IMG/VR virus record: IMGVR_UViG_3300025018_000102
Location: 1 to 64,000 of that record
Length of the DNA: 64,000 nt
Strand: one strand, 5' to 3'
From: a virus
The notes under the pieces: model-generated
What the model saw: the letters and a program-made list of their open reading frames with translations, nothing else
Databases searched by the model: none
What the model was told of the DNA's origin: nothing
Shown: piece after piece, positions 1 to 64,000 of the stretch
Layout: each line of letters starts with the position of its first letter
How positions within the stretch are numbered: the first letter of the stretch is position 1
Translations under genes and position numbers: made by a program

Positions 1-54
1 AAGAATAGGGCCCGCGATATCGCGGATCGTGCCAAAAATCGGCACGCCGCGGAA

Positions 55-246
55 GTGGACTCTATGCGTGCGGCCCGTGCCGCACTAGCAGCCACGATCG
101 ACGGGTTTCAGCGCCTCAAATCCAAGGCGCAGAAAGACGCAGCACGGGCCCGCTGTGTCGCGATTTGTGAAGGCAAACTGGGCCTAACTCGGGCGGAGGC
201 GCGAGCACACATCGCGGGCCTGGTTGCAGCTAGCAAGACCCGATAG
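55..246 (+). CDS. hypothetical protein (start uncertain)
   Basis: 63-aa ORF on the same strand as the downstream gene run. Confidence 0.4.
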   Translation: MDSMRAARAALAATIDGFQRLKSKAQKDAARARCVAICEGKLGLTRAEARAHIAGLVAASKTR

Positions 247-479
247 GGCCGCGCCCTAGGGCGCTGGGTAGGGCTCTAGTGAGCTTCGATAGGGTGCGAT
301 CCCCTATCCTACCCCCAACGATCTTGTGAGACACGAGTCCTTAAGGACTCATGGCGACCGATTCGGCGCCTTTCCAAAAATCGACCCGCACAGGCGCATT
401 GTTGCGTCCGCGGTACAGTCGAGCCCTACCAGGCCCGATTGCGACTTTGGAAAGGCGCTCGCGTCAGCTAACTAACCTC

Positions 480-509
480 ACCCGATTGGCATATCGCCGA
501 TCGGGTTTT
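480..509 (+). terminator. putative intrinsic terminator
   Basis: CCCGATTGGC-atatc-GCCGATCGGG stem-loop followed by TTTT. Confidence 0.55.
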
Positions 510-546
510 CTACATCTAGCGTCATAGGACGCGAAAGGCTCATGAC

Positions 547-840
547 ATGACAACGAAAAGCTATTTCTTCACCACGGCCCCTGCGTCGTACGACTACGGG
601 CGGACCACTACGATCGCCGAGGGCATCGTTAGCAGCTTTGGCGACGGCTATAGGCTGGTTTGCGTTACGGAACGCGACCCGCAAGGAACATTCTTGGCGG
701 ACTACCAATGCGGGCGATACTGGAGCGGCATGCACCGGCCATGGCCGGTGGATAGCGTCGACGCGTCCAACCTTGGCCTGCCTCCGCTTTCCGACTTCAT
801 CGGCGCCGATGGTCAACTGAAACTGCGGGGTGCGTCGTGA
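547..840 (+). CDS. hypothetical phage protein
   Basis: 97-aa ORF; GTGA overlap with next gene. Confidence 0.7.
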   Translation: MTTKSYFFTTAPASYDYGRTTTIAEGIVSSFGDGYRLVCVTERDPQGTFLADYQCGRYWSGMHRPWPVDSVDASNLGLPPLSDFIGADGQLKLRGAS

Positions 841-1160
841 GTGACCCGACCCTGAGCACGGCTCTAGCCGTCTCTTTGAGCGTGCGAGCTGCGCTCGATT
901 CACCATGGCACGCCGACTACTTGATCGAACTAAGCCGGCATATCGTCGGCTTTGCTCCGAGCCTTGACCGTCGCACGTGCGAGTGCATCATTGCGACCGC
1001 TGCCTGCGTTGCCGAAGATCACCCCGTGCTTGCGCCTAAGATGCAAGTGATCGTTGACGCGTGTTGGGAGCGCTCAGAGCTGATTTGGCCCGGCCATGCT
1101 GGCGAGCGCCCCGTTTTCCCCCGGCCCGTTGTAGGCCCACAAAAGAAGGTTTTGTCATGA
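837..1160 (+). CDS. hypothetical phage protein
   Basis: 107-aa ORF coupled by overlap on both sides. Confidence 0.65.
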   Translation: MSDPTLSTALAVSLSVRAALDSPWHADYLIELSRHIVGFAPSLDRRTCECIIATAACVAEDHPVLAPKMQVIVDACWERSELIWPGHAGERPVFPRPVVGPQKKVLS

Positions 1161-1459
1161 GTGACTATTCAATGAATGACCCCAAGGGCTGGTGCGGCGA
1201 TCCGCGTCGAGGCGCAGCAATGGGTCGTGCAAGCGTCACCGATGCGCCGAAGGACTATGACGGCAAGATCGGCTTGCGGCGCGTCTACCTAAACACCGGT
1301 GGCTACGATAGCAACGGGACCTACTTCGGCCACGGAGATCCGCTCTTTTGGGCGGCAAACGAGGATGGCGATATTGACTTCATGTTGCGTGCCTACAACC
1401 GGGACAAGGCTCGTGAACTTGTGCTCGCAAAGTTTCCCAAGGCGAAAGTGAGGCGATAA
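1157..1459 (+). CDS. hypothetical phage protein (LNTGGYDSNGTYFG motif)
   Basis: ATG at 1157 overlaps previous stop (ATGA); motif type seen in phage early genes. Confidence 0.75.
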   Translation: MSDYSMNDPKGWCGDPRRGAAMGRASVTDAPKDYDGKIGLRRVYLNTGGYDSNGTYFGHGDPLFWAANEDGDIDFMLRAYNRDKARELVLAKFPKAKVRR

Positions 1460-1719
1460 TGATCAAATGGCAAAAGGCAAGCGAGCATGTCATGACGGCG
1501 ATCGTTGACATGCCGTGCAAGGACCAGAAACTCCGGACGATCGCGTTGCGCATCGACCGGCGAACCCAACCCTATCGTGTGGACATGCGCGACCTTGGCC
1601 CGTGGGAGGCAATCGACCGGGGCGATGGCGTGCACTCAAACTCTGAGGCGGAAGCCTTGGCCGCCTCCTTTGTGCGGGCCGCCATCGCACAATCCACCTA
1701 CCGCCCGAAAGGCTACTAA
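1459..1719 (+). CDS. hypothetical phage protein
   Basis: 86-aa ORF with TAATG coupling. Confidence 0.7.
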   Translation: MIKWQKASEHVMTAIVDMPCKDQKLRTIALRIDRRTQPYRVDMRDLGPWEAIDRGDGVHSNSEAEALAASFVRAAIAQSTYRPKGY

Positions 1720-1923
1720 TGAGCTACTCAAACAACAAAGACCAAGCGCCGTATGCGTTCCTCAACGACCCCACGCATCCCCAGCGTAAGCAGTTTGACG
1801 CGATGCACGCGTTCAACGACATTATGAGCGGGATCGGCTTGGCTGCATGAGGAAGTGCCCTCGGAAGTCGTCGAGTACCTGTTTAGCATGAAGGAAACCC
1901 TTCCGCCTAAGGCTTGGCAATGA
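1719..1923 (+). pseudogene. small gene apparently split by a 1-nt insertion near 1839
   Basis: Frame from ATG 1719 stops at 1850; +1 frame continues WLHEEVPSEVVEYLFSMKETLPPKAWQ to an ATGA overlap at 1920. Confidence 0.45.
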
Positions 1924-2210
1924 GTATTTATCTCGTCACCGTGGGCCCAAGGTCTACGCGTATCTATCTCACGCCCAAACGGCTAGAAGCCTATCGTGAT
2001 CAAGCGATCGGGCCCGTGAGTGAGGAACACGAAGCGCTTGCGCTCGGCATCAAGAAGTTGTTTGGGGCCAAAGCGTCTTTTTGGAGCGTGAACGGCCACC
2101 TTGGCTCGCTTGGCTTTGGCCAAGTGGTCGAGCCAATGCCTCGCAACCCTGGGGCGTATAACTGCCTCACTCCACAAGTTAGAGCGTCAGCCGAAAAGGA
2201 GAGCCAATGA
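1920..2210 (+). CDS. hypothetical phage protein
   Basis: ORF with ATGA coupling to next gene. Confidence 0.7.
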   Translation: MSIYLVTVGPRSTRIYLTPKRLEAYRDQAIGPVSEEHEALALGIKKLFGAKASFWSVNGHLGSLGFGQVVEPMPRNPGAYNCLTPQVRASAEKESQ

Positions 2211-2455
2211 CCTACGATATCTGCGAAGAATGCCACACCACGATCATGGTTGGCGACTTGACCCACTTCGACAACCATCTGCCCGACGTTGCCGACGTAC
2301 GTATGCGGACAGTGTGCGAGGCCATAGAGGAGACTTTCCCCTCCGGCACATTTGGCTTTAGCAGCCTGGGCGAGACTGAGGAGCACTCGGTCTATGCGTG
2401 CGAGTGCTGCGGTACGCCTCTTCACGGAAACCGATTCACCATCTACAAGGATTGA
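2207..2455 (+). CDS. small Cys-rich (CxxC...CxCC) protein
   Basis: CEEC and CECCG motifs; GGAG RBS. Confidence 0.7.
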   Translation: MTYDICEECHTTIMVGDLTHFDNHLPDVADVRMRTVCEAIEETFPSGTFGFSSLGETEEHSVYACECCGTPLHGNRFTIYKD

Positions 2456-2459
2456 GCAA

Positions 2460-2654
2460 ATGAGCAAAAAGAAGACAAATGCACAGCAAGCCGTCAAGGC
2501 ATTTGACCGCGACGACTGCATCCCCAACCTTGGTCAAGTGGTGCATCGGGCATCATTTGCACATGGAGACGTACACACGTTCCCGGACGGGTCCATTGCA
2601 CTTCACGGGGATGACTGCACTTTTACTGCCGTACTAGGATCGGATGCCGAGTGA
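2460..2654 (+). CDS. hypothetical phage protein
   Basis: ATG 2460 (MSKKKTNAQQ) directly after previous stop. Confidence 0.6.
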   Translation: MSKKKTNAQQAVKAFDRDDCIPNLGQVVHRASFAHGDVHTFPDGSIALHGDDCTFTAVLGSDAE

Positions 2655-2685
2655 CTATCACCCCCATCTTTCATAGGAGAGACTC

Positions 2686-3417
2686 ATGACCGCAGCTATT
2701 TTCGTACCCAAATCAGGCAACACCAAGATCCAAGGCAAGGGCCGGGTGGCCGCAACCTACGCGAGCATCAAGGCATCGTGCCCCAGCACGTGCAGTTTCA
2801 AGGGTGACTCGTGTTATGCCCAACACGGCAAGGTCGCGATGACGGTTCGCCGGCTTGACGCTGGAGCAATCGACAAACGACCCGAAACCGTCGCTCGTGA
2901 AGAGAAAAACGCCATTGACGGCGCGTTCCGAGGCGGCCCCGTGCCTCAAGATGGCGAGCGAGGCGGTCGGGACCTTCGGCTGCACGTATCGGGCGATGCA
3001 CGCACAAGGCGCGCCGCTGAACACCTTGGCAAGGCTGCCGATGGTTGGAAGGCCCGAGGTGGCGGCGACGTGTGGACCTACACTCACGCATGGCGCACGG
3101 TTCGGCGTGAGTCCTGGGGGCCTTCTGTGTCCGTGTTGGCGTCCATTGAGAACCCAGCGGACACCAAGAGAGCGTCTGCGCAAGGCTACGCCGTGGCGAT
3201 GGTGGTGGGCAAGCACTTGTCTGACAAAGCATACACAGTGCCAGGGTCTGACGTGAAGTTCGTTCCTTGCGTGCAACAAACGCGAGGCGTACCGTGCACG
3301 ACGTGCCGGCTCTGCTTTGACGCCGACCGGCTCCACAAAGCCAACATGGGGATCGCCTTTGCTGCGCATGGTGCAACGCAAAAGATCCGCAAACACCTTA
3401 CCGTTCTTGGAGACTGA
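2686..3417 (+). CDS. Gp88-like Cys-cluster phage protein (radical-SAM-like CxxxC...CYA)
   Basis: SCPSTCSFKGDSCYA, RLHVSGD, WTYTH and C-terminal CxxCxxC...AAHG motifs; AGGAG RBS. Confidence 0.65.
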   Translation: MTAAIFVPKSGNTKIQGKGRVAATYASIKASCPSTCSFKGDSCYAQHGKVAMTVRRLDAGAIDKRPETVAREEKNAIDGAFRGGPVPQDGERGGRDLRLHVSGDARTRRAAEHLGKAADGWKARGGGDVWTYTHAWRTVRRESWGPSVSVLASIENPADTKRASAQGYAVAMVVGKHLSDKAYTVPGSDVKFVPCVQQTRGVPCTTCRLCFDADRLHKANMGIAFAAHGATQKIRKHLTVLGD

Positions 3418-3470
3418 CGCAATGATTACCTCAATCGACCCACGCAGCGGCTACTTGGTGGAGGTGAAGC

Positions 3471-3680
3471 GTGCCTAAACGGTGGGATTCCTGGGGAGAG
3501 AAGGAAAAAGAGGAGCAAGCACACACCAAGCTTGCTGAGCGCATCTATGCTGGCACGTGCCAGCGTGATGTGTGGCAGAACCTGAACCCAGAAGAAGCCG
3601 CGAAGGTCGCTAAGGCCTTGGCGTGGCTTGTGCAATGCAAATACCCCGACGACGTCAACCCAATGGCGGAGTCAGACTAG
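3471..3680 (+). CDS. hypothetical protein
   Basis: 69-aa ORF with GGAGG RBS. Confidence 0.55.
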   Translation: MPKRWDSWGEKEKEEQAHTKLAERIYAGTCQRDVWQNLNPEEAAKVAKALAWLVQCKYPDDVNPMAESD

Positions 3681-3688
3681 GAGATACC

Positions 3689-3853
3689 ATGAGACTAATC
3701 ACCACATTCGCCCTCGTATTCTGCGGGGTGCTTTTTCTCTCAGGCCTTCTGGGCCTGGAGGCTTACAACGTGCTCACATTCGCTGGGCATTCAATCAACG
3801 GCAGTACGCTGGTCGGGATCGTCCTCGGCTTGCTCATTGCCAGAAAGGCATGA
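3689..3853 (+). CDS. small membrane protein
   Basis: AGGAG RBS; two hydrophobic segments. Confidence 0.65.
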   Translation: MRLITTFALVFCGVLFLSGLLGLEAYNVLTFAGHSINGSTLVGIVLGLLIARKA

Positions 3854-3856
3854 GCC

Positions 3857-4405
3857 ATGACAGGAGGAAAAGCGATGAAGTTTACGATCATTCATACGTC
3901 ACCCGCCCCGATTATTGAGATCTCAAGACAGGGTCTCTTCGGGGACTCGTTGTGCTTTAGTGATAACGAATATTGGATGGGTGACTGTAGACGCGATGGC
4001 GCGTGCGTTTACGAACTCAGCGTCGAATCTGTCGCGACGGGCGGTCAAATCTACTACCATGATGACGTGGAGAGCGACGAAGTCATGTCGCTCATCCGTG
4101 GTTTTGCTGCGGAGTGCGACATGTCCGAAGAGGCCGCGCTTGAGTTTATCTGCGAGCGCACTGACTATGACGCGCTCGATCACCTGGATGCGGATGCAGC
4201 GGCGGAGGCTAGCTGGGCAGCGCAGGCAGTAGCAGCGAAGGTCGCGGTTTGTCTCGGCTACGAAGGGTTCAAGGGGCGGGACGAACAAGGGACCGTCTAC
4301 ATCATTCCAATGACCGGTAGAATCGGCGAACTCGTGCTCGTTGAAGCGCGACCGCGCGCATCATCCGCGAGACTGATCCCCAAACCCTCGCCGAGTCTAA
4401 GATGA
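3857..4405 (+). CDS. hypothetical acidic phage protein
   Basis: 182-aa ORF; C-terminal LGYEG..GRDEQGTVY motif. Confidence 0.7.
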   Translation: MTGGKAMKFTIIHTSPAPIIEISRQGLFGDSLCFSDNEYWMGDCRRDGACVYELSVESVATGGQIYYHDDVESDEVMSLIRGFAAECDMSEEAALEFICERTDYDALDHLDADAAAEASWAAQAVAAKVAVCLGYEGFKGRDEQGTVYIIPMTGRIGELVLVEARPRASSARLIPKPSPSLR

Positions 4406-4584
4406 TGCCTAACGAGAACGATTACAAACAAGCTCTACGTGAGTTGGTCACGGCCTATGAAGCTTTTGAGGCTGCTAGGTTGCGCGTAAATGACTGTGTG
4501 GTTAGGGTTCTCAAAGAGAGATATCTTTACCCAGACACCAAAGACATCAAAGCCTGTTGGCTAGAACTAGGACTAACACCATGA
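4402..4584 (+). CDS. hypothetical protein
   Basis: 60-aa ORF coupled by overlap on both sides. Confidence 0.55.
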   Translation: MMPNENDYKQALRELVTAYEAFEAARLRVNDCVVRVLKERYLYPDTKDIKACWLELGLTP

Positions 4585-5087
4585 AACATCTAACTATCAT
4601 TCTCCTCTGTCTTCTCACTTCCTGTACAACGATCATCGTCGAACCTGGAGCCGACGCTGGCCCCGGATTCGACGCAGGCTCAACGATGCCTGATGGCTTC
4701 ACCCTGGACAGTGATCCGACGGACGCGCCCATTCGCTACGACGTGGGCAACGACGCAACTCCCACCATGATCGAGATCACTGTGTGCGACGACGCCGTAT
4801 CCTTTGACTCTGCCTCAAACTTCTGCCGCGCATTCTACAGCGTGCTGTCTCAGGGTCCGTGCGCAGATCAAGTGGATCGCACGGAGGACAATCCTTCTCA
4901 GCAGGAGATTCGATGCCCTTGGATCGACTTCTTGCAGTGTCGGCAGTGCGACTTCTCTCAACTAAACGAATGTGTCCAAGCGCTGAGCGAAGTTGGTAAT
5001 CGACCGAGTGCGACGTGCCAAGCCGTACTCAACGAGCGCGACAACAACATGGCCTGCGCCTACACAGCCTGCGGGTGGTACGAATGA
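4581..5087 (+). CDS. Cys-rich lipoprotein with DAG motifs
   Basis: Signal peptide MKHLTIILLCLLTS-C lipobox; ADAGPGFDAG; many Cys in C-terminal half. Confidence 0.7.
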   Translation: MKHLTIILLCLLTSCTTIIVEPGADAGPGFDAGSTMPDGFTLDSDPTDAPIRYDVGNDATPTMIEITVCDDAVSFDSASNFCRAFYSVLSQGPCADQVDRTEDNPSQQEIRCPWIDFLQCRQCDFSQLNECVQALSEVGNRPSATCQAVLNERDNNMACAYTACGWYE

Positions 5088-5200
5088 TTCAACTCATCAC
5101 CTACTTGGCCTTCGGGTTACTGTTTGCCTACGCCGTCGTGGGCATGATTTAGGAAAACGCCATGAAGGCGAAACAAATAGTAGTGTTAAGGAGACAAGCA

Positions 5201-5647
5201 ATGACTAAGACGATCACTGACGAACTGCTGGCCAAGGCTGCCCCAGATGCGGAGCACTACGCTAACGAGATCATCGAGTGCTGGACGGAGCAAGCTGCAC
5301 CGGGGCAACTCATGATCGTGGGGTGTGCCGAGGACATGGGCATCTGGGCAGACATGAAAGATGCTCCCGTGCACCTGCACGATGAGATCGAGCGGCTAGT
5401 GCGGGATGGATTCCGAGCGTACAACGCGACGGTTACCCTGTGCTACGAGGATCTCACGGACTGGTATGACGGGTGGGAAACTAACCGAATCACGGAGGCC
5501 TACGAGAGAAGCGGGTGGGATGTGTCCGAGTACATCCGTCGGACGCTGCAAGACGAAGTGGCTTACGTTCAAGAAGAACTTGGGTGCCAAGTCCTCCCGG
5601 AAGAAGTGTGGGCGATCATGACCGAGATCCTGGAGGATGGACGATGA
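5201..5647 (+). CDS. hypothetical acidic protein
   Basis: AAGGAG RBS before ATG 5201. Confidence 0.7.
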   Translation: MTKTITDELLAKAAPDAEHYANEIIECWTEQAAPGQLMIVGCAEDMGIWADMKDAPVHLHDEIERLVRDGFRAYNATVTLCYEDLTDWYDGWETNRITEAYERSGWDVSEYIRRTLQDEVAYVQEELGCQVLPEEVWAIMTEILEDGR

Positions 5648-5835
5648 GCGAAGAAATGTTTTTTGACGCGATAGAGCGTGGATCTCTGTCTACGGCGTGG
5701 TCACTGCTAGACGACCTGGGGTCAGTGCGCGTAGGGTACGACTGGGCAGAGCACTACGAGCCGGAACTACATACTGCTGGAATCATCGTAGATACGTCAG
5801 ATACAGAGTGGGTTACGCTTTCTGTAGACAGCTAG
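5644..5835 (+). CDS. hypothetical protein
   Basis: ATGA overlap; GGAGG RBS. Confidence 0.6.
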   Translation: MSEEMFFDAIERGSLSTAWSLLDDLGSVRVGYDWAEHYEPELHTAGIIVDTSDTEWVTLSVDS

Positions 5836-5990
5836 CGGCTAGCGCGGCTAGGAGCGAGGATGGACAATGACCTGCCACAACTGCGGCTGCGCTCGCCACG
5901 AGTGCGAGTGTGCGTGCGATTCCTCAACCCACTTTTGGTATGAATGTATCACGTTCAAGATCTGTCGCCACTGCGGCAAGAAAGAAGACC

Positions 5991-6233
5991 ATGGATCGAG
6001 AGACGTTCAAAAACACAGCAAAACTGCTAGTGGAGACCATGAATCGCTGCTGCGATGACGATTTCACCTTGCAGTCCGTTCGAATGGAACTATTGTTCAT
6101 GAAGGAGCTTCCGTTCTTCTCCGGATCAATCGGAGACCTAAATGCGTGGGGTAACACCCCACCAGAAGTGCTTACTAACTTACTCAAGCAGGCGCGAATC
6201 AAACTAGAGGGTGCCCTCAAGGCCCGCATCTAA
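5991..6233 (+). CDS. hypothetical protein
   Basis: ORF MDRETFKN... Confidence 0.55.
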   Translation: MDRETFKNTAKLLVETMNRCCDDDFTLQSVRMELLFMKELPFFSGSIGDLNAWGNTPPEVLTNLLKQARIKLEGALKARI

Positions 6234-6263
6234 CACCAAGACCCTTTTTCATAGGAAAAACCA

Positions 6264-7193
6264 ATGACTACTCCCCCCGTTCAAAACGTTCTCGTGACCA
6301 CCGACATCACCCACCCAGCTGTGGATGTGATCGAGATCACCGCCTCCTCCCGAGGAGGATTCTCCCTGGCCACTGCTGAGAGCATTCTCGACGCATGGGC
6401 CGCATCGGCTGACGTGCCTGCCCTTCGTAGGAACGGGCTCAACATCGCCCTCAAGCGAGCCATGGAAGAACTTGCTCACGGCCCCACCAAGGACCTCAAG
6501 ACGCTCGGACGCGGCATTGGTGCCGTGTTCACCCTCGTGACCACCGACCTACGCCAAGCCGACCTTGAGTACTGCTCGGGCGTGGGCATTGGGAGTGCTG
6601 AGGTGTCTGCGCGACTCCATAAGAACCCAGACACTGGAACTTACGAGGTGATGGTGTCTCCCGCAACTCACCCCAAGGCTGCGGAGATTGTCCAGGCCTT
6701 CGAGTACCACAAGGCCCGTGCGTGTGCGACGCATGACGTCAAGGCGTGGCTTCAGCAGCAGGCCCTTCCTGCGCTTGGGGCCATGAAGTCCCCTGATGCT
6801 CGCGGCAAGGCGTGGATTGAGGCGACGCCTAAGAACGTCAAGGCCATCCAGGAACTTCAGGTGGCACTCGACGACCTCGCCGGAATCGGCTCGCGCATCT
6901 CTCTCTACGTCACGGGCCGCTCGGGCGCTGACTCTTCCATCGTCGACCTCATCACGGACACGCTCATGGAAGAGGCTGACCGAGTCCGCAAGGAGATTGA
7001 GCCTCGACTGGCCGACTTGGCGACCGTCAAGGGCCTTGAGTTCCAGGCAGCCAGGGCGCTCGATCTTCGCAAGCGTCTACTCGGCATCGCCAAGGCCTTC
7101 GGCATCGCCGAGAGCGACATCGAACGCGAGATCGAGGACCTTGAGTACAACATCGCGCAGACTTTGGCCCGCGTCGAGGCGGGGGCCGCATGA
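6264..7193 (+). CDS. helical protein of the type preceding MoxR/vWA pairs (DUF3150/DUF6744-like)
   Basis: 309 aa, helical C-terminus, position just upstream of AAA ATPase; family call from context. Confidence 0.55.
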   Translation: MTTPPVQNVLVTTDITHPAVDVIEITASSRGGFSLATAESILDAWAASADVPALRRNGLNIALKRAMEELAHGPTKDLKTLGRGIGAVFTLVTTDLRQADLEYCSGVGIGSAEVSARLHKNPDTGTYEVMVSPATHPKAAEIVQAFEYHKARACATHDVKAWLQQQALPALGAMKSPDARGKAWIEATPKNVKAIQELQVALDDLAGIGSRISLYVTGRSGADSSIVDLITDTLMEEADRVRKEIEPRLADLATVKGLEFQAARALDLRKRLLGIAKAFGIAESDIEREIEDLEYNIAQTLARVEAGAA

Positions 7194-7334
7194 GCAAGTC
7201 CGTCACATTCACTCGAATCCTCTACTGGCTAACCTGGTTTCCAGGCCTGCCAATTCTCATCGCCCTCGTGATTGTGGGCATCTGTTACCGAATCATCCGC
7301 TTCACTATCGAAGCCTTCATCTAAGGAAAATCAA

Positions 7335-8576
7335 ATGACCGAAACTAACATGCATGCGCTCTGTATCGGAGTTCAAATGGGCTGGTATGGCGGACGTCCG
7401 ATCCCTATGGGGCTCGAAGGTGTTCCGGGTACCGGCAAGACGGAGATCGTCAAGGCCCTGGGTGAGATCTTCGCTGCTCACCTCAAGGCTGAGGGCATCT
7501 CTGAGACGTGGGCCTTTGAGACGTTTGTGGGCCCGCAAATGCTCCCCGAGGATGTGGCGGGCATCGGGTTCCTCAACACGGAGAAGAAAGCCCTTGAGCG
7601 CTACCCGCTCATTGGTGTCCGCAACCTTCTCAACGCCAAGTACGGGATCGCTTTCTTCGATGAGTTGACTGCCACGTCCACCGCCGTGGGCGGCTCTTCG
7701 ATGACCGCTGTTCAGTCGGGCATCTACGGCGACACTCACCTTCCGGGCACGGTTGCTCCGCTTGCAGCGTGGAACCCGGTCGAGAGTGCCGCGGGAGGCC
7801 GAGACCTCAGTGCCCCTGAGATCAACCGCTTCTGCAAGCTCAAGTGGAAACTGTCGGATGCCGACTTCATCAACAAGCTCATGGGCGGCAAGGGCGCCCT
7901 GGCTCACGCAGTGATGCTTGACGCTGACTGGGAGGAGCGCTTCCTTCCCCACGCACGAGCGCTGGTGGCGTCCTTCCTCAAGATCAACCCCAAGTACATC
8001 AACACGATGGAGTCGGGTGAGACCACTGAGGCTAACTCCTCCGAGCCGTGGGCCTCCCAGCGTCAGTGGTCTAACGCCACTCGTGCACTGGCTGCCGTGC
8101 TCAGCTTGGGACACGATCCCAACAGCGAGTTGGCCGCTACACTCGTCAAGGGCCTGGTGGGCGACGACGTGGGGCGGTTCTTCATCGCCTTCGTGCGTAC
8201 TATCGACCTTCCCGACCCCAACGTGCTCCTTGAGGCTGCAATGGAGTTCCCTGCCTCAACGGACAACGAAGTGTGCAAGAAGCGCTCCTTCGCGCTGATT
8301 CCTGAGTCGGTCATGCAGCGTCCAGACAAACTCAAGATTTGCTTGGATGGCGTCGCTCACACGGCTCAGCAAGACCACAAGAACGCTGTGAAGCGTTACG
8401 TGGCTGCATGGGAGATTGTCTATCCCTTCATGCTGGACTACCCTGACATGGCCCTTGAGGCCTCACAGATTCTCGCCGCGAATGTGCCCAAGGGCGCCCC
8501 TGAGATGCGAGAAGAAATCACGGCCCTGTTCCGAATCCAAGACGCCTCTGGCTCAACCAAACTCTCAAGAAAGTAA
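7335..8576 (+). CDS. MoxR/CbbQ-like AAA+ ATPase
   Basis: Walker A GVPGTGKT, Walker B FFDEL, sensor AAWNP, arginine finger EINRF; AAGGA RBS. Confidence 0.85.
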   Translation: MTETNMHALCIGVQMGWYGGRPIPMGLEGVPGTGKTEIVKALGEIFAAHLKAEGISETWAFETFVGPQMLPEDVAGIGFLNTEKKALERYPLIGVRNLLNAKYGIAFFDELTATSTAVGGSSMTAVQSGIYGDTHLPGTVAPLAAWNPVESAAGGRDLSAPEINRFCKLKWKLSDADFINKLMGGKGALAHAVMLDADWEERFLPHARALVASFLKINPKYINTMESGETTEANSSEPWASQRQWSNATRALAAVLSLGHDPNSELAATLVKGLVGDDVGRFFIAFVRTIDLPDPNVLLEAAMEFPASTDNEVCKKRSFALIPESVMQRPDKLKICLDGVAHTAQQDHKNAVKRYVAAWEIVYPFMLDYPDMALEASQILAANVPKGAPEMREEITALFRIQDASGSTKLSRK

Positions 8577-8582
8577 AAGAAA

Positions 8583-8939
8583 ATGACTGACTCACCTGCA
8601 TCCCCCATCCGTTTCGCCTATCACCGTGACCCCGACAACCATAGGCGGGTGATGTGCATCGCCTATCGAGTACCTGGCGAGACTCTCACGAACGTGGAGT
8701 ACGGCCTCTCTCTGTGCAATCCTCTGGACCAGTTCGAAAAGAAGAAGGCGAGGCTCATCGCAGGTGGACGCCTCAACCGGCACCCTCATCAAGCAGTGCC
8801 CGGAGAGGGAGAAGATACACGCTTGGTCGAGTGGATCATGGCTGACATTCTTGACAGCCACGACCACCACACTGTGGAATACCACATGGCCTCCACCTGG
8901 TTTGAGAAGCGTGCCGCGGCTGATCTTCTTTTAGGCTGA
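8583..8939 (+). CDS. hypothetical phage protein
   Basis: YGLSLCNPLDQFEKKKARLIA motif of a common phage family. Confidence 0.7.
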   Translation: MTDSPASPIRFAYHRDPDNHRRVMCIAYRVPGETLTNVEYGLSLCNPLDQFEKKKARLIAGGRLNRHPHQAVPGEGEDTRLVEWIMADILDSHDHHTVEYHMASTWFEKRAAADLLLG

Positions 8940-9003
8940 CAGTCACGTGGTCCCCTGACATTGGCCTTCCCGTTTTCTAAACCGCTACAACATTGGATGT
9001 AAC

Positions 9004-10188
9004 ATGACAAGCACGATTCACCTCGGAACTACCCTAAAATCTCATAAGTCTCTCAATCTGCCGCTCGATAAAATGTGCAAGCATGTCGCCATCATGGGCG
9101 CCAGCGGCTCTGGAAAGTCAGGGCTGCTCTTGGGCATGGTCGAGCAGCAGGTCGAGAACAACGTGCCTGTTATCCTCGTGGACCTCAAAGGGGACATGAG
9201 CAACATCATACTTCAGAAGTACGGAACGCCGCTAAGGGATCGCATGCGAGTTCGCATGCTTACCCCTGGAGGCGACTACGGTACTGCCATCGACTTGTTC
9301 GCCTCCTTGGAACGCAGGGATCGCATCAAGTCAGCAGTGTCTCAGATTCTGCACCTGTGCGGGTATCCTGCTCGAAAGACTAACCCTCTCTCAAGCAAGG
9401 AGCACGCTTACCTAAGCGTCATCCTGGAACATCACCACCGCGAGGGCATCCCCACCGACTTGGTGACCCTGATGGACTCCATCATGGACCCCCCGTTCAA
9501 CACGTTCGGCGCGCTCCCGCTCAGCGAGGCCATCCCCTCCACCTTGAGGGAGATTCTGGTGCTGCGCATCAACAACATGTACGTGGCGCCTAGTTTCGCT
9601 AAGTGGCGCACCGGCATCGACCTGGATATCGGTGACCTGTACAATAGGACAACCGATGGGCGGACGAACGTGACCATCTACAACGTGTCACACCTAGACG
9701 ACCAAGAGCGCATCTTTGCCTTGTCCCTCCTCTTCACTAACATCGTTACGTGGATGAGGGATCAACGTGGCACGGACGAACTTGTGGCAAGCCTGGTGGT
9801 GGACGAGTGTGTCGGAGTCATTCCTCCGACACGCAATCCAGACACCAAGCCCCCGCTGATGACCATGCTCAAGCAGGCTCGGGCCTATGGCCTTGGCCTA
9901 TGCCTGGCCTCGCAGAATCCTATGGACCTAGACTACAAGGCCCTGAGTAACTGCGAGACCTGGATGGTTGGCCGTCTGCAGATGAGAAACGACCGGAAAC
10001 GCGTCATCCAAGCCATCTGCGAGACAACGCCTCACGACCAAATGCTCCTGGAAAGGCGCATCTCTCAGTTGTCACCTCGTGAGTTTGTGCTATGCCGTCC
10101 TAAGTCCACTGCGGACTTTGTCACTGCTGACGTGAAGTGCCGCCTCGTAGGCCCCATGACGGCCCTTGAGATCCAAACTGCCCTCTAA
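9004..10188 (+). CDS. HerA/FtsK-superfamily ATPase (DUF87/DUF853-like)
   Basis: HVAIMGASGSGKS, ILVDLKGD, LVVDE, KQARAYGLGLCLASQNPMDLDYK. Confidence 0.85.
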   Translation: MTSTIHLGTTLKSHKSLNLPLDKMCKHVAIMGASGSGKSGLLLGMVEQQVENNVPVILVDLKGDMSNIILQKYGTPLRDRMRVRMLTPGGDYGTAIDLFASLERRDRIKSAVSQILHLCGYPARKTNPLSSKEHAYLSVILEHHHREGIPTDLVTLMDSIMDPPFNTFGALPLSEAIPSTLREILVLRINNMYVAPSFAKWRTGIDLDIGDLYNRTTDGRTNVTIYNVSHLDDQERIFALSLLFTNIVTWMRDQRGTDELVASLVVDECVGVIPPTRNPDTKPPLMTMLKQARAYGLGLCLASQNPMDLDYKALSNCETWMVGRLQMRNDRKRVIQAICETTPHDQMLLERRISQLSPREFVLCRPKSTADFVTADVKCRLVGPMTALEIQTAL

Positions 10189-10211
10189 ACCCCGACTTAT
10201 AGGAGTCAATC

Positions 10212-12023
10212 ATGAGTACTAGACGAACCCGGCCAGTGCAGCGCGAACGAGGCGTTGAGAAGGTCTCAAGCGACCAATACATTGAAGCCCTCAAGGACCC
10301 CAAGAACATCTGGCGCACTGCACGAGTGCTGGCCTCCAAGTGCCTGTGGACGTCAGGTCCTGGCATCCACGCCCTGAACCCTGTGTTCAGCAGCGACGAC
10401 CCCCTCGTGAAGCGAGACGTGGAGACCATGGGCGTCGATCGTTGGTATCGTTGCTACATCAACGAGGAATGGGTCCAATATCTGCACCAGATTGCCCTCA
10501 AGGTAAGCGCGACCAATCCGTGCCCTACCTGTGGAGCACTGAGCCATCACGCACTCGCCTACACCGCTGGCGTCATCTGCCACGAGGCACATCACCCCAT
10601 CCGCAACCACTCCAAGCGGGCGGAGCAGTTCGGGGTGGGTGCGGGCAAACACAACCAGTGGAACATAGCGGCGGACTTCGAGATCAACGACGACCTTCTG
10701 CAGTGCTTCGACATGCTCATCAAGCAGAACGACGGCCCGTCCACCCGCCTGTGCTTTCCGCACTCCCCTGCTCTTGAGCACCCCGACGCCTTCAAGGCTT
10801 ATGTTGGCCAAGGGTTCAGCCATGTGTGGTCGTCACTGGACAAGATCCACTTCGCTACCTCCGATGTAGGAGTGATCGAAGGGCTCGAACGTGTGCCCCT
10901 TGTCGGCACGGGGTTCGGGTTCACGGCTCAGTACGATGGGGTAAGCCTCACGTGCGAGGGCTCCATCAACGGCCAGTTCAAGCGTGGAGACATGCTCAAC
11001 GTCAACGGGCATCACCTACAGTTCAAGACCGTCACTGGGGCATTGCCGGCAAACATGCGGCGTCCAGGGTTTGAGGCGATCGGTAAGTTCCCCGACAACC
11101 AGACCGCGGAGTACTACTTCGACCAGCTGGAGCAGCCCCAGACGCAGCAGGAGGACAAGAGCCAAAAGGGCGAAGGCGACGAAGAGTCTGACGGCGACGA
11201 AGAGGGACAAGGTCAGGGACAAGGTCAGGGACAAGGTCAGGGCCCTTTCGAGCAGTCTGCCCAAGGCGACATGGACTGTGGCTCTGGCGCACACAACGGT
11301 CAGGGGGCTCACGAGAAGGGGGCTCCTAACGCGCAGAACCCTGGAGTGTCTGAGTCTGAAGGAGATCTGATTCGGCAAGAGATTGCAGAGAAGATCAAGG
11401 ACGCATCCGCGACTCGAGGCAGCATCCCTGCTGGCATGGAGATGTGGGCAGACAGCGTGCTCAAGAAGCCTCAGGTGCGCTGGCAGGACGTGCTTCGTAA
11501 ACTCGTACGGCAGTCAGTCAACCAGCGCGCCGGTGACGAGGTGCGGACGTTTCGGCGGCTCGGAAGAGCTTCCGCGGCTACTGGATACACCCTGGCCTAC
11601 CCTTCCACCTACACTCCTTACCCCCGCATCGGGGTCGTGCTGGACACGTCTGGCTCCATGGGGCGCGGCCGGGGTAGCATCCTTGAGGAGGCCTTTGCAG
11701 AAGTCCAAGGCATCTGCGACCAACTGGGTGCGGAAGTCGTGTTCGTGTCTGTGGATGCAAAGGCTGGAGAAGTGCAGGAGATCACCAACTTCAAACAGGC
11801 TAAGTTGCAGGGCGGAGGTGGCACCGATATGCGTAAGGGCATCACTGCCCTTGAGAAGATGCGAAACCCCGTGAACCTGTGTGTGGTTCTCACGGATGGG
11901 TTCACTCCATGGCCCACCAAGCGGCCCCGCAGACTCAAGGTGGTGGCGGGCCTCGTGGGCAGGGCCCAGGGCGTCAGTGTTCCCAGTTTCATCAAGACAG
12001 TCAACGTAGGAGAGAAGAAATGA
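10212..12023 (+). CDS. DUF2201-type metallopeptidase-like + vWA domain protein
   Basis: HEAHH, WNIAADFEIND, acidic/GQ linker, MIDAS DTSGSM, GGGGTD, LTDG. Confidence 0.85.
   Translation: MSTRRTRPVQRERGVEKVSSDQYIEALKDPKNIWRTARVLASKCLWTSGPGIHALNPVFSSDDPLVKRDVETMGVDRWYRCYINEEWVQYLHQIALKVSATNPCPTCGALSHHALAYTAGVICHEAHHPIRNHSKRAEQFGVGAGKHNQWNIAADFEINDDLLQCFDMLIKQNDGPSTRLCFPHSPALEHPDAFKAYVGQGFSHVWSSLDKIHFATSDVGVIEGLERVPLVGTGFGFTAQYDGVSLTCEGSINGQFKRGDMLNVNGHHLQFKTVTGALPANMRRPGFEAIGKFPDNQTAEYYFDQLEQPQTQQEDKSQKGEGDEESDGDEEGQGQGQGQGQGQGPFEQSAQGDMDCGSGAHNGQGAHEKGAPNAQNPGVSESEGDLIRQEIAEKIKDASATRGSIPAGMEMWADSVLKKPQVRWQDVLRKLVRQSVNQRAGDEVRTFRRLGRASAATGYTLAYPSTYTPYPRIGVVLDTSGSMGRGRGSILEEAFAEVQGICDQLGAEVVFVSVDAKAGEVQEITNFKQAKLQGGGGTDMRKGITALEKMRNPVNLCVVLTDGFTPWPTKRPRRLKVVAGLVGRAQGVSVPSFIKTVNVGEKK
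11203..11242 (+). repeat. 12-bp tandem repeat AGGGACAAGGTC x3 (encodes GQGQ linker)
   Basis: Exact repeats visible in sequence. Confidence 0.9.
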
Positions 12024-12214
12024 AGATCGATGGCCGCCGCGGCACAAAAGCCGAAATGTTCTACAACACAGACAACAACACGATCGACCTGAACGTGCAG
12101 GATGAGGACGGAGAATGGTCAACGGCCGTCTTCAGCCTTGGTAAGGCGAAGCAGTTCGACAAGGCCTGGAAGACGTGCATCTCAAGGCTAGAAGAGAATG
12201 AGAGGGGAGAATGA
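12020..12214 (+). CDS. hypothetical protein
   Basis: ATGA overlap with vWA gene. Confidence 0.6.
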   Translation: MKIDGRRGTKAEMFYNTDNNTIDLNVQDEDGEWSTAVFSLGKAKQFDKAWKTCISRLEENERGE

Positions 12215-12380
12215 AGTTCCTAATAGGTCTCCTCATTCTTGGGAAATTCCTTGCAGCCACAGTCATCCTGTGCGTCGCGGCATTCCAGATCAACCAGATA
12301 TTTGGATGGCTGACGGTCACCGTGGGCATCCTCTTTCACTCCTCCTTGGTGTGGAGAACCTTCTATGCGGAGGAAGACAA

Positions 12381-12740
12381 ATGATAAAGGTGCGAGCGAT
12401 GAGTGGCTGCGATGAACTAGAGAAGAGACTTGGGTGGCTTGAGAACCCTAGGCTCAAAGGTCGTAAGGGCGTATGGACTGTGTACTATGGCCCAGACGGG
12501 ACCAATACCTTCCAGACCCTTGAAAGCCTGTTTGAGGGGGTCTTAGGACCAGAGTTCTCAAGTAGCAGGAAGAGGATCAGAAAGATGGAAAAACGGCTTC
12601 TAGAACTTGGTGACGATGTAGAAGTATGGGGCTATCCAGGGCACTGGGAGGTCACGTGGGTTGACGAAGGGAAGAGGGTATACGGGTTCTTCAAGAACCT
12701 TGAGACTGCCAGAAAGTGGCTAAAGAGAGGAGAGCGATGA
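12381..12740 (+). CDS. hypothetical protein
   Basis: GGAGG RBS before ATG 12381. Confidence 0.6.
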   Translation: MIKVRAMSGCDELEKRLGWLENPRLKGRKGVWTVYYGPDGTNTFQTLESLFEGVLGPEFSSSRKRIRKMEKRLLELGDDVEVWGYPGHWEVTWVDEGKRVYGFFKNLETARKWLKRGER

Positions 12741-12825
12741 AGGGTGAACCCTGGATGGTGGGCCCACTGTGTGGTTCGACTGCGACGAGTGCTACGAGAA
12801 CCTGAGAAGGCTGAGAAGGAAAACG

Positions 12826-13146
12826 ATGGACAAAGAACTGGTAACTAAGTGGGTAGAGGCTTTGGAGTTAGGTAGGTACGAGCAGGGAAAGGATAAGTTG
12901 AGGTCAGCGGATAACAAGTTCTGTTGTCTAGGGGTCTTAGCTGACATCCAGGGTGCTGATTGGGCGTATTCCGGATATGGTGGATTTGTTGGATGTGTCT
13001 TTGATGAAGATATGTACAGTAACGGCTATACAAAGGTTCCTAACGGACCTCCAGAACCCTTTTCGGAACATCTTGCTGAGTTGAACGATACTGGCACAAC
13101 CTTCAAAGAGATCGCAGAAATACTCCGCGAGGAGTACCTGGAGTGA
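12826..13146 (+). CDS. hypothetical phage protein (KWVEAL..G.Y.QG...FCCLGVL family)
   Basis: Recurrent phage motif; AAGGA RBS. Confidence 0.75.
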   Translation: MDKELVTKWVEALELGRYEQGKDKLRSADNKFCCLGVLADIQGADWAYSGYGGFVGCVFDEDMYSNGYTKVPNGPPEPFSEHLAELNDTGTTFKEIAEILREEYLE

Positions 13147-13147
13147 A

Positions 13148-13609
13148 GTGATGGCGAAGATTGAGAAACAACGAAAAGGGGTGACTTGGTGTGGCCCGGC
13201 TGCCCTTGCGTACCTCTGTGGCCTCACCTACGAAGAGGCCGAGAAGGCCATCCTTAGGGCTCGCAAGCAGTTCAGGCCTTGGAAGCTCGAACGATCCAAG
13301 ATCATCCGAGGAGTCCAAACAAGGGAGATGTACCCTACTCTCAAGAGGTACTACACGATTGTCCCTGAACCAACGGAGAAGATGAACCTAGGCAAGTGGG
13401 CGGAGTGGGTGCGCCGCCCGGGCCACACCTACCTTGTCACAGTCACTGGGCACTATGTCGTAGTGACTCCCGAGGCCATCTTTGACAACCAAGATGGCCT
13501 TGTACCCCTTGACCATCCCAAACAACAACGTAAGTTCGTGCGAGAGGTTCTTCGCCTCACGCCACGTAAGGGCCAGGCTTACCGTCTCGGCCTCACCCTT
13601 TCTGAATAG
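13148..13609 (+). CDS. C39-like papain-fold peptidase-like protein
   Basis: WCGPAAL ... GHYVVV ... FDN (Cys-His-Asp). Confidence 0.55.
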   Translation: MMAKIEKQRKGVTWCGPAALAYLCGLTYEEAEKAILRARKQFRPWKLERSKIIRGVQTREMYPTLKRYYTIVPEPTEKMNLGKWAEWVRRPGHTYLVTVTGHYVVVTPEAIFDNQDGLVPLDHPKQQRKFVREVLRLTPRKGQAYRLGLTLSE

Positions 13610-13634
13610 CCAACCCCAACTACATAGGTAGACA

Positions 13635-15740
13635 ATGAAAATCGCAACTCAAGAATCCGACATCGAGATCTCGCCGCATCTCAAGACCTCCCAGTTCCAG
13701 ATCGCTCAAACGGCTCACACGTTCCAGTTGCTCTCCAAGGGCATCTACTCCATGCCCGTACGGGCTGTCATCCGAGAACTTTGCTGCAATGCCCTCGACT
13801 CCCACCGAGTCCACGGCAATCCTGACACTCCGTTCGACCTCCATCTCCCCACGGACCTTGAGCGCACGTTCAAGGTCCGAGACTACGGGACAGGACTGAG
13901 CCATGAGGATGTGGAGGGCCTCTATTCGACGTACATGGCGTCTTCCAAACAAGGCAGCAACGACCAGACGGGATGCTTCGGCCTTGGCTCCAAGTCTCCC
14001 TTTGCTGTCACACGCACCTTCACCGTGACCTCGTGGCATGGCGGCAAGAAGATGGTGTTTGTGGCCACGATCGCAGACACCGGGCTCCCGAGCCTCACTC
14101 ACTTGATGACCAAGCCATGCGACGAACCTACGGGCCTGGAGGTGTCCTTCCAACCGAACGACATGTCCACGACCCCCACGTACACGTCGGGCCTGTACCG
14201 CGCGGAGGCTGGACGGGTCCTTCGGGCTTTCGATGTCCTGCCCAACACGAACATCACGATCGAGTGCCCGACGCCCGATGAGGATCATCCGATGGTGCTA
14301 GAGGGCCCGAACTTCAAGCTGTACTACGTCAGATGGGGGATCAAGGATTCCGTGCTGACAATGGGCAACGTGGACTATCCAGATCGTCTCAAGGACTTTC
14401 GAACGCAGTTCCCATGGCTGAAGGAGCATATGGTTCACTTGGAATGCCCCATTGGAACGTTTACGCCTACTCCTAGCCGAGAGAGTATCTCCTGGTCCGA
14501 TCACTCGCAGGAGGGAGTGCTCATGCAGTTGCGAAAGGTGGACACTGCGATTGCAGTGGAGTGCCAGAAGGCGATCGATGCCGCTGAGTGCCGATTCGAT
14601 GCGCTTCGTATCCACCACGGATTTTTGAGCCTCAAGCCCAAGGGGCTTACGTGGCGCGGGCAAGATCTGGACGCTTGCCGGGATCAAGTGGGCCTATACA
14701 AGGTGAAACTTCCGGACCTCAAGGATTCATCGGGAAATATCTGCTCCACAGACCAGTATGCTACTCACCGAGAGTTATATCCTACCACTCGGGTGCGAGA
14801 CAAAAAGTCGCAGGTCCAGTGCAGTAGCCTGAACTCCAGTTCTGCAAATCCTTCCACACAGCACATTCCCGCGTTTGTATACCCCAGGGGCAAGTCCGTT
14901 GCGCGCAGGCTCATGCATCACGTACGAGAAGAAGAGGAGCGGATCTTTCTCATCTCTGCGGTCGTACCGCTTGACGAGGTTCCTGAGGTGTTTGGGATCC
15001 CTGAGGATCGCATCCGCTTCTCGGACGACTACCCTCTCCCGCCCGCTAAGCCTAGGGCCCCGGTCGAGCGTGAGAAATTCACTGCGGCGTTACTTGGCGG
15101 CTGCCTTACCGCCACTGAGGTAGATATCAGTAAAGGGGGAATCTACGCCCCTTTGCGGTACAGCAAGCTCAAGATGACAAGTTGGACTGGAGATGAGTTC
15201 TCCGCTGACTACAAGGCTGTTGACAGGGCCTATCGGCAGTTGGAGCGCTTTCTAGGGGTGAAGCACACTCCTGTGATCGCGTCTCGGGTCAAGTTGTCTA
15301 AGAAGCTGGCCGAGTTGCCTAACTGGAAGCCCATCGAAGAGCACATCCGGGATCTGATCTCCGAGAATGTGCCTAAGATGAAGAAGTGGGCGCTCCCAGC
15401 CCCGAGTAGCGGCCTAGAGCCTATGAAGGCCAAGGCCATGATCGAAATGCATGCAGAGAATCAAGACGACTTGTTCTCGAACGAGTTGGTGGACCTACTG
15501 AAGGAGGAATCGTCTCACGATCACCACGCCTACGAACAAGCTAACCCACACCACATCGACTTCCACCTTCTCGGATTTTCCTTTATCAAGTCCCCTGAGA
15601 AGACGATCCCTGCTCACACTGAAGTAGAAAAAGAATACCCAATGCTTGCGGAGTTCGCGGGGTGGGCTTATACAGACAGAGGCACCAGGAAGAACCTAGT
15701 CCACTACATCAAGCTGGTAAATGAAAGTAAAAATCGATGA
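13635..15740 (+). CDS. rIIA: RIIA-like protein (GHKL ATPase N-terminus)
   Basis: IRELCCNALDSH, RDYGTGL, GCFGLGSKSPFA, PSRESI; followed by rIIB. Confidence 0.9.
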   Translation: MKIATQESDIEISPHLKTSQFQIAQTAHTFQLLSKGIYSMPVRAVIRELCCNALDSHRVHGNPDTPFDLHLPTDLERTFKVRDYGTGLSHEDVEGLYSTYMASSKQGSNDQTGCFGLGSKSPFAVTRTFTVTSWHGGKKMVFVATIADTGLPSLTHLMTKPCDEPTGLEVSFQPNDMSTTPTYTSGLYRAEAGRVLRAFDVLPNTNITIECPTPDEDHPMVLEGPNFKLYYVRWGIKDSVLTMGNVDYPDRLKDFRTQFPWLKEHMVHLECPIGTFTPTPSRESISWSDHSQEGVLMQLRKVDTAIAVECQKAIDAAECRFDALRIHHGFLSLKPKGLTWRGQDLDACRDQVGLYKVKLPDLKDSSGNICSTDQYATHRELYPTTRVRDKKSQVQCSSLNSSSANPSTQHIPAFVYPRGKSVARRLMHHVREEEERIFLISAVVPLDEVPEVFGIPEDRIRFSDDYPLPPAKPRAPVEREKFTAALLGGCLTATEVDISKGGIYAPLRYSKLKMTSWTGDEFSADYKAVDRAYRQLERFLGVKHTPVIASRVKLSKKLAELPNWKPIEEHIRDLISENVPKMKKWALPAPSSGLEPMKAKAMIEMHAENQDDLFSNELVDLLKEESSHDHHAYEQANPHHIDFHLLGFSFIKSPEKTIPAHTEVEKEYPMLAEFAGWAYTDRGTRKNLVHYIKLVNESKNR

Positions 15741-16816
15741 ATGAATCAACTCTAGGATATGTGTTCTCGAATGGGACACTCACACTCACTCTTGGCTGGG
15801 AGATCTTCACAGTCCACGAGGACGACTTCAACTACGGGAAGGTGTGGGAGGCGCTGGATCGCCTTCCAGACGAGGGGGAGGAGACAATCATTGAGGAGAT
15901 CAAGTTCCTTCTCACCCCAACCGCTGTTCCGCTCGATGTGGAGATCCCTCACTACGACACAAGCGACTTCCAGGTGGACCGATACGGCCATGTGTTTGTC
16001 AAGGGCACCTTGGTTGATGACCCCATCACCCGGAAGATCTCAGAGATCCACAGGTCCAGGGGCTCGTACGCGCCACTCGTGGCTTTCATGAACAAGTTGG
16101 CCAAGAATCCAAACCCAGAGGTACGGGATCAGTTGTTCAACTTCCTCAATGTCAGCGGATTCCCTCTTACCCTAGAGGGCGACTTCCTGGGCTACAAGGG
16201 GGTCAAGCGAGACTTGTGGGATGTCTACACAGGCTGGACCTTCCAGTACACCGCTGGCGCGGTCATCAGTATGCCTAGGGACGCAGTCTGTGATGATCCT
16301 GACCAGGGATGTGCTCCAGGGATTCATGTGGGCAGCTTCGACTACGCGAACGGCTTCTCCGAAGTCGTGGTGCTCGTTCAAGTAGACCCAGAGCACGTGG
16401 TCTCTGTTCCTACAGACTACAACTTTCAGAAGTTGCGGGCCTGTGAGCTTCGGGTGGCTCGCGTGATTCCTCTTGCCAAGAAGCTCGCACGGCCAGTGTA
16501 CACCGATGCGGACCTGGACGTGGAAGACGAGGACGAGTGGTTCGAGGATGAAGAAGAGGAACTTACGACGTACACGGTTCCCGTGGCGCACATGAGCCGA
16601 GATGCTCTCTGCACTTACGCAGGCTCCACGGAGTTCTTTCAGTCCGCCGCTGAGGCACGGTTCATGGGCAAGGCCTTTGTCCGGAACGTCCTGGAACATG
16701 AGAGTTTCGACTTCCCCAAGGTCCGCAAGCGGGACATCCGCAAGTTCCTGGCACGCCGGAACGTGGCTTACCGGAACAAGGAAACCCTGGACCAACTGAT
16801 CGCCCGGTGCCTGTGA
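15737..16816 (+). CDS. rIIB: RIIB-like protein
   Basis: GDFLGYKGV, MPRDAVCDDPDQGCAPGIHVG, VVSVPTDYNFQKLRAC. Confidence 0.9.
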   Translation: MNESTLGYVFSNGTLTLTLGWEIFTVHEDDFNYGKVWEALDRLPDEGEETIIEEIKFLLTPTAVPLDVEIPHYDTSDFQVDRYGHVFVKGTLVDDPITRKISEIHRSRGSYAPLVAFMNKLAKNPNPEVRDQLFNFLNVSGFPLTLEGDFLGYKGVKRDLWDVYTGWTFQYTAGAVISMPRDAVCDDPDQGCAPGIHVGSFDYANGFSEVVVLVQVDPEHVVSVPTDYNFQKLRACELRVARVIPLAKKLARPVYTDADLDVEDEDEWFEDEEEELTTYTVPVAHMSRDALCTYAGSTEFFQSAAEARFMGKAFVRNVLEHESFDFPKVRKRDIRKFLARRNVAYRNKETLDQLIARCL

Positions 16817-17055
16817 GCTAAGTACATGTAACTGTTGACTTCCAAAAGCTCCTCCTGTATTACTCTAGGTGAAAGGGTAGGTGGCTTTTGGAAGAACTTT
16901 TACAGGTTATGCTCGAATACTTGCTTGACGAAGACAGAGACAACGCTATATATGCACTAAGGGAGCTTGCGGACGGCTTGGAAGAAGGGGGAACCCTCTC
17001 CGAAGAGCAGGTTGCAGAGGTGCTCTCAATGCTCTAACTAACGAAAACGAGAACA

Positions 17056-17451
17056 ATGACCCAAACAAAAATGAACCTAGACAAGTGCTTTTCCCTTCTC
17101 AAGGCTGCCAAGGAGGACATCCGAAACGCTCAGATAGCTGAGTCGGACGTCTACGAGCTTATGGTAGAGACTGCAGGGTCCAAGACCTTTGCCCATGCGG
17201 GTGAGGTGTGGACGGTGCGGAGCCGCTACAATAAGGACATGGGCCGTAAGATGTCCTATCTGGCCAAGTCCAAGATCTCTGAGGCAGACTTCGCCTTGAT
17301 GGGCAACAAGATCGGCCGGGCTCATAGCATTACCGCCCGCGCGGTAGCTATCCAGGCAGCGGCCCAGCGCCAGGGGCAGATCCTCACGGACGAAGAGGCG
17401 CTCCGAGTGGCCTCCATGCCCGACTCAGAAGCCTCTGTCACCCTAGACTAA
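17056..17451 (+). CDS. hypothetical protein
   Basis: 131-aa ORF. Confidence 0.7.
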   Translation: MTQTKMNLDKCFSLLKAAKEDIRNAQIAESDVYELMVETAGSKTFAHAGEVWTVRSRYNKDMGRKMSYLAKSKISEADFALMGNKIGRAHSITARAVAIQAAAQRQGQILTDEEALRVASMPDSEASVTLD

Positions 17452-17456
17452 GGTTC

Positions 17457-17485
17457 TTGGCCGGATCATCGCCCTGTGATAGACT
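17457..17485 (+). promoter_or_regulatory. sigma70-like promoter (leaderless candidate)
   Basis: TTGGCC-17 bp-TAGACT with TGn; ATG 6 nt after the -10 box. Confidence 0.5.
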
Positions 17486-17491
17486 TGGGAA

Positions 17492-18106
17492 ATGGCAAAT
17501 ACCAAGGATATTGAGGTAGATGAGACCGCGTTGGCTCTAGCTGCCACCCCCTACGAGGCCAGCAAGGCACTCCAGGAGGTTGGGCTAGAAGATGCCTTCA
17601 AGGAGCTTACCTCAAGGCAGCAGATGGTCTATCGGTTTAGGATGCGGAAGATCCCGCAGACTACGATCGCCACCATGCTCAACATCTCTCAGCCCACTGT
17701 GGCTAGGGAACTAGCGGCCATACGGGCCCACTTCAAGGAGACGGGCTCCGAGGTGGACCAAGAGGTAACCATCGGTGAGTCTGTATGCTTGTTCGATGAG
17801 ATCGCCACCAAGGCTTGGGAGGTCTACACCAACTCCGAGTCACCCGGGGACCAACTGAAGGCCCTAGGAACCATCATGGCTGCAAAAGAGAAGCAACTAA
17901 AGCTCCTGATGGATGTTGGTCGGCTCGAGAAGGCAGGCACCAAGTCCACAATTGAGCACACAGTGTCGCCTCTTGTCCAAGAGTGGTCCGATGTGCAAAA
18001 GAAGCTAGCAGCAGGGAGCATCGTGGAAGCTACGTTCACAGTGCAGGAGGAACCCCTACCTCCGGATGAACTAGAGACGGAGGACTTCCTTGATGACGAA
18101 GATTAG
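17492..18106 (+). CDS. HTH DNA-binding protein (possible small terminase subunit)
   Basis: LTSRQQMVYRFRMRKIPQTTIATMLNISQPTVAREL HTH followed by helical region; TerS call is inference. Confidence 0.6.
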   Translation: MANTKDIEVDETALALAATPYEASKALQEVGLEDAFKELTSRQQMVYRFRMRKIPQTTIATMLNISQPTVARELAAIRAHFKETGSEVDQEVTIGESVCLFDEIATKAWEVYTNSESPGDQLKALGTIMAAKEKQLKLLMDVGRLEKAGTKSTIEHTVSPLVQEWSDVQKKLAAGSIVEATFTVQEEPLPPDELETEDFLDDED

Positions 18107-18521
18107 AGACAAGTTCCTAGACGCCATTGAGGCTGCAAGGCCCGCAGTGGCTGACAAGGTTACCCAAATCCTGGACGACATCATCTTTCCTTGGTACGAG
18201 TTAAACGTGCCCTATGGGAGCACCAGTAAGGCACTCAGAGGCATGGTGGCAGACAAGATCGCTGGCTACATCTCATCGACCTTGTGGATCTCTCGGGAGG
18301 AGTCTATTGACCTTGAGAACGGCCTGGTGGATGAGGTCAACTGCTTGCCCTTTGAGGTCATCGGGGTCTTCCCACAGAACACGTCTGCCACTGGATACGA
18401 CATCATGGTCACATTGTCGCAGCGATCTGTGCCAGCCAACACATTCACCTTGAGTATGCATCAGTTCATGCAAGACTTCTACCCTCTACGCCACGTAGAG
18501 TTTAGAGAGTACGACTCGTAA
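18090..18521 (+). CDS. hypothetical protein
   Basis: 143-aa ORF. Confidence 0.65.
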   Translation: MMTKIRDKFLDAIEAARPAVADKVTQILDDIIFPWYELNVPYGSTSKALRGMVADKIAGYISSTLWISREESIDLENGLVDEVNCLPFEVIGVFPQNTSATGYDIMVTLSQRSVPANTFTLSMHQFMQDFYPLRHVEFREYDS

Positions 18522-18594
18522 GACTTCAGCACAACCTACCCCAGTAGGCGGAAGAATAGGATTAGCCCACCTTGTACAAAACGGGCCGATTTAT

Positions 18595-18676
18595 GGAAGG
18601 TGCCGCTAATGGTTGGCGATCCGGTTTGAACCCGGAGGGGTGCGAAAGCACAGGAGTTCGATTCTCTCACTTTCCG
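18595..18676 (+). tRNA. tRNA-Ser(UGA), non-canonical 8/4 fold
   Basis: Acceptor GGAAGGTG/CACTTTCC, anticodon stem TCCGG/CCGGA with TGA, long variable arm GTGC-GAAA-GCAC, TTCGATT T-loop, G73. Confidence 0.85.
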
Positions 18677-18681
18677 CCTAT

Positions 18682-18755
18682 GGGCCAATAGCTCAATCGG
18701 TTAGAGTCCTCGTCTCATAAACGAGTCGTTCTCGGTTCGAGTCCGAGTTGGCCTA
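18682..18755 (+). tRNA. tRNA with CAU anticodon (probably Ile2, otherwise elongator Met)
   Basis: GGGCCAA/TTGGCCT acceptor, GCTC D-stem, CTCGT-CTCATAA-ACGAG, CTCGG-TTCGAGT-CCGAG; lacks initiator features. Confidence 0.9.
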
Positions 18756-18775
18756 CTAAGCAAAGGGATAAGACA

Positions 18776-19324
18776 ATGAAGGTGCTATTTCTAGACATTG
18801 ACGGTGTGCTCAACACGTCCGAGTGGCTCAAGGATCGGGTGAAGGGCACAGAGGATCGAGATGCCTACTACCTCTCCATGATCGACCCTGCCGCTGTTGG
18901 CCTCCTCAACCAGGTGCTAGAGAGAACTGGGTGCGAGGTTGTGCTTTCTAGCACTTGGCGCATCGCCCATGAGCGCCCTGCGATGCAAAGGCTGCTAGAG
19001 ATCAAGGGCTTCAATGGCGCAATCCTTGACTACACACCTCGCAAGGGCACGGAGGCCATTCCCATTCGACGTAAGCCTGGTGGGCCGTGGGTCAACGCCA
19101 AGTTCTCTGAGTATGTGGACCGTGGATATGAGATCCACGCATGGCTTGAGAAGCACCCTGAGGTGACCTCGTTCGCCATTTTGGACGATGAGTCCGACAT
19201 GGCCCACCTGAAGCACCGGCTAGTGCAAACCAGTTTCCAACACTGGGCCGAGTACCCAGAGGGGCCACTTGGGATGCACCAAGGCACTGTGGACGATCTC
19301 GTGGCCATGCTGAACGGAGAGTAG
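18776..19324 (+). CDS. HAD-family phosphatase (Swiss Army Knife RNA-repair type)
   Basis: LFLDIDGVLN, LSSTWR, RGYEIHAWL, FAILDDESDM. Confidence 0.85.
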   Translation: MKVLFLDIDGVLNTSEWLKDRVKGTEDRDAYYLSMIDPAAVGLLNQVLERTGCEVVLSSTWRIAHERPAMQRLLEIKGFNGAILDYTPRKGTEAIPIRRKPGGPWVNAKFSEYVDRGYEIHAWLEKHPEVTSFAILDDESDMAHLKHRLVQTSFQHWAEYPEGPLGMHQGTVDDLVAMLNGE

Positions 19325-19330
19325 CTCACT

Positions 19331-19597
19331 ATGCGTGTCATAAGCATTGAGCACATTGGAAGCAGGCGAGGCCGCAGTGAACTGGTGGTGACTGTCATGC
19401 AACAACCCACGTGGGTGTTGCGCCTATTTGGGGCCAAACCCAAGGTGAGTAAATGGAGGGGATCGTGCACTGTGTGGCACAGAGTACCCGATGCGAAAAG
19501 AGCCCCGACCTGGCTGGAACTGCGTTTGAGTGACGTGTGGACTAGGCAGCAATGGGATTACCCGGAGCAAGAAGATGCTAGTACACCCACTGATTGA
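19331..19597 (+). CDS. hypothetical protein
   Basis: 88-aa ORF; GGAG RBS. Confidence 0.6.
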   Translation: MRVISIEHIGSRRGRSELVVTVMQQPTWVLRLFGAKPKVSKWRGSCTVWHRVPDAKRAPTWLELRLSDVWTRQQWDYPEQEDASTPTD

Positions 19598-19946
19598 GAC
19601 GCTACTCAAAGCCGGGATCGACGTAGACATCTACTGGACTTCCTCTGATATCTCTATGTACAACCCGGACCACCTGAACACTGTGGGTTTCGTAGTCTCG
19701 GGATTTGGGAAGTCCGGCGCAGCTCACATTATGCCAGATCCAGCGGCGGAGCACGATGTGTTTAGGGCTCACACACGCTACGGAAGAGAAGACGTCATCC
19801 GTTCTCTTGACTGTCTAGTCCAGCTCCATTTTTCACTGGATCAACTATGCGGACGACTACTTGTGGGACCCACTTCTGGGCTCCCAGGGCAAATGGACCA
19901 TGGAAAAATGCTGACCAAAGACCAGGCCCGAGTGCATGGGCACTGA
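19575..19946 (+). CDS. hypothetical phage protein (GFGKSG motif; possible frameshift at T5 run near 19829)
   Basis: GFxKSG...RY motif; alternative frame gives HWINYADDYLWDP. Confidence 0.55.
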   Translation: MLVHPLIETLLKAGIDVDIYWTSSDISMYNPDHLNTVGFVVSGFGKSGAAHIMPDPAAEHDVFRAHTRYGREDVIRSLDCLVQLHFSLDQLCGRLLVGPTSGLPGQMDHGKMLTKDQARVHGH

Positions 19947-20009
19947 ACGTGCCCCTCGTTGCAGAGCCTAGGATCGGAATGACCTGGGCAGGTTTGAAAG
20001 GGAAAGTAG

Positions 20010-20375
20010 ATGTGTACAAGTAAGAAGAAGACTGTGAAACTCATTGATTTGATGCATGGAGAAAAGTTCACTTGGGCTGGAAGGACATGGACAAGTTTTG
20101 GACGGGCAAATGGTCAAAACATCATAAAGTGCTACACGGATGAGTGCTCAGACGGGTTTTTCTATCTCCCTAAGACGCTTGACGTAGAGGTCAAAGTCCC
20201 TAAGAAATGGGTGGAGGTCTACGTTAGGGACGTGGATCAGGGTGAGACGTTCCTGTTCAACGAGGCTGAGTGGGTACGATATGGCCACAACGATAAGTAC
20301 ATTCTCGCCGAAAGTGAGAACTCCGCCCAACTTATCGGGTTCCCTCTCGGAGCCCTAGTGAAGGTTTACCGATGA
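20010..20375 (+). CDS. hypothetical protein with two internal repeats
   Basis: Two ~55-aa beta-rich units. Confidence 0.7.
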   Translation: MCTSKKKTVKLIDLMHGEKFTWAGRTWTSFGRANGQNIIKCYTDECSDGFFYLPKTLDVEVKVPKKWVEVYVRDVDQGETFLFNEAEWVRYGHNDKYILAESENSAQLIGFPLGALVKVYR

Positions 20376-20749
20376 CTAAAGAGACTGTTATTTTAGAAAA
20401 TGTGCCTAATAGAGGTATCTTCGAATGGAATGGGGCTAAGTGGCGTACACTCTGGCTTGCTGACAAATATCCTTACCTGGTGAGATGTATACCTCATACA
20501 GGGCCTGTGGAGTATGTCTACTTCTACAGTAACATGGAGGTAGAGGTTGAGATCGACGTAGAACCTGAGTGGCAGGAAGTTCGGATGAAGGACTTGAATC
20601 TCTACGAAGAGTTCAGGATGAACGAGGGTATTTGGAAGGTGGTTGGCTGTGTTGGTAGTATACGTGTCCAAGCCGTCTCCATCCCTCGCTCTCCAATTGC
20701 CTACCCTATCTACGTGGATAGAAACGCATTGGTAGAGGTACTGCGATGA
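20372..20749 (+). CDS. hypothetical protein, probable paralog of preceding gene
   Basis: Two ~55-aa units with similar pattern; ATGA overlap. Confidence 0.7.
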   Translation: MTKETVILENVPNRGIFEWNGAKWRTLWLADKYPYLVRCIPHTGPVEYVYFYSNMEVEVEIDVEPEWQEVRMKDLNLYEEFRMNEGIWKVVGCVGSIRVQAVSIPRSPIAYPIYVDRNALVEVLR

Positions 20750-21283
20750 ACATCAAGGTACGGTTGACCATTGAGGCTACCATCCCAGAGAATTATGTGT
20801 CGCTTGTTCAAATGGATAGAGAGGTTATCCTCCTAAACCATGCCGACGAAGATGAAACCTTCGCTTGCCGGCTCCTGGCCCTGGAACTCTACGACGATGA
20901 TCCTGAAAGAGGTGCTTAGATGACTAAAAAGAGGGGGTACGCCAGTCGGAGGTTCAATGGTGGCTAGAGGAGGGGGGGGGATCCTACAGTCTCTGTCACC
21001 TTTGAAGAGGAGAGGTTCTTCTTCAGCGTAAGGGCTCCGCTTTCCCTGTACCACTTGCCCCGCCTACAAGCTCATAAGCGTCCAAGAAACGGGTTCTTAG
21101 GCCTCTTCTCGGGCTCGTTGGGCACAACTACCACCTCAAGTTCTCGAGGGGCTCTCCTGGGGGCCTGAGCGGGCTCCTGGGGCTTCCTGGGGGCCGTTCC
21201 TGACACCCCCACAAGCAGATCGTCTTCTCCAAGCAAATCGATTGTGATCATACAGATCTTTCTCCTTACCTAAGGATACCACA

Positions 21284-21820
21284 ATGGGCCCCAAAGAATC
21301 AGAAAACCAAAAAGCCATTGAACAGAGCCTTGACGAGTGTGACTACTTTGAACCCATGCCGGAGGGCCCCATGTGTGACAACTGCGCCCGTGGGGCCTGG
21401 GTGGAGGTGAAGGACTTCCAGATCCACTTGCTGCAGCGAGGAGACCGGCACTACTACAGCCCGGTAGTCACCAAGGAGGTGTGCCCAACGTGCGGGGAGT
21501 ACTCAGTGAGTGAGGACGAGGCCACAGCCTGGACACTTTACTGCGAACGGGACATTGCTGAGGATGAGGCACAACTCGTCAAGGACAGGGTAAACCACTT
21601 GATGGAGTACGAACTTCTCGAACTTGGAGAGATCGCTGGATTCCTAGGAACCCACAAGTACAGACTGAGGATTGCCATGAAGGGCATCAGACCGCTCTCA
21701 CTGGCCGAGGTCAGGCTCCTAGGGGCCTTGATTCAGTACCCCTCCCTAGGCCGCACTGAGGCCTTCAAGGACGGGGAAGAGAAGCTCCCCGAGCGGAACC
21801 TGCTGGACACCAAGTACTAG
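21284..21820 (+). CDS. MqsA/YgiT-like zinc-finger + HTH antitoxin-like protein
   Basis: CDNC...CPTCGE zinc ribbon followed by XRE-like HTH ending LL..L..YP.L. Confidence 0.65.
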   Translation: MGPKESENQKAIEQSLDECDYFEPMPEGPMCDNCARGAWVEVKDFQIHLLQRGDRHYYSPVVTKEVCPTCGEYSVSEDEATAWTLYCERDIAEDEAQLVKDRVNHLMEYELLELGEIAGFLGTHKYRLRIAMKGIRPLSLAEVRLLGALIQYPSLGRTEAFKDGEEKLPERNLLDTKY

Positions 21821-21859
21821 GGAGCCCGACCCGCTGTGTCGCGTTCATTTTTGTTGTCC

Positions 21860-22885
21860 TCATGCCGAAATCAGCCACGCAAGGTTCACGGGTCTTGCGT
21901 CCGTCGTTGTGTCCAGTGGTCCCGCTGCCATCGGACCGTCCACCGGCGCGAACCATTCGTCTCGGAACGGATGCTTCTCCGCTGATTCTGAGCGCGGAGA
22001 CGTGGGCCACGGATCGATCGCGCCTGACCCGAGCCGAGCCCCGAAGCCACCATTGGCCGGGTTTTCGTCTCGGTCACCGTGCTGTGCTTGCGCTGTCGCA
22101 AGGTAAGCATCGGCAAGCGCCTTGGACGCGAACACCCGCGCAGAGTCCCCGAGCGAGTCGAACGCGTTAGTCGCACATCCGTCCGTCGCCATCGCCGAAA
22201 GAAACAAGTCCCCGAGCGCTTGAGATCCGTCAGGTGTAGGGTGGACTCCATCGCTGAGCGGGATCCCGGTTTCTTCGATCGGATAGAATCGCGGAAACTC
22301 TCCCGCGATCGCGTCGATCGCATCGCGTACCGCGTTGATCTCGGATAGCGTTGTGTCCGCTTTGACCACGTCCGTTCCAGGCTTTCCCCAGAAGATCGGA
22401 ACGTCCCCAAACTCGCCCCGGTGATTCTGAACGAATCGCCGCAACTCAGTCTCGAATCCAGCGCTGAAAGACTCCGCGTCGTTGACGCCGAGTATTGCGC
22501 AAAGGCCACGATACTCGATCACATCACCGGGAAATGCCGATGCGATCTTGCTCCACAGTGAGGCAGCGAACTGGCTGTAGGTCCCTGTCGTGATGTAGGT
22601 CCGCCAGTTCGTTGAAAGGAGGGTTGATGAGAACGCGTGCTTGTGGATCCACGGAAGGGCATCGCCCGCGGCCTTGCGCCCATGTCCAACCGCATGCTCG
22701 ATCCCGATCTGGTTTGCGCCCATTGCCAGCGTGACGGGGGCCCCATCGTCGACGCCACCAATGATTCGTGTGGCCTGAACAGCTACATCGACCAGGTCGT
22801 ATCGAGTGTCGGTGAGCGAGGAGTACGCCCCTTGCCCAACCGCTTTCGAGTCGCCGATCAGGACGTATAGCTGGCGGGTAGCCAT
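21860..22885 (-). CDS. SGNH/sialate O-acetylesterase-like virion-associated protein
   Basis: LIGDSKAVGQG block I, ILGVND block III, DGVHP block V. Confidence 0.75.
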   Translation of the reverse strand: MATRQLYVLIGDSKAVGQGAYSSLTDTRYDLVDVAVQATRIIGGVDDGAPVTLAMGANQIGIEHAVGHGRKAAGDALPWIHKHAFSSTLLSTNWRTYITTGTYSQFAASLWSKIASAFPGDVIEYRGLCAILGVNDAESFSAGFETELRRFVQNHRGEFGDVPIFWGKPGTDVVKADTTLSEINAVRDAIDAIAGEFPRFYPIEETGIPLSDGVHPTPDGSQALGDLFLSAMATDGCATNAFDSLGDSARVFASKALADAYLATAQAQHGDRDENPANGGFGARLGSGAIDPWPTSPRSESAEKHPFRDEWFAPVDGPMAAGPLDTTTDARPVNLAWLISA

Positions 22886-23625
22886 TAGCTGCTCGCCCTG
22901 GCAATCAGGTCATCGCCGTAAGCGTGGAGGGCGGCCAGGTCGAATGCCGTCTCATCCTCGGCGGACCAGATGCCCCACTCAAGGATCGTTCCAGCCCACG
23001 GCACCGCGCCGTCCGTTCCACGCGCAGCCATTGCGATGATGCGCGATGCCGGCTCAAGAGAGTTTGTTCCCGCAGTCGAGGATTCCAAAACCTTGTTAAG
23101 GTAGAGCTTCGACGTTCCGAGGGTTGGCGCCATGACATAGGTCAACTGAATGACATCGTTCACCAAAACGGGTGTTGACGTAATCACATCCGTTGTCCCG
23201 GTCTCACCGCGGATAAGGCCGCCTGCCAAGGTAACAAGAAACGACCCGTCCATATCGATGATCCGATCATTGGCCGTGAGCGAATCGACCCGTAGGCAAA
23301 CCCAATGGATCAACGCGTTGACAGCCGAGTCCGGTCCGCCAAGAGACAAGTCGATCGCGCCAGTCGACCTAAGCCAGTCGGTTCCAGTGAACTGCGCGCC
23401 TTGAACGCTTCCAACGGTAACGATCGTCGGTCGCTCGCCAACGGTTGCCGCCTCCATACGCAAACCCGCGCTGCCCTCGTCATCCCACGAAGCAACGTCT
23501 CCGCTCGCGCCGGTGATCCCGTTCTCGCGAAAGTATACGGTGGGCGAAAGCGTAAGCGGATTAGGTACGGATGCCCCGCCACCACCCGCCGCGACACTAC
23601 CTGAACTGAAGAATAGTGGGTTCAT
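22885..23625 (-). CDS. LamG/concanavalin-A-like lectin domain protein
   Basis: VASWDD...RPT, KLYLNK, WAGTILEWGIW pattern. Confidence 0.7.
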   Translation of the reverse strand: MNPLFFSSGSVAAGGGGASVPNPLTLSPTVYFRENGITGASGDVASWDDEGSAGLRMEAATVGERPTIVTVGSVQGAQFTGTDWLRSTGAIDLSLGGPDSAVNALIHWVCLRVDSLTANDRIIDMDGSFLVTLAGGLIRGETGTTDVITSTPVLVNDVIQLTYVMAPTLGTSKLYLNKVLESSTAGTNSLEPASRIIAMAARGTDGAVPWAGTILEWGIWSAEDETAFDLAALHAYGDDLIARASS

Positions 23626-25844
23626 GTTAGATTTGTGCCTATAACGGCGGTTGCTGGGGTAACATTCAACTGAGTGGAGTATCCCAATGCCACATTGCCC
23701 GTCACTAGAGGACGTTCCGTGTTCGCACCAATGATGTTTATGCCAGTGCCAGTGCCCCCACCTTCAAGGATATTGCCTGTAATGGACATTCCATCAAAGT
23801 ATCTAGCCGCTGAAACTGATGTGAAGTTAATTCCATTGCCAGCAATGTTCTTGATAATACAGTTTTGAACTGCCACAGAGGTGACAATTGCATCACCAAA
23901 CCAGGCATTTCTCACACCGTCGCCTGCTGACACGTTCAGTTCACAGCCTTGAATCGCAAACCCATCTACATTACCATTGCCCGCTTCAATATTGATGCCG
24001 GCAAAGTGAGAGCGGAACACCCTACAGTGAGTCACTTGAGCACTTCCGGATTCTCCTAAGGAGATTCCTGTGTCTACTCGGTCTGCTGAGGTGATGCCAA
24101 AGTCTGTGCTCATGATCTTGCATCCTGTGCCCGTGACAAGTACAGCGATAGCTGGATTACCTCCACCAAGTGCCACGCTACTGTAAGTGTTGATAGCACA
24201 ATCTTGGATTACACACTGTGCTTGACTCATTCTAACAAGAGACCAGAACCCTGGGTAGTATCCTGCTGAGGTAACATCACCAGCCTGTACATTCGCGCGG
24301 CAGCGAAGCATGCGTGACCCAGACTCCATCTCAATGAAGCGAGTGCCAGTAAGCGTGCCCGTAGCCTGGAACGGGTGAGTGAGAGAAAGATCTCTCATGG
24401 TGGACTCACCCGACATCGTGACACCTCTCATGGCTCCAGACTGCGGAAGAAATAACTGGGTTCCGAATCCCTCTCCTGCCAAGGTAACCCCGTAAGGGAT
24501 TGTGAGTGAAGAGACCTGATACAGTCCGCGGCGCAGCAAGACGGTTGGGGCGTATGTCTCAAGAGCTGCTGCTGCAAGAGCTGCTGCAAGTTGTACTCCG
24601 TTACCATTGTCTAGGTAATCACATTCTGCAAGGGTGTCTCCTTGTGCAGAGTTTCCTACGACGATAACGTAACCGCGATCACCTCCGCCGCCACCACCTC
24701 CAAATGCGGAAAAGTCCACCTTCTTTAGGTTTCCGGAGTCGGCTGTATCTTCTAGGAGAACAAAGTCTCCAGAAGCAGGGCTTCCTTTGGCCGTGAGTGC
24801 TGTTACCTGCCCGGTGCCTGTAAGCATGAGGGCACCTGCTGCAGCAACGTTAGCAGCATCCGTGACATCGGCGAGGGCCTCAATGCCATCGAGCTTGGAA
24901 CCGTCCGCGGAGACGTCCCGGCCGTCTACGGTCTGGGCGCCTGCCATCGTGATGTTTCCTGACATCTCGCCACCGGAGCGCATGAGTGCACCCGCAGCAG
25001 CAACGTTGGTCGCATCAGTCACATCTGCCAAAGCTTCGACTCCGTCGAGCTTGGCCTTGTCCGATCCAGTCATGAACCCGGAAGCCCCTGACGCAATGGC
25101 AGCTGCATGCTGAGTGCCACCACCGCGAACACCGTGCATGGCATCCGTAGTAAGCACACCTACCGAGATCGAATCCGCAGCCACAGTGATACTGCCGTTT
25201 GCCGCCGCAACATTGAGCGTTCGGCTGGCAGCAAGGGTACCACCTCCGGTAAGTCCCGCGCCGGCAAGCACCGATGTGGCGGTATTTGCCTTGGCTGTGA
25301 GTTTGGTGTCCGTGTCTGTACGGACCTCTTGGATGGCTGTCTGGACGTTTGTGGCGGCAATGTCGCCATTAGGTGTGAACGGTACGTCAGCTGCAACCTG
25401 ATCGGCTGTGGCTCCAGCCTCAATTCCATCAAGCTTGGCGCCATCTACAGAGACGTCTCGTCCATCTACCGTACTAGAAGTAGTGATCGCGTTAGCTCCC
25501 ATGGCCAAGGTGCCAGCCATGGCACGAGTACCATCGACGAGGAGATATTGTGTATGGTCGTCATCCCCTAGGCCTGTTAGAGCCCCATGGTCTGTGGCGC
25601 CTTCTACACCGTTGATAAGTTCCCATACAGGCCCTGTATGGTTCGTAAGGACATAGAAATCATAGGGCGCAGCTGCCCCCACACGGGCGATACGCCCAAC
25701 ATCTGTAGCGCTAAATGTGACCGCGCCCTTTTGAGAGTCTGATCCGGAATCCCTGTTACCTGTAGAAGTGAACGTGTAGTAGTGAACTACGTGAGGTCCA
25801 GCATCTACATCAGCTGTAGGGACTATGTCTTTGTGAAATCCCAT
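23622..25844 (-). CDS. tail fibre/spike with C-terminal parallel beta-helix (pectate-lyase-like)
   Basis: DHGALTGLGDDDHTQY, repeated DGRDVS.DG.KLDGIEA, GFMTGSDKAKLDG, poly-Gly hinge, beta-helix repeats. Confidence 0.85.
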   Translation of the reverse strand: MGFHKDIVPTADVDAGPHVVHYYTFTSTGNRDSGSDSQKGAVTFSATDVGRIARVGAAAPYDFYVLTNHTGPVWELINGVEGATDHGALTGLGDDDHTQYLLVDGTRAMAGTLAMGANAITTSSTVDGRDVSVDGAKLDGIEAGATADQVAADVPFTPNGDIAATNVQTAIQEVRTDTDTKLTAKANTATSVLAGAGLTGGGTLAASRTLNVAAANGSITVAADSISVGVLTTDAMHGVRGGGTQHAAAIASGASGFMTGSDKAKLDGVEALADVTDATNVAAAGALMRSGGEMSGNITMAGAQTVDGRDVSADGSKLDGIEALADVTDAANVAAAGALMLTGTGQVTALTAKGSPASGDFVLLEDTADSGNLKKVDFSAFGGGGGGGDRGYVIVVGNSAQGDTLAECDYLDNGNGVQLAAALAAAALETYAPTVLLRRGLYQVSSLTIPYGVTLAGEGFGTQLFLPQSGAMRGVTMSGESTMRDLSLTHPFQATGTLTGTRFIEMESGSRMLRCRANVQAGDVTSAGYYPGFWSLVRMSQAQCVIQDCAINTYSSVALGGGNPAIAVLVTGTGCKIMSTDFGITSADRVDTGISLGESGSAQVTHCRVFRSHFAGINIEAGNGNVDGFAIQGCELNVSAGDGVRNAWFGDAIVTSVAVQNCIIKNIAGNGINFTSVSAARYFDGMSITGNILEGGGTGTGINIIGANTERPLVTGNVALGYSTQLNVTPATAVIGTNLT

Positions 25845-25988
25845 TTAGCAGATGCTCGAGTCTACAACGTTCGACCCACTATCAGTGACATCCTCCCCGA
25901 GGTCGGTCACTTGGCACGGGACAAAAACAGCACGCACGAATGCGGCCGCAATCATTCCAGACGTGCGAAAAAACATGGACGACATAGG

Positions 25989-26348
25989 CTACACCAAGGC
26001 TCCGTCGATGCTCACCATCGTAGGGCTCATAGCGCCCACAACAGCCGCTCCGCCTTCAAGCAGGGTAGGGTTCACATCGCCCCCAGTGGACTCAATAGTG
26101 ACCCCAGCTCCCTTGGCGATCGTAACCACACCAGCCCCAGTGGCCCGGCGAACCCTGACGGTTGAAGTAAATCCTGCTGGAACAGTCACAGTGCAGCCGG
26201 CTACGTTTGTGCAGTAGATCTCCGACCCGTGGTCAAGATCTGTGAGGGTGCGGGTTGTGCCCGATTCTGTCTGAACGAGGGGCGTATCCCGCTCTTCTAG
26301 GACAGATAGGCGGCCCTCAAGGGCCCTTGCGTTGTCGATGATGGCCAT
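25989..26348 (-). CDS. tail-fibre-associated structural protein
   Basis: TRTLT..D.G...CTVTVP...GAGVVTIA.GAGVT motif; AGGAGG RBS. Confidence 0.7.
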   Translation of the reverse strand: MAIIDNARALEGRLSVLEERDTPLVQTESGTTRTLTDLDHGSEIYCTNVAGCTVTVPAGFTSTVRVRRATGAGVVTIAKGAGVTIESTGGDVNPTLLEGGAAVVGAMSPTMVSIDGALV

Positions 26349-26379
26349 GAGTACAGATTCCTCCTAAGGATGTGTACTC

Positions 26380-26409
26380 ATTCTATCATGATATGAACCT
26401 AACTATCAA
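26380..26409 (-). promoter_or_regulatory. promoter for tail-fibre cassette overlapping an RBS-sequestering hairpin
   Basis: TTGATA-18 bp-TAGAAT with TGn; 9-bp inverted repeat 26347-26355/26373-26381. Confidence 0.55.
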
Positions 26410-26418
26410 CACATGCCA

Positions 26419-26919
26419 CTATCTGCTCATGAAGATACCATTACTGGAGAACGCCGATTGGAAGTTCTTAGGATCCTCTCCAAAGTAGGTTACCAAACTA
26501 GGGAAGGGGGCCGATTGCTGCTTGCCGGGATTTTCAGGGTCGATGAACTTCAGTCGGCCCTTCCAAAAGAGGGCCTCAGTGCACGCATTGAGCAACTGCT
26601 GGCACCACTTGGTGTCAGTTCTGGCCGGGGTTAGCGCCACTATTGGCACTAACAGTTTTGCTTCATGGACAATCTTGTCGCTCCAGGCCATCAACTTACG
26701 CCCATACGGAGGGTTCACATAGGTCTGGCCTCCGTAGCCTCCCCATGGGAGTAGGAGGCCGTTGTCTTCTGGGAAGCAGAAGTTCTTCATGGCTCCTACG
26801 GTGCTTTGGGGGTTGGAGCACGGGTCTAGGCCAATGAGGCCCATTTTCCGTAGGGGAACTAGGAACTCCTCAGGAGTACACCAGTGCTCTGTCTTGCTTG
26901 TGAATAGCGCGTCTTGCAT
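26419..26919 (-). CDS. dam: phage DNA N6-adenine methyltransferase
   Basis: WCTP, LDPCS, YVNPPY, PARTDTKW, GRLKF, APFPS. Confidence 0.9.
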   Translation of the reverse strand: MQDALFTSKTEHWCTPEEFLVPLRKMGLIGLDPCSNPQSTVGAMKNFCFPEDNGLLLPWGGYGGQTYVNPPYGRKLMAWSDKIVHEAKLLVPIVALTPARTDTKWCQQLLNACTEALFWKGRLKFIDPENPGKQQSAPFPSLVTYFGEDPKNFQSAFSSNGIFMSR

Positions 26920-26925
26920 TCATTC

Positions 26926-26954
26926 TTTATAGGTTCCTAGGCGGGAGGTGTCAA
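26926..26954 (-). promoter_or_regulatory. sigma70-like promoter (leaderless candidate)
   Basis: TTGACA-17 bp-TATAAA; ATG 6 nt downstream, no SD. Confidence 0.6.
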
Positions 26955-27184
26955 CCCTTCGGAGTCAGTTCGTGTTCGTCGACTCCGAAGAACCAAGGTC
27001 CCTCAGCATCCTCCTCGGCCCACATGTCCTCTCGGCATTGGAGACATGTGCACAGAGGGCCACAGAGCTTGCGGTCCGGATCATTCGCTTGTAGTTCTTC
27101 CTGCTGTCTTTGATGCCTCACAAGGGCCTCCTTCCGGCCTTTGGCCTGTTGTCATGGCGCTATTCCACGCGAGATGGCACTCAC

Positions 27185-27745
27185 TTACATGGGACGCCAG
27201 CCGATTTGATCAAACATCGTTTTCAAGTTCACGGCGGCTGCCACCGAATCGCTCACAGGGCAGTGAGGGACAGTTGGAAGCACCTCGGTGTACTTGGTTC
27301 CACTCAGGGCCATCAGATGCTCAATGGTCGAGATGCACCCTGTCTGCTTGTAGGTCCAAGGGAGCACAGGATTCTCTTCGTTGCTTGGATCCTCAGCGTA
27401 GTCCTTGAGAACGCCTAGGTCGAACCAGTCGGGCCCTGCCCACACCATGATCTCCTCAGGATCATCTGCGTAGGTGTTGATCCAGTCCTTCAGGGTGGTG
27501 AGAGGTTTTGAGCCATGAGGCTTGCCGAAGGACATGGCCCTAGCTTCCTTGGACTGGCCCTCCCACCACATCATGGTGTCGTTGCAAACGCGGCGGCCCT
27601 CTTGGCCCTCCCACCTCACTATGTAGTGGAAGAGGGGAGCTTTGGCGATGTTGAAATCTGAGTCCAGCATCACGGCGCCCACTGAGAGCAGGTGAGCCCT
27701 CTGACACAACGAGTAGGTTTCGATGTCAATGGAGATGTGGTTCAT
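27185..27745 (-). CDS. DEDDh 3'-5' exo(ribo)nuclease, Rv2179c-like
   Basis: ISIDIET, LLSVGAV, WAGPDWFDLGVL, H.PVSD. Confidence 0.8.
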   Translation of the reverse strand: MNHISIDIETYSLCQRAHLLSVGAVMLDSDFNIAKAPLFHYIVRWEGQEGRRVCNDTMMWWEGQSKEARAMSFGKPHGSKPLTTLKDWINTYADDPEEIMVWAGPDWFDLGVLKDYAEDPSNEENPVLPWTYKQTGCISTIEHLMALSGTKYTEVLPTVPHCPVSDSVAAAVNLKTMFDQIGWRPM

Positions 27746-28029
27746 AGGTTGTCCATGCTGAAGGGCCACCAGCCCCATGTGGCCGCGAACTGGAAGTAGA
27801 TCCCAGTGACAATCAAGATGATCGAGAGAACAAGTGTGATGATCCCAGCGATCTTGTTGACTCGGCCCGAGGTCTTGAACTTGGGTTCAGGCCCTAGGCC
27901 TTTGTATTCTGGCTCAGGGGCGCTCAATGGGTCCTCACTGTGCGGGCAACTAGAATCAATAGGTACTTCATTTATAGGTATTTCTGAAAATTGGACTGTT
28001 CTTGGATCGATGGTACTTGAACTTGCCAT
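27742..28029 (-). CDS. membrane protein
   Basis: C-terminal TM helix. Confidence 0.55.
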   Translation of the reverse strand: MASSSTIDPRTVQFSEIPINEVPIDSSCPHSEDPLSAPEPEYKGLGPEPKFKTSGRVNKIAGIITLVLSIILIVTGIYFQFAATWGWWPFSMDNL

Positions 28030-28288
28030 CGTAGTACCACCAACTTATCCACTGCACAACTAGGCCGATAACAGTTGCAAGCACAATGCCCCAGGACACG
28101 AATAACTTGGGGTGCATTGGTGATCCAATGTGAGTGAGTGCGTAGTACCACATATAGCCAACGACAATCAGCATTAGAGCGAAGGTGATGTAGGTGAGCC
28201 TCAACGACAAGCGGAGGGTGTTGGCCCACAAGGCTTCCCAATCAATGGTCCTCTTCGGCTTTGGGGGCTTCATGTTTTCTCTATACAT
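27968..28288 (-). CDS. membrane protein
   Basis: Two TM helices. Confidence 0.6.
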   Translation of the reverse strand: MYRENMKPPKPKRTIDWEALWANTLRLSLRLTYITFALMLIVVGYMWYYALTHIGSPMHPKLFVSWGIVLATVIGLVVQWISWWYYDGKFKYHRSKNSPIFRNTYK

Positions 28289-28652
28289 TTCGACTATTCC
28301 TCTGCGCCTCTTGCCAATGGCGGGCCGGGTTTGCTTTATCCGGGTCCATGATTGTAAAGGAGGAGAACCCTACGCTGCGTCTCTCGGCGTACACACTGCC
28401 ATGATCTCCTGGAGAGTCAATGCGAATGGCTGCAATGTAGGCATCGCCTACCGGGGGCGTGATGAGCCCTCTTATGCCTCCCCACTCAGATAGTTCATGG
28501 GTTTGGAAGATTGCCTCGATTGGGTCCTTGTACAGGTACGTCCACACGAGCATGCGGAAGCACATGGATGAGGGCAACAAGGCCTCGATGGCCGTGATGA
28601 GTTCTCCCACCTTTGGGTATTGTCCCCACAGCAGTGGCCAGGACCCGCTCAT
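28281..28652 (-). CDS. hypothetical protein
   Basis: ATG 28652 overlaps upstream stop. Confidence 0.6.
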   Translation of the reverse strand: MSGSWPLLWGQYPKVGELITAIEALLPSSMCFRMLVWTYLYKDPIEAIFQTHELSEWGGIRGLITPPVGDAYIAAIRIDSPGDHGSVYAERRSVGFSSFTIMDPDKANPARHWQEAQRNSRNV

Positions 28653-29242
28653 TCTTCGATCACCACAGTGAACTTCTCTCGCTCGAGTGGGACCAAAAAC
28701 GACTTGTTCCCCACAGGCCACAGGCTCTTTTGGGTGGGATGAATGTGCTGAGCCCACCAAGCCCTGGACTCTCTAGCCCAATCGGCCTCTTCCTCAATGA
28801 CCCACAGTTCCGGCCACTCTTCACATTTAGGGATTCGCTCGTACCTAAATGGGCCCGCGCCAGGATAGGATAGTTCAATGTAGTCAATCTTGACTAAGTG
28901 TGCGGTCTTCATCATGGCATGAAGAGCATCATGGGACACAAGTTCTTCCCAATCCTCCGCCGCAACTCTTGGCCATCGAACACGGCACACACTATAAGTG
29001 GGAATAATGGCCACAAAGTGCCTAAGCAGTGCACTCAGGGAAGGGTGTCGGATTATTACAGATCCTTGGATGGGACGTCCCCGCGCCGCCTCTTCCTCTT
29101 TCTTAGAGAAAGTTGAACCGAACTGATCGGCGTAGTCTCTCGAGACCGATGTTGCAGTATCCCCATGCGTGGGCGAAGTGCGGGTCGTTGGCTGCTCCGC
29201 CTGCGAACTCCCATCTCCAGACTCCTTCTCCGGTTGCTTCAT
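28649..29242 (-). CDS. hypothetical protein (true start probably downstream of 29100)
   Basis: Fills gap after terminase; 5' part overlaps terL. Confidence 0.5.
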   Translation of the reverse strand: MKQPEKESGDGSSQAEQPTTRTSPTHGDTATSVSRDYADQFGSTFSKKEEEAARGRPIQGSVIIRHPSLSALLRHFVAIIPTYSVCRVRWPRVAAEDWEELVSHDALHAMMKTAHLVKIDYIELSYPGAGPFRYERIPKCEEWPELWVIEEEADWARESRAWWAQHIHPTQKSLWPVGNKSFLVPLEREKFTVVIEE

Positions 29243-31994
29243 CGGTTTCCTTCCAGCGTTTGATGAGACGAGGCAAGTGAAGGAACAAACGATCCCCAGG
29301 AGCCTCGGGCCTCAGCTTGCCCTTGTGTTCCTGTGTAATACTAATGATCATCTGGCGCAAGTGATGAAGTGGAGGAATCTCGACGTCACCGTCCCGCCAA
29401 GCTGCCAAGGCCATGGAAAGAAAGGCAAATCGTCCGCAAGTGACTCGGTACTTGAATCGCAACAAAGGCCCCGCCTTGGCCACTGAGGCCTTGACTTTGC
29501 CCTTGTCGTGCCACTCTGCGGCCTCCTGGCTATTGCTATATGAAGCTAGGAAGACTTTGCGCGGGAACTTCTGGGCGAATGCGAGAGCCTCGTTCACGTT
29601 GGGCATGGCGTCCACCACACAGATCCCCACGTTGAACTCCTTCATCAGTTCCTCGCAGCGAACGAAGGGCGACACAGGCTCGTTCTTCTTGAAGTACTCG
29701 GGGTTGATGGACTCGATGACCTCCAAGTGCCGAATGCGCTTGCGAGTGCCATCTGGATTGATGTCAGCGATGACCACGTAGTTGTACCGACCGCCCTGGT
29801 CGATCCCCATTGCTGTTTTGGTGGCCATCCGTTCCTTCTGAGTCTCGTTGACCGCCCACTGGATCCCTGGGTTCACCGAGTCCTCAAGTTCCTTGATGGT
29901 GACGCCTCGGTTGGCTGCGTCGATGTACGGCACACCTAGGGCCGCGTTGAAAAACTCCTCCTTATTGGTCGTAGTAGTGTACTCGTGCCAGATTCCCGCA
30001 GTCGTTCGGTAGTGCGAGCAAAGTTGGGACACTGCGTAGGAGTTGTGATCGGCCCCTGGATTGCCTGCAATGTATCGGCCATTCTGTGGGTTGCGGATCG
30101 TGTAGCGGCACTTGGGGCACCGAATGTACACCTCACCGGGCCTCTTGGAATCGTCGGTGACGATGCAGTCAGGGAATGTGAGGGCGGGAGACATTCCGTC
30201 TGGGCAACCGCAATTATGAACAACCAATCCGCTTTCAAGTACAAAGTTATGGTCAGAGTCTGTGAAACATTGAGAGTCTTCGATAGTAATGTCGTACACA
30301 TAGGCTGACGCTTCCTCATACTCGACTGAGGTAACGTAAGTTGCGGACACGTCTTCGGACATCTTAGACCGATGGTAAAGTCCACGATCGTGGTAATTCA
30401 CAGCCCATGCAGGCTTCTTTCCCTCCTTAACCTTCAATTTTCGCACATAGGTAGGATACCCAGCACGCAATGCCAGCATCTGCACATCTTTTGCGAGTTG
30501 CCTACTGCATGTTGCGGCGGTCCATTCGCCTTCTAGTAGTGGTTCTTCATGGTCCGTGTGCCTCCGTTCCGCAGGGACTCGTCGCCTATGGCCATCACCC
30601 GCTAAATATGCATCAAGAACCCACGCCGCCTGGTAGGAGGATAGGCCTTCAAGAACTTTTGGCAATCGCTTGTTCCCACAGCCCCTAAGGCATCCCCTAA
30701 ACAACTCCAGCAAGTCAGGACGGGTGCTCAGGCCTATTGTGACAGTTTTATCGGTGGCATTGTAGGGTAGGTTGTTACTCTTAGCCCACTCAATAGCCTT
30801 ATGCCACAAATACTTATCCCTTAACTGAGATATCTCGATAACGGAAGAGTCCGGGTTTTTGAAAGATCCCTCAGCCAGGTAGGCTCCTACCATGACGAGA
30901 GTCAGTAGGTCATAGGGTGCTTGTACCTCATGCTTTTCGTGAACTCCGACTTTTGTGGCCAACACACAATTGTTGTTGGGCCTTTGAGATACCTGCCCTG
31001 AGCCCTGCAATAGATCCTTTGCCTCCACCCAGCGAACTTGATGAGCGACTCGACCTTCAAACGGGGCGAGATTGGTAACCGCAAACTGGTGGTTCGGGGT
31101 GCAGGTTACCGTATCCCCGTTTTTAAAGGTGACCTTTACAACTTGCTGTTTTCCGTTCTCATGAAAGTGCGAGATATCCCTAAACACGATGCGTTTGCGG
31201 TTAGTAGACAGGGATGCAGCCCTGTAACTTCTCCAGTCTACCTGGAGGTCTTTGAACGACCGAAGGAGAATCTTCTTAGTTTCCTTATGCTGTACCCAGA
31301 TCCTTTGGTCCCCTGCAAAACACTTAGAGTGCCATCGAAGTTGGGTTCCTCTTAGGTACCTAGCATGAATGTCGGAGTTAGGAGCCCCGGCCGTGCTCAT
31401 AAAGGTCTGTAGTTTGTATGGGCTAGCTGAGATACGGTGGAGGGTCTGGTCGATGTCCTTTGAGGACACGAGACGGACCTCATCGAACACGAGGTAGTCC
31501 ATCGGCACGGAGTCCTTCGATGCCGTCCCGCCCACATGGTAAAGGTAGAACGCGGATTTGCCTATGTTCTTGAGGTTCAACTTTCCGGAGTCTGAGGAGA
31601 TCGCCTTGATACTAGGGCATGACTCGATCATGGGCCCGAGGCGGTCTTTCGAAAGGTTCTGCACGCCATCATTGGTCGGGAAGTAGAACCCTGCCTTTCG
31701 GCCTTGGTGGTTCTCGAGCCACCAGAGCGCTCGGAGAAGTTGGTAGGACGTAGCGCCTAGCTGGGCTCCCTTGATCCACGTGATGGTGTGGTCGTGCTCC
31801 TTATGGTCCATGTAGATAGGCAGAAGGTACCTGTGGCGATCGAAGTCAACCGGGTTGTGGTCAACTTCGATGCCTGAGGTAAGCGCCCAGATGGGAAGGC
31901 TATCTTTGCCCAAGGAGGCAAGATCATCAATCGTGATGTCCTCAGGATTGATGATCTTGGCAGGTGTTTGGATGCTTGAGGATGCTTTAGTCAT
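29103..31994 (-). CDS. terL: terminase large subunit (GpA-like) with intein
   Basis: KGAQLGAT Walker A, FDEV Walker B, STA coupling motif, MGIDQG and DPHFAHA nuclease motifs. Confidence 0.85.
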   Translation of the reverse strand: MTKASSSIQTPAKIINPEDITIDDLASLGKDSLPIWALTSGIEVDHNPVDFDRHRYLLPIYMDHKEHDHTITWIKGAQLGATSYQLLRALWWLENHQGRKAGFYFPTNDGVQNLSKDRLGPMIESCPSIKAISSDSGKLNLKNIGKSAFYLYHVGGTASKDSVPMDYLVFDEVRLVSSKDIDQTLHRISASPYKLQTFMSTAGAPNSDIHARYLRGTQLRWHSKCFAGDQRIWVQHKETKKILLRSFKDLQVDWRSYRAASLSTNRKRIVFRDISHFHENGKQQVVKVTFKNGDTVTCTPNHQFAVTNLAPFEGRVAHQVRWVEAKDLLQGSGQVSQRPNNNCVLATKVGVHEKHEVQAPYDLLTLVMVGAYLAEGSFKNPDSSVIEISQLRDKYLWHKAIEWAKSNNLPYNATDKTVTIGLSTRPDLLELFRGCLRGCGNKRLPKVLEGLSSYQAAWVLDAYLAGDGHRRRVPAERRHTDHEEPLLEGEWTAATCSRQLAKDVQMLALRAGYPTYVRKLKVKEGKKPAWAVNYHDRGLYHRSKMSEDVSATYVTSVEYEEASAYVYDITIEDSQCFTDSDHNFVLESGLVVHNCGCPDGMSPALTFPDCIVTDDSKRPGEVYIRCPKCRYTIRNPQNGRYIAGNPGADHNSYAVSQLCSHYRTTAGIWHEYTTTTNKEEFFNAALGVPYIDAANRGVTIKELEDSVNPGIQWAVNETQKERMATKTAMGIDQGGRYNYVVIADINPDGTRKRIRHLEVIESINPEYFKKNEPVSPFVRCEELMKEFNVGICVVDAMPNVNEALAFAQKFPRKVFLASYSNSQEAAEWHDKGKVKASVAKAGPLLRFKYRVTCGRFAFLSMALAAWRDGDVEIPPLHHLRQMIISITQEHKGKLRPEAPGDRLFLHLPRLIKRWKETDEATGEGVWRWEFAGGAANDPHFAHAWGYCNIGLERLRRSVRFNFL
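30213..31322 (-). mobile_element. intein with LAGLIDADG homing endonuclease (370 aa)
   Basis: K|CFAGD N-terminus, CTPNHQF block B, GAYLAEGS and DAYLAGDG motifs, VYDITI..HNF..VVHN|C C-terminus. Confidence 0.92.
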
Positions 31995-33694
31995 GGAGTC
32001 TTTTCGTACCGAGCCTGCCCACAGTCCCAAAGCCTGTAGTAGCCCATATTATAGCCTGTTTTCCCTGGATAAGTCATCCTGTGGAGCCTTTCTTTGCCCT
32101 GAGTCCAGTAGAAGGATGGAGTTGGCTTGTTCTTCAACTGCCATCCGTCCTTGGTAAGATACTCTCCTGTACCATACCGCATATCCACGAAACTAGTCAC
32201 TTTCTTTTCGCCATAGACACTAAGCGCATGCTTTAGGAGACGCGTAAAAGCCCCAGGCACTACTACCCGAGGCTTGGTGCAGAAGCGGGAGATGTCCAAC
32301 GTGTCTTTCTTGGAAGCCCTCACTTGCAGCAGGGCGATGGGCTCGTTGCTGTACTCCAAGGAGAAGCACCGACCGGAGCCTTGCCCCATCAGGTGGTACT
32401 GGGAAAGAACTGACTTGTGCCCCTCAAGAAGGGTACATTCGCGCGCCCCTATTCGATCCTTTAGTAACCCACAGCGGTGCAAGATCATACTCTCCACCAC
32501 GTCAGGAGAGCGCCGGATCTCGTCTCCATAGAAGAACAGGGGTATGTACCCCTGGGCCAGGAACTTGCCTCTACGAGCCACGTGGTACTCAGGGCCCTTT
32601 AGGGGGTCGTAGTCGCAATGCCACCATAGTCCGTCACACTCGATGACTATTTTGTGGTCAGGGAGTACAAAGTCTGGGCGACACGATGTGCCCTCCAGGT
32701 ACTTATTGTGCACAAAGGGTATTCCTGCTCGATCCAGGATTTCTGCCACTGTAAGTTCAATATCCGTCATCGTGTCATGGATCTGGGCGGTAGGTATGAG
32801 GTGCGGACTGTCCCTTATTAGGGTTCGCACCTTGTCTTTGCCAAATCCACGTTTCTGGGCCCACTCCGCTCTAGTGAGTCCTCCAAGAAGTTCCAATGGT
32901 CCTCTTGTTACGGTTCCTAACAGCGCTAGATCCGCGCCATTCTTCAAGGCGCGCTTCACGACCATGACAGAGGACTTGAATTCGGTCCCGTTGACGCTAT
33001 TGGCGAAGACGGAACTTTGATCCGTCACACTGCCTCCGTAACTGATGAGCGTAATCCTTCCGGAAGAAAGCGCTCTTATCCTTGAGGATTCCCGTTGCTC
33101 GTCTTGGGACTTTCCTACTTTTAGGCAGTATTTGGGATCGGAGCGAAGTTTGTACAGAATGTTAGCGGCTCTCTTGTAGGGAACTTCTTCCCCCGTGGCT
33201 TTCACCCGCAGAACGCATCCTCCGGACGTCTGGTCTCCACTGTACTCAACCACTTCCAGGTTTCCTTTGGAGGCAGCGGCGACTTCTTCCTCAAAGGAAT
33301 ACGCCTTGAGAACTCCAATGTCCTCAGGGGGCTTTCCTGCCTTAAGAGCCTCTATTACGTGCTTTAGTGTGGCTGAGAACTCAGTGCTATCGGCCCGTTC
33401 GAAAGTTGACTGGGCTCTCCATGAACCTCCGTACTTCAAAAGCTTCAGGTATCCTCCTGATTCTTTAGTCACTAGGCCGAAGTGGGAGAAAGCCTTCATA
33501 GAGCCTATGCTCTCCGGGCTCGCTCCTCGCTGGAGCATCCTTCGCACACTAGCATAAGGCATGGAGAACACTAGCCCCTGGCTGTTCTCAAAGGTGCTTA
33601 CCTCATGGGATTTAGGCGCCAAGTGCACAAATCGTAACTGACCCTTGCTAAGGGCCTCCAGTTGCTCTTCATAAGTCTCCTTTGCGCGGGGCAT
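31991..33694 (-). CDS. free-standing Hef/Vsr-like (PD-D/ExK) endonuclease with N-terminal repeats and C-terminal GNAT-like domain
   Basis: RPDFVLPDHKIVIECDGLWWH; RIGAREC, ISRFCTK, SFVDMRYGTG, RLWDCG. Confidence 0.75.
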   Translation of the reverse strand: MPRAKETYEEQLEALSKGQLRFVHLAPKSHEVSTFENSQGLVFSMPYASVRRMLQRGASPESIGSMKAFSHFGLVTKESGGYLKLLKYGGSWRAQSTFERADSTEFSATLKHVIEALKAGKPPEDIGVLKAYSFEEEVAAASKGNLEVVEYSGDQTSGGCVLRVKATGEEVPYKRAANILYKLRSDPKYCLKVGKSQDEQRESSRIRALSSGRITLISYGGSVTDQSSVFANSVNGTEFKSSVMVVKRALKNGADLALLGTVTRGPLELLGGLTRAEWAQKRGFGKDKVRTLIRDSPHLIPTAQIHDTMTDIELTVAEILDRAGIPFVHNKYLEGTSCRPDFVLPDHKIVIECDGLWWHCDYDPLKGPEYHVARRGKFLAQGYIPLFFYGDEIRRSPDVVESMILHRCGLLKDRIGARECTLLEGHKSVLSQYHLMGQGSGRCFSLEYSNEPIALLQVRASKKDTLDISRFCTKPRVVVPGAFTRLLKHALSVYGEKKVTSFVDMRYGTGEYLTKDGWQLKNKPTPSFYWTQGKERLHRMTYPGKTGYNMGYYRLWDCGQARYEKTP

Positions 33695-33701
33695 TTAACA
33701 A

Positions 33702-33730
33702 AGAGTATCACTAGGTACAGAGTCTGTAAA
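33702..33730 (-). promoter_or_regulatory. sigma70-like promoter (leaderless candidate)
   Basis: TTTACA-17 bp-TACTCT with TGn; ATG 7 nt downstream. Confidence 0.55.
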
Positions 33731-33748
33731 GCAGGTTGGTACCCACAG

Positions 33749-34156
33749 TTACTCGATCTCAGTGCTCGCGATTTCAGCGGAATCCCAGTCGTCTGAGTCC
33801 TTGGAAACGGCCTTTTCGGCATCGTCCAAGCTGGAGAAGACTCGAGTGTCCACATGGCGATCAATGCCTCCATTGGCCTTCTGGTAGTAGTTCACCACGT
33901 ACACTGTAGGCTCTAGTTCGCCGACCTCCATCTCGTAGTCAAATGCCCTGTTTACATAGCCCTCGTCCTGTAGGATTTTGAAGCCCTTCAGGAACTCATC
34001 GACCTCATCCCTGTACTCCTCCGCATAGTCCTCATACGACCCCGTGTGGGCCTCAATGCCTTCCATGGCGATCTCCATGCCCGTCCGGGGCCGGAGGTAG
34101 GTGTAGGTGGCCCACTCGCTACTCTCAGTCTTGTAAGTGTAGGTGTAGATCTTCAT
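33749..34156 (-). CDS. hypothetical acidic protein
   Basis: 135-aa ORF. Confidence 0.65.
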   Translation of the reverse strand: MKIYTYTYKTESSEWATYTYLRPRTGMEIAMEGIEAHTGSYEDYAEEYRDEVDEFLKGFKILQDEGYVNRAFDYEMEVGELEPTVYVVNYYQKANGGIDRHVDTRVFSSLDDAEKAVSKDSDDWDSAEIASTEIE

Positions 34157-34451
34157 AGTCGCCCTGCTTCCTTCTCAATCTCTTCTGCCAATGCCCTAAT
34201 TTCTCTCGCCATGCCCTTGGTAGCTGCGTCCGATGTGCTCAGGTTGAGGTATTCCTTGGCCTTGCCCTGGAGGGCCTCCATAAGTTCCCTGATGCGATGG
34301 TGAGGACCTTTGCTCATGGCACCCTCCCAGTAATAAGCGCATACCCAGGTTTCGCTGGCTTTGCGGAAGTCATACCTTGCCCTCGTAGGTCACAATGATC
34401 CCCATGAAGGTTGGCCCCCCACGCTCCATGCGCTCGGTGTTCTGAGACCAC

Positions 34452-34811
34452 TCACTGATGGTGATCTTTCCTTCTGCCGCGAGACGCTCTCGCAGCAGCT
34501 CTGCCAAATCCAGCAGTCCGAGTTTTACTGTTTTTTGTACCTTCACTTTGGCTCTTTCTGGGCGCAATGCGAGCCCCTTTGGACACAATCTCGTTTCCTT
34601 TAGCATTGTTGCACTCCACGCACAAGATCTGGAGGTTGATTAGTTTGTTGGTGCCGCATCGGCTGAGAGGAATGAGGTGGTCAATCGTGGCATCATCCCT
34701 AGTCAGTTCAGTACGGCACCCTTGGCATACAAGGCCGTCACGCTCAATGAGCAACGTTAACTTAGCGCTCCTCCACTCTTTGTCAGAGATGCGCTTTACC
34801 TTGTATGCCAC
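34452..34811 (-). CDS. HNH endonuclease
   Basis: RDGLVCQGC...TIDHLIPLSRCGTN..INLQILCVECNNAKG. Confidence 0.85.
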   Translation of the reverse strand: MAYKVKRISDKEWRSAKLTLLIERDGLVCQGCRTELTRDDATIDHLIPLSRCGTNKLINLQILCVECNNAKGNEIVSKGARIAPRKSQSEGTKNSKTRTAGFGRAAARASRGRRKDHHQ

Positions 34812-34920
34812 AACTAACTCTCCGGGTTCTCTGGAAGGTCATTCTCGTGCGTGGGAGGCTCGTAGAGGTACGGGGCGACATAGCGCTCGTATGCCTTGGA
34901 CTTGAGTTTATCGAATAACT

Positions 34921-35343
34921 TCATAGACACCTTCCGTCCCAAACAACTTGCTCGCGGACTGAGTAGTAAAATCGAGTGCTCTTGTGATCCCAAGGAGTCA
35001 CAAGCACTTTCATGCCCTTCTTGTCGGCATGCTTGATTGCGGCCTTCATGAGTTTTGTGCCCACGCCTTGACGCCTGTACTGCGCCCCAACGTACACGTC
35101 AAGAACTTTGCCAGGATGCCCGTCGAAGTCGAGGTCATCCGAAATGCATGTCCACCCTATGATTTCCCCAGTAGGGGAGTAGGCCGCCCAGGCAGTGAGG
35201 GGGTCTTGGTCCTCCAGCATGTCATGCATCCGAGAGCAGATGCGGCCCCACCCACCATTGGTCAAGAACCTAAGACGATTGTACATCTTGGGATCCGAGT
35301 GGATCTGCTTGAACGATAGCCTTTTGACTTTACACGGGCTCAA
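34921..35343 (-). CDS. GNAT acetyltransferase
   Basis: VYVGAQYRRQGVGTKLM motif A; FY. Confidence 0.8.
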   Translation of the reverse strand: MSPCKVKRLSFKQIHSDPKMYNRLRFLTNGGWGRICSRMHDMLEDQDPLTAWAAYSPTGEIIGWTCISDDLDFDGHPGKVLDVYVGAQYRRQGVGTKLMKAAIKHADKKGMKVLVTPWDHKSTRFYYSVREQVVWDGRCL

Positions 35344-36145
35344 AATCTGTGCCCTCTCCAGGGTCCTTGGATCCTTCGGCCTCTACCTCGTCTTTGCCTT
35401 TGCCTTTTAGGAAGTTTGTTTGAGCATTCCCGATTGCTAGGAGCCCTGCGAGGGCCACATTGATGTCCAGCCGCTGGGCCACTGCCTGCTCCGCGATGGC
35501 CTGAATGGTGGCCTTGAGGCTTGGGTTGGCCGCCACGTACAAGTGAGTCTTCTTGCCGGCTGGGAAGATGAGGAAAGAATGGGGCACAGTGTGGCCATGT
35601 TCAGCCAGGATGGTCGAAACGATGTTGCCGATGTCATCGATCATTTTCACGGCCGCCGCGCTTGTGGAAGTCTCCATGACTTTCTTGGCCATGGTCTCCC
35701 CCAGTTCTCGTTCCTTCTCGTAGAACTGAGAGAACTTGTCCGCATCCTCGAATCCCATCTGTAGGTAGATGTCCTCGAAGTCGATGGAGTTCTCCTTAGA
35801 GAGTCGATCCACTTGGGCTGTGAAGGCTTCCTTGTCCAGTTGTCCTCGGACGTAGTTTCGGCGCACAGACTCGATCTCGGCCTTCACATCATCCCAGTCG
35901 TCTCGGATGATGCAAGGGAACTCCTCCATGCCTTCTGCGGAGCCCGCTCGGAAGCGGTGGTTGCCACTGATAATGGTGTAGCCTCCCTCGTCTCGAGGCA
36001 CTACGATCAGCGACTCGTCAAATCCGTTGGCTTTGATGGATTCACGAAGTTCCTTGAAAGCGTGCTTAGACTGCTTGTTGGAGTTGGACGGGTGCTCGTG
36101 AAGCTCCGCCTTGTGGATGAGAGTGGGGGTATGGACTTTAATCAT
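35330..36145 (-). CDS. ParB/Srx-like N-terminal domain protein
   Basis: LRESIKANGF...IISGNHRFRA. Confidence 0.8.
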   Translation of the reverse strand: MIKVHTPTLIHKAELHEHPSNSNKQSKHAFKELRESIKANGFDESLIVVPRDEGGYTIISGNHRFRAGSAEGMEEFPCIIRDDWDDVKAEIESVRRNYVRGQLDKEAFTAQVDRLSKENSIDFEDIYLQMGFEDADKFSQFYEKERELGETMAKKVMETSTSAAAVKMIDDIGNIVSTILAEHGHTVPHSFLIFPAGKKTHLYVAANPSLKATIQAIAEQAVAQRLDINVALAGLLAIGNAQTNFLKGKGKDEVEAEGSKDPGEGTDFEPV

Positions 36146-36175
36146 TTGCCTTGTACTCTGGGAGCTTTGCCTTTT

Positions 36176-36922
36176 TCACGGGAGGTCCTTCATGTCCTCA
36201 ATGTCCGCGAGCAGCTTGTGGTACGTAGAGTACTTGAGCATGGACAACTTGTGGCTGTCTAAGGTGATTCGGGTTCCTCGGAACTTCTTGGCCTTCTTGG
36301 CACCTTGTGGGCACATGAGAGGATCTGATGAGTCCCATACAAGGGACTCTCGGTGCTCCAGCCAGCTATCGAGCTGAGCTAGGACTCGCTTGGCGTTCTT
36401 CACTCGAACATGCCTGAACGGCTGTGTGCGGATGTCGGACACATGGGAGCCCGCTGGGCGCTCGTTGAAGCCCCAAGGGCCTGAGCCCCGAAGCTCCTGC
36501 ATGAGTGTGTGTCCCTCGCCGACCATTCCCCTTACATAGCATCCCACGGTGGCGATGTCTACTCGTATGCTCTTGGCGGGAGGAGCAGGCTCTTTGGTGC
36601 CAATGCGAAGCAGGATGGCAGGGATCTCCAAGTCCTCGAACACTGGCGAGGGATCTCCCATGCGAGCGTCACACAAGTAGACCATTGGACCCGCCTCTGC
36701 TAGTTCCTCGGTCTCTATGATGGGGTGGCCGGTTTCCTCGTCCACATCCAGCCACCACGGCTCTAAGCCGCTACGATTCACCGCAGCGTAAAGGTCCATG
36801 TGAGCAAGAGGAGACAGTAAAGGAGCCAGTGTTTGGCGGCCCTTGTGGTAGCACAGTGTCTCTAAAACAGCTTGAATGGCGATGCGCACATTCCCAAAAT
36901 ATAGGTCGTTATCGTTTACCAT
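36176..36922 (-). CDS. degenerate DegT/DnrJ sugar aminotransferase-like protein
   Basis: AAVNRSGLEPWWLDVDEETG resembles DegT N-domain; catalytic Lys motif not recognisable. Confidence 0.45.
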   Translation of the reverse strand: MVNDNDLYFGNVRIAIQAVLETLCYHKGRQTLAPLLSPLAHMDLYAAVNRSGLEPWWLDVDEETGHPIIETEELAEAGPMVYLCDARMGDPSPVFEDLEIPAILLRIGTKEPAPPAKSIRVDIATVGCYVRGMVGEGHTLMQELRGSGPWGFNERPAGSHVSDIRTQPFRHVRVKNAKRVLAQLDSWLEHRESLVWDSSDPLMCPQGAKKAKKFRGTRITLDSHKLSMLKYSTYHKLLADIEDMKDLP

Positions 36923-38257
36923 TTACTTCTTTCTTGCAATACCGCCTGTGCTGTCCATAAAGTACTCTTCGTAAGTAGCTGGGGAATCCCCTACTAGCTC
37001 CGCCACCTTTGCAGTTGTCTCTGCCCCTACTAGCGTCGTCAGTTTTGTAGTTGTCTCTGCGGTCAGTGATATGCCCGCACACCAGGCGTCAGAGTCATCT
37101 TCCTCCTTGGGCGGCACAAAGGGCCTGTTCTGAGACAGCGATGATCGCTTCCGATAGTTATTGAGGGAGGAGATCACCGCGGGCACTCCAAGCACCCTGG
37201 CCTTCTTCTGCATGTCCGAGATGAATGCGAGGGTAAAGCCCTGGGCCAAGGGGATAAGTTCGGGATAGTCTTTGAGCACTTCGGCAATGACGGCCGGGTC
37301 TGCGCCCTCTACTGTTTCAATCTCGTCGAACCTACCGGGCCGCATGCAAGCATCTGGAATCCCACCCAAGTGATTCGCAGAGGCCAGGACAATGATGCCT
37401 CTGGCCGCAAAGTCCTCCAGGAGCAGGATCAGCCGGGGATAGGCGCGCTCGTCTGCCCGGTCAATGTCATCCAGGATGATGACTCCTACTTCAACCAGAT
37501 CCAAGTGGCGTGAATTTAGGGACAAGGAAGAGGGCACCACAAGCACTGAGGTGTTGAGGGCACGAGCCATGTGCCTAATCATAGTGCTCTTGCCAGATCC
37601 TGGGGGCCCCTCGAACAGGTAACTCCTTGAGATGCCCGCCTTCCTGTAGGCGGTGAGTTCTGCGATGAACTGCTTTGTCCGCTCTCCTGCTACGTCTTGG
37701 GATATGTTGGGTGGGTCGATCGCCGTGATGGCCTCATTGGCGTCTAGAGAGGCCCAGGTCTCCTTGTGCCTGTCGAGGCCTTTGGATAGGTAGTAGGCGC
37801 TGATCACGTCTCTAGCGTGCTCGGATCTGCACATCGCAGTGTATATAGTGAACGTCTTGGTCTCCATGGAGTACCACACCTCACGGTTGGCCATCTTGCA
37901 CTTCACGTAGTGAACTGTGTCCGTGCTATCTAAAAGAGTGAAGTCATGAGCAGCAAGTACCACCTCGTGAGGCACGATAGTCCATACATCCTTGCTATAG
38001 GATTCAGGAAGAACAGTGTCCCAGCAAGCTGACGGGGGAGGTTCCCACCATCGGTGCGTCCTGTTCAACTCCTTGAGTTTGTCGTTATTGGCCGACAGGG
38101 CCATCATGAACGAGGTGACTCCGTGGGCTACCTTTGCCTTGTCACTCACTTCCACAAAAGGAGCAAGCAGCCCAGGAATCATAGCGGCAATGTCTTTAGT
38201 TGCGGAGCCCTTTGTTTCAGGGGGCGCAAAAGGAGACTTGACCACAGGCACAATCAC
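36923..38257 (-). CDS. AAA+ ATPase (BCS1/FtsH-like AAA domain)
   Basis: RSYLFEGPPGSGKST, IILDDID, SAN, RPGRFD. Confidence 0.85.
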   Translation of the reverse strand: MIVPVVKSPFAPPETKGSATKDIAAMIPGLLAPFVEVSDKAKVAHGVTSFMMALSANNDKLKELNRTHRWWEPPPSACWDTVLPESYSKDVWTIVPHEVVLAAHDFTLLDSTDTVHYVKCKMANREVWYSMETKTFTIYTAMCRSEHARDVISAYYLSKGLDRHKETWASLDANEAITAIDPPNISQDVAGERTKQFIAELTAYRKAGISRSYLFEGPPGSGKSTMIRHMARALNTSVLVVPSSLSLNSRHLDLVEVGVIILDDIDRADERAYPRLILLLEDFAARGIIVLASANHLGGIPDACMRPGRFDEIETVEGADPAVIAEVLKDYPELIPLAQGFTLAFISDMQKKARVLGVPAVISSLNNYRKRSSLSQNRPFVPPKEEDDSDAWCAGISLTAETTTKLTTLVGAETTAKVAELVGDSPATYEEYFMDSTGGIARKK

Positions 38258-38688
38258 TCTTCTTCGGACGGTGGAAGGTACACTTGGATCGCTGGAGGAG
38301 TGCGGCGCGGGCTGGCCAAGGCGATGGCCCTGAACTCGTGGTCGTCGATGAAGTCCTTCACATACTCAGGAGAGTACTGATCGCTGTAGGCCAACACAAT
38401 GGCCTCCACCTCAGGATGCATTTTGCACATGAAGAACCAACGCTCAACGAAGGAAAGCGTGATCTGGTGAGCGAACTGGAGCTTGACTAGGTGCCCGCTC
38501 AGGTAGCCTAGAATGCCGACATAAGCGCCCAAAAGAGCCGCTGTCCACACTGACATGTCCAGTGCGAAGGCCATCCCAATGACGGGACCAGCGAAGAATG
38601 CCCACAAAATGAGCCTAGTGAACCAGTAAAACTTGTTCCGAGCAGGGTACAAGTGGTTCGAGATGACTTTGTTGGTTTCGATACTCAT
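38254..38688 (-). CDS. membrane protein
   Basis: Two TM segments. Confidence 0.65.
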   Translation of the reverse strand: MSIETNKVISNHLYPARNKFYWFTRLILWAFFAGPVIGMAFALDMSVWTAALLGAYVGILGYLSGHLVKLQFAHQITLSFVERWFFMCKMHPEVEAIVLAYSDQYSPEYVKDFIDDHEFRAIALASPRRTPPAIQVYLPPSEEE

Positions 38689-38695
38689 GTCGTTC

Positions 38696-39400
38696 CTAGG
38701 GGAGGCAGAGATTGATGACTATTGGACTCTGTGTCGGATTTCGGTTCTCGTCAACACAAGCTGCGTTGATTACTGTCGTTTTTCCAAGTTGGTACAGGCC
38801 GGCGGAATAATGGATGTGTCCATGCACTACTAGCCTCGGCTCGTTCTTGAGAATCCACTCCCGCTGATACTCGCAGCCAACTCGAGGCCCACGCAGGGTG
38901 AGATCTCCTGCGCCGAGTGGGGGCCCATGCGTAAGGAGAATGTCCGTATCCTTGGGTACCTTGTCCCACACTCGCTTCATGCGGTCTCTAGGGACGTTGT
39001 ACGCCCAGTTGTAGAACGCTGGCTGTCTGGGCTCTCCGTAGATCTTGAGGCCTCGATACTCCACAGTCTCTTGGTCTAGGAAGGTGACGCGGGGGTCGTG
39101 AGAGAACAGTCCCGCGATCTTGTCGAAGTCGACCTCCATGAGCACGTCGTGGTTGCCTGGAATGGCGATGATGCGCTCAAAGTTGAGGTGACCTAACCAG
39201 GCCGCGAATGACTTGTACTGGGCAACGTTTCCGGTCCCAGACACGATGTCCCCAGCAATGAGCAGTAGGTTGCCTTTGAGCGCGTTGATGTCTTTGGCTT
39301 GAAGAGTGCCTCCAGTCCACTCGTTGTGGAGGTCGCTCATGCACACCACCCGCATCGGCCCAGGGATCTGGGGAGGATCTGGCCACTCAGTAGGAAGCAT
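38696..39400 (-). CDS. calcineurin-like metallophosphoesterase
   Basis: SDLH, AGD, PGNHD, THGPP, GHIH. Confidence 0.9.
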   Translation of the reverse strand: MLPTEWPDPPQIPGPMRVVCMSDLHNEWTGGTLQAKDINALKGNLLLIAGDIVSGTGNVAQYKSFAAWLGHLNFERIIAIPGNHDVLMEVDFDKIAGLFSHDPRVTFLDQETVEYRGLKIYGEPRQPAFYNWAYNVPRDRMKRVWDKVPKDTDILLTHGPPLGAGDLTLRGPRVGCEYQREWILKNEPRLVVHGHIHYSAGLYQLGKTTVINAACVDENRNPTQSPIVINLCLP

Positions 39401-40187
39401 AGTGGCGCTTCAGAATGGATCGCATGGTCTTCTCTTGGAACGTGAGGCCAGTGAGGGCTCGAGTGCGCACCATGTCCGGAACCGAGTAGGTGGGCCAATC
39501 GATTCCGCAATCCTCGAACCTTGTGGTGTAAGTGATGACGGGCTTCTTGTCCTTACCGTGCACTGTCTGCCAAGCAGACTTGGCGAGTTCATACTGAGTG
39601 AAGGGGAGCCTGGAGCCCACATTGTAGACTCCGAAACTACCATGCATGAGACGGTTGACGAGTCGCTCCATGTAGGCCTTGGCGTCGTCGGGGTCCAGCA
39701 CAGAACTGACTCGGCTCCCATCGCCTTGAAGGGCAATGCTGCCTTCTCGAGCCTCTGACAGCATTACTGCTACATCGTGGTTGCAGTCCGCGATACCGAA
39801 CCCTCTCACGATCATGGTGTTGTTCTGGAAGTTCTCCGAAAGCCAACTACGTTCAAAGTGCATGTAGTACAACTGATTATCAACATGACAGCTGTCCACG
39901 TCGAGGGAGTCCACAGCAAGGATTTCAGACTCGTCCATGGGCACGGGAGGCCTTGTCTCGCCGTACACGGCCCCGTCGGATAGTACCAAAATCTTCTTAG
40001 CACTAGGAGCGAGCTGAGCATTCATCATGGCGTCCGTAGAAGGCACGATGCAAAGGTCGGGATCTTCATCCACCCTCTCCCAGCCCTTTGAAATGAGGAG
40101 TTGCCTCGTGAGTTTGCCTAGTGGATCCACTAGGCAGTCCATGAATGCTCCTTGGTTGGTGGCGATGGCGTAGGTTGGTCGTTTCAC
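39387..40187 (-). CDS. degenerate NAD-dependent epimerase/dehydratase-like protein
   Basis: LSDGAVYG..P..E, GDGSRVSS, GVYNVGS; GxxGxxG and YxxxK absent. Confidence 0.55.
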   Translation of the reverse strand: MKRPTYAIATNQGAFMDCLVDPLGKLTRQLLISKGWERVDEDPDLCIVPSTDAMMNAQLAPSAKKILVLSDGAVYGETRPPVPMDESEILAVDSLDVDSCHVDNQLYYMHFERSWLSENFQNNTMIVRGFGIADCNHDVAVMLSEAREGSIALQGDGSRVSSVLDPDDAKAYMERLVNRLMHGSFGVYNVGSRLPFTQYELAKSAWQTVHGKDKKPVITYTTRFEDCGIDWPTYSVPDMVRTRALTGLTFQEKTMRSILKRHYASY

Positions 40188-40305
40188 TTCTTCAAGTCCT
40201 CAAACTTGCAGTCCTTAGGAAACTTGCACGCGATGGGTATTGAGCCACAGTGAGGGCAGATCGGGAGTTTGATGCCCTCCTTAGGAGTCTTGTCTTTGTC
40301 CTTGC

Positions 40306-40914
40306 TCATAGCCATGCCTCTTTCTTAGTGCTAAACAGAGCTTCCGCAAGCATAACCTGCACGTAGGCAGTGAAGGGTCCGTGGGCACCCTGTTCTTCTG
40401 TGGGAAACGTGAGCCTCATTGTGCCCTTTGTAAGCCCACCCTTGTTAGCGTCCGTCTCGTACATCATGCAGTAGAGAGGCTGGTGGTTACGGGTGAAGAC
40501 TAGGAGAGGGGTCTTGTCCTCCGGGGTCTCACCGACCGTCTGCTTCCACCAGGAGTATAAGTCACACTTTGGTGCAGTGAGAAGTTGCTCCAGGTTCCAG
40601 CCTTCGCAGTTCTTCACTTCCACGGCAAATGGGAAGGTGGCGTCGGAGGTCACTAGGTCGCTTGAGGCGTTCCACTCCTCTCGGAACTTCTTCGTCTTGA
40701 AGCCTCCAGATGAGGGGGTGCGGGCAAACTCAGAGCCCCACCAAGTTGACATGGCCTTGGCGACGATCCGCTCGCCTCGCTGGCCCCTCAGGCGTGATGA
40801 CTTGCCAATGGTTTTACGAGTCTTCTTAGACTTGGTCACAAACCAGCGGCCCTTGCGCTCGGTCTGGTATACGCGGCCGTATCCAGGCCTCTGATGTGCT
40901 CGTCCAAACTTCAT
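40306..40914 (-). CDS. Holliday junction resolvase (PD-D/ExK phage type)
   Basis: G.RGER, RTPSSGG, SDL, AVEVKN, WWKQ, PLLVF; start may be downstream. Confidence 0.8.
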   Translation of the reverse strand: MKFGRAHQRPGYGRVYQTERKGRWFVTKSKKTRKTIGKSSRLRGQRGERIVAKAMSTWWGSEFARTPSSGGFKTKKFREEWNASSDLVTSDATFPFAVEVKNCEGWNLEQLLTAPKCDLYSWWKQTVGETPEDKTPLLVFTRNHQPLYCMMYETDANKGGLTKGTMRLTFPTEEQGAHGPFTAYVQVMLAEALFSTKKEAWL

Positions 40915-41115
40915 CTATATTCCTTCCTTCCAGGAACACATAACAAAATCAAGCGACATGTAACATCCCATGCCCGCCAGGAACCATAGATGACCTTGAG
41001 CGCCGAAAGGCGTGGCCACAGCAAACATCCAAGACCAGATCCAGGCCGAGAGAAGCCATAACCCTGAAATGATGAAGAGGAACTGCGCCAGGCCTTTTAG
41101 CCATATTCTAATCAT
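40915..41115 (-). CDS. small membrane protein
   Basis: Two hydrophobic segments. Confidence 0.55.
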   Translation of the reverse strand: MIRIWLKGLAQFLFIISGLWLLSAWIWSWMFAVATPFGAQGHLWFLAGMGCYMSLDFVMCSWKEGI

Positions 41116-41221
41116 CAGTGTTCATCCTCAAGTTGGTACGTGACAAGTGGCGCAGAAGGTCGTCTGATATGCCTTCTAGGGTGAGTCTAGGTGGGTTGGC
41201 CATGGGCTCAACCTAGTGGGC

Positions 41222-41479
41222 TCAGGTTTCCTTGTCAACCTCAAAAGGCATCGCAACCTGATTTGGGTCCCCGACTGAAGCCTTTGGGGGCACATACTCG
41301 CAAACGCGGTCAGTGGTGATTGGGTCCAAGGGGGCTAGGAGCGTGATGTCCCACTTTAGGTCTGTGACTACGTGCATGTCCTCTGGATTGATCGTGGTGA
41401 ACTCCTCCACAGCCTGCTCTTCGTTGCCCTCGATGACCCAGTACCGGGTCTCGGTGCACGTGATTTTGTACCGAGTCAT
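41222..41479 (-). CDS. hypothetical protein
   Basis: GGAG RBS; ATGA overlap. Confidence 0.65.
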   Translation of the reverse strand: MTRYKITCTETRYWVIEGNEEQAVEEFTTINPEDMHVVTDLKWDITLLAPLDPITTDRVCEYVPPKASVGDPNQVAMPFEVDKET

Positions 41480-42105
41480 TCTCCCTTCTCCTTAGTTGGC
41501 TCTTTGAGTGCCTTGAGGGGATCCCATCCACGCTTAATGCGCTTGTACACAGTGAACTTGGATACGGGGCACCATTCCTCCTCACTCCATTCAGCCACAG
41601 TCTTGGTCACTCCCTCAATGGTCACATTGATGTTGGACCGCTGGTTCCGGGTCTGCTCGGTTCGAGAGGCCCAACGAACGTTTCCAGGCTCATAGTTACC
41701 ATTGGAGTCAATCCTGTCGATGGTGTCGTCCGGATTAGGCCTCGGGCCCACCATGAGGAAGAAGGCGTCGAAGGAATCACGCCACAGCTGGCACACCTCA
41801 ATACCTCGGGCTCCGTAGTTCGGGTAGTCCTTGCTGTTAGGGTTGTGGCACCGCTGGATCATCGCGGCCCAAGACCGATAGGCAGCGGGCTTCTCGGAGG
41901 GGGTGGAGGACGCACAACTCTTGCACATTCTCGAGCTGCCACTTATGAGATCGTACTTGCGCACGTAGTGCTGAGTCTTGGCCTCACAGGCTGTGCAGAC
42001 GCACAGGTACTTGTCACTGTTGGCATCCGTAGCCACCACCAGCCACGCACCGATCGTATCGCCGATGTTTATCCGGCGAGCTATGATGCCCTTCTGGCTC
42101 ACCAC
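41476..42105 (-). CDS. HNH homing endonuclease
   Basis: YRSWAAMIQRC..YGARGI.VC..W, TIDRIDSNGNYEPGNVRWA..EQ.RN. Confidence 0.9.
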   Translation of the reverse strand: MVSQKGIIARRINIGDTIGAWLVVATDANSDKYLCVCTACEAKTQHYVRKYDLISGSSRMCKSCASSTPSEKPAAYRSWAAMIQRCHNPNSKDYPNYGARGIEVCQLWRDSFDAFFLMVGPRPNPDDTIDRIDSNGNYEPGNVRWASRTEQTRNQRSNINVTIEGVTKTVAEWSEEEWCPVSKFTVYKRIKRGWDPLKALKEPTKEKGE

Positions 42106-42326
42106 AGCACTACGCAGGGCTCAGTGTCGTCATCCTCAGGGTCCTCCAGTTCAGACAAGTAATCTTCATAAGAGTCGCCGTAGTACGCTCGCGCGTCCCC
42201 GGTGATCCTACCCGCCTCAACGCCCATGATGTCGGCGTGGTAGTCCGAGTACTTGGCGTACGGGATGTTCACATGAAGATCTTGAGGGAGTTTCTTCAAC
42301 GCTTCGATTAGATCTGCTACCGTCAT
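42099..42326 (-). CDS. hypothetical phage protein (MTVxDLIExL family)
   Basis: 75-aa ORF. Confidence 0.7.
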   Translation of the reverse strand: MTVADLIEALKKLPQDLHVNIPYAKYSDYHADIMGVEAGRITGDARAYYGDSYEDYLSELEDPEDDDTEPCVVLW

Positions 42327-42327
42327 G

Positions 42328-42603
42328 TCACTTCCCTAGGGCCTTGATGTCCGCGGCGCTAGGAGCAACCACACGGGGCCCGCTTTGGGCAAGCGACATC
42401 ATGGCCTTCTTCGTGCGCTTCATGACCTCCTGCGGCGGCACTTCGATGAGCACCAGTTCCTTCTCTTCCTCGTTTCGCACGAGGTCAAAGTTGTACTTGA
42501 AGAACTCCACAAAGCGCTCGCTCTGCAGTAACTGCTCAAGCAGGTACCCCTTCTCGATGAGGTTGCGTTGGGAATCTAGATCGATTGGATTTTCGTCGCT
42601 CAT
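42328..42603 (-). CDS. hypothetical protein
   Basis: 91-aa ORF. Confidence 0.7.
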   Translation of the reverse strand: MSDENPIDLDSQRNLIEKGYLLEQLLQSERFVEFFKYNFDLVRNEEEKELVLIEVPPQEVMKRTKKAMMSLAQSGPRVVAPSAADIKALGK

Positions 42604-42610
42604 TTGTGCC

Positions 42611-43426
42611 TCACATTGCCGGGGGACGGGTGCTCTTGCGGGTCAAGATGTTGCCCGCGACGTCAGCCGCATCCAGCAGGTCCTCTAGTGTCTTGCTGTT
42701 TTGAATGTAGTAGTCGAAGGCATCCTCACTGAAACCCTCCATTTCGGCCTCAGACGCGTGGCCCTCGATGCCCACTTCGGCTTGTGCCCGAAGTTCAGCT
42801 GGCCGGTGAACCCGAATCAGGAAGGCGCCACTGGTCTTGAGCGTCTGAAGTTCGTTCGCAAAGCGTACATCACTAATGACCACGTGGGTAGCAGGGGCTC
42901 CAGGCGCGTAGGTAAGGCCAGTGGTGTGGTGGTAGATGTAGCCTCCCCCCATGAGTCTGGAGGACACCTCCAGAGCACGTGAGAGCCACAGGGACTCTTT
43001 CACGGTCCGGCCCCACTCGGTGCCTAGGGACTGTAGCACAATGCGTGGGGAGATCACTTCCCGGTTCTTGGCGAGGCCCTGTCTCCAGTCCCTCAGTTTA
43101 TCGAGGGCGATGCCCGGCAGAAGTCCTGGTCCTGGAACGAGCGCGTCGACGAATAGTGGGTCATACTTCTGGGCGCGAGACTCAGTGGCCAACCAGGCAT
43201 CACTGGCGTCTAGGGCGTCATTGTAGAAGGCAAACCGAGGATCTGGAGCGTCGCGCATGTGGCTTGGGCCCCATAACTGTTCCTTGGTGAACCCAAAAAC
43301 CTTGTAGGCGTACTGCTTGATTGGGTCAGCAAGGGCGATCTGCTGGAAGCCAAACTGGCTAACTAGTTGCTCTGCAACTGTGTCTTTGCCCGAGCCGGCC
43401 TTGCCGTTGATTCCTACTAGTTTCAT
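42611..43426 (-). CDS. deoxynucleoside monophosphate kinase
   Basis: GINGKAGSGKDT, LADPIK, PRIVLQSLGTEWGR, ISDVRFANE, HASE. Confidence 0.9.
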   Translation of the reverse strand: MKLVGINGKAGSGKDTVAEQLVSQFGFQQIALADPIKQYAYKVFGFTKEQLWGPSHMRDAPDPRFAFYNDALDASDAWLATESRAQKYDPLFVDALVPGPGLLPGIALDKLRDWRQGLAKNREVISPRIVLQSLGTEWGRTVKESLWLSRALEVSSRLMGGGYIYHHTTGLTYAPGAPATHVVISDVRFANELQTLKTSGAFLIRVHRPAELRAQAEVGIEGHASEAEMEGFSEDAFDYYIQNSKTLEDLLDAADVAGNILTRKSTRPPAM

Positions 43427-43791
43427 AATCCGAACTTCTTCATCTCTGATGGGGATAGGAGATAGTTGATGCCGTCGTGCATCCCGTTGGCGAGCCGGGT
43501 AAGTTCGTTGAACTCCTCCTGTAACTCCACAATGCGCTCGCACATGGACTTTAACCACATGGTGTGAGAGTTGGCGTCAGGAGCGTGAAGCGCCACGAGA
43601 AGCCCCACTACGCTCTTTACCTCACTGTGCTTGGTGATCTCCGCAGCAAGGGTGTCCTCAAGAGTGGTGATGACCTGCTGGATCCGCTTCGCCTGCTCGT
43701 AGATCGACTTCCTCAGCACCTTGCCGGAGAAGCCACAGATGAACTCTCCTTTGGAGTAGTCAACAACTGCTGGGGGTACTTCTTTGCTCAC
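43423..43791 (-). CDS. hypothetical protein
   Basis: 122-aa ORF, coupled by overlap. Confidence 0.65.
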   Translation of the reverse strand: MSKEVPPAVVDYSKGEFICGFSGKVLRKSIYEQAKRIQQVITTLEDTLAAEITKHSEVKSVVGLLVALHAPDANSHTMWLKSMCERIVELQEEFNELTRLANGMHDGINYLLSPSEMKKFGL

Positions 43792-45692
43792 GGGGTGACC
43801 CTCTCCAGCCGGCTAACACCGTCCTTCTTCACAACGAGAAGGTGCTTGTTGAAGAGCTGCTGAAACGATTGCTTGTGAGTGATGCAGTACACGGTGCTGT
43901 AGTCCTCTTGGTTCTGTAGGAGGGAGAGTATCGCCTCATTGCCCTCTTCGTCAATGTTTTCGAAGGGTTCGTCCAGGAACCTAAAGGGAACCTTCTTCTG
44001 AGCCCGCTTCTGGGCGAGATCCCCAAGGGCGAATGCAATGATGATGTCGATTCGGGCCTTTTCGCCCGTGGACGAGCCCTTGTAGGAACTGGCGCCGTTC
44101 TTAGTGGCCACTTGAATAGAGAACTCTTCGCGCGCTTCCCCGCTCTTGAGCACCTTCTCAGTGTTGAAGGTCACTGTGATCTCCCCACCAGTAATGATCT
44201 GGGAGTATTTGGCCGCCGCCGCATTGAGCACGGGAGCCACACTCTTGAGCATGTGGTTCCGTAGACCCTTGGCGGAGAATCCGTCCACCCAGAACTCGTA
44301 CTGCTCAACCTCGGCCTGTTTCAGCTCCAACTGCTTCTGAAGGTCCAGCTGGCGCTTAGTTAGTTCGCCAAGTTCAAAGGTGACCTCGGACAGGAGGGAA
44401 TGATAGGGAGAAACGTACTTTTCATGAGCCTGTGAGTCTTTCCGTATCTGAGCCAACTGGGCAGTGTACGTTTGGATTAACCTCTGAGCCGCTTCCCCAG
44501 CCCTTTTGCGGGCCTCTAGACTCTCTCGAACGCTCTGTAGGGCATCGTTCACTTCTCCCTTTTCTCGTGCCTCTTGCTTCAGGGTGTCGAGGAGCTGGAG
44601 CGACTTGTCCTTCCAGTCATCGAACTCGCGGAGGTTCCTGGCCGCCTCGCCCGCTAGATAGGCCTTCTGAGCTTCTAGTTTGGCCATCACCTCTTCACGC
44701 TTGGACAGCGGGATCTCTTGGCCGCAGTGAGAGCAGTGGCTCTCAAAGTTGTTGATGCTGGACTCGACTCGGGCTCGATCCTTGTCCGCTGAATACACTG
44801 CGTTGTTGTAGGTGCCCTTGTTGATCTCGTGAAGAGTAGCAGCGTCGCGCACTGCCTTTAGCGAGAGAACATGGGCCTCGGAGGCTTCCTTGAACTGGTC
44901 CATTGAGTCCAGCAGCTCTCTGTTGGCGCTTTCGCCGGCATCCCGTACTGCGGTCTCTTTCATGAGGAGCGACTCCGTGCTCGCTAGGCGCTCTTCTAAC
45001 TCCTCCCGCCTCGCCTCGGCCTCCTCGTGCTCATTGGCGATCTTCTCCTGGTAGCCCTCCTTCTTGGCCTCAGCTACCTCAATCTTCTCAGACAAGGTGC
45101 CAAGTTCGGCGGCCAGTTGGAGGCACTTGTGGTTGAGTTCCTTGGCCTTGTCCTTTGCTAGGCCGTGAGCGGTGGCCATGGCCTCGGTGCGCAGGAGCTT
45201 CTCGAGCAAGGACTTGATCTTGCTATCGGTCAACTCAGCAGCCTTGAGACCTGCTCCGGGCATCATGCACTGGAAGGTAGGAAAGTCGAGCCCGAGAAGT
45301 TGGTCGATGAGCGCCTGGGTGGCGTCCATGCTGGCACCTGACACGTCCTCTCCGTTCTTTGTGAGCGTGAGGTCGTTGGGCTTATCTGTGTAGTCGCACT
45401 TTCGATAGCGGTCGATTTGATAGTCGGCGCCGTCGAGGTGCAGTTTGACTTCCACGTGACAGTTCTTTCCGACAGTCTCGTTGACGACCTCATCATGCTT
45501 CTGGTTGCGCACCGTAGTGCCCCAGACTCCCCAAGTGAGCACGTCCAGCAGACTGGTCTTGCCGGCCCCGTTGCTGCCAGCGTGTTCTGCATCCTCGTTG
45601 CGTCCCAAGATAAGCGTCAGGCCCTGGTTCTCCAGGGGTAGAGTGACGTTCTTGAAGCGCATGAAGTTCTGTGCGCTTGCTTCCTTGAACAT
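43788..45692 (-). CDS. sbcC: SbcC/Rad50-like SMC ATPase
   Basis: NGAGKTS, coiled coil with CSHCG zinc hook, STGE, FLDEPF, ITH. Confidence 0.92.
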   Translation of the reverse strand: MFKEASAQNFMRFKNVTLPLENQGLTLILGRNEDAEHAGSNGAGKTSLLDVLTWGVWGTTVRNQKHDEVVNETVGKNCHVEVKLHLDGADYQIDRYRKCDYTDKPNDLTLTKNGEDVSGASMDATQALIDQLLGLDFPTFQCMMPGAGLKAAELTDSKIKSLLEKLLRTEAMATAHGLAKDKAKELNHKCLQLAAELGTLSEKIEVAEAKKEGYQEKIANEHEEAEARREELEERLASTESLLMKETAVRDAGESANRELLDSMDQFKEASEAHVLSLKAVRDAATLHEINKGTYNNAVYSADKDRARVESSINNFESHCSHCGQEIPLSKREEVMAKLEAQKAYLAGEAARNLREFDDWKDKSLQLLDTLKQEAREKGEVNDALQSVRESLEARKRAGEAAQRLIQTYTAQLAQIRKDSQAHEKYVSPYHSLLSEVTFELGELTKRQLDLQKQLELKQAEVEQYEFWVDGFSAKGLRNHMLKSVAPVLNAAAAKYSQIITGGEITVTFNTEKVLKSGEAREEFSIQVATKNGASSYKGSSTGEKARIDIIIAFALGDLAQKRAQKKVPFRFLDEPFENIDEEGNEAILSLLQNQEDYSTVYCITHKQSFQQLFNKHLLVVKKDGVSRLERVTP

Positions 45693-45693
45693 A

Positions 45694-45906
45694 CTACTCC
45701 TCAGGTTCTTCTGCGGCAGTTACAACAATGACTGCCTTTACTACGTAGTTACCCTTGGGAAGTGTGATGGAGTTCTTGACCTCAAGGAAATCAACGAGGC
45801 TAGCAGCAGCTACTTGTACCGCATTTGTTTCCTCGTGGGCGCTCACTACCGTGTCTACGGTGAATGAGAGTACGGACTGGTCAGCAGTGATGTGGACGTT
45901 CTTCAT
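45694..45906 (-). CDS. hypothetical protein
   Basis: 70-aa ORF between sbcD and sbcC. Confidence 0.55.
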   Translation of the reverse strand: MKNVHITADQSVLSFTVDTVVSAHEETNAVQVAAASLVDFLEVKNSITLPKGNYVVKAVIVVTAAEEPEE

Positions 45907-46964
45907 AGTAACTTCGATTCTGCCTCAGATAGTAAGGCTTTTCCTAGGGCGATAAGAGGGTCTGGATTGGTACTCCGGAGAGTGGCCCATGCTTCAATGG
46001 CCGCCACTGCGTCCAGATCTGTGTCGCTTAGGTGGGGCATTGCTTGCTCAGCCACGGTCACGTTCTCTGCTCCGATAGCCTCAAGGGCCTGGGGCATGGT
46101 CTCGTCATCTTTACCGCTCCAGCGAACAAAGTCAATGGGGCGAACATGCGACGAGTCCTCATCTCCCTTGAGACGAACGAACCGTGGGGCATTGGTCTCA
46201 ATGAACTCAAACGTCGGCGCTTCACCCTCGGGGATCTTGAAGTGCAAGAATCCTCGTTTGGTGTTGGCGTCCCCCCAGTTGTGCTGGTGAGAGGCACCAA
46301 TGTAGTACCCTTGGGGGAACAACTTCTGGTGCTGATGGAAGTGCCCAAAGAGGCATAGGTCAAAGTTGTCTCGAGTCACGTCCTTGACTTGGATGTCCCC
46401 ATCACTCACCAGAACGTAGTCGCTACCTACTCGAGCCCCCTGCATGCCCAGGTGAGCTAGAAGCACCGTGGCGGGAGTAGCACACTCCGAGGCCAGTGTA
46501 GCTGCAGCGCTGAGTCGATCCTTAGCGCTCTCCAGAGAATCTGTGTAGGGAACTGACACCACGCTCAGTTGGCCTCCAGCCGTGTGCTGAACGGCCACTG
46601 TATCCATCACCGTGGCTACCTCCCGCAGCGAGTCTAAGGAGTGGATGTGGCCTTGCCGGTCCGCGAAGTCATGGTTGCCGGGAATCATGATGAGATGGAT
46701 TCCCGAGTCCTTGAACCGGCGCAAGGCACTGAAGGTAATGTTCCACACATCTGTGTGCACTACCGTGCGCTTGTGGAACAGGTCGCCCCCAAAGAGCACC
46801 GTGAAGATCTTGTTCCGTACACAGTACGTGTGGATCTCATCGAGCACTGCGGCCGAGTCCAGTAGGCGGCTGTTGTAGAAGCCTCCGGACTTGTATGGGA
46901 CCTTCTTGGCACCAAAGCGGAAGTTGTGCGCGTGATGGTCCGAGAAGGCGACGAACTCACACAT
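45903..46964 (-). CDS. sbcD: SbcD/Mre11-like nuclease
   Basis: SDHH, GGDLFH, PGNHD, GHFH; adjacent to sbcC. Confidence 0.9.
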   Translation of the reverse strand: MCEFVAFSDHHAHNFRFGAKKVPYKSGGFYNSRLLDSAAVLDEIHTYCVRNKIFTVLFGGDLFHKRTVVHTDVWNITFSALRRFKDSGIHLIMIPGNHDFADRQGHIHSLDSLREVATVMDTVAVQHTAGGQLSVVSVPYTDSLESAKDRLSAAATLASECATPATVLLAHLGMQGARVGSDYVLVSDGDIQVKDVTRDNFDLCLFGHFHQHQKLFPQGYYIGASHQHNWGDANTKRGFLHFKIPEGEAPTFEFIETNAPRFVRLKGDEDSSHVRPIDFVRWSGKDDETMPQALEAIGAENVTVAEQAMPHLSDTDLDAVAAIEAWATLRSTNPDPLIALGKALLSEAESKLL

Positions 46965-48009
46965 TCTCAAGAGCCTTCAGCATGCGCTCTTTGGCTAGAT
47001 CCTTGATCTTGGCGTGCTTGATCAATTCCACCTGAAGCCCATTGAGCACGTTGTCCGAGATGGCGGCGTAGGAGTTCTCCTTGCCCACGCCGAGTTTCTC
47101 GCCGTCGAACAAGTAGGTTTTGCCCTCAATATCGATGTAGCCGGCATCCAGAGCCATGTCGAAGATCTCACGCTTGCGATCGATGCCACACCCATACTCG
47201 TTGTTGGAGTACATGTTGAACTCAATCTGGTGCTTGGCAGTGCCCGCCAGTTTGTTCTTCACGATCTGCAGCCTCTTTCGGCCACCGATCACTTCGCCCG
47301 AGATTGGGTCGTTGAGGTCAGCAGCCTTACCGCCTGCAGGGGATACCCGGAGCCGCAGCGAGGCGTAGAAAGCAAGAGCGTTGCCACCAGATGTCGTCTC
47401 CGGGCTCCCAAACATGACTCCCACCTTCTCTCGGATCTGGTTGAGGAAGATGGCGGTGGTTCCTGACTCGGCAAACTTCCCGCTCAGCTTCCGCATCGCC
47501 TGCCCCATGAGTCGGGCCTGAAGACCCACGTGTGAGTCGCCCATGTCGCCCTCGACCTCCTTCGAGGGCACCAGAGCTGCCACGGAGTCCAGCACAACCA
47601 GGGCGTACGCGTTGGAGTCAGATAGGATCTCGAGCGTGTCCAGGGCCTCCTCGCCATTGGCGGGGCGGGTGTAGTCCATCATACTGAGATCCACTCCAAT
47701 AGCCTCGGCATAGTCGAGGTCAAGAGCCTTCTCAGCGTCGATGAAAGCGCAACGGTGGCCCATCTTCTGTGCTTCGGCGATTGCATGCAGGGTGAGGCTC
47801 GTTTTGCCAGAGGCGTTGGGGCCGTAGATCTCGATGATTCGGCCTCGGGCGTAACCACCCACACCTGTCTTGATGTCCAGTTGGATTGTGCCAGTTGGGA
47901 TCACGTCGATCTTTGGCTCAACAAACTCATTCGCCTGAGTTAGAGTGTTGCCGTACTTCTTCTTGATTGCTGCCATTGCCGCGTCGCGGCCATCTTTAGT
48001 CGTTTTCAT
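46957..48009 (-). CDS. recA: RecA recombinase
   Basis: EIYGPNASGKT, FIDAE, DSVAALVP, GLQARLM, NQIREKVGVMFGSPETTSGGNALAFYAS. Confidence 0.97.
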   Translation of the reverse strand: MKTTKDGRDAAMAAIKKKYGNTLTQANEFVEPKIDVIPTGTIQLDIKTGVGGYARGRIIEIYGPNASGKTSLTLHAIAEAQKMGHRCAFIDAEKALDLDYAEAIGVDLSMMDYTRPANGEEALDTLEILSDSNAYALVVLDSVAALVPSKEVEGDMGDSHVGLQARLMGQAMRKLSGKFAESGTTAIFLNQIREKVGVMFGSPETTSGGNALAFYASLRLRVSPAGGKAADLNDPISGEVIGGRKRLQIVKNKLAGTAKHQIEFNMYSNNEYGCGIDRKREIFDMALDAGYIDIEGKTYLFDGEKLGVGKENSYAAISDNVLNGLQVELIKHAKIKDLAKERMLKALENV

Positions 48010-48110
48010 TTCATATCCTCAGAAGAAAATAGGACAGGGCCTGAGTACGTCAGTGCACTCAAACCCTGCCCTATCCGCCCCCTGGCTCCCGTAACCAAGG
48101 GGCTACGGTG

Positions 48111-48968
48111 TTAGGCAGACTGCTCTGCAGCAGCCTTCATCATGGCTCGGAGATCTTCGGAGGGAACCGAGTTCTCTGCGCCCGAGGTAAGCTCAGCAGC
48201 CGCCTTAGGGGCTGGGAGAGCGCCCACTAGGTAGTCACCCATCTTGCCTTTGGACAGGGCGTCCAGCATGTCGTCATCGTCCAAGGTGAACCCAACTTGG
48301 CTGAGGTCGACTAGTTTGTAGTTGCCTCCAACCGGAGAAGGCTTGATCTTTGTGATCACGGAGTAGCTGGTCCCGAACTGGCCGGAGCCTGTCTTCTTGA
48401 TGGTGATGTCATGGCCCTCCTTAGGGTCCGTGATATCCAACTTGTCGGAGGTCATGGCGGCCATGACGCCCTGGAAGACGGTGAAGTTCGCAGGGAAAAC
48501 CTGCACCTTCATGTCGCCCACTGCAGGAAGATCCTCGTCGCCCTCACCCTTGGTCATCGCAGCGATGTCGGCTGCAGTGTACTCAGGGTCAGCTCGATCG
48601 ATAATGCTGAACAGGTATGCCGACTTGGCACGGTGGTCCTTCGCAAGCTGCTGAGCAGTTGCGTCGGTCTTGTCCTTGCGAAGGTCGTTCACAAGGTCAC
48701 AGGCGGCACACTTTCCATTGAGGTAAGGAGTCTTTTCCTTACACAGGACAGGTGCCTTAGAGTCCGACGATAGCCCCCAGTGCTGAGCGACTTCTCGGAA
48801 GAAGACGTCCGCGTGGTCACCTTCATTCGTCCACGGTGGGAGAACTCGGATGATGTTGGAGCCAGATTTAGGGTTCCAGAACTTGATTGCTGGACCGCGT
48901 GGCGTAAAGTCCGCACGCTCTTCAAGTTCCTTAGCCTTGTTATTGATTTTTTCCCAGTCGATTGCCAT
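48111..48968 (-). CDS. single-stranded DNA-binding protein (gp32-like)
   Basis: IRVLPP, H...C....CAAC zinc site, DITDPKEGHDITIKK. Confidence 0.8.
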   Translation of the reverse strand: MAIDWEKINNKAKELEERADFTPRGPAIKFWNPKSGSNIIRVLPPWTNEGDHADVFFREVAQHWGLSSDSKAPVLCKEKTPYLNGKCAACDLVNDLRKDKTDATAQQLAKDHRAKSAYLFSIIDRADPEYTAADIAAMTKGEGDEDLPAVGDMKVQVFPANFTVFQGVMAAMTSDKLDITDPKEGHDITIKKTGSGQFGTSYSVITKIKPSPVGGNYKLVDLSQVGFTLDDDDMLDALSKGKMGDYLVGALPAPKAAAELTSGAENSVPSEDLRAMMKAAAEQSA

Positions 48969-48989
48969 GTTGTTTCTCTCGTTACTTTC

Positions 48990-49448
48990 TTATACGTTCT
49001 TCATGTAGGGTTCACTGGCCAGTTCAGCTCGGATGTTAGCTCCGAGACTGATCAAGCAGTCTTTCTTGGCCATCATCGCGTCACGAGTAGCCTTCATCAG
49101 TTTGGTCTGCAGGCATGCGTCGAAGTAGAGACTTTGCTTCTTTACATATTCGGCGGATGTGATAACCATGTTTTCGACCTTCTTCTCGGTCACCTTGACC
49201 TTGGCGTTCTCCATCTCGCTCCGAGAAGCAACGTCAAGCACAGCGTAAAGCCGCTCTAGTTCGGACTTAAGCCGTGTTTCGTAATCGAGACAAAGTTCGT
49301 AGGAGGTGGCATACACGTTGAATGCTTGTGCGTGCCGTTCGAACTCTCCGGACAGGTCGGAGCGGTCAATGCTCAGGTCCTCTTGGGCCGTGGAGGTCAC
49401 GGAGACTCCAGCGACGCTAAACTCGGATGGTAGGATTTCTGTACTCAT
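48990..49448 (-). CDS. UvsY-like recombination mediator
   Basis: Helical 152 aa, TEKKVE.....Y, position next to SSB/RecA. Confidence 0.6.
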   Translation of the reverse strand: MSTEILPSEFSVAGVSVTSTAQEDLSIDRSDLSGEFERHAQAFNVYATSYELCLDYETRLKSELERLYAVLDVASRSEMENAKVKVTEKKVENMVITSAEYVKKQSLYFDACLQTKLMKATRDAMMAKKDCLISLGANIRAELASEPYMKNV

Positions 49449-51694
49449 AGTTTCAGTTCTGCCTTATCGGCCCAGGTGGTAGTAGAGTACTCTATGTCTG
49501 TGACAATGGGTACGTGGTAGTGAGGGAAGTCTTCCATGATGCGCTTGATATCCCCAAGAATGTGGATTTCAGACTTGTGCAGGAAGAGTTGGATTTCGTC
49601 GTGAACGAAGTTGACGATGTGTGACTTGTAGGGCCTTAGGAACTCGTGGATTCGAACCACTGCGTGCTTGAACAGGTCGGCCGCTTCGCCCTGAATGAGG
49701 CTGTTGGTGGCTTGGCGCTCGGCCTTGCCTTCCATCCATCGGAGGGTACGGTCGCCTGTGATCCGCGTTGCGTGGATGGCGGGAAGGTGCCTGATGCGGC
49801 CGTACTCGTTGGTGACTTGAGCGTACTGCCGAACGTGTCGGGTAGCTTCTCTTACAAACTTACGGACGCCGCCGTACTTGTCAAGGTATGAATCTATGTA
49901 GCCGGAGCATTTGTTGACCCAGCCCTTGTCGTCGAGGTGCAGGCAGTCAGCCGGACGTGGGCTGATCTGGCTGGCAAGGCCCTTGGGGCCCGATCCGTAG
50001 ATGATGGAGAAACTGACGATCTTAGAGATATCGTTGCGTCGGCTAGTACGGAGAGCGAACTCTGCGTACTCAGGATGGGCCTTCATGGCGTTCTTGTCGC
50101 CTGAACTCTTGACCCGGTCGAATAGTTCCACAGTATCCTGGTAGTCGTAGCCAAACATCTCACACATCGTGCGTGTGTGAACGTCCTGGTTCTTCTCGTA
50201 TGCCTCTAGCAGGATAGGATCCTGCGAGTAGTGAGCGGTTAGCCTAATCTCGATTTGAGAGTAGTCCATGAACACGTAGACCCAGTCGTCCCCCTTGTTG
50301 AGGAAGGCCTTGCGGATCGACGTGTCTTTCCGGGGGATGTTCTGCAGGTTTGGGTTTGAGCAGGCCATGCGGCCTGTGGCAACATTCTGCCTGAAGTTGC
50401 AGTGGAGGATACCATCTTCGCTCACCCTGTCAATGATGCCCGTGCAGTACGTGTCGCGAATCTTCTTCTTAGCTCGAATCGTGAGGAGATCCTTGACGAC
50501 GGGGTAGTCCTCGCTGAGCGCCTCTAGTACCTTGGAGTCAAGGACCCAGTTGCCTGCGTCGCTCTTCTTGTCAAGGATGATGCCCTTGTTCAGGAAGGCT
50601 TCTGCGAGTTGCTTGTTGCTCCCTAGATTCAACTCGGGATCTCCGAGGGCTTCCTGGACTGCTTTGGTAAGTTCCTCAATCTCGGTGTCCAGCGCCTCCC
50701 GGTGGCTCTTTAGATACTCTACATCTACGGGCGTACCGGCGGCCTCCACATCCATGAGCACCTTGAGCAGCCGCATCTCATTGATGTAGAGCTTCACCTG
50801 CTTCTCAGTCATCTTCAGGTGAGTTAGAAGATGCTCGTACACTGCCATGGTTAGGTAGGTATCGAGACACGCATACTGCGACATGAGCGCCACTGGGATG
50901 TAGGAGTAATCTACGTTCTCTTTGGAGTTCTTTGCGTACCGATGGTTGATGACGAGGTCGTCGTTCTCCTTGAGCCAGTTCTTGATCATCGGCTTGGTCA
51001 TGCTCTGGAACTGAGGCTCATGGGACATGAGATTGGCACGCTCCTTGATGTATGCGTTCCACTCTTTGCGCCAGGCTCGAGCCTCACCCATTCTCCACTC
51101 TGATATGATTTTAGAGTCCTCGTTGGCCCAAGCGCCTACGACGCCCTTGTGCTTAACTCGCATGAGGTCCACCCATCCAGAGGCGATGGACTTCAGGGCA
51201 GCTGGGGCATTCTCGTCAAAGAACTGCCACAGCACCAATGTGTCCTGGATTGGATTCTTGATATTGAATCCATCCATTCGGAACATATGCCCATCGAACT
51301 TGTAGTTGTGGAAGATGAGCATGATCTTCGAGGAGAAGAACATATCCAAATCCGCTCGGATGACCTCCAGGTCGAGTTGAACTGGGGCCACGCCTCCAGT
51401 GATGGAGTCCTTGTGCCTAATGGGCACGTAGAAGTGAGTGTTGCCCCACCCGAGAGCGATACCGCAGATACGGTGGCCTGAGTGCCAGTCAAGTCCGTCG
51501 GTCTCCGTGTCAACCGCAACCACAGGCTGCTTCATCATCTCCTCGAACATCGCATCCCACTCAGGCTTGGTGGTGATGACGCGAAGTTCTATTCCGCGGT
51601 TGAGCCACGTAGTGAACTTGGTCTCGTTGAACAAGGTCTCCAGGCCCTTGGCCTGTGGGTAAGTCTTTAACAACTCAATGGGGCACTCAATCAT
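49445..51694 (-). CDS. polA: family A DNA polymerase with 3'-5' exonuclease
   Basis: VDTET, HNYKFD, YACLD, TGRMACSNPNLQNIP, DYSQIEIR, KIVSFSIIYG, VHDE. Confidence 0.95.
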   Translation of the reverse strand: MIECPIELLKTYPQAKGLETLFNETKFTTWLNRGIELRVITTKPEWDAMFEEMMKQPVVAVDTETDGLDWHSGHRICGIALGWGNTHFYVPIRHKDSITGGVAPVQLDLEVIRADLDMFFSSKIMLIFHNYKFDGHMFRMDGFNIKNPIQDTLVLWQFFDENAPAALKSIASGWVDLMRVKHKGVVGAWANEDSKIISEWRMGEARAWRKEWNAYIKERANLMSHEPQFQSMTKPMIKNWLKENDDLVINHRYAKNSKENVDYSYIPVALMSQYACLDTYLTMAVYEHLLTHLKMTEKQVKLYINEMRLLKVLMDVEAAGTPVDVEYLKSHREALDTEIEELTKAVQEALGDPELNLGSNKQLAEAFLNKGIILDKKSDAGNWVLDSKVLEALSEDYPVVKDLLTIRAKKKIRDTYCTGIIDRVSEDGILHCNFRQNVATGRMACSNPNLQNIPRKDTSIRKAFLNKGDDWVYVFMDYSQIEIRLTAHYSQDPILLEAYEKNQDVHTRTMCEMFGYDYQDTVELFDRVKSSGDKNAMKAHPEYAEFALRTSRRNDISKIVSFSIIYGSGPKGLASQISPRPADCLHLDDKGWVNKCSGYIDSYLDKYGGVRKFVREATRHVRQYAQVTNEYGRIRHLPAIHATRITGDRTLRWMEGKAERQATNSLIQGEAADLFKHAVVRIHEFLRPYKSHIVNFVHDEIQLFLHKSEIHILGDIKRIMEDFPHYHVPIVTDIEYSTTTWADKAELKL

Positions 51695-52310
51695 CTTTAG
51701 CTTCTCCTAGCACTACGCTGCTAGCGGGCAGTACACCGTCACGGTGTTCCTGGGTTATTCTTGGATCGTCCATGCAGGAGTACGTTCTGCAGACGATTGG
51801 CCGGTCTTCGTAAATGGAGCATCTGTTGTCGTCACCAAGGAGAGGGCAAGGTACTCCGATTGTCCCCTCTAGAAAGTACACTCTATCAGTCACCTGTGAC
51901 ATGTGAGGGAACCCTAGCGTCATGAAGCGGGAAAGTTTCCCCTGAACGTTCGCGGCGTCCTTGGAAGTCAGGGCCACTGCACTGTCCCCGTAGAGGCCTG
52001 ACTCGTACTCCTCAGGAGTGATCTGGATGACGAATGCTGAACAGCACACGCTCGTCTTGCAAGTATCACAAGGGGCCGGGTTGATGGGGCCCGGAACACG
52101 GCTGTGCAACACTCGAAGCTTGGTTTTGGCCGCCATTTGCCGGTTTGTGGCCGCTGCTTGGCGTGAGAGGGCTCTCCAAGCAGGCTCTGGGGCCTTCTCA
52201 GAGCCTTCCTGCGCCACAGGAACCTCCTTGACGTACTCGTGGTCCAGAAAGGTGTTCCGGCGGCTATGCGTGGGCTTTAGGAGGGCCAGGTGGACCTTCT
52301 TGTCCTTCAC
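51687..52310 (-). CDS. YkgJ-family cysteine-cluster protein
   Basis: CDTCKTSVCC ... CPLL...CSIYEDRPIVCRTYSC. Confidence 0.85.
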   Translation of the reverse strand: MKDKKVHLALLKPTHSRRNTFLDHEYVKEVPVAQEGSEKAPEPAWRALSRQAAATNRQMAAKTKLRVLHSRVPGPINPAPCDTCKTSVCCSAFVIQITPEEYESGLYGDSAVALTSKDAANVQGKLSRFMTLGFPHMSQVTDRVYFLEGTIGVPCPLLGDDNRCSIYEDRPIVCRTYSCMDDPRITQEHRDGVLPASSVVLGEAKDD

Positions 52311-52552
52311 GCCTTACGCCCGATTCGATTACGGACTTCACGTTCGGAAAGGACAATCGGCTTGTCCGTAGGCTTGAGGGTTGTCACAGTCTCCCACTGG
52401 AGATATCCGTTGTCGATCGCCCACCTAAGTTCGTTGTACCTAAGTTCAATATGGTCTGGTACGTCGTGATCTCCCCACTTGTCAATGTGGGCGCAGAAGT
52501 CGCTTAGTCTTTGCATGTCCATATCAGTCCTTCCAACTCCATGCTTTTTCAC
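52307..52552 (-). CDS. hypothetical protein
   Basis: 81-aa ORF. Confidence 0.55.
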   Translation of the reverse strand: MKKHGVGRTDMDMQRLSDFCAHIDKWGDHDVPDHIELRYNELRWAIDNGYLQWETVTTLKPTDKPIVLSEREVRNRIGRKA

Positions 52553-52748
52553 TCGCTATCATAGCGACTATCGTCATTGCTTCTCGGCACTCTTTGCTAA
52601 TGCGCCGAGCGTCCCTTTCAGCGTCATTGAGGGCTCGCTTGGACTTCTTCCAGTTGTTGAGAGCCTGTTGGTGCCACTTGATGGTCCTCCACAGCATCAT
52701 AAGGCTGAAGAACCACAGGGCAATAAGGCCTACTATTGCGTAGGTCAT
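52524..52748 (-). CDS. small membrane-anchored protein
   Basis: N-terminal TM plus coiled coil. Confidence 0.6.
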   Translation of the reverse strand: MTYAIVGLIALWFFSLMMLWRTIKWHQQALNNWKKSKRALNDAERDARRISKECREAMTIVAMIASEKAWSWKD

Positions 52749-53044
52749 CCGATCTTGGCTCCGCGGCCGTTGTTCATCTTGGCTCGGATCTCGTCCGAGT
52801 TGCTCTTGTTGAGTTTCTCCGAGTGCTTGCGGGAGCGCTCCCGGAGATGATGGGTCTGCATTTCCCGAGACATGAGTGAGTAGGTAGCTAGTCCAGGGGC
52901 GCTCAGGAGTGGCTGGGTGTTGATGTGTTCACAGTGTGGGCACTCCGATTCTGGGGTGAACTCATCGACCTCGTGAGGACGGTCCACAATGTCCTCGTAG
53001 ACTTCACCGCAGTTGGCACACTCAAAATCGTACGTAATCCACAT
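52745..53044 (-). CDS. FmdB-like zinc-ribbon protein
   Basis: YDFECANCG...CPHC...LLSAP. Confidence 0.8.
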   Translation of the reverse strand: MWITYDFECANCGEVYEDIVDRPHEVDEFTPESECPHCEHINTQPLLSAPGLATYSLMSREMQTHHLRERSRKHSEKLNKSNSDEIRAKMNNGRGAKIG

Positions 53045-53497
53045 CTACAAAACTCCGAAGGCTAGCATCGTCTGCATCACCACAATGTCCATCTGGCGCT
53101 CTGAGGTGATCCTTACCCTCTTCGTGAAGGGCTTGGTTTTGCGCCGAGTGGATGCTGGGATGTCCAGCACCTTGAAGGTTTCCCTCAGTGAGGGCACTGT
53201 AGCATCAGCTACATCCACAAGGCAAGAGCGGCCTGAGTCGGTCCAGGCTCGGAAGGCGTGAACCCCGTTGATCAGCAGTAAATGGTAGGAGGCTGTCTTG
53301 GCCCACGAGAACATCTGCTCTCCGTGATCAGCTCGGAACTGGAGCCGGTCAATGTAACTCCACCTTGGAGGGAGCGTCACGGCGCTATCTGGGACCAGAT
53401 ATACTGCACGGAGCACAAGTTTGTCGCACAGGCGCTCCAGGTTAACGTGGCCTGGGCGGAGGTGCGAGGTGTTCTCGATGGTCCGCTCGTCATCCAT
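53045..53497 (-). CDS. hypothetical protein
   Basis: 150-aa ORF, abutting neighbours. Confidence 0.65.
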   Translation of the reverse strand: MDDERTIENTSHLRPGHVNLERLCDKLVLRAVYLVPDSAVTLPPRWSYIDRLQFRADHGEQMFSWAKTASYHLLLINGVHAFRAWTDSGRSCLVDVADATVPSLRETFKVLDIPASTRRKTKPFTKRVRITSERQMDIVVMQTMLAFGVL

Positions 53498-53734
53498 TCA
53501 TCGGTGCTCCCGGAACACTAGCACGGGGCCGTGAGGAGTGGCGAGGGTGCGGGTTGTGCTGGGCACTCCGGGCACCTTGACTCCGCGGGAGAGTGCATCA
53601 AACGCTTCATCCGTAACAATGAACCCTACTATGAATGATTCAGCCGCGTTTAACTGGTTGGCCATGTGCATGTCGTCCGCGGCGTCCACTAGGCCGACTT
53701 CCACCTCTTCTGCAGTCAACTTACTCATCTTCAT
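53498..53734 (-). CDS. hypothetical protein
   Basis: 78-aa ORF. Confidence 0.6.
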   Translation of the reverse strand: MKMSKLTAEEVEVGLVDAADDMHMANQLNAAESFIVGFIVTDEAFDALSRGVKVPGVPSTTRTLATPHGPVLVFREHR

Positions 53735-53957
53735 CCTTTGGCTGACTTGGGCACAGAACTACCCAAGGTTCTCCCTCTGGTACGTTGTTGGGCATAGGAT
53801 ACACGTGCCGGTAGTTGAACCTTACCGTGGGGTACTTGGCGGACTCCTCCAAAGCCCTCCAGTAGTCCTGATCTCCACCTGCGTCTGACAGCCATGTGAG
53901 AAAGCCTTTTGCGGCGGAATCGTCTTCAAATACGAACTGGATGGTTCTCTTGGCCAT
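53721..53957 (-). CDS. hypothetical phage protein (F..WL.D.G.QDY motif)
   Basis: GGAG RBS; 78 aa. Confidence 0.7.
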   Translation of the reverse strand: MAKRTIQFVFEDDSAAKGFLTWLSDAGGDQDYWRALEESAKYPTVRFNYRHVYPMPNNVPEGEPWVVLCPSQPKDEDE

Positions 53958-54122
53958 GGCTCTCCAAATGTCACTTGTGTTATGAGGGACCCAAGTGTAA
54001 GGCCCGAAGTTAGCGGGGAGCGTCGCATATCCGGCGACGACCCCCAGTGTTTGCAGCAGCGTGTTAGGCAGCTTTTTCTATCACTACGCAACGGCGTTTA
54101 AGATCTGCGCTCTGGGTCTAAG

Positions 54123-54216
54123 TACCCATGCCTTACCATTAGACGACAACGCCTAAGTTTGAAAAGAGCCCGGAGGCTCGGAGGCGTCGGAGGGATTCGA
54201 ACCCTCATTTTGAGCA
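54123..54216 (-). ncRNA. permuted tRNA-like module 2
   Basis: TGCTCA-AAAT-GAGGG TTCGAAT CCCTC-CGACGCC-TCC-[GAGCC TCCG GGCTC]-...-GGCGTTG-TC-GTCT AATGGTA AGGC-A-TGGGTA. Confidence 0.85.
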
Positions 54217-54287
54217 AGTTGGCGAGATCACTAGAGATGCATAGGTAGCATTTTGGGGTTTAGGTTAGAGAATAATAGGAACTTGAT

Positions 54288-54379
54288 GCTGTGCGTCTTC
54301 CAGTTCCGCCACCTCCCCTTAGTCGATCAGGAACCGAAGTTCCGGTGGGGAGGGCAGGATTCGAACCTGCAAAAACAGC
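54288..54379 (-). ncRNA. permuted tRNA-like module 1
   Basis: GCTG-TTTTT-GCAGG TTCGAAT CCTGC-CCTCCCC-ACC-[GGAAC TTCG GTTCC]-...-GGGGAGG-TG-GCG GAACTGGAAGA CGC-A-CAGC. Confidence 0.85.
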
Positions 54380-54459
54380 TTGTTGAGGAGGAGAATAAGT
54401 TTGAGCTTGTTCTCTTCTAAAGCAGGATACCGCCTCCAAAGGGCGGCCCTGCCGTAGTC

Positions 54460-55197
54460 TTACTTAGCGAGCAGGTAACTGAACACCTTGTCGCCTAGCG
54501 CTCGAGGAGAAGCCTCCACGCTGTTGGCCTGTTCGCGAGCGAACTTCACGGCCTTCTTGATGGCCTGGATACGGCCAAGGACCGTCTCCTTGCGATCGGC
54601 GGACATGGCGCCGCTGTAGCGGATGCGGGTCCAATATCCTTCGACGACGTCCTCGTGGAAGAGATCCACTTGGGCGGGGTGCTTGTCGGTAGCCTCTGCT
54701 CGAACGTGGTTCTTGGGAACCTTCTTGGTCTTGGTGGTCTCGACGGCCGCACTCTTCCAGTGATTCTGGGTTGGCGAGAACTCCCATTCCTCCGAAGGAT
54801 CGAGAGCTGGCAGCCCGCGGACGAAGGTCTCCATGTCGTTCATCTCCTTCTCCATCATGAGGAGGGTGGAGACGGGGACAGCTTCGAGAAGCACCATACC
54901 GTCTGGGAGGACAACGTCGGCCTTAGCCACCTGGTTGGTAGCGTCCTTGGTTGCCGTGAGATCCCAGATCTCTGTCTTCAGTTCGGCGGTCTTGTTGAGT
55001 AGGTCCTCCGTGGTGGCCTGGACGTTCTTGGTCTCAGCGGGGAGTTGAACGCCGTCGTCGGCGAGAGGGCGGTAGGTACGCACAAGGCCCTCAAAGACAG
55101 CAGGCTGTCCGGCGAGGCGATGAAGCTGGGTAAGATCTGAGGTGGTGCGCTTACGCGTTCCAGATTCGATTGCGAGGATTTGGTTTAGCTTTGCCAT
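54460..55197 (-). CDS. uncharacterised conserved-looking protein (MAKLNQILAIE family), candidate partner of the downstream RNA
   Basis: 245 aa, strongly biased codon usage, AAGGG RBS, own promoter; no catalytic motif recognised. Confidence 0.85.
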   Translation of the reverse strand: MAKLNQILAIESGTRKRTTSDLTQLHRLAGQPAVFEGLVRTYRPLADDGVQLPAETKNVQATTEDLLNKTAELKTEIWDLTATKDATNQVAKADVVLPDGMVLLEAVPVSTLLMMEKEMNDMETFVRGLPALDPSEEWEFSPTQNHWKSAAVETTKTKKVPKNHVRAEATDKHPAQVDLFHEDVVEGYWTRIRYSGAMSADRKETVLGRIQAIKKAVKFAREQANSVEASPRALGDKVFSYLLAK

Positions 55198-55242
55198 TGG
55201 TGTCCCTTAGTTTGTTTGTGGGCTTACTGCCCGTCGAATGAG

Positions 55243-55270
55243 AACCTAGCGTGCCTGGAGGCACTGTCAA
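55243..55270 (-). promoter_or_regulatory. sigma70-like promoter with palindromic spacer
   Basis: TTGACA-16 bp-TAGGTT; spacer contains GTGCCT-cc-AGGCAC. Confidence 0.55.
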
Positions 55271-55277
55271 GGATCTT

Positions 55278-55631
55278 TTATCGATCATCGCCACTTCCCC
55301 CAAGAACACCTCGGGCGGCTCGATCGTGCAACTTGGCCAGGGATGCCGAAGCGGCATCTTCCATGGCGTACCCAAGTTCCTCGCAGCACGCAGCTACGTA
55401 CCAGAGGACATCCCCAAGTTCTTTGAGGGTGGCGTCTTTGAAGTCCTGGGATACCACTCCACCCTCATCTCGAAGGAGTTTCTTCAACTTCTCGGCGACT
55501 TCTCCAGCCTCTCCGTTTAGGCCCAGTGTGGCGTAAGTTAGCCCAGACAGGTCTCCTGCACCTGGATAAGTAGAGTACTGCAGTGCTTCTCGTTGGTACT
55601 CGTTGAAGGTCGTTTCGTGCTTGTATCTCAT
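55278..55631 (-). CDS. mazG: MazG-like nucleotide pyrophosphohydrolase
   Basis: LGLNGEAGEVAEKLKK, ELGDVLWYVA, GSGDDR. Confidence 0.92.
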   Translation of the reverse strand: MRYKHETTFNEYQREALQYSTYPGAGDLSGLTYATLGLNGEAGEVAEKLKKLLRDEGGVVSQDFKDATLKELGDVLWYVAACCEELGYAMEDAASASLAKLHDRAARGVLGGSGDDR

Positions 55632-55695
55632 TCTTCTTCACTTTCGGGCTTGACGTTTGTGGTATAGTTTCGCGTGCGGCCTGTGGGGAACTTCT

Positions 55696-55986
55696 TCATA
55701 GTTCGGCTCCATGTGCTCTTGCGATCGCCATTCGGTAGTGGGCCTCTCGTGCCAGCCAGAATGCTACGCTGTTTCCCAGTACCCTGTGCAGCCTACAGGC
55801 TACTCTATGGGTTATGGCTCCATAGCCGGCGAGGATCCAGTCCAACTCTTGGCGGCCCAACTTGGTTGTGCGAGCCAGCCACACAAGATCCTTGCCCATG
55901 TCAAACAGGATGTCTTCGATTGTGTTTCCTGGAGGTGACACCCAGTCGGGCGTAAACACTTCCTCTGTAGGATCTGCATCACTCAT
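55696..55986 (-). CDS. HigA-like HTH antitoxin
   Basis: PDWVSPPG.TI...AIT..A.RL..VLG.S..FWL..EA.Y. Confidence 0.8.
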   Translation of the reverse strand: MSDADPTEEVFTPDWVSPPGNTIEDILFDMGKDLVWLARTTKLGRQELDWILAGYGAITHRVACRLHRVLGNSVAFWLAREAHYRMAIARAHGAEL

Positions 55987-55997
55987 AGGAAAGTTGT

Positions 55998-56315
55998 CTA
56001 CTTGGCTTTCACAAGTTTGATGCCAACGGCGTCGCTGCGCTTATTCCACCTGAAGGTGCCTTTGACTTTCCCGTTGACCATGTGCGGCACAAGTTCTGAG
56101 AACTCCGTTGGGAACATGAGGTAGGGGACTCCTTCCGGCGTCTCCAGGTGTGCGTACCTACTTAGGAATTTGAACTCTAGGTCCAGTTCGAGGGTGGCGA
56201 ATCGGTCGAGTTTAGTGATCTTCTTAGCGTTTCGCTGGTAGTATACTGGAGGTTCTTGGCCCCACACATGCTGGGTGCCACCGTCATATACGATCCATAC
56301 ATGTTCCCAGTTCAT
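55998..56315 (-). CDS. hypothetical protein
   Basis: ATG 56315 overlaps upstream stop; GGAG RBS. Confidence 0.65.
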   Translation of the reverse strand: MNWEHVWIVYDGGTQHVWGQEPPVYYQRNAKKITKLDRFATLELDLEFKFLSRYAHLETPEGVPYLMFPTEFSELVPHMVNGKVKGTFRWNKRSDAVGIKLVKAK

Positions 56316-56872
56316 ACGTTCTCCAGTCTTGAGGAGCCTATCAGTGCTTCGATCTCTGGGACGCTCACCGGAGTGAAGTCCCATGCATCAACGCCTACAT
56401 GCACGTACCGGCCCCGGATACGCTCTGTGCCGTGGGTGTGTCCGTGAAGGAGCCACTCGCCCTTGTGCATCAAGGGCCTCAGGTCCTTGTGGCGCTCAGC
56501 CGCGTGCTTGTACCGTGGGTCGTAGTACTCCTTGGGAGGAAAATGGCTCATGCGCACAGTGCGGCCGCAGATATGTGTCACCGCTTCCCTGACCACCATT
56601 GAAAATCCCATACGGGACATCGCTGCTGCTGAGCGATCGTGATTGCCAAGACAAAGAATCTTGTGTCCATGCAAACTTCCTATCAGTTCAGCCGACTTGT
56701 CTGTGGGGTGAAACGACACATCCCCGAGCCAATACACCACGTCTTCGGGTTTCACCACAGCATTGTATCGCCGGACAAGCTCGGCATCCATCTCCTCCAC
56801 AGACTCAAAAGGCCTGTGTGTGACCACGAGTTTATGTCCAAAGTGAGGATCGCTGTAGTAGAAGTGGGCCAC
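56312..56872 (-). CDS. calcineurin-like phosphoesterase (phage type)
   Basis: SDPHFGH, YWLGD, GNHD, SHFP, HGHTH, VGVD. Confidence 0.9.
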   Translation of the reverse strand: MAHFYYSDPHFGHKLVVTHRPFESVEEMDAELVRRYNAVVKPEDVVYWLGDVSFHPTDKSAELIGSLHGHKILCLGNHDRSAAAMSRMGFSMVVREAVTHICGRTVRMSHFPPKEYYDPRYKHAAERHKDLRPLMHKGEWLLHGHTHGTERIRGRYVHVGVDAWDFTPVSVPEIEALIGSSRLENV

Positions 56873-57057
56873 GCTATTTTTTAGGTGGTGAGAATGCCGC
56901 TCGGAATCGGGCGGGGGCGAGGTCGGCGTCTGCTGCTGCAGACTTATCTAATGTATCAAACGACTGCAAAAACGTGTCTTTCCATAGTCGACGCTCGTCA
57001 AGAGCGAAAGTGGACTCAAGTTCAAGGTCGACTGAAGATGTCTGGAACATGAGAGGC

Positions 57058-57519
57058 CTAGGCTCTGCCTTGGGGCAGTTTTGGGTTGTAGATGGTCACC
57101 ATGCCCCTGAGCATGGCTTGGTAGTCTTTGTTATTACGCTCTCTGTAGTCCAGGTACTCTCGGTAGTCAAGGGGCTCAGTGTGCGTGTACTGTACGTTAG
57201 AGGTGAGCGAGTCCAACTGGCTCTGCATCACCTCAACCTGATCCCAGTAGACCTCCTCGCCGGAAAATACAATGTCTTGGTCGTACATGATGATGCGCTC
57301 TACTGGGAGCTTACCCGTGACAGAGAAGTAGATGACCTGCTCCTCTTCGGACATAGGGGGATTCTTGTCCTCTACGGACTCGAAGTACCCATCAAAGACA
57401 CCTAGCCCTAGACTGTTGATGGTCCAGGCTTTGGTCTCTTTGTCTTGCGACACTTCGGCAAACACAAGCACTTCGTCACCCGGTTTGATCCGGGTGCGGC
57501 GTGGAGTCACTAGGCTCAT
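57058..57519 (-). CDS. hypothetical protein
   Basis: AGGAG RBS; 153 aa. Confidence 0.7.
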   Translation of the reverse strand: MSLVTPRRTRIKPGDEVLVFAEVSQDKETKAWTINSLGLGVFDGYFESVEDKNPPMSEEEQVIYFSVTGKLPVERIIMYDQDIVFSGEEVYWDQVEVMQSQLDSLTSNVQYTHTEPLDYREYLDYRERNNKDYQAMLRGMVTIYNPKLPQGRA

Positions 57520-57551
57520 TTAATCTCCTGGTTCATCCACCAGGAATAGCG

Positions 57552-57989
57552 CTAGTTCCAGTGGCTGTCAATGGCGAGCGGGCGCTTTTTGTCCAACAGG
57601 TCAAACTTCACTTGAGCTGGAACATGCATCACAGATCCCGTCAGAATGAACGGCAGAAGGTTGCCCTCGTGCCGAGACACCAGGCGGACTCCAAAGCCCT
57701 CCAGGCACTCCTGAAGCTCCCCTAGGGCACCCTCACGGTCCTCGTAGGTGTAGGTGAACAGGCGGGCATTCTCCGGCAAGTCCCACTCGTCAAAGTGGTA
57801 CCTATTGTCCCCGTGCTCCATGAGAATCACCATCTCGTAGGTCGCACAGAGCTGCTTGACAGCTTCGATGTGCGGCTGGGAGTCGGGGAGAAGGGAAGGC
57901 GAAGAAACTAGTAAGAGCCTTGTATCCATTGGAATACTCCGGGTGTTGGTGGCTACGCGGGTTGGGCGTATTCCTAATGATATCAGCAC
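57552..57989 (-). CDS. hypothetical protein
   Basis: ORF; start may be at 57929. Confidence 0.6.
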   Translation of the reverse strand: MLISLGIRPTRVATNTRSIPMDTRLLLVSSPSLLPDSQPHIEAVKQLCATYEMVILMEHGDNRYHFDEWDLPENARLFTYTYEDREGALGELQECLEGFGVRLVSRHEGNLLPFILTGSVMHVPAQVKFDLLDKKRPLAIDSHWN

Positions 57990-58014
57990 CCTGAGTATTG
58001 CTCAACTACAAATG

Positions 58015-58263
58015 CTATTCTTTGTAAACGGCCTCACCAGGCAGCATCTTGCGGTACTGGACCCATGGGCCATGGGTCCCGGAAATTGTCGATGAATCCG
58101 TGCATCTGCTTACCCACGTGATGGTGCCTGGTGGTTTCCTCGGGATGCTTTTGGGTGCAACCCACGCCGTCTCTTGAACGCGCAACACGCGTTCGTTCGC
58201 TTGCGGGTCGTCGCCGAGCGCGGCGAGGAACAGGCAGAAGTCTTCGACCTGGTCGTCACTCAC
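58015..58263 (-). CDS. hypothetical protein
   Basis: GTGA overlap. Confidence 0.5.
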   Translation of the reverse strand: MSDDQVEDFCLFLAALGDDPQANERVLRVQETAWVAPKSIPRKPPGTITWVSRCTDSSTISGTHGPWVQYRKMLPGEAVYKE

Positions 58264-58553
58264 GGTTCGCCCGCCAGTTCGTCAAGCCATCGGACACCAT
58301 CCAAGTACACTTCATCGTATCGTGGCTCGGGCGCAGTTGTCCGCTTGTGCATTCGTCTGTCCTTCAATGTCGCCTCTGCGGCAGAGATTCGTGCCCGAGC
58401 CTCTTCGAACCGTGCTTTGCGCATCTTCTGTTGTCGACAGGCGTGGCGAAGCTCGGGGCTCATCCCATTGTCTCCATCCTTCGCCCCATCAAAACCCCGC
58501 CACATCTCCTCCGCTGTGGCTTCCTCGTCGGCGTCGTTCATTGGATCTTCCAT
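58260..58553 (-). CDS. hypothetical protein
   Basis: Coupled to primase stop. Confidence 0.55.
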   Translation of the reverse strand: MEDPMNDADEEATAEEMWRGFDGAKDGDNGMSPELRHACRQQKMRKARFEEARARISAAEATLKDRRMHKRTTAPEPRYDEVYLDGVRWLDELAGEP

Positions 58554-59623
58554 TCTTCAAAATCTGGAGAGTACACGTCGATGGTGTTCTCAAGGGCGTT
58601 CTTGATAGTATCGAAATCTCGAGTCTTCAAGATGTCTCCGGTGTCTTGGTCCTTGGGCCAGTCTTTCAGACTAGGGACGTACACCTGGTCGAACCGCATC
58701 TTGAGGTCTTCTACGGCCGAGATCATCTCAGGAAGCGCGTCCTTCTTGTCGAACCACAAAGTCACGTTGGAGATCTTCCAACTCTTGAGAAGGCGCATTT
58801 GGGCCGCAGAAATCTTCTTGGAGAACGCGGCGTAGGCGTTGAAGCCTGCGTTGCGGACGGCCACAGCGTCAATCACTCCCTCCACAATCACCACGGGCAC
58901 GCCCGGCTTAGGCGGCACGCAGGGCCATAGAGTCTTGGCCATTTCCGCATCGGGGCAATTGAGGTACTTGGGGGTGTCTGTGGCTACAATGGCCCTAGCC
59001 TGCCACCCACAAAGTTTGCGGTTATGGTAAAGGGGAATGACGAGACGATTCTTGACGTTTCCCTTGATCCGGCCTGCAGCGTTCTTGACCTCAACCCAAC
59101 GAGTGCCGAAGTGGAGATTCATGGTGAGGGCCTCGGCATGGTGGATGCCCCGAGACGTACAATAGGCCCATGCAGGCGAGGTGAAAGGCATTCGCACCAC
59201 AGGAACACAGTGCTCGGGGAGGCTTGTAATGTACCTTGGGGTGTCACTCTCTTCTACAGGATTCTCAGGGGTCTCGTCCGCTAAGGCTTCAAAGTCCTCG
59301 TCGGTGGCGGCGGTCGGGGTGTAGGCCCGCATCACCTTCAGCATGGCTACGGCCGGCGTGATGTCCTCTGTGAAAGCAATGAGATTGAAGAGGTTGTACT
59401 TCTTTCCAACTTGAAAGTCACAACGAAAACAGTTGAACTGCTGCTTCGATGGGTTGATGTAGCACTTGAACTTTCGGTCCCCGCAGTCTGGTGCGGGGCA
59501 GTTGATACGGAGTTCTTTTCCGTTAGAACCCATAGTGGTCTGGTACTGATCGTAGTGCTCAAGGATGTACCCTTCCCAGTCGAAGGCCTCGATGGCCTCC
59601 CGGATGCGCTTACGGCTGTCCAC
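58538..59623 (-). CDS. dnaG: DNA primase (zinc finger + TOPRIM)
   Basis: CPAPDC...FNCFRC, RLVIP, GWQAR, KYLN, IVEGVIDA, WFD, DTGD. Confidence 0.9.
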   Translation of the reverse strand: MDSRKRIREAIEAFDWEGYILEHYDQYQTTMGSNGKELRINCPAPDCGDRKFKCYINPSKQQFNCFRCDFQVGKKYNLFNLIAFTEDITPAVAMLKVMRAYTPTAATDEDFEALADETPENPVEESDTPRYITSLPEHCVPVVRMPFTSPAWAYCTSRGIHHAEALTMNLHFGTRWVEVKNAAGRIKGNVKNRLVIPLYHNRKLCGWQARAIVATDTPKYLNCPDAEMAKTLWPCVPPKPGVPVVIVEGVIDAVAVRNAGFNAYAAFSKKISAAQMRLLKSWKISNVTLWFDKKDALPEMISAVEDLKMRFDQVYVPSLKDWPKDQDTGDILKTRDFDTIKNALENTIDVYSPDFEEWKIQ

Positions 59624-59654
59624 TAGATCTTTACCAGGATGCGGTGTACGGGAT

Positions 59655-60029
59655 TCATGGCGTCACCGAGCCATTGCTAAGCCCCATCCATGGAGGGATG
59701 TTCTTTCCGCAACTGTTGCATACGATCTTCGTGATTGGTGCATTCATGTGGTAGTCTCCTGTGCAGGCAACCATTGAATAGAGCGCGGCTCCGTACTTGT
59801 CAACGCTTTGGAAGCGAAAAGCTGCAATGGAGGTCTGGCGATGCACCGTGAACTCGATGTACTTCTTGCAGGAAAAGCAGTAAATGCTCGAGAACGGAAT
59901 ACGCTCTAGTCCTACGAGTGTGGCGTAAACGCAGGGATGGCAAATGGATGCCCCTGTGGCGTTTGCCACTACCTCGCGCTCACTGGAGCAGAACGAACAC
60001 TTGCCTTTGGCGGCCTCTAAGTTACTCAA
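59655..60029 (-). CDS. ClpX-type C4 zinc-finger protein with second zinc ribbon
   Basis: CSFC...ASICHPCV, then CFSC...CNSCG. Confidence 0.6.
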   Translation of the reverse strand: MSNLEAAKGKCSFCSSEREVVANATGASICHPCVYATLVGLERIPFSSIYCFSCKKYIEFTVHRQTSIAAFRFQSVDKYGAALYSMVACTGDYHMNAPITKIVCNSCGKNIPPWMGLSNGSVTP

Positions 60030-61431
60030 GGACTAGCAGCTCCCCGTCCTCTGTGAGGCCGATTTCAGATGTGGTCAACTCGTCTTCTACCTTGGCCTTG
60101 AGGTCATCAGGCTTGACATAGGACTCTGGGGCCGTCAGCGGTGACGCTGGCCCCGGTTGGTAGAAGGTCATGCGTGCGTAGTCCGTGTCGATGCGGATCG
60201 TCCTTGGGGCTGGCCCGTTGCGGTTCTTAGCCACCACAATACGCATCTCTCTCGCAGCCCGCTCCTCGGCTGTACAGGCGAGGAACATGGCTACGTCCGC
60301 GGTAAACAACTTGGCTACGGCGCCAGCCACAGAAGTCTCGTCCGGCGTCTCCATGGCCAATCCGCCGCGATTGAGTTGTGTGGCTGTCCAAATGGCACAG
60401 TTGAACTCTTTGGAGAGCCCGTGAAGCGACTTGGTGATGGCGTCCAACTCGTCGTGGCTGGAGGAATACGCTCTGGGAGACTTCACCAGATCGAGGTAGT
60501 CGATGAGGATGACGTCAGGAATGAAGCCCTGAGAAGCCAGGCGACGCAGGTAGGCGCGGATGGTGTCCGGAGTGGCCCCAAGGGCTGGGTACTCCTGGAT
60601 CATCAGTCCGCCCTTGTAGCGGCTGGTCAGTGGCGCGATGGCCTTGAATACGTCCTCGTTGTAGACCTTTAGTTCGTTGATCTTGATCTGTGCCAGAAGG
60701 GCATCGTACCGCTCAGCGATCTCTTCCTTAGAAAGTTCTAGCGTTATATACAGGACTTTCTTGTTCAAAATCAAGGCGGACTTTCCCAGCCATTCAAGAA
60801 AGATCGACTTACCACGACCTGTACCGCCCACGATGAGTCCGAGTTGCTTGGCTCGCAGCCCCCCGTACAGGACGTCATCCAAGTCCGGAATGCCTGTGGG
60901 ATACCTGGACTCGTACTCGGCGTTCTCACGGTTCGCGGTGCGCTCTTCAAGTTTGGCCATGTAGTCATAGCCCATGTCCAGCATGTGGATGCCCTTGTTG
61001 GTGGCCTCCTGCATCATGTCCGCGATCTCGTCGTACCTGCCTTCCTTCTGTAACTTCCATGCCTCCACCAGGGCCGTCTTAGTTGCCTGGGCGCGGATGA
61101 ACTTACCCAGCGTGTCCTGGATGTGCTTCTCTTCCACAGGGGCTGGAGGCATGGAGATGAGGCTGTAGTACTCTAGATATTTATCTATCTCATCTTCATG
61201 GATGACTTTGATCTTAGATGCCTTTACAAGCTCCTCCTGAATGGTGACCTTGGACAGGCAGTAGTCACTGGAGCGCATGGTGTCAAAGAACCACTGCATC
61301 GCTCGGTCTGAGAAGTTCTCAGCCGCAAGAGCGCTCGTAGCGATCTCCTGGAAGTCAGGATCAGCCAGCATGTAGCTCAGGATCTTGAGCTGGTACTCAC
61401 GCGTGTGAGTGAACTGGTCCTCCTCACTCAT
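60022..61431 (-). CDS. dnaB: DnaB-like replicative helicase
   Basis: PTGIPDLD, GGTGRGKS, ITLELS, IDYLD, TATQLNR, KNRNGP. Confidence 0.92.
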   Translation of the reverse strand: MSEEDQFTHTREYQLKILSYMLADPDFQEIATSALAAENFSDRAMQWFFDTMRSSDYCLSKVTIQEELVKASKIKVIHEDEIDKYLEYYSLISMPPAPVEEKHIQDTLGKFIRAQATKTALVEAWKLQKEGRYDEIADMMQEATNKGIHMLDMGYDYMAKLEERTANRENAEYESRYPTGIPDLDDVLYGGLRAKQLGLIVGGTGRGKSIFLEWLGKSALILNKKVLYITLELSKEEIAERYDALLAQIKINELKVYNEDVFKAIAPLTSRYKGGLMIQEYPALGATPDTIRAYLRRLASQGFIPDVILIDYLDLVKSPRAYSSSHDELDAITKSLHGLSKEFNCAIWTATQLNRGGLAMETPDETSVAGAVAKLFTADVAMFLACTAEERAAREMRIVVAKNRNGPAPRTIRIDTDYARMTFYQPGPASPLTAPESYVKPDDLKAKVEDELTTSEIGLTEDGELLVLE

Positions 61432-61742
61432 TTGCTCTGAGTCTTCACTTCCACGATGTCGCACGCCATGCTGAGTACCGTCTTCTGGTCCGACTTGCGA
61501 ACAAGTCGGTAAACGCACTCGTTAGGTGTGGTGAAGTCCGATTCGATGAAGAAATCGCTCAGCGATTGCTCGCCATAAAACACGATCTCTTCTGCGCACA
61601 CCTCTCTGAATGTGGCGTGTGTGGGAGTGGTGAAAAACCACAACCAAAACCCTAGGTCATCGAAGGGCGGGGAAGTCACCTCACACCGCCATACCTTCAT
61701 GGATGAGCCTGGGGCAAGAAGTACTGTTGGAATGTTTATCAT
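61428..61742 (-). CDS. hypothetical protein
   Basis: Coupled by overlap on both sides. Confidence 0.6.
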   Translation of the reverse strand: MINIPTVLLAPGSSMKVWRCEVTSPPFDDLGFWLWFFTTPTHATFREVCAEEIVFYGEQSLSDFFIESDFTTPNECVYRLVRKSDQKTVLSMACDIVEVKTQSK

Positions 61743-62362
61743 GTGCCCATCACCTCAGCGTATGCAGGATCGATACTCGTGTATTCTTTAGGGAAAGCCA
61801 CTAGGCCGGTCTTGACGAGGCGCTCGTAGACTTCCTTACGTGTCATGCCCTGAGCTTTACACAGAGCCCTCATACGGGCGTCCGTGGACTTGAGTAGGGC
61901 GGGAAGTTCCATGTGGTACTCGGGAGCCCGCACAGCCCTGCTGGTGCCCACGTACTCCTTGGCCCGTTGAATGGCCTTGGGAGTGGCAAGGTGCTTGACC
62001 TCGGGGGCCTTTCCAAAGGCCTTGGAGAAGAAGTCAAACTGGGCCCGAAGGTACGTCTCGGCATCTTGGCCAGAGGCCACTCGAGCTTCCTCCACTCGCC
62101 GCCACAGATCGAAACTCTTCGGGCTACGGGACTTGGGAATGAGGTACTGCTTATCTCCTGTGTAGTCAGACGCCATGGATTGCCACGCAGCTCGGAGGGC
62201 TGCTTCCTGGGTCATCTCGCCGTTCAGCTCGCCACGCATGAGGGCTTTGGCCTCATCGACCACCTCACGCGCCCCTGCGTCGTGAAGGTCCATGAAGCGA
62301 GACGCCTGGAGGGTGCTCTGAATGCGCTTTTTCCGAATCTTCTCTGCAATTTCGCTCTTCAC
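61739..62362 (-). CDS. hypothetical protein
   Basis: 207-aa ORF in replication block. Confidence 0.7.
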   Translation of the reverse strand: MKSEIAEKIRKKRIQSTLQASRFMDLHDAGAREVVDEAKALMRGELNGEMTQEAALRAAWQSMASDYTGDKQYLIPKSRSPKSFDLWRRVEEARVASGQDAETYLRAQFDFFSKAFGKAPEVKHLATPKAIQRAKEYVGTSRAVRAPEYHMELPALLKSTDARMRALCKAQGMTRKEVYERLVKTGLVAFPKEYTSIDPAYAEVMGT

Positions 62363-62820
62363 CAGGTGTCCTTTATCGCCTTGTACGCCTTGGAGATCTC
62401 CGCCATCTGATCATCGGACCCTCCGAGATCTGGATGATAGAGCTTGGAAAGGCAACGGTAGGCAGCCTTGACCAACTCGGGAGGTGCGGTGCTCAGCAGG
62501 AGCAATGAGCCATAGTGGCCCTTGGCCCCCTCCCTGTCAACCTCGGTGAGGCGCTCCCTCGCAAAGGATTCCCACTCTTGTATGAGGGGGCGTATTCGCG
62601 CCACTAGGTATGGGGGTAGGGCTGAGTAGTCGACATCCAGTCCAGCCAACGCAGCCCTTCGAGCCATGCCGAGGCACTGGGAGTGGTGGAGGTAGATCCA
62701 GTCACGGTCCATGTCCCAGCCGGAGTCCTTAGGCTGGAGCCTCAGATGGGTGACTATAGCGGAGGGCACGTCGGCTCGCCTGAGCTTGAACACTTTTCCG
62801 TTGTGGGCTTCAAACTTCAT
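62359..62820 (-). CDS. J-domain (DnaJ-like) protein
   Basis: C-terminal VKAAYRCLSKLYHPDLGGS..QMAEISKAY. Confidence 0.85.
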   Translation of the reverse strand: MKFEAHNGKVFKLRRADVPSAIVTHLRLQPKDSGWDMDRDWIYLHHSQCLGMARRAALAGLDVDYSALPPYLVARIRPLIQEWESFARERLTEVDREGAKGHYGSLLLLSTAPPELVKAAYRCLSKLYHPDLGGSDDQMAEISKAYKAIKDTW

Positions 62821-63260
62821 CGCAGTAATACTTCCTCCGTGGTCCTATAGGGCCTATGCCTCGTTCCTGCAAACCCTGCAACCGATCCAGGACGCCTCAG
62901 GCCTTTTCCTCCCTGGTCCCCAGTGATCTCGGGGCCCGGATCGATGGAGAACGCACTGAACTTTCGGCATCGTCCGATCGCGTGATACGGAATCGTCGCC
63001 TGCATGGACTCAGCAGAACTTGTGCGCTGCTGGAAACCGAACGGAGTCACCTGGACGACCATGACTCCCTCTTCTGGCCTATTGACCACCACCCATGCAA
63101 CGAAGCGTGAGAGATCGCCTCCCTCGTTCTTCTGGGGAGTCAACGGAACCGTGTAGTAGGCGTTACCGGACTTGTGGCGGGCGCGCCTTAGGGAGAGGCC
63201 GAGCCTCATCCATACTTGAAGTTCATCGGCGGGGGCGAGTTGGGATACATGAATAGCCAT
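62817..63260 (-). CDS. hypothetical protein
   Basis: AGGA RBS; 147 aa. Confidence 0.7.
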   Translation of the reverse strand: MAIHVSQLAPADELQVWMRLGLSLRRARHKSGNAYYTVPLTPQKNEGGDLSRFVAWVVVNRPEEGVMVVQVTPFGFQQRTSSAESMQATIPYHAIGRCRKFSAFSIDPGPEITGDQGGKGLRRPGSVAGFAGTRHRPYRTTEEVLLR

Positions 63261-63271
63261 TTCCTATTGTA

Positions 63272-63688
63272 TCAAATATCGAAGGGCTCTATGAGGTAGA
63301 TTCCCTGGCGCGGGCCCTTTTTCTCATAGCCCCAGTGCCCGTTGAGCACGCCGTAAGCCACTTTAGAGCGAACGATGGCAGAGGAGAAGGCGTTGAACAG
63401 ACATGGATACTGAATGCCTGTCACTGTATCCTCCCAGAATATGTGGGCCGAGGCGGCGGAAGCGTAGCACTTGACGATCTCTAGTGCCCCGAAGAATGTA
63501 TCGTCTGGGTCCTTGTAGGAGTACTTCTTCTCCAGCCAATGTCGATCCTCCTCGTTGGCCCAGGTACCCTCAGGCTTCTCAATCATCACTTTCCCGTCTA
63601 GGGTAAAGGCAACTTTCCACATCCTGGGCTGTTCAGGTCTCTCCTGCATCTTCGTATCTCTTCCATTGGGCTTCCCACAACTTCGCAA
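63272..63688 (-). CDS. hypothetical protein
   Basis: ORF; start probably near 63649. Confidence 0.6.
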   Translation of the reverse strand: MRSCGKPNGRDTKMQERPEQPRMWKVAFTLDGKVMIEKPEGTWANEEDRHWLEKKYSYKDPDDTFFGALEIVKCYASAASAHIFWEDTVTGIQYPCLFNAFSSAIVRSKVAYGVLNGHWGYEKKGPRQGIYLIEPFDI

Positions 63689-64000
63689 CTAGTTCCTTGT
63701 CCGGAGATGAGTTATGAATGGGGAAGCATTTCTCTGCTTCGTAGTCCGCAAGTCTCGTAAGACTATGTTCTATTAGGAACTTATGACACATATTTGCGAA
63801 CTCTACAACAATGAGACGCTTTCCTCGAAGTCCACGGCCTAGTCTCTGCAAGGTACGGATCTTGCTCTTCTTGGATCCTGCGAGGACAAGGGCATCGATC
63901 GAGTTTATGCTGACTCCTTCATCAAGGATGGTGTTGTGGGCACATACACCAAAACCTGCGTAGAACCTCTCCACACCGGCTACAGACAGGTCGTACACTG
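63633..64000 (-). CDS. SF2 (UvsW/DEAD-like) helicase, C-terminal part, truncated by window edge
   Basis: TILDEGVSI motif V, LQRLGRGLR motif VI. Confidence 0.85.
   Translation of the reverse strand, partial: VYDLSVAGVERFYAGFGVCAHNTILDEGVSINSIDALVLAGSKKSKIRTLQRLGRGLRGKRLIVVEFANMCHKFLIEHSLTRLADYEAEKCFPIHNSSPDKELVAKLWEAQWKRYEDAGET
63933..64000 (-). mobile_element. C-terminal end of an intein in the SF2 helicase
   Basis: VYDLSV..VERFYA..VCAHN|T blocks F/G. Confidence 0.85.

What the first reader, a model, noticed from the sequence alone, without database searches (positions are those of the whole stretch)
54154..54346. Both permuted modules keep an N-C-C tail followed by a removable-looking hairpin
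Seen: after each acceptor 3' strand comes discriminator + CC + a 5-bp tetraloop hairpin (A-CC-GGAAC TTCG GTTCC; T-CC-GAGCC TCCG GGCTC), then an 11-12 nt leader before G1. Established: in two-piece tmRNA the equivalent intervening segment is cut out by tRNA-processing enzymes to give an aminoacylatable end. Inference: processing would give a three-piece RNA with two chargeable heads. Module 1 has A73 and a Leu-like D-arm (GCGGAACTGGAAGACGC). Module 2 has G1-C72/G2-C71/C3-G70 and U73, as in tRNA-Cys. Neither has the G3-U70 Ala determinant of tmRNA.
Basis: partly seen in the sequence, partly recalled or inferred. Interest (0 to 1): 0.7.

Follow-up and report, generated by a model that had tools for sequence, protein, structure and literature searches.

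The report
Acceptor caps of a double tRNA-mimic RNA
The two "N-C-C plus hairpin" stretches are real: they cap the acceptor stems of two back-to-front tRNA look-alikes in one ~440-base phage RNA, a family that follows an unstudied protein gene (DUF7873) in many phages and bacteria. They look like pre-tRNA ends that may be cut open, but nothing here shows that they carry amino acids.

Summary
Confirmed on the minus strand. Each module runs T arm, 7-nt acceptor 3' strand, discriminator, CC, 5-bp tetraloop hairpin, 11-12 nt leader, perfectly complementary acceptor 5' strand, U8, D arm. There are 2 strict hits in the window and 0 in 200 shuffles.

These are two domains of one ~440-nt RNA just downstream of a DUF7873 gene. 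A covariance model built from other members hits the window at 60.2 bits, E 4e-18. It also hits 78/80 viral and 75/80 bacterial DUF7873 loci. The structure covaries strongly.

- **Hairpin:** it is a lineage-specific, covarying insertion. About two thirds of members have only 5-8 nt after the discriminator.
- **Tail:** conservation is partial. CCA is 55%/50% in viral copies and 32%/13% in bacterial ones; C74 is 77-100%. Real tRNA genes in the same phages show CCA 19% and C74 88%.

So the caps look like pre-tRNA ends. RNase P opening with CCA repair, as shown for M. smegmatis YrlA, is plausible (~45%). Charging is unsupported: G3:U70 is rare, acceptor pairs vary, and it is not a tmRNA.

It is absent from Rfam 15 and from the papers searched. 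This scan has already noted the same cassette 47 times in at least 41 genomes. No expression data could be obtained.

The parts
54460..55197 (-). DUF7873 protein gene (245 aa), immediately upstream of the RNA on the same strand
   Evidence: Pfam PF25283, E 3.1e-90. About 2,900 homologs. AF2 model pLDDT 88 with no informative fold match.
54015..54453 (-). Whole non-coding RNA (~440 nt): 5' hairpin, tRNA-like domain 1, scaffold helices, tRNA-like domain 2, terminal hairpin
   Evidence: ORF-poor gap between genes. No minus-strand terminator-like site between the gene and the RNA. Homologous RNA lies downstream of DUF7873 in 78/80 viral and 75/80 bacterial loci.
54422..54453 (-). 5' hairpin (GCAGGGCCGCC / GGCGGTATCCTGC, loop CTTTGGA) ahead of the A-rich hexamer-periodic tract
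   Evidence: Sequence. Family members have a hairpin at the same place, for example TGCGC-GAAA-GCGCA.
54381..54415 (-). 5' tract. AGAGAA (54415-54410) pairs with TTCTCT (54272-54267). It is followed by AAnCUn-type periodic sequence.
   Evidence: Compensatory variants: L060 AGGGAA/TTCCCT, L061 GGAGTA/TACTCC, and GGAGCG/CGCTCC in most of the family.
54371..54380 (-). Anticodon-stem-like 3' strand of domain 1 (AGCTG) plus 5-nt variable loop TTTTT
   Evidence: Pairs with CAGC at 54291-54288. The same geometry gives 5/5 bp in 34/69 and 4/5 bp in 30/69 members, against 5 and 32 in the control.
54354..54370 (-). T arm 1 (GCAGG TTCGAAT CCTGC)
   Evidence: In the family the helix is paired in 100% of cells and shows compensatory changes.
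54344..54353 (-). Acceptor 3' strand 1 (CCTCCCC), then A73, C74, C75
   Evidence: Family tally for module 1: discriminator A 81%, C74 80%, CCA 42%.
54330..54343 (-). Linker hairpin 1 (GGAAC TTCG GTTCC), inserted into the acceptor cap
   Evidence: Kept with changes in relatives: L057 GGAAC-ACCGC-GTTCC, L059 GAGAAC-TCCG-GTTCTC, L104 GCAAC-TTCG-GTTGC. Absent in L021, L061 and most of the family.
54319..54329 (-). Single-stranded leader 1 (TGATCGACTAA) ahead of G1
   Evidence: It has no complement in the tail. N-1 is A.
54293..54318 (-). Acceptor 5' strand 1 (GGGGAGG), U8 G9, and a class II, tRNA-Leu-like D arm (GCG/CGC stem, G18 G19)
   Evidence: 7/7 pairs with 54353-54347. Covaries across relatives: GGAGAGG/CCTCTCC, TGGGAGG/CCTCCCA, CGCGCGG/CCGCGCG. 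The D arm matches 19/20 positions of tRNA-Leu in L005.
54068..54253 (-). Domain 2 with its scaffold, as matched by family model R1. It includes helix P_c (TATGCA 54243-54238 with TGCGTA 54090-54085), helix P_d (GATCTCGC 54229-54222 with GCGCAGATC 54110-54102) and the conserved TTAAACGCCG (54101-54092).
   Evidence: cmsearch 60.2 bits, E 4.3e-18, model positions 1-166 of 166. P_c and P_d covary strongly in the family.
54190..54215 (-). Anticodon-stem-like 3' strand of domain 2 (GCTCA, 54215-54211), variable loop AAAT, and T arm 2 (GAGGG TTCGAAT CCCTC, 54206-54190)
   Evidence: TGGGT/GCTCA becomes TGGGC/GCCCA in L057, TGTGT/GCACA in L059 and CACAG/CTGTG in L060. In the family 5/5 bp form in 53/69 members against 11 in the control.
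54180..54189 (-). Acceptor 3' strand 2 (CGACGCC), then U73, C74, C75
   Evidence: Family tally for module 2: discriminator U 55% / G 42%, C74 97%, CCA 30%.
54166..54179 (-). Linker hairpin 2 (GAGCC TCCG GGCTC)
   Evidence: Compensatory variants: L057 GAGAC-CAAG-GTCTC, L059 GAGGC-CCAG-GCCTC.
54154..54165 (-). Single-stranded leader 2 (TTTTCAAACTTA)
54111..54153 (-). Acceptor 5' strand 2 (GGCGTTG), U8 C9, D arm 2 (GTCT AATGGTA AGGC), A26, anticodon-stem-like 5' strand TGGGT (54128-54124), and the junction strand ACTTAGACCCAGA
   Evidence: There is no 7-nt anticodon loop. TGGGT can also pair locally with ACCCA, and both pairings covary in L057 and L059.
54015..54045 (-). Terminal GC-rich hairpin with the conserved loop motif GGATATG
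   Evidence: The same hairpin and loop (GG[A/C]TA[T/C]G) are present in L057, L064 and the Streptomyces members.

Best explanation
The two N-CC + hairpin + leader stretches are the caps that close the acceptor stems of two circularly permuted, anticodon-less tRNA mimics. Both belong to one ~440-nt RNA, probably transcribed together with the DUF7873 gene just upstream.

**Shown**
- The RNA belongs to a large, covarying family tied to DUF7873.
- Each domain keeps the acceptor, D, T and anticodon stems and the bases needed for tertiary contacts. These are U8-A14, G18 G19, the T54-A58 loop, and A15:U48.
- The hairpin and leader are an insertion specific to some phage lineages, in a cap that is usually 5-8 nt long.
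- The first tail bases (N73, C74, often C75 A76), the 7-bp stem, G1 and often U-1 are conserved. This is the same pattern seen at the ends of real tRNA genes in the same phages.

**Inferred**
- The caps are handled as pre-tRNA ends. RNase P cuts 5' of G1 (54318 and 54153).
- The upstream pieces are then trimmed and repaired to CCA, as happens in M. smegmatis YrlA.
- This would leave a nicked, three-piece RNA held together by its helices.
- The RNA works with DUF7873 as a tRNA-shaped scaffold or decoy for tRNA-recognising factors, not as a tmRNA.

Charging is not part of this reading.
For: **Family membership**
- Model R1, built without the window's clade, scores 60.2 bits, E 4e-18, over its full length.
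- The same model hits 78/80 viral and 75/80 bacterial DUF7873 loci.

**Structure**
- 95.5% of cells are paired, against 75% in shuffles.
- 47/55 pairs show compensatory changes.
- The covariation score is 0.584 against 0.188 (0/500 shuffles reach it). Slid controls give about 0.11.
- Anticodon-like stems sit at tRNA geometry.

**Cap anatomy**
- The linker after the discriminator is 5-8 nt in about 2/3 of members, with a tail of 10-88 nt.
- The hairpins covary within the window's clade.

**Pre-tRNA-like ends**
- Viral copies have CCA in 55%/50%, C74 in 84%/93% and U-1 in 45%/75%. G1:C72 dominates.
- 130 real tRNA genes in the same viral loci have CCA in 19% and C74 in 88%.

**Precedent**
- M. 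smegmatis YrlA has a 7-bp closed acceptor stem. It is cut by RNase P in vitro, and in vivo it is cut, nibbled and CCA-tailed (PMC4201824; 10.1101/312249).
Against:
- CCA or CC is missing in roughly half of the family. It is missing in relatives L060 and L061, and L061 module 1 has only a 5-nt cap.
- In about a fifth of long linkers the tail pairs with the leader, which should hinder RNase P.
- In this window a stable UUCG/UCCG hairpin sits directly after C75. After RNase P cleavage it would block 3' exonucleases, so a free N-CC end needs an extra endonuclease step that nothing here demonstrates.
- N-1 is A in both modules, not the U preferred by RNase P.
- That DUF7873 binds the RNA is inferred from adjacency only.
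Confidence: 0.45

Rival explanations
1. The caps stay closed. The RNA acts as one uncut molecule, like most YrlA Y RNAs, which resemble circularly permuted tRNAs with loop-closed acceptor stems. On this reading N73-C74(-C75-A76) is a remnant of tRNA ancestry or a contact for a binding protein. The hairpin is a neutral or stabilising extension of the cap.
For: - Most members have small 5-8 nt caps.
- In some members the cap is one continuous extension helix with only the discriminator bulged, for example L135, L137, L084 and L100.
- CCA is absent in about half of the family, and in 87% of bacterial module 2.
- S. Typhimurium YrlA and D. radiodurans Yrn1 are not cleaved (PMC4201824).
- The hairpin right after C75 in the window would protect rather than expose the end.
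Against: - The acceptor stem is exactly 7 bp almost throughout, which Chen et al. name as the RNase P determinant. In ordinary YrlA its length drifts.
- C74 and the discriminator are conserved next to a hypervariable spacer, as at true tRNA gene ends.
- U-1 is enriched in module 2.
Confidence: 0.38
2. Both caps are excised, giving a three-piece RNA with two aminoacylatable CCA ends. Module 1 would be charged by LeuRS (A73, Leu-type D arm, anticodon-independent recognition). Module 2 would be charged by a U73-reading enzyme. The RNA would act on the ribosome in a tmRNA-like way.
For: - A73 is present in 81% of module 1, and a class II Leu-like D arm is found family-wide.
- From general knowledge, LeuRS does not read the anticodon.
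- CCA is present in both modules in 19/44 viral copies.
- Phage copies lie within tRNA/tmRNA gene clusters.
Against: - G3:U70 occurs in only 1/97 and 6/97 members. Pairs 2:71 and 3:70 vary freely, so there is no conserved acceptor identity set.
- Module 2 has no anticodon, although Cys/Gly-type enzymes need one (general knowledge).
- No tag reading frame with a resume codon was recognised. ARAGORN and the Rfam tmRNA models are negative or far below threshold.
- L060 has its own standard tmRNA beside the RNA.
- Tails are lost in many members.
Confidence: 0.1
3. These are true permuted tRNA genes. As in Cyanidioschyzon and some archaea, they would be circularised and re-opened to give ordinary decoding tRNAs.
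For: The gene order (3' half before 5' half, with the acceptor closed by a linker) is the same (10.1101/312249, discussion).
Against: - There is no 7-nt anticodon loop in either module. The anticodon-like stems open into conserved scaffold helices P_c and P_d that join the two domains.
- No bacterial splicing endonuclease is known (10.1101/312249).
- The two domains are always found together and next to DUF7873.
Confidence: 0.02
4. This is chance, or a DNA-level relic: tRNA gene debris or a phage attachment site carrying tRNA 3' ends.
For: Phage attachment sites often carry tRNA 3' segments (general knowledge). In Ktedonobacter an integrase gene lies next to the cassette.
Against: - 0 hits in 200 shuffles against 2 observed.
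- There is extensive compensatory covariation in ten helices.
- The RNA is conserved across phyla and phages.
Confidence: 0.01

Closest known systems
YrlA-class bacterial and phage Y RNAs (Rfam RF02553), partners of Ro60/Rsr; especially M. smegmatis YrlA (Chen et al. 2014, PMC4201824; Wang et al. 2018, 10.1101/312249)
   Same: - The order is T arm, acceptor-like stem closed by a loop, D arm. The chain ends lie in the anticodon-stem position.
- tRNA tertiary contacts are kept, including the A15:U48 / G15:C48 alternative.
- M. smegmatis YrlA has a 7-bp acceptor stem, is cut by RNase P and receives CCA. That is the processing proposed here.
   Different: - There are two tRNA-like domains on one ~400-nt scaffold instead of one in ~100-150 nt.
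- The partner gene is DUF7873, not a TROVE/Ro60 protein. No TROVE or DUF2828 gene was found in this 150-kb record.
- RF02553 does not hit the locus even at E 10.
- The acceptor stem is fixed at 7 bp, and N73-C74 is conserved family-wide.
Two-piece (circularly permuted) tmRNA of alpha-proteobacteria, cyanobacteria and some beta-proteobacteria (Rfam RF04321 and others)
   Same: The T arm plus acceptor 3' strand-CCA lies upstream of an intervening segment, which is followed by the acceptor 5' strand.
   Different: - There is no G3:U70, no recognisable tag frame and no pseudoknot series.
- A full D arm and an anticodon-like stem are present.
- The RF04321 hit covers only the T arm/acceptor part, at 21.7 bits against a cut-off of 47.
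- ARAGORN is negative.
- Relative phages carry a normal tmRNA as well.
Permuted tRNA genes of Cyanidioschyzon merolae, other algae and an archaeon
   Same: The 3' half comes before the 5' half, and the acceptor is initially closed by a linker that RNase P/RNase Z open (10.1101/312249, discussion).
   Different: Those mature into decoding tRNAs through a circular intermediate and have anticodon loops. Here the anticodon loops are replaced by junctions into a shared scaffold.
mascRNA/MALAT1-type and viral tRNA-like structures
   Same: These are tRNA-shaped elements inside larger RNAs that are recognised by RNase P and/or the CCA-adding enzyme.
   Different: They are not permuted and have a single domain at a 3' end. 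They belong to a different kingdom and context.

Membership tests
DUF7873-associated double tRNA-mimic RNA (unnamed; not in Rfam 15) | Lies directly downstream of, and on the same strand as, a DUF7873 gene | tested here: met
   PF25283, E 3e-90, for 54460-55197(-). The RNA starts about 7 nt after the stop codon.
DUF7873-associated double tRNA-mimic RNA (unnamed; not in Rfam 15) | Matches a covariance model of domain 2 plus scaffold built from other members | tested here: met
   R1 scores 60.2 bits, E 4.3e-18, model 1-166/166, at window 54253-54068(-).
DUF7873-associated double tRNA-mimic RNA (unnamed; not in Rfam 15) | Two modules in the order T arm, 7-bp capped acceptor stem, D arm, each closed by an anticodon-like stem | tested here: met
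   The anticodon-like stems are CAGC/GCTG and TGGGT/GCTCA, with covariation in relatives.
YrlA Y RNA (RF02553) | Scores at or above the Rfam gathering threshold (69 bits) | tested here: not met
   No RF02553 match at the locus at E up to 10. The best sub-threshold hits in the genome are tandem tRNA genes at 94.4-94.9 kb.
YrlA Y RNA (RF02553) | Encoded within a few kb of a Ro60/TROVE gene | tested here: not met
   No PF05731 match in the 150-kb record, and the control genomes rang. No PF11443 match either, but there the controls rang nowhere. The record is 89% complete.
YrlA Y RNA (RF02553) | T stem-loop, then acceptor-like stem-loop, then D stem-loop, with tRNA tertiary bases | tested here: met
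   U8, A14, G18 G19, T54-A58, G53:C61 and A15:U48 are all present in both modules (read from the sequence).
YrlA Y RNA (RF02553) | GNCGAAN0-1G Ro-binding motif near the 5' end | not tested
   I did not search for this motif systematically.
Two-piece / permuted tmRNA | Scores at or above threshold with the tmRNA models, or is called by ARAGORN | tested here: not met
   RF04321 scores 21.7 bits against 47. beta_tmRNA scores 13.1 against 84. ARAGORN calls nothing.
Two-piece / permuted tmRNA | G3:U70 alanine identity pair | tested here: not met
   G3-C70 in module 1 and C3-G70 in module 2. In the family, 1/97 and 6/97.
Two-piece / permuted tmRNA | Tag reading frame with resume codon and stop | tested here: inconclusive
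   Short open frames exist in the periodic tracts. An indel breaks one candidate frame in L196, and no frame ends in a tmRNA-like tag.
Two-piece / permuted tmRNA | Excision of the intervening segment and aminoacylation | not testable with these tools
   This needs RNA end mapping and charging assays.
Permuted tRNA genes (algal/archaeal type) | Intact 7-nt anticodon loop after joining the ends | tested here: not met
   The anticodon-like stems lead into scaffold helices P_c and P_d. The local loop in module 2 is 6 nt.

The most novel reading that the evidence does not exclude
Both caps are opened by RNase P and matured to CCA. At least domain 1 (A73, Leu-type D arm, recognition that does not need an anticodon) is then aminoacylated. 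That would make this DUF7873-associated RNA a new class of chargeable, multi-piece tRNA-mimic particle alongside tRNA, tmRNA and viral tRNA-like structures. It would be used by large phages and by actinobacteria, Chloroflexi and others.
Probability: 0.1. Interest if true: 0.9.

Novelty: new variant of a known kind. Interest (0 to 1): 0.62.

Why it matters
Closed-loop, circularly permuted tRNA mimics are so far known as Y RNAs bound to Ro60. Here the same trick appears twice in one larger RNA, with a different and unstudied protein. It is found in hundreds of bacterial species and in many large phages, often among the phage tRNA and tmRNA genes.

The acceptor caps examined here are where that RNA looks most like a real pre-tRNA. 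They combine a fixed 7-bp stem, a conserved discriminator and C74, frequent CCA, and a spacer of free length.

That gives a sharp, cheap experiment: map the ends at four predicted positions. The result decides whether the particle is one RNA or three. It also decides whether its ends can enter tRNA pathways such as RNase P, the CCA-adding enzyme and perhaps LeuRS. Either answer constrains what DUF7873 does.

Tried and rejected
- **DNA similarity:** blastn of the locus against cultured phage records gave no match.
- **15-mer scan:** an exact scan with GATCTTAAACGCCGT returned 35 stretches. Only one (L028, the same contig as L020) was a relative.
- **DUF7873 function:**
  - Foldseek against the PDB gave nothing at E <= 0.001. 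The weak Cas7-like rows have TM 0.10-0.15 and I do not rely on them.
  - VIA-align wide gave a best Z of 8.3, to generic helical bundles.
  - The ESM Atlas returned only DUF7873 itself.
  - The PDB sequence search, PADLOC, NCBIfam and PHROGs gave nothing.
- **Literature:** no paper holds 'DUF7873'. Searches for permuted or tandem tRNA-like RNAs in phages or Streptomyces found only the YrlA work and unrelated items.
- **Coding reading of the periodic tract:** the AAnCUn tract reads (K/N)(L/F) repeats in one frame. I considered a coding reading but did not adopt it. Part of the tract sits in helices with compensatory changes, and indels break frames.
- **Helices not found in the window:** family helices P_a (GCUGA/UCAGC) and P_b could not be found convincingly in the window's clade.
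- **Complex prediction:** Complex prediction was not used. It takes protein chains, and the open question is RNA-protein.
Full report
**1. What is at the coordinates**

The feature lies on the minus strand, in a ~500-nt gap between a 245-aa ORF (54460-55197) and a 78-aa ORF that starts at 53957.

- **Module 1:** T arm 54370-54354; acceptor 3' strand CCTCCCC; A73; CC ending at 54344; hairpin GGAAC-TTCG-GTTCC; 11-nt leader; acceptor 5' strand GGGGAGG from 54318; U8 G9; a Leu-type D arm.
- **Module 2:** the same layout. T arm 54206-54190; CGACGCC-U-CC ending at 54180; hairpin GAGCC-TCCG-GGCTC; 12-nt leader; GGCGTTG from 54153; U8 C9; D arm.

A strict search pattern finds exactly these two sites in the window and none in 200 dinucleotide-preserving shuffles. 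Both modules carry the bases needed for the tRNA elbow: U8, A14, G18 G19, the T54-A58 loop, G53:C61 and A15:U48. Module 1's D arm matches 19 of 20 positions of a tRNA-Leu(UAA) in locus L005.

ARAGORN calls nothing here. At a permissive threshold Rfam gives only a partial hit to tmRNA_permuted, 21.7 bits against a cut-off of 47. That hit covers just the T arm and acceptor.

**2. What it belongs to**

The window is part of a 150-kb viral record, 89% complete. The upstream ORF is DUF7873 (PF25283, E 3e-90). About 2,900 homologs exist in bacterial genomes and metagenomes.

Close and distant relatives all have a gene-free stretch of about 400-580 nt after the gene, holding the same two modules. An alignment-based scan returned 80 viral and 80 bacterial loci. 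My pattern finder sees exactly two modules in 113 of these 160 loci.

A 42-sequence alignment gives a consensus fold of 54 pairs, 46 of them with compensatory changes. In the explicit test:

- 95.5% of cells pair, against 75% in shuffles.
- 47 of 55 pairs show double changes.
- The covariation score is 0.584 against 0.188 (0 of 500 shuffles reach it) and about 0.11 for slid controls.

Besides the two T arms, acceptor stems and D arms, long-range helices (P_c, P_d, P_b) enclose domain 2. Each domain also has an anticodon-like stem at tRNA geometry. This stem is 5/5 bp in 53/69 members for domain 2 and in 34/69 for domain 1; the controls give 11 and 5.

A covariance model of domain 2 plus scaffold was built without the window's clade. 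It hits the window over its full length at 60.2 bits, E 4e-18. It also hits 78/80 viral and 75/80 bacterial loci. So the finding is a detail of one ~440-nt RNA (about 54453-54015) with two tRNA-like domains. It is not two independent genes.

No Rfam 15 family covers this RNA in 27 loci scanned. No paper in the library mentions DUF7873. In bacteria the gene plus RNA stands alone, without conserved neighbours. In phages it often sits among tRNA and tmRNA genes.

**3. The caps across the family**

This is the point of the finding. I tallied 97 non-redundant two-module loci.

| Feature | Module 1 | Module 2 |
|---|---|---|
| Discriminator | A 81% | U 55%, G 42% |
| C74 (next base is C) | 80% | 97% |
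| CCA | 42% | 30% |
| Linker of 5-8 nt after the discriminator | 67% (4-8 nt) | 59% |

The rest of the linkers range up to 88 nt.

Split by source:

| Source | CCA (mod 1 / mod 2) | C74 (mod 1 / mod 2) | Other |
|---|---|---|---|
| Viral (n=44) | 55% / 50% | 84% / 93% | CCA in both modules in 19 of 44; U-1 45% / 75% |
| Bacterial (n=53) | 32% / 13% | 77% / 100% | module 2 is mostly CUC or CUU |

Long linkers come in two designs. In the first, a hairpin begins right after position 75 and is followed by a single-stranded leader. The window has this design, as do L057, L104, L112 and L062. In the second, one long extension helix pairs the tail itself with the leader, as in L135, L137, L084 and L100.

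The window's hairpins are kept with compensatory changes in its clade: GAGCC/GGCTC, GAGAC/GTCTC and GAGGC/GCCTC. So they are selected structures, but lineage-specific ones. L021 and L060 module 2 have 7-9 nt linkers, and L061 module 1 has only ATCGT.

As a yardstick I collected 130 distinct real tRNA genes from the same viral loci. CCA is encoded in 19% of them and C74 in 88%. The module tails are therefore at least as tRNA-like as the ends of true tRNA genes in these phages. They also sit next to a spacer of free length and a fixed 7-bp stem, which is the signature of a processing site.

**4. How it most likely works**

The closest described objects are YrlA Y RNAs. They have a T stem-loop, an acceptor-like stem-loop and a D stem-loop. 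[quoted passage not shown]

Most YrlAs are not cut. M. smegmatis YrlA is the exception with a 7-bp acceptor stem. It is cleaved by RNase P in vitro, and in vivo it is cleaved, nibbled and given CCA (PMC4201824). The DUF7873 RNA has that 7-bp stem almost everywhere.

My best reading, at about 45%, is that the caps are opened the same way. This would give a nicked RNA of three base-paired pieces that serves, with DUF7873, as a tRNA-shaped scaffold or decoy.

The closed-cap alternative is nearly as likely, at about 38%. It is favoured by the small loops, by the members whose tails are paired, by the loss of CCA in half of the family, and by the stable hairpin directly after C75 in this window. 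That hairpin would stall 3' exonucleases.

Which steps are shown and which are inferred:
- **Shown:** the fold, the family, the cap statistics.
- **Inferred:** co-transcription, protein binding, cleavage, CCA repair.

**5. Charging**

There are five points against it.

- G3:U70 is nearly absent, at 1/97 and 6/97.
- Pairs 2:71 and 3:70 vary freely, with 46 and 55 different acceptor sequences.
- Module 2 has no anticodon.
- No tmRNA-like tag frame was recognised.
- Relatives carry an ordinary tmRNA beside this RNA (L060, tag ANNQYTPLAQAA).

What keeps the idea alive for module 1 is the conserved A73 and the Leu-type class II D arm across the family. LeuRS does not read the anticodon (general knowledge). 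I put charging of any end at about 10%.

**6. Comparison and novelty**

The RNA works like a YrlA-type tRNA mimic but fails membership. RF02553 does not hit the locus, and no TROVE/Ro60 or DUF2828 gene is in the record. It is not a tmRNA and not a permuted tRNA gene; the membership rows give the tests. I class it as a new variant of a known kind.

This scan has already met the same cassette on other DNA: 47 notes in at least 41 genomes. Follow-up agents reached the same 'double tRNA-mimic RNA with DUF7873' reading. What this report adds is the family-wide anatomy of the acceptor caps and the comparison with real tRNA gene ends.

**7. Limits**

- I have no RNA-level data.
- The DUF7873 model (pLDDT 88) has no informative structural neighbour, so the protein's role is unknown.
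- The tallies rest on my pattern finder. It requires a 7/7 acceptor stem and a canonical T loop, so it under-samples diverged members.

Noticed in passing
L002-L019 (for example L003:130-330, protein L003:307-1839): Eighteen AT-rich viral contigs share an exact 24-nt stretch (T loop to ACC) with module 1. There it belongs to a single permuted tRNA-Tyr-like RNA with an intact CUGUAAA anticodon arm, V arm, T arm, acceptor-ACCA, a 6-7 nt linker, the acceptor 5' strand and a D arm. That RNA is flanked by a covarying closing helix (AAGACTT/AAGTCTT against AGACCTT/AAGGTCT). In the contigs with a tRNA-Cys gene upstream (for example L003) it lies just upstream of a DUF2828+DUF7788 (Ro60-like) gene. 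It looks like a YrlA-type phage Y RNA, yet no Rfam family reached threshold there.
   Followed up: partly
window 54381-54409 (-) and 54254-54286 (-); family alignment A2 columns 47-90 and 193-224: Hexamer-periodic, G-poor tracts of the form AAnCUn flank domain 1. Positions 3 and 6 vary freely, so one frame reads (K/N/R)(L/F/I) repeats. Parts of the tracts sit in helices with compensatory changes (GGAGCG/CGCTCC; GCUGA/UCAGC). As ordered, those two helices would cross, which is a possible pseudoknot. I did not resolve the function or the true pairing.
   Followed up: partly
window 54111-54128 (-) with 54211-54215 (-): TGGGT after D arm 2 can pair with the upstream GCTCA (tRNA-like anticodon stem) or with the local ACCCA (6-nt-loop hairpin). 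In L057 (TGGGC; GCCCA; CCCA) and L059 (TGTGT; GCACA; CACA) all three strands change together. That hints at two alternative conformations in this clade. L060 has only the tRNA-like pairing.
   Followed up: partly
window 54015-54045 (-): The terminal GC-rich hairpin has a conserved loop motif, GG(A/C)UA(U/C)G, from this phage to Streptomyces. A plain terminator would not need a conserved loop, so it may be a protein-binding site.
   Followed up: no
viral loci L062-L141, L020, L060 (tRNA genes flanking DUF7873): Among 130 distinct phage tRNA genes only 19% encode CCA, but 88% have C at position 74. The window's own tRNA-Met (18682-18756) ends A-CUA.
   Followed up: partly
L020:3650-3712: Just after the double-mimic RNA, this relative has an extra mini tRNA-like element: acceptor-like stem GGAAGA/TCTTCC, one small hairpin and a GGTTCGAAC T arm, with no D arm. 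Normal tRNA-Ser and tRNA-Arg genes follow it.
   Followed up: no
L061:3180-3735: In one relative a Thg1-family gene (a 3'-5' nucleotide-adding enzyme that acts on tRNA 5' ends) lies about 600 nt from the RNA, on the opposite strand.
   Followed up: no
L190, L191, L199, L203: Herpetosiphon species and one Nocardia genome have a DUF7873 gene without the RNA downstream. In L093 the RNA lies about 1.2 kb downstream of the gene, on the opposite strand. The pairing is therefore very frequent but not absolute.
   Followed up: partly
G000:C1:94481-94895 (outside the window): The only sub-threshold YrlA (RF02553) hits in this phage record are tandem tRNA genes (Thr, Ala, Met). This is the dimeric-tRNA false positive that Chen et al. 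warned about.
   Followed up: yes
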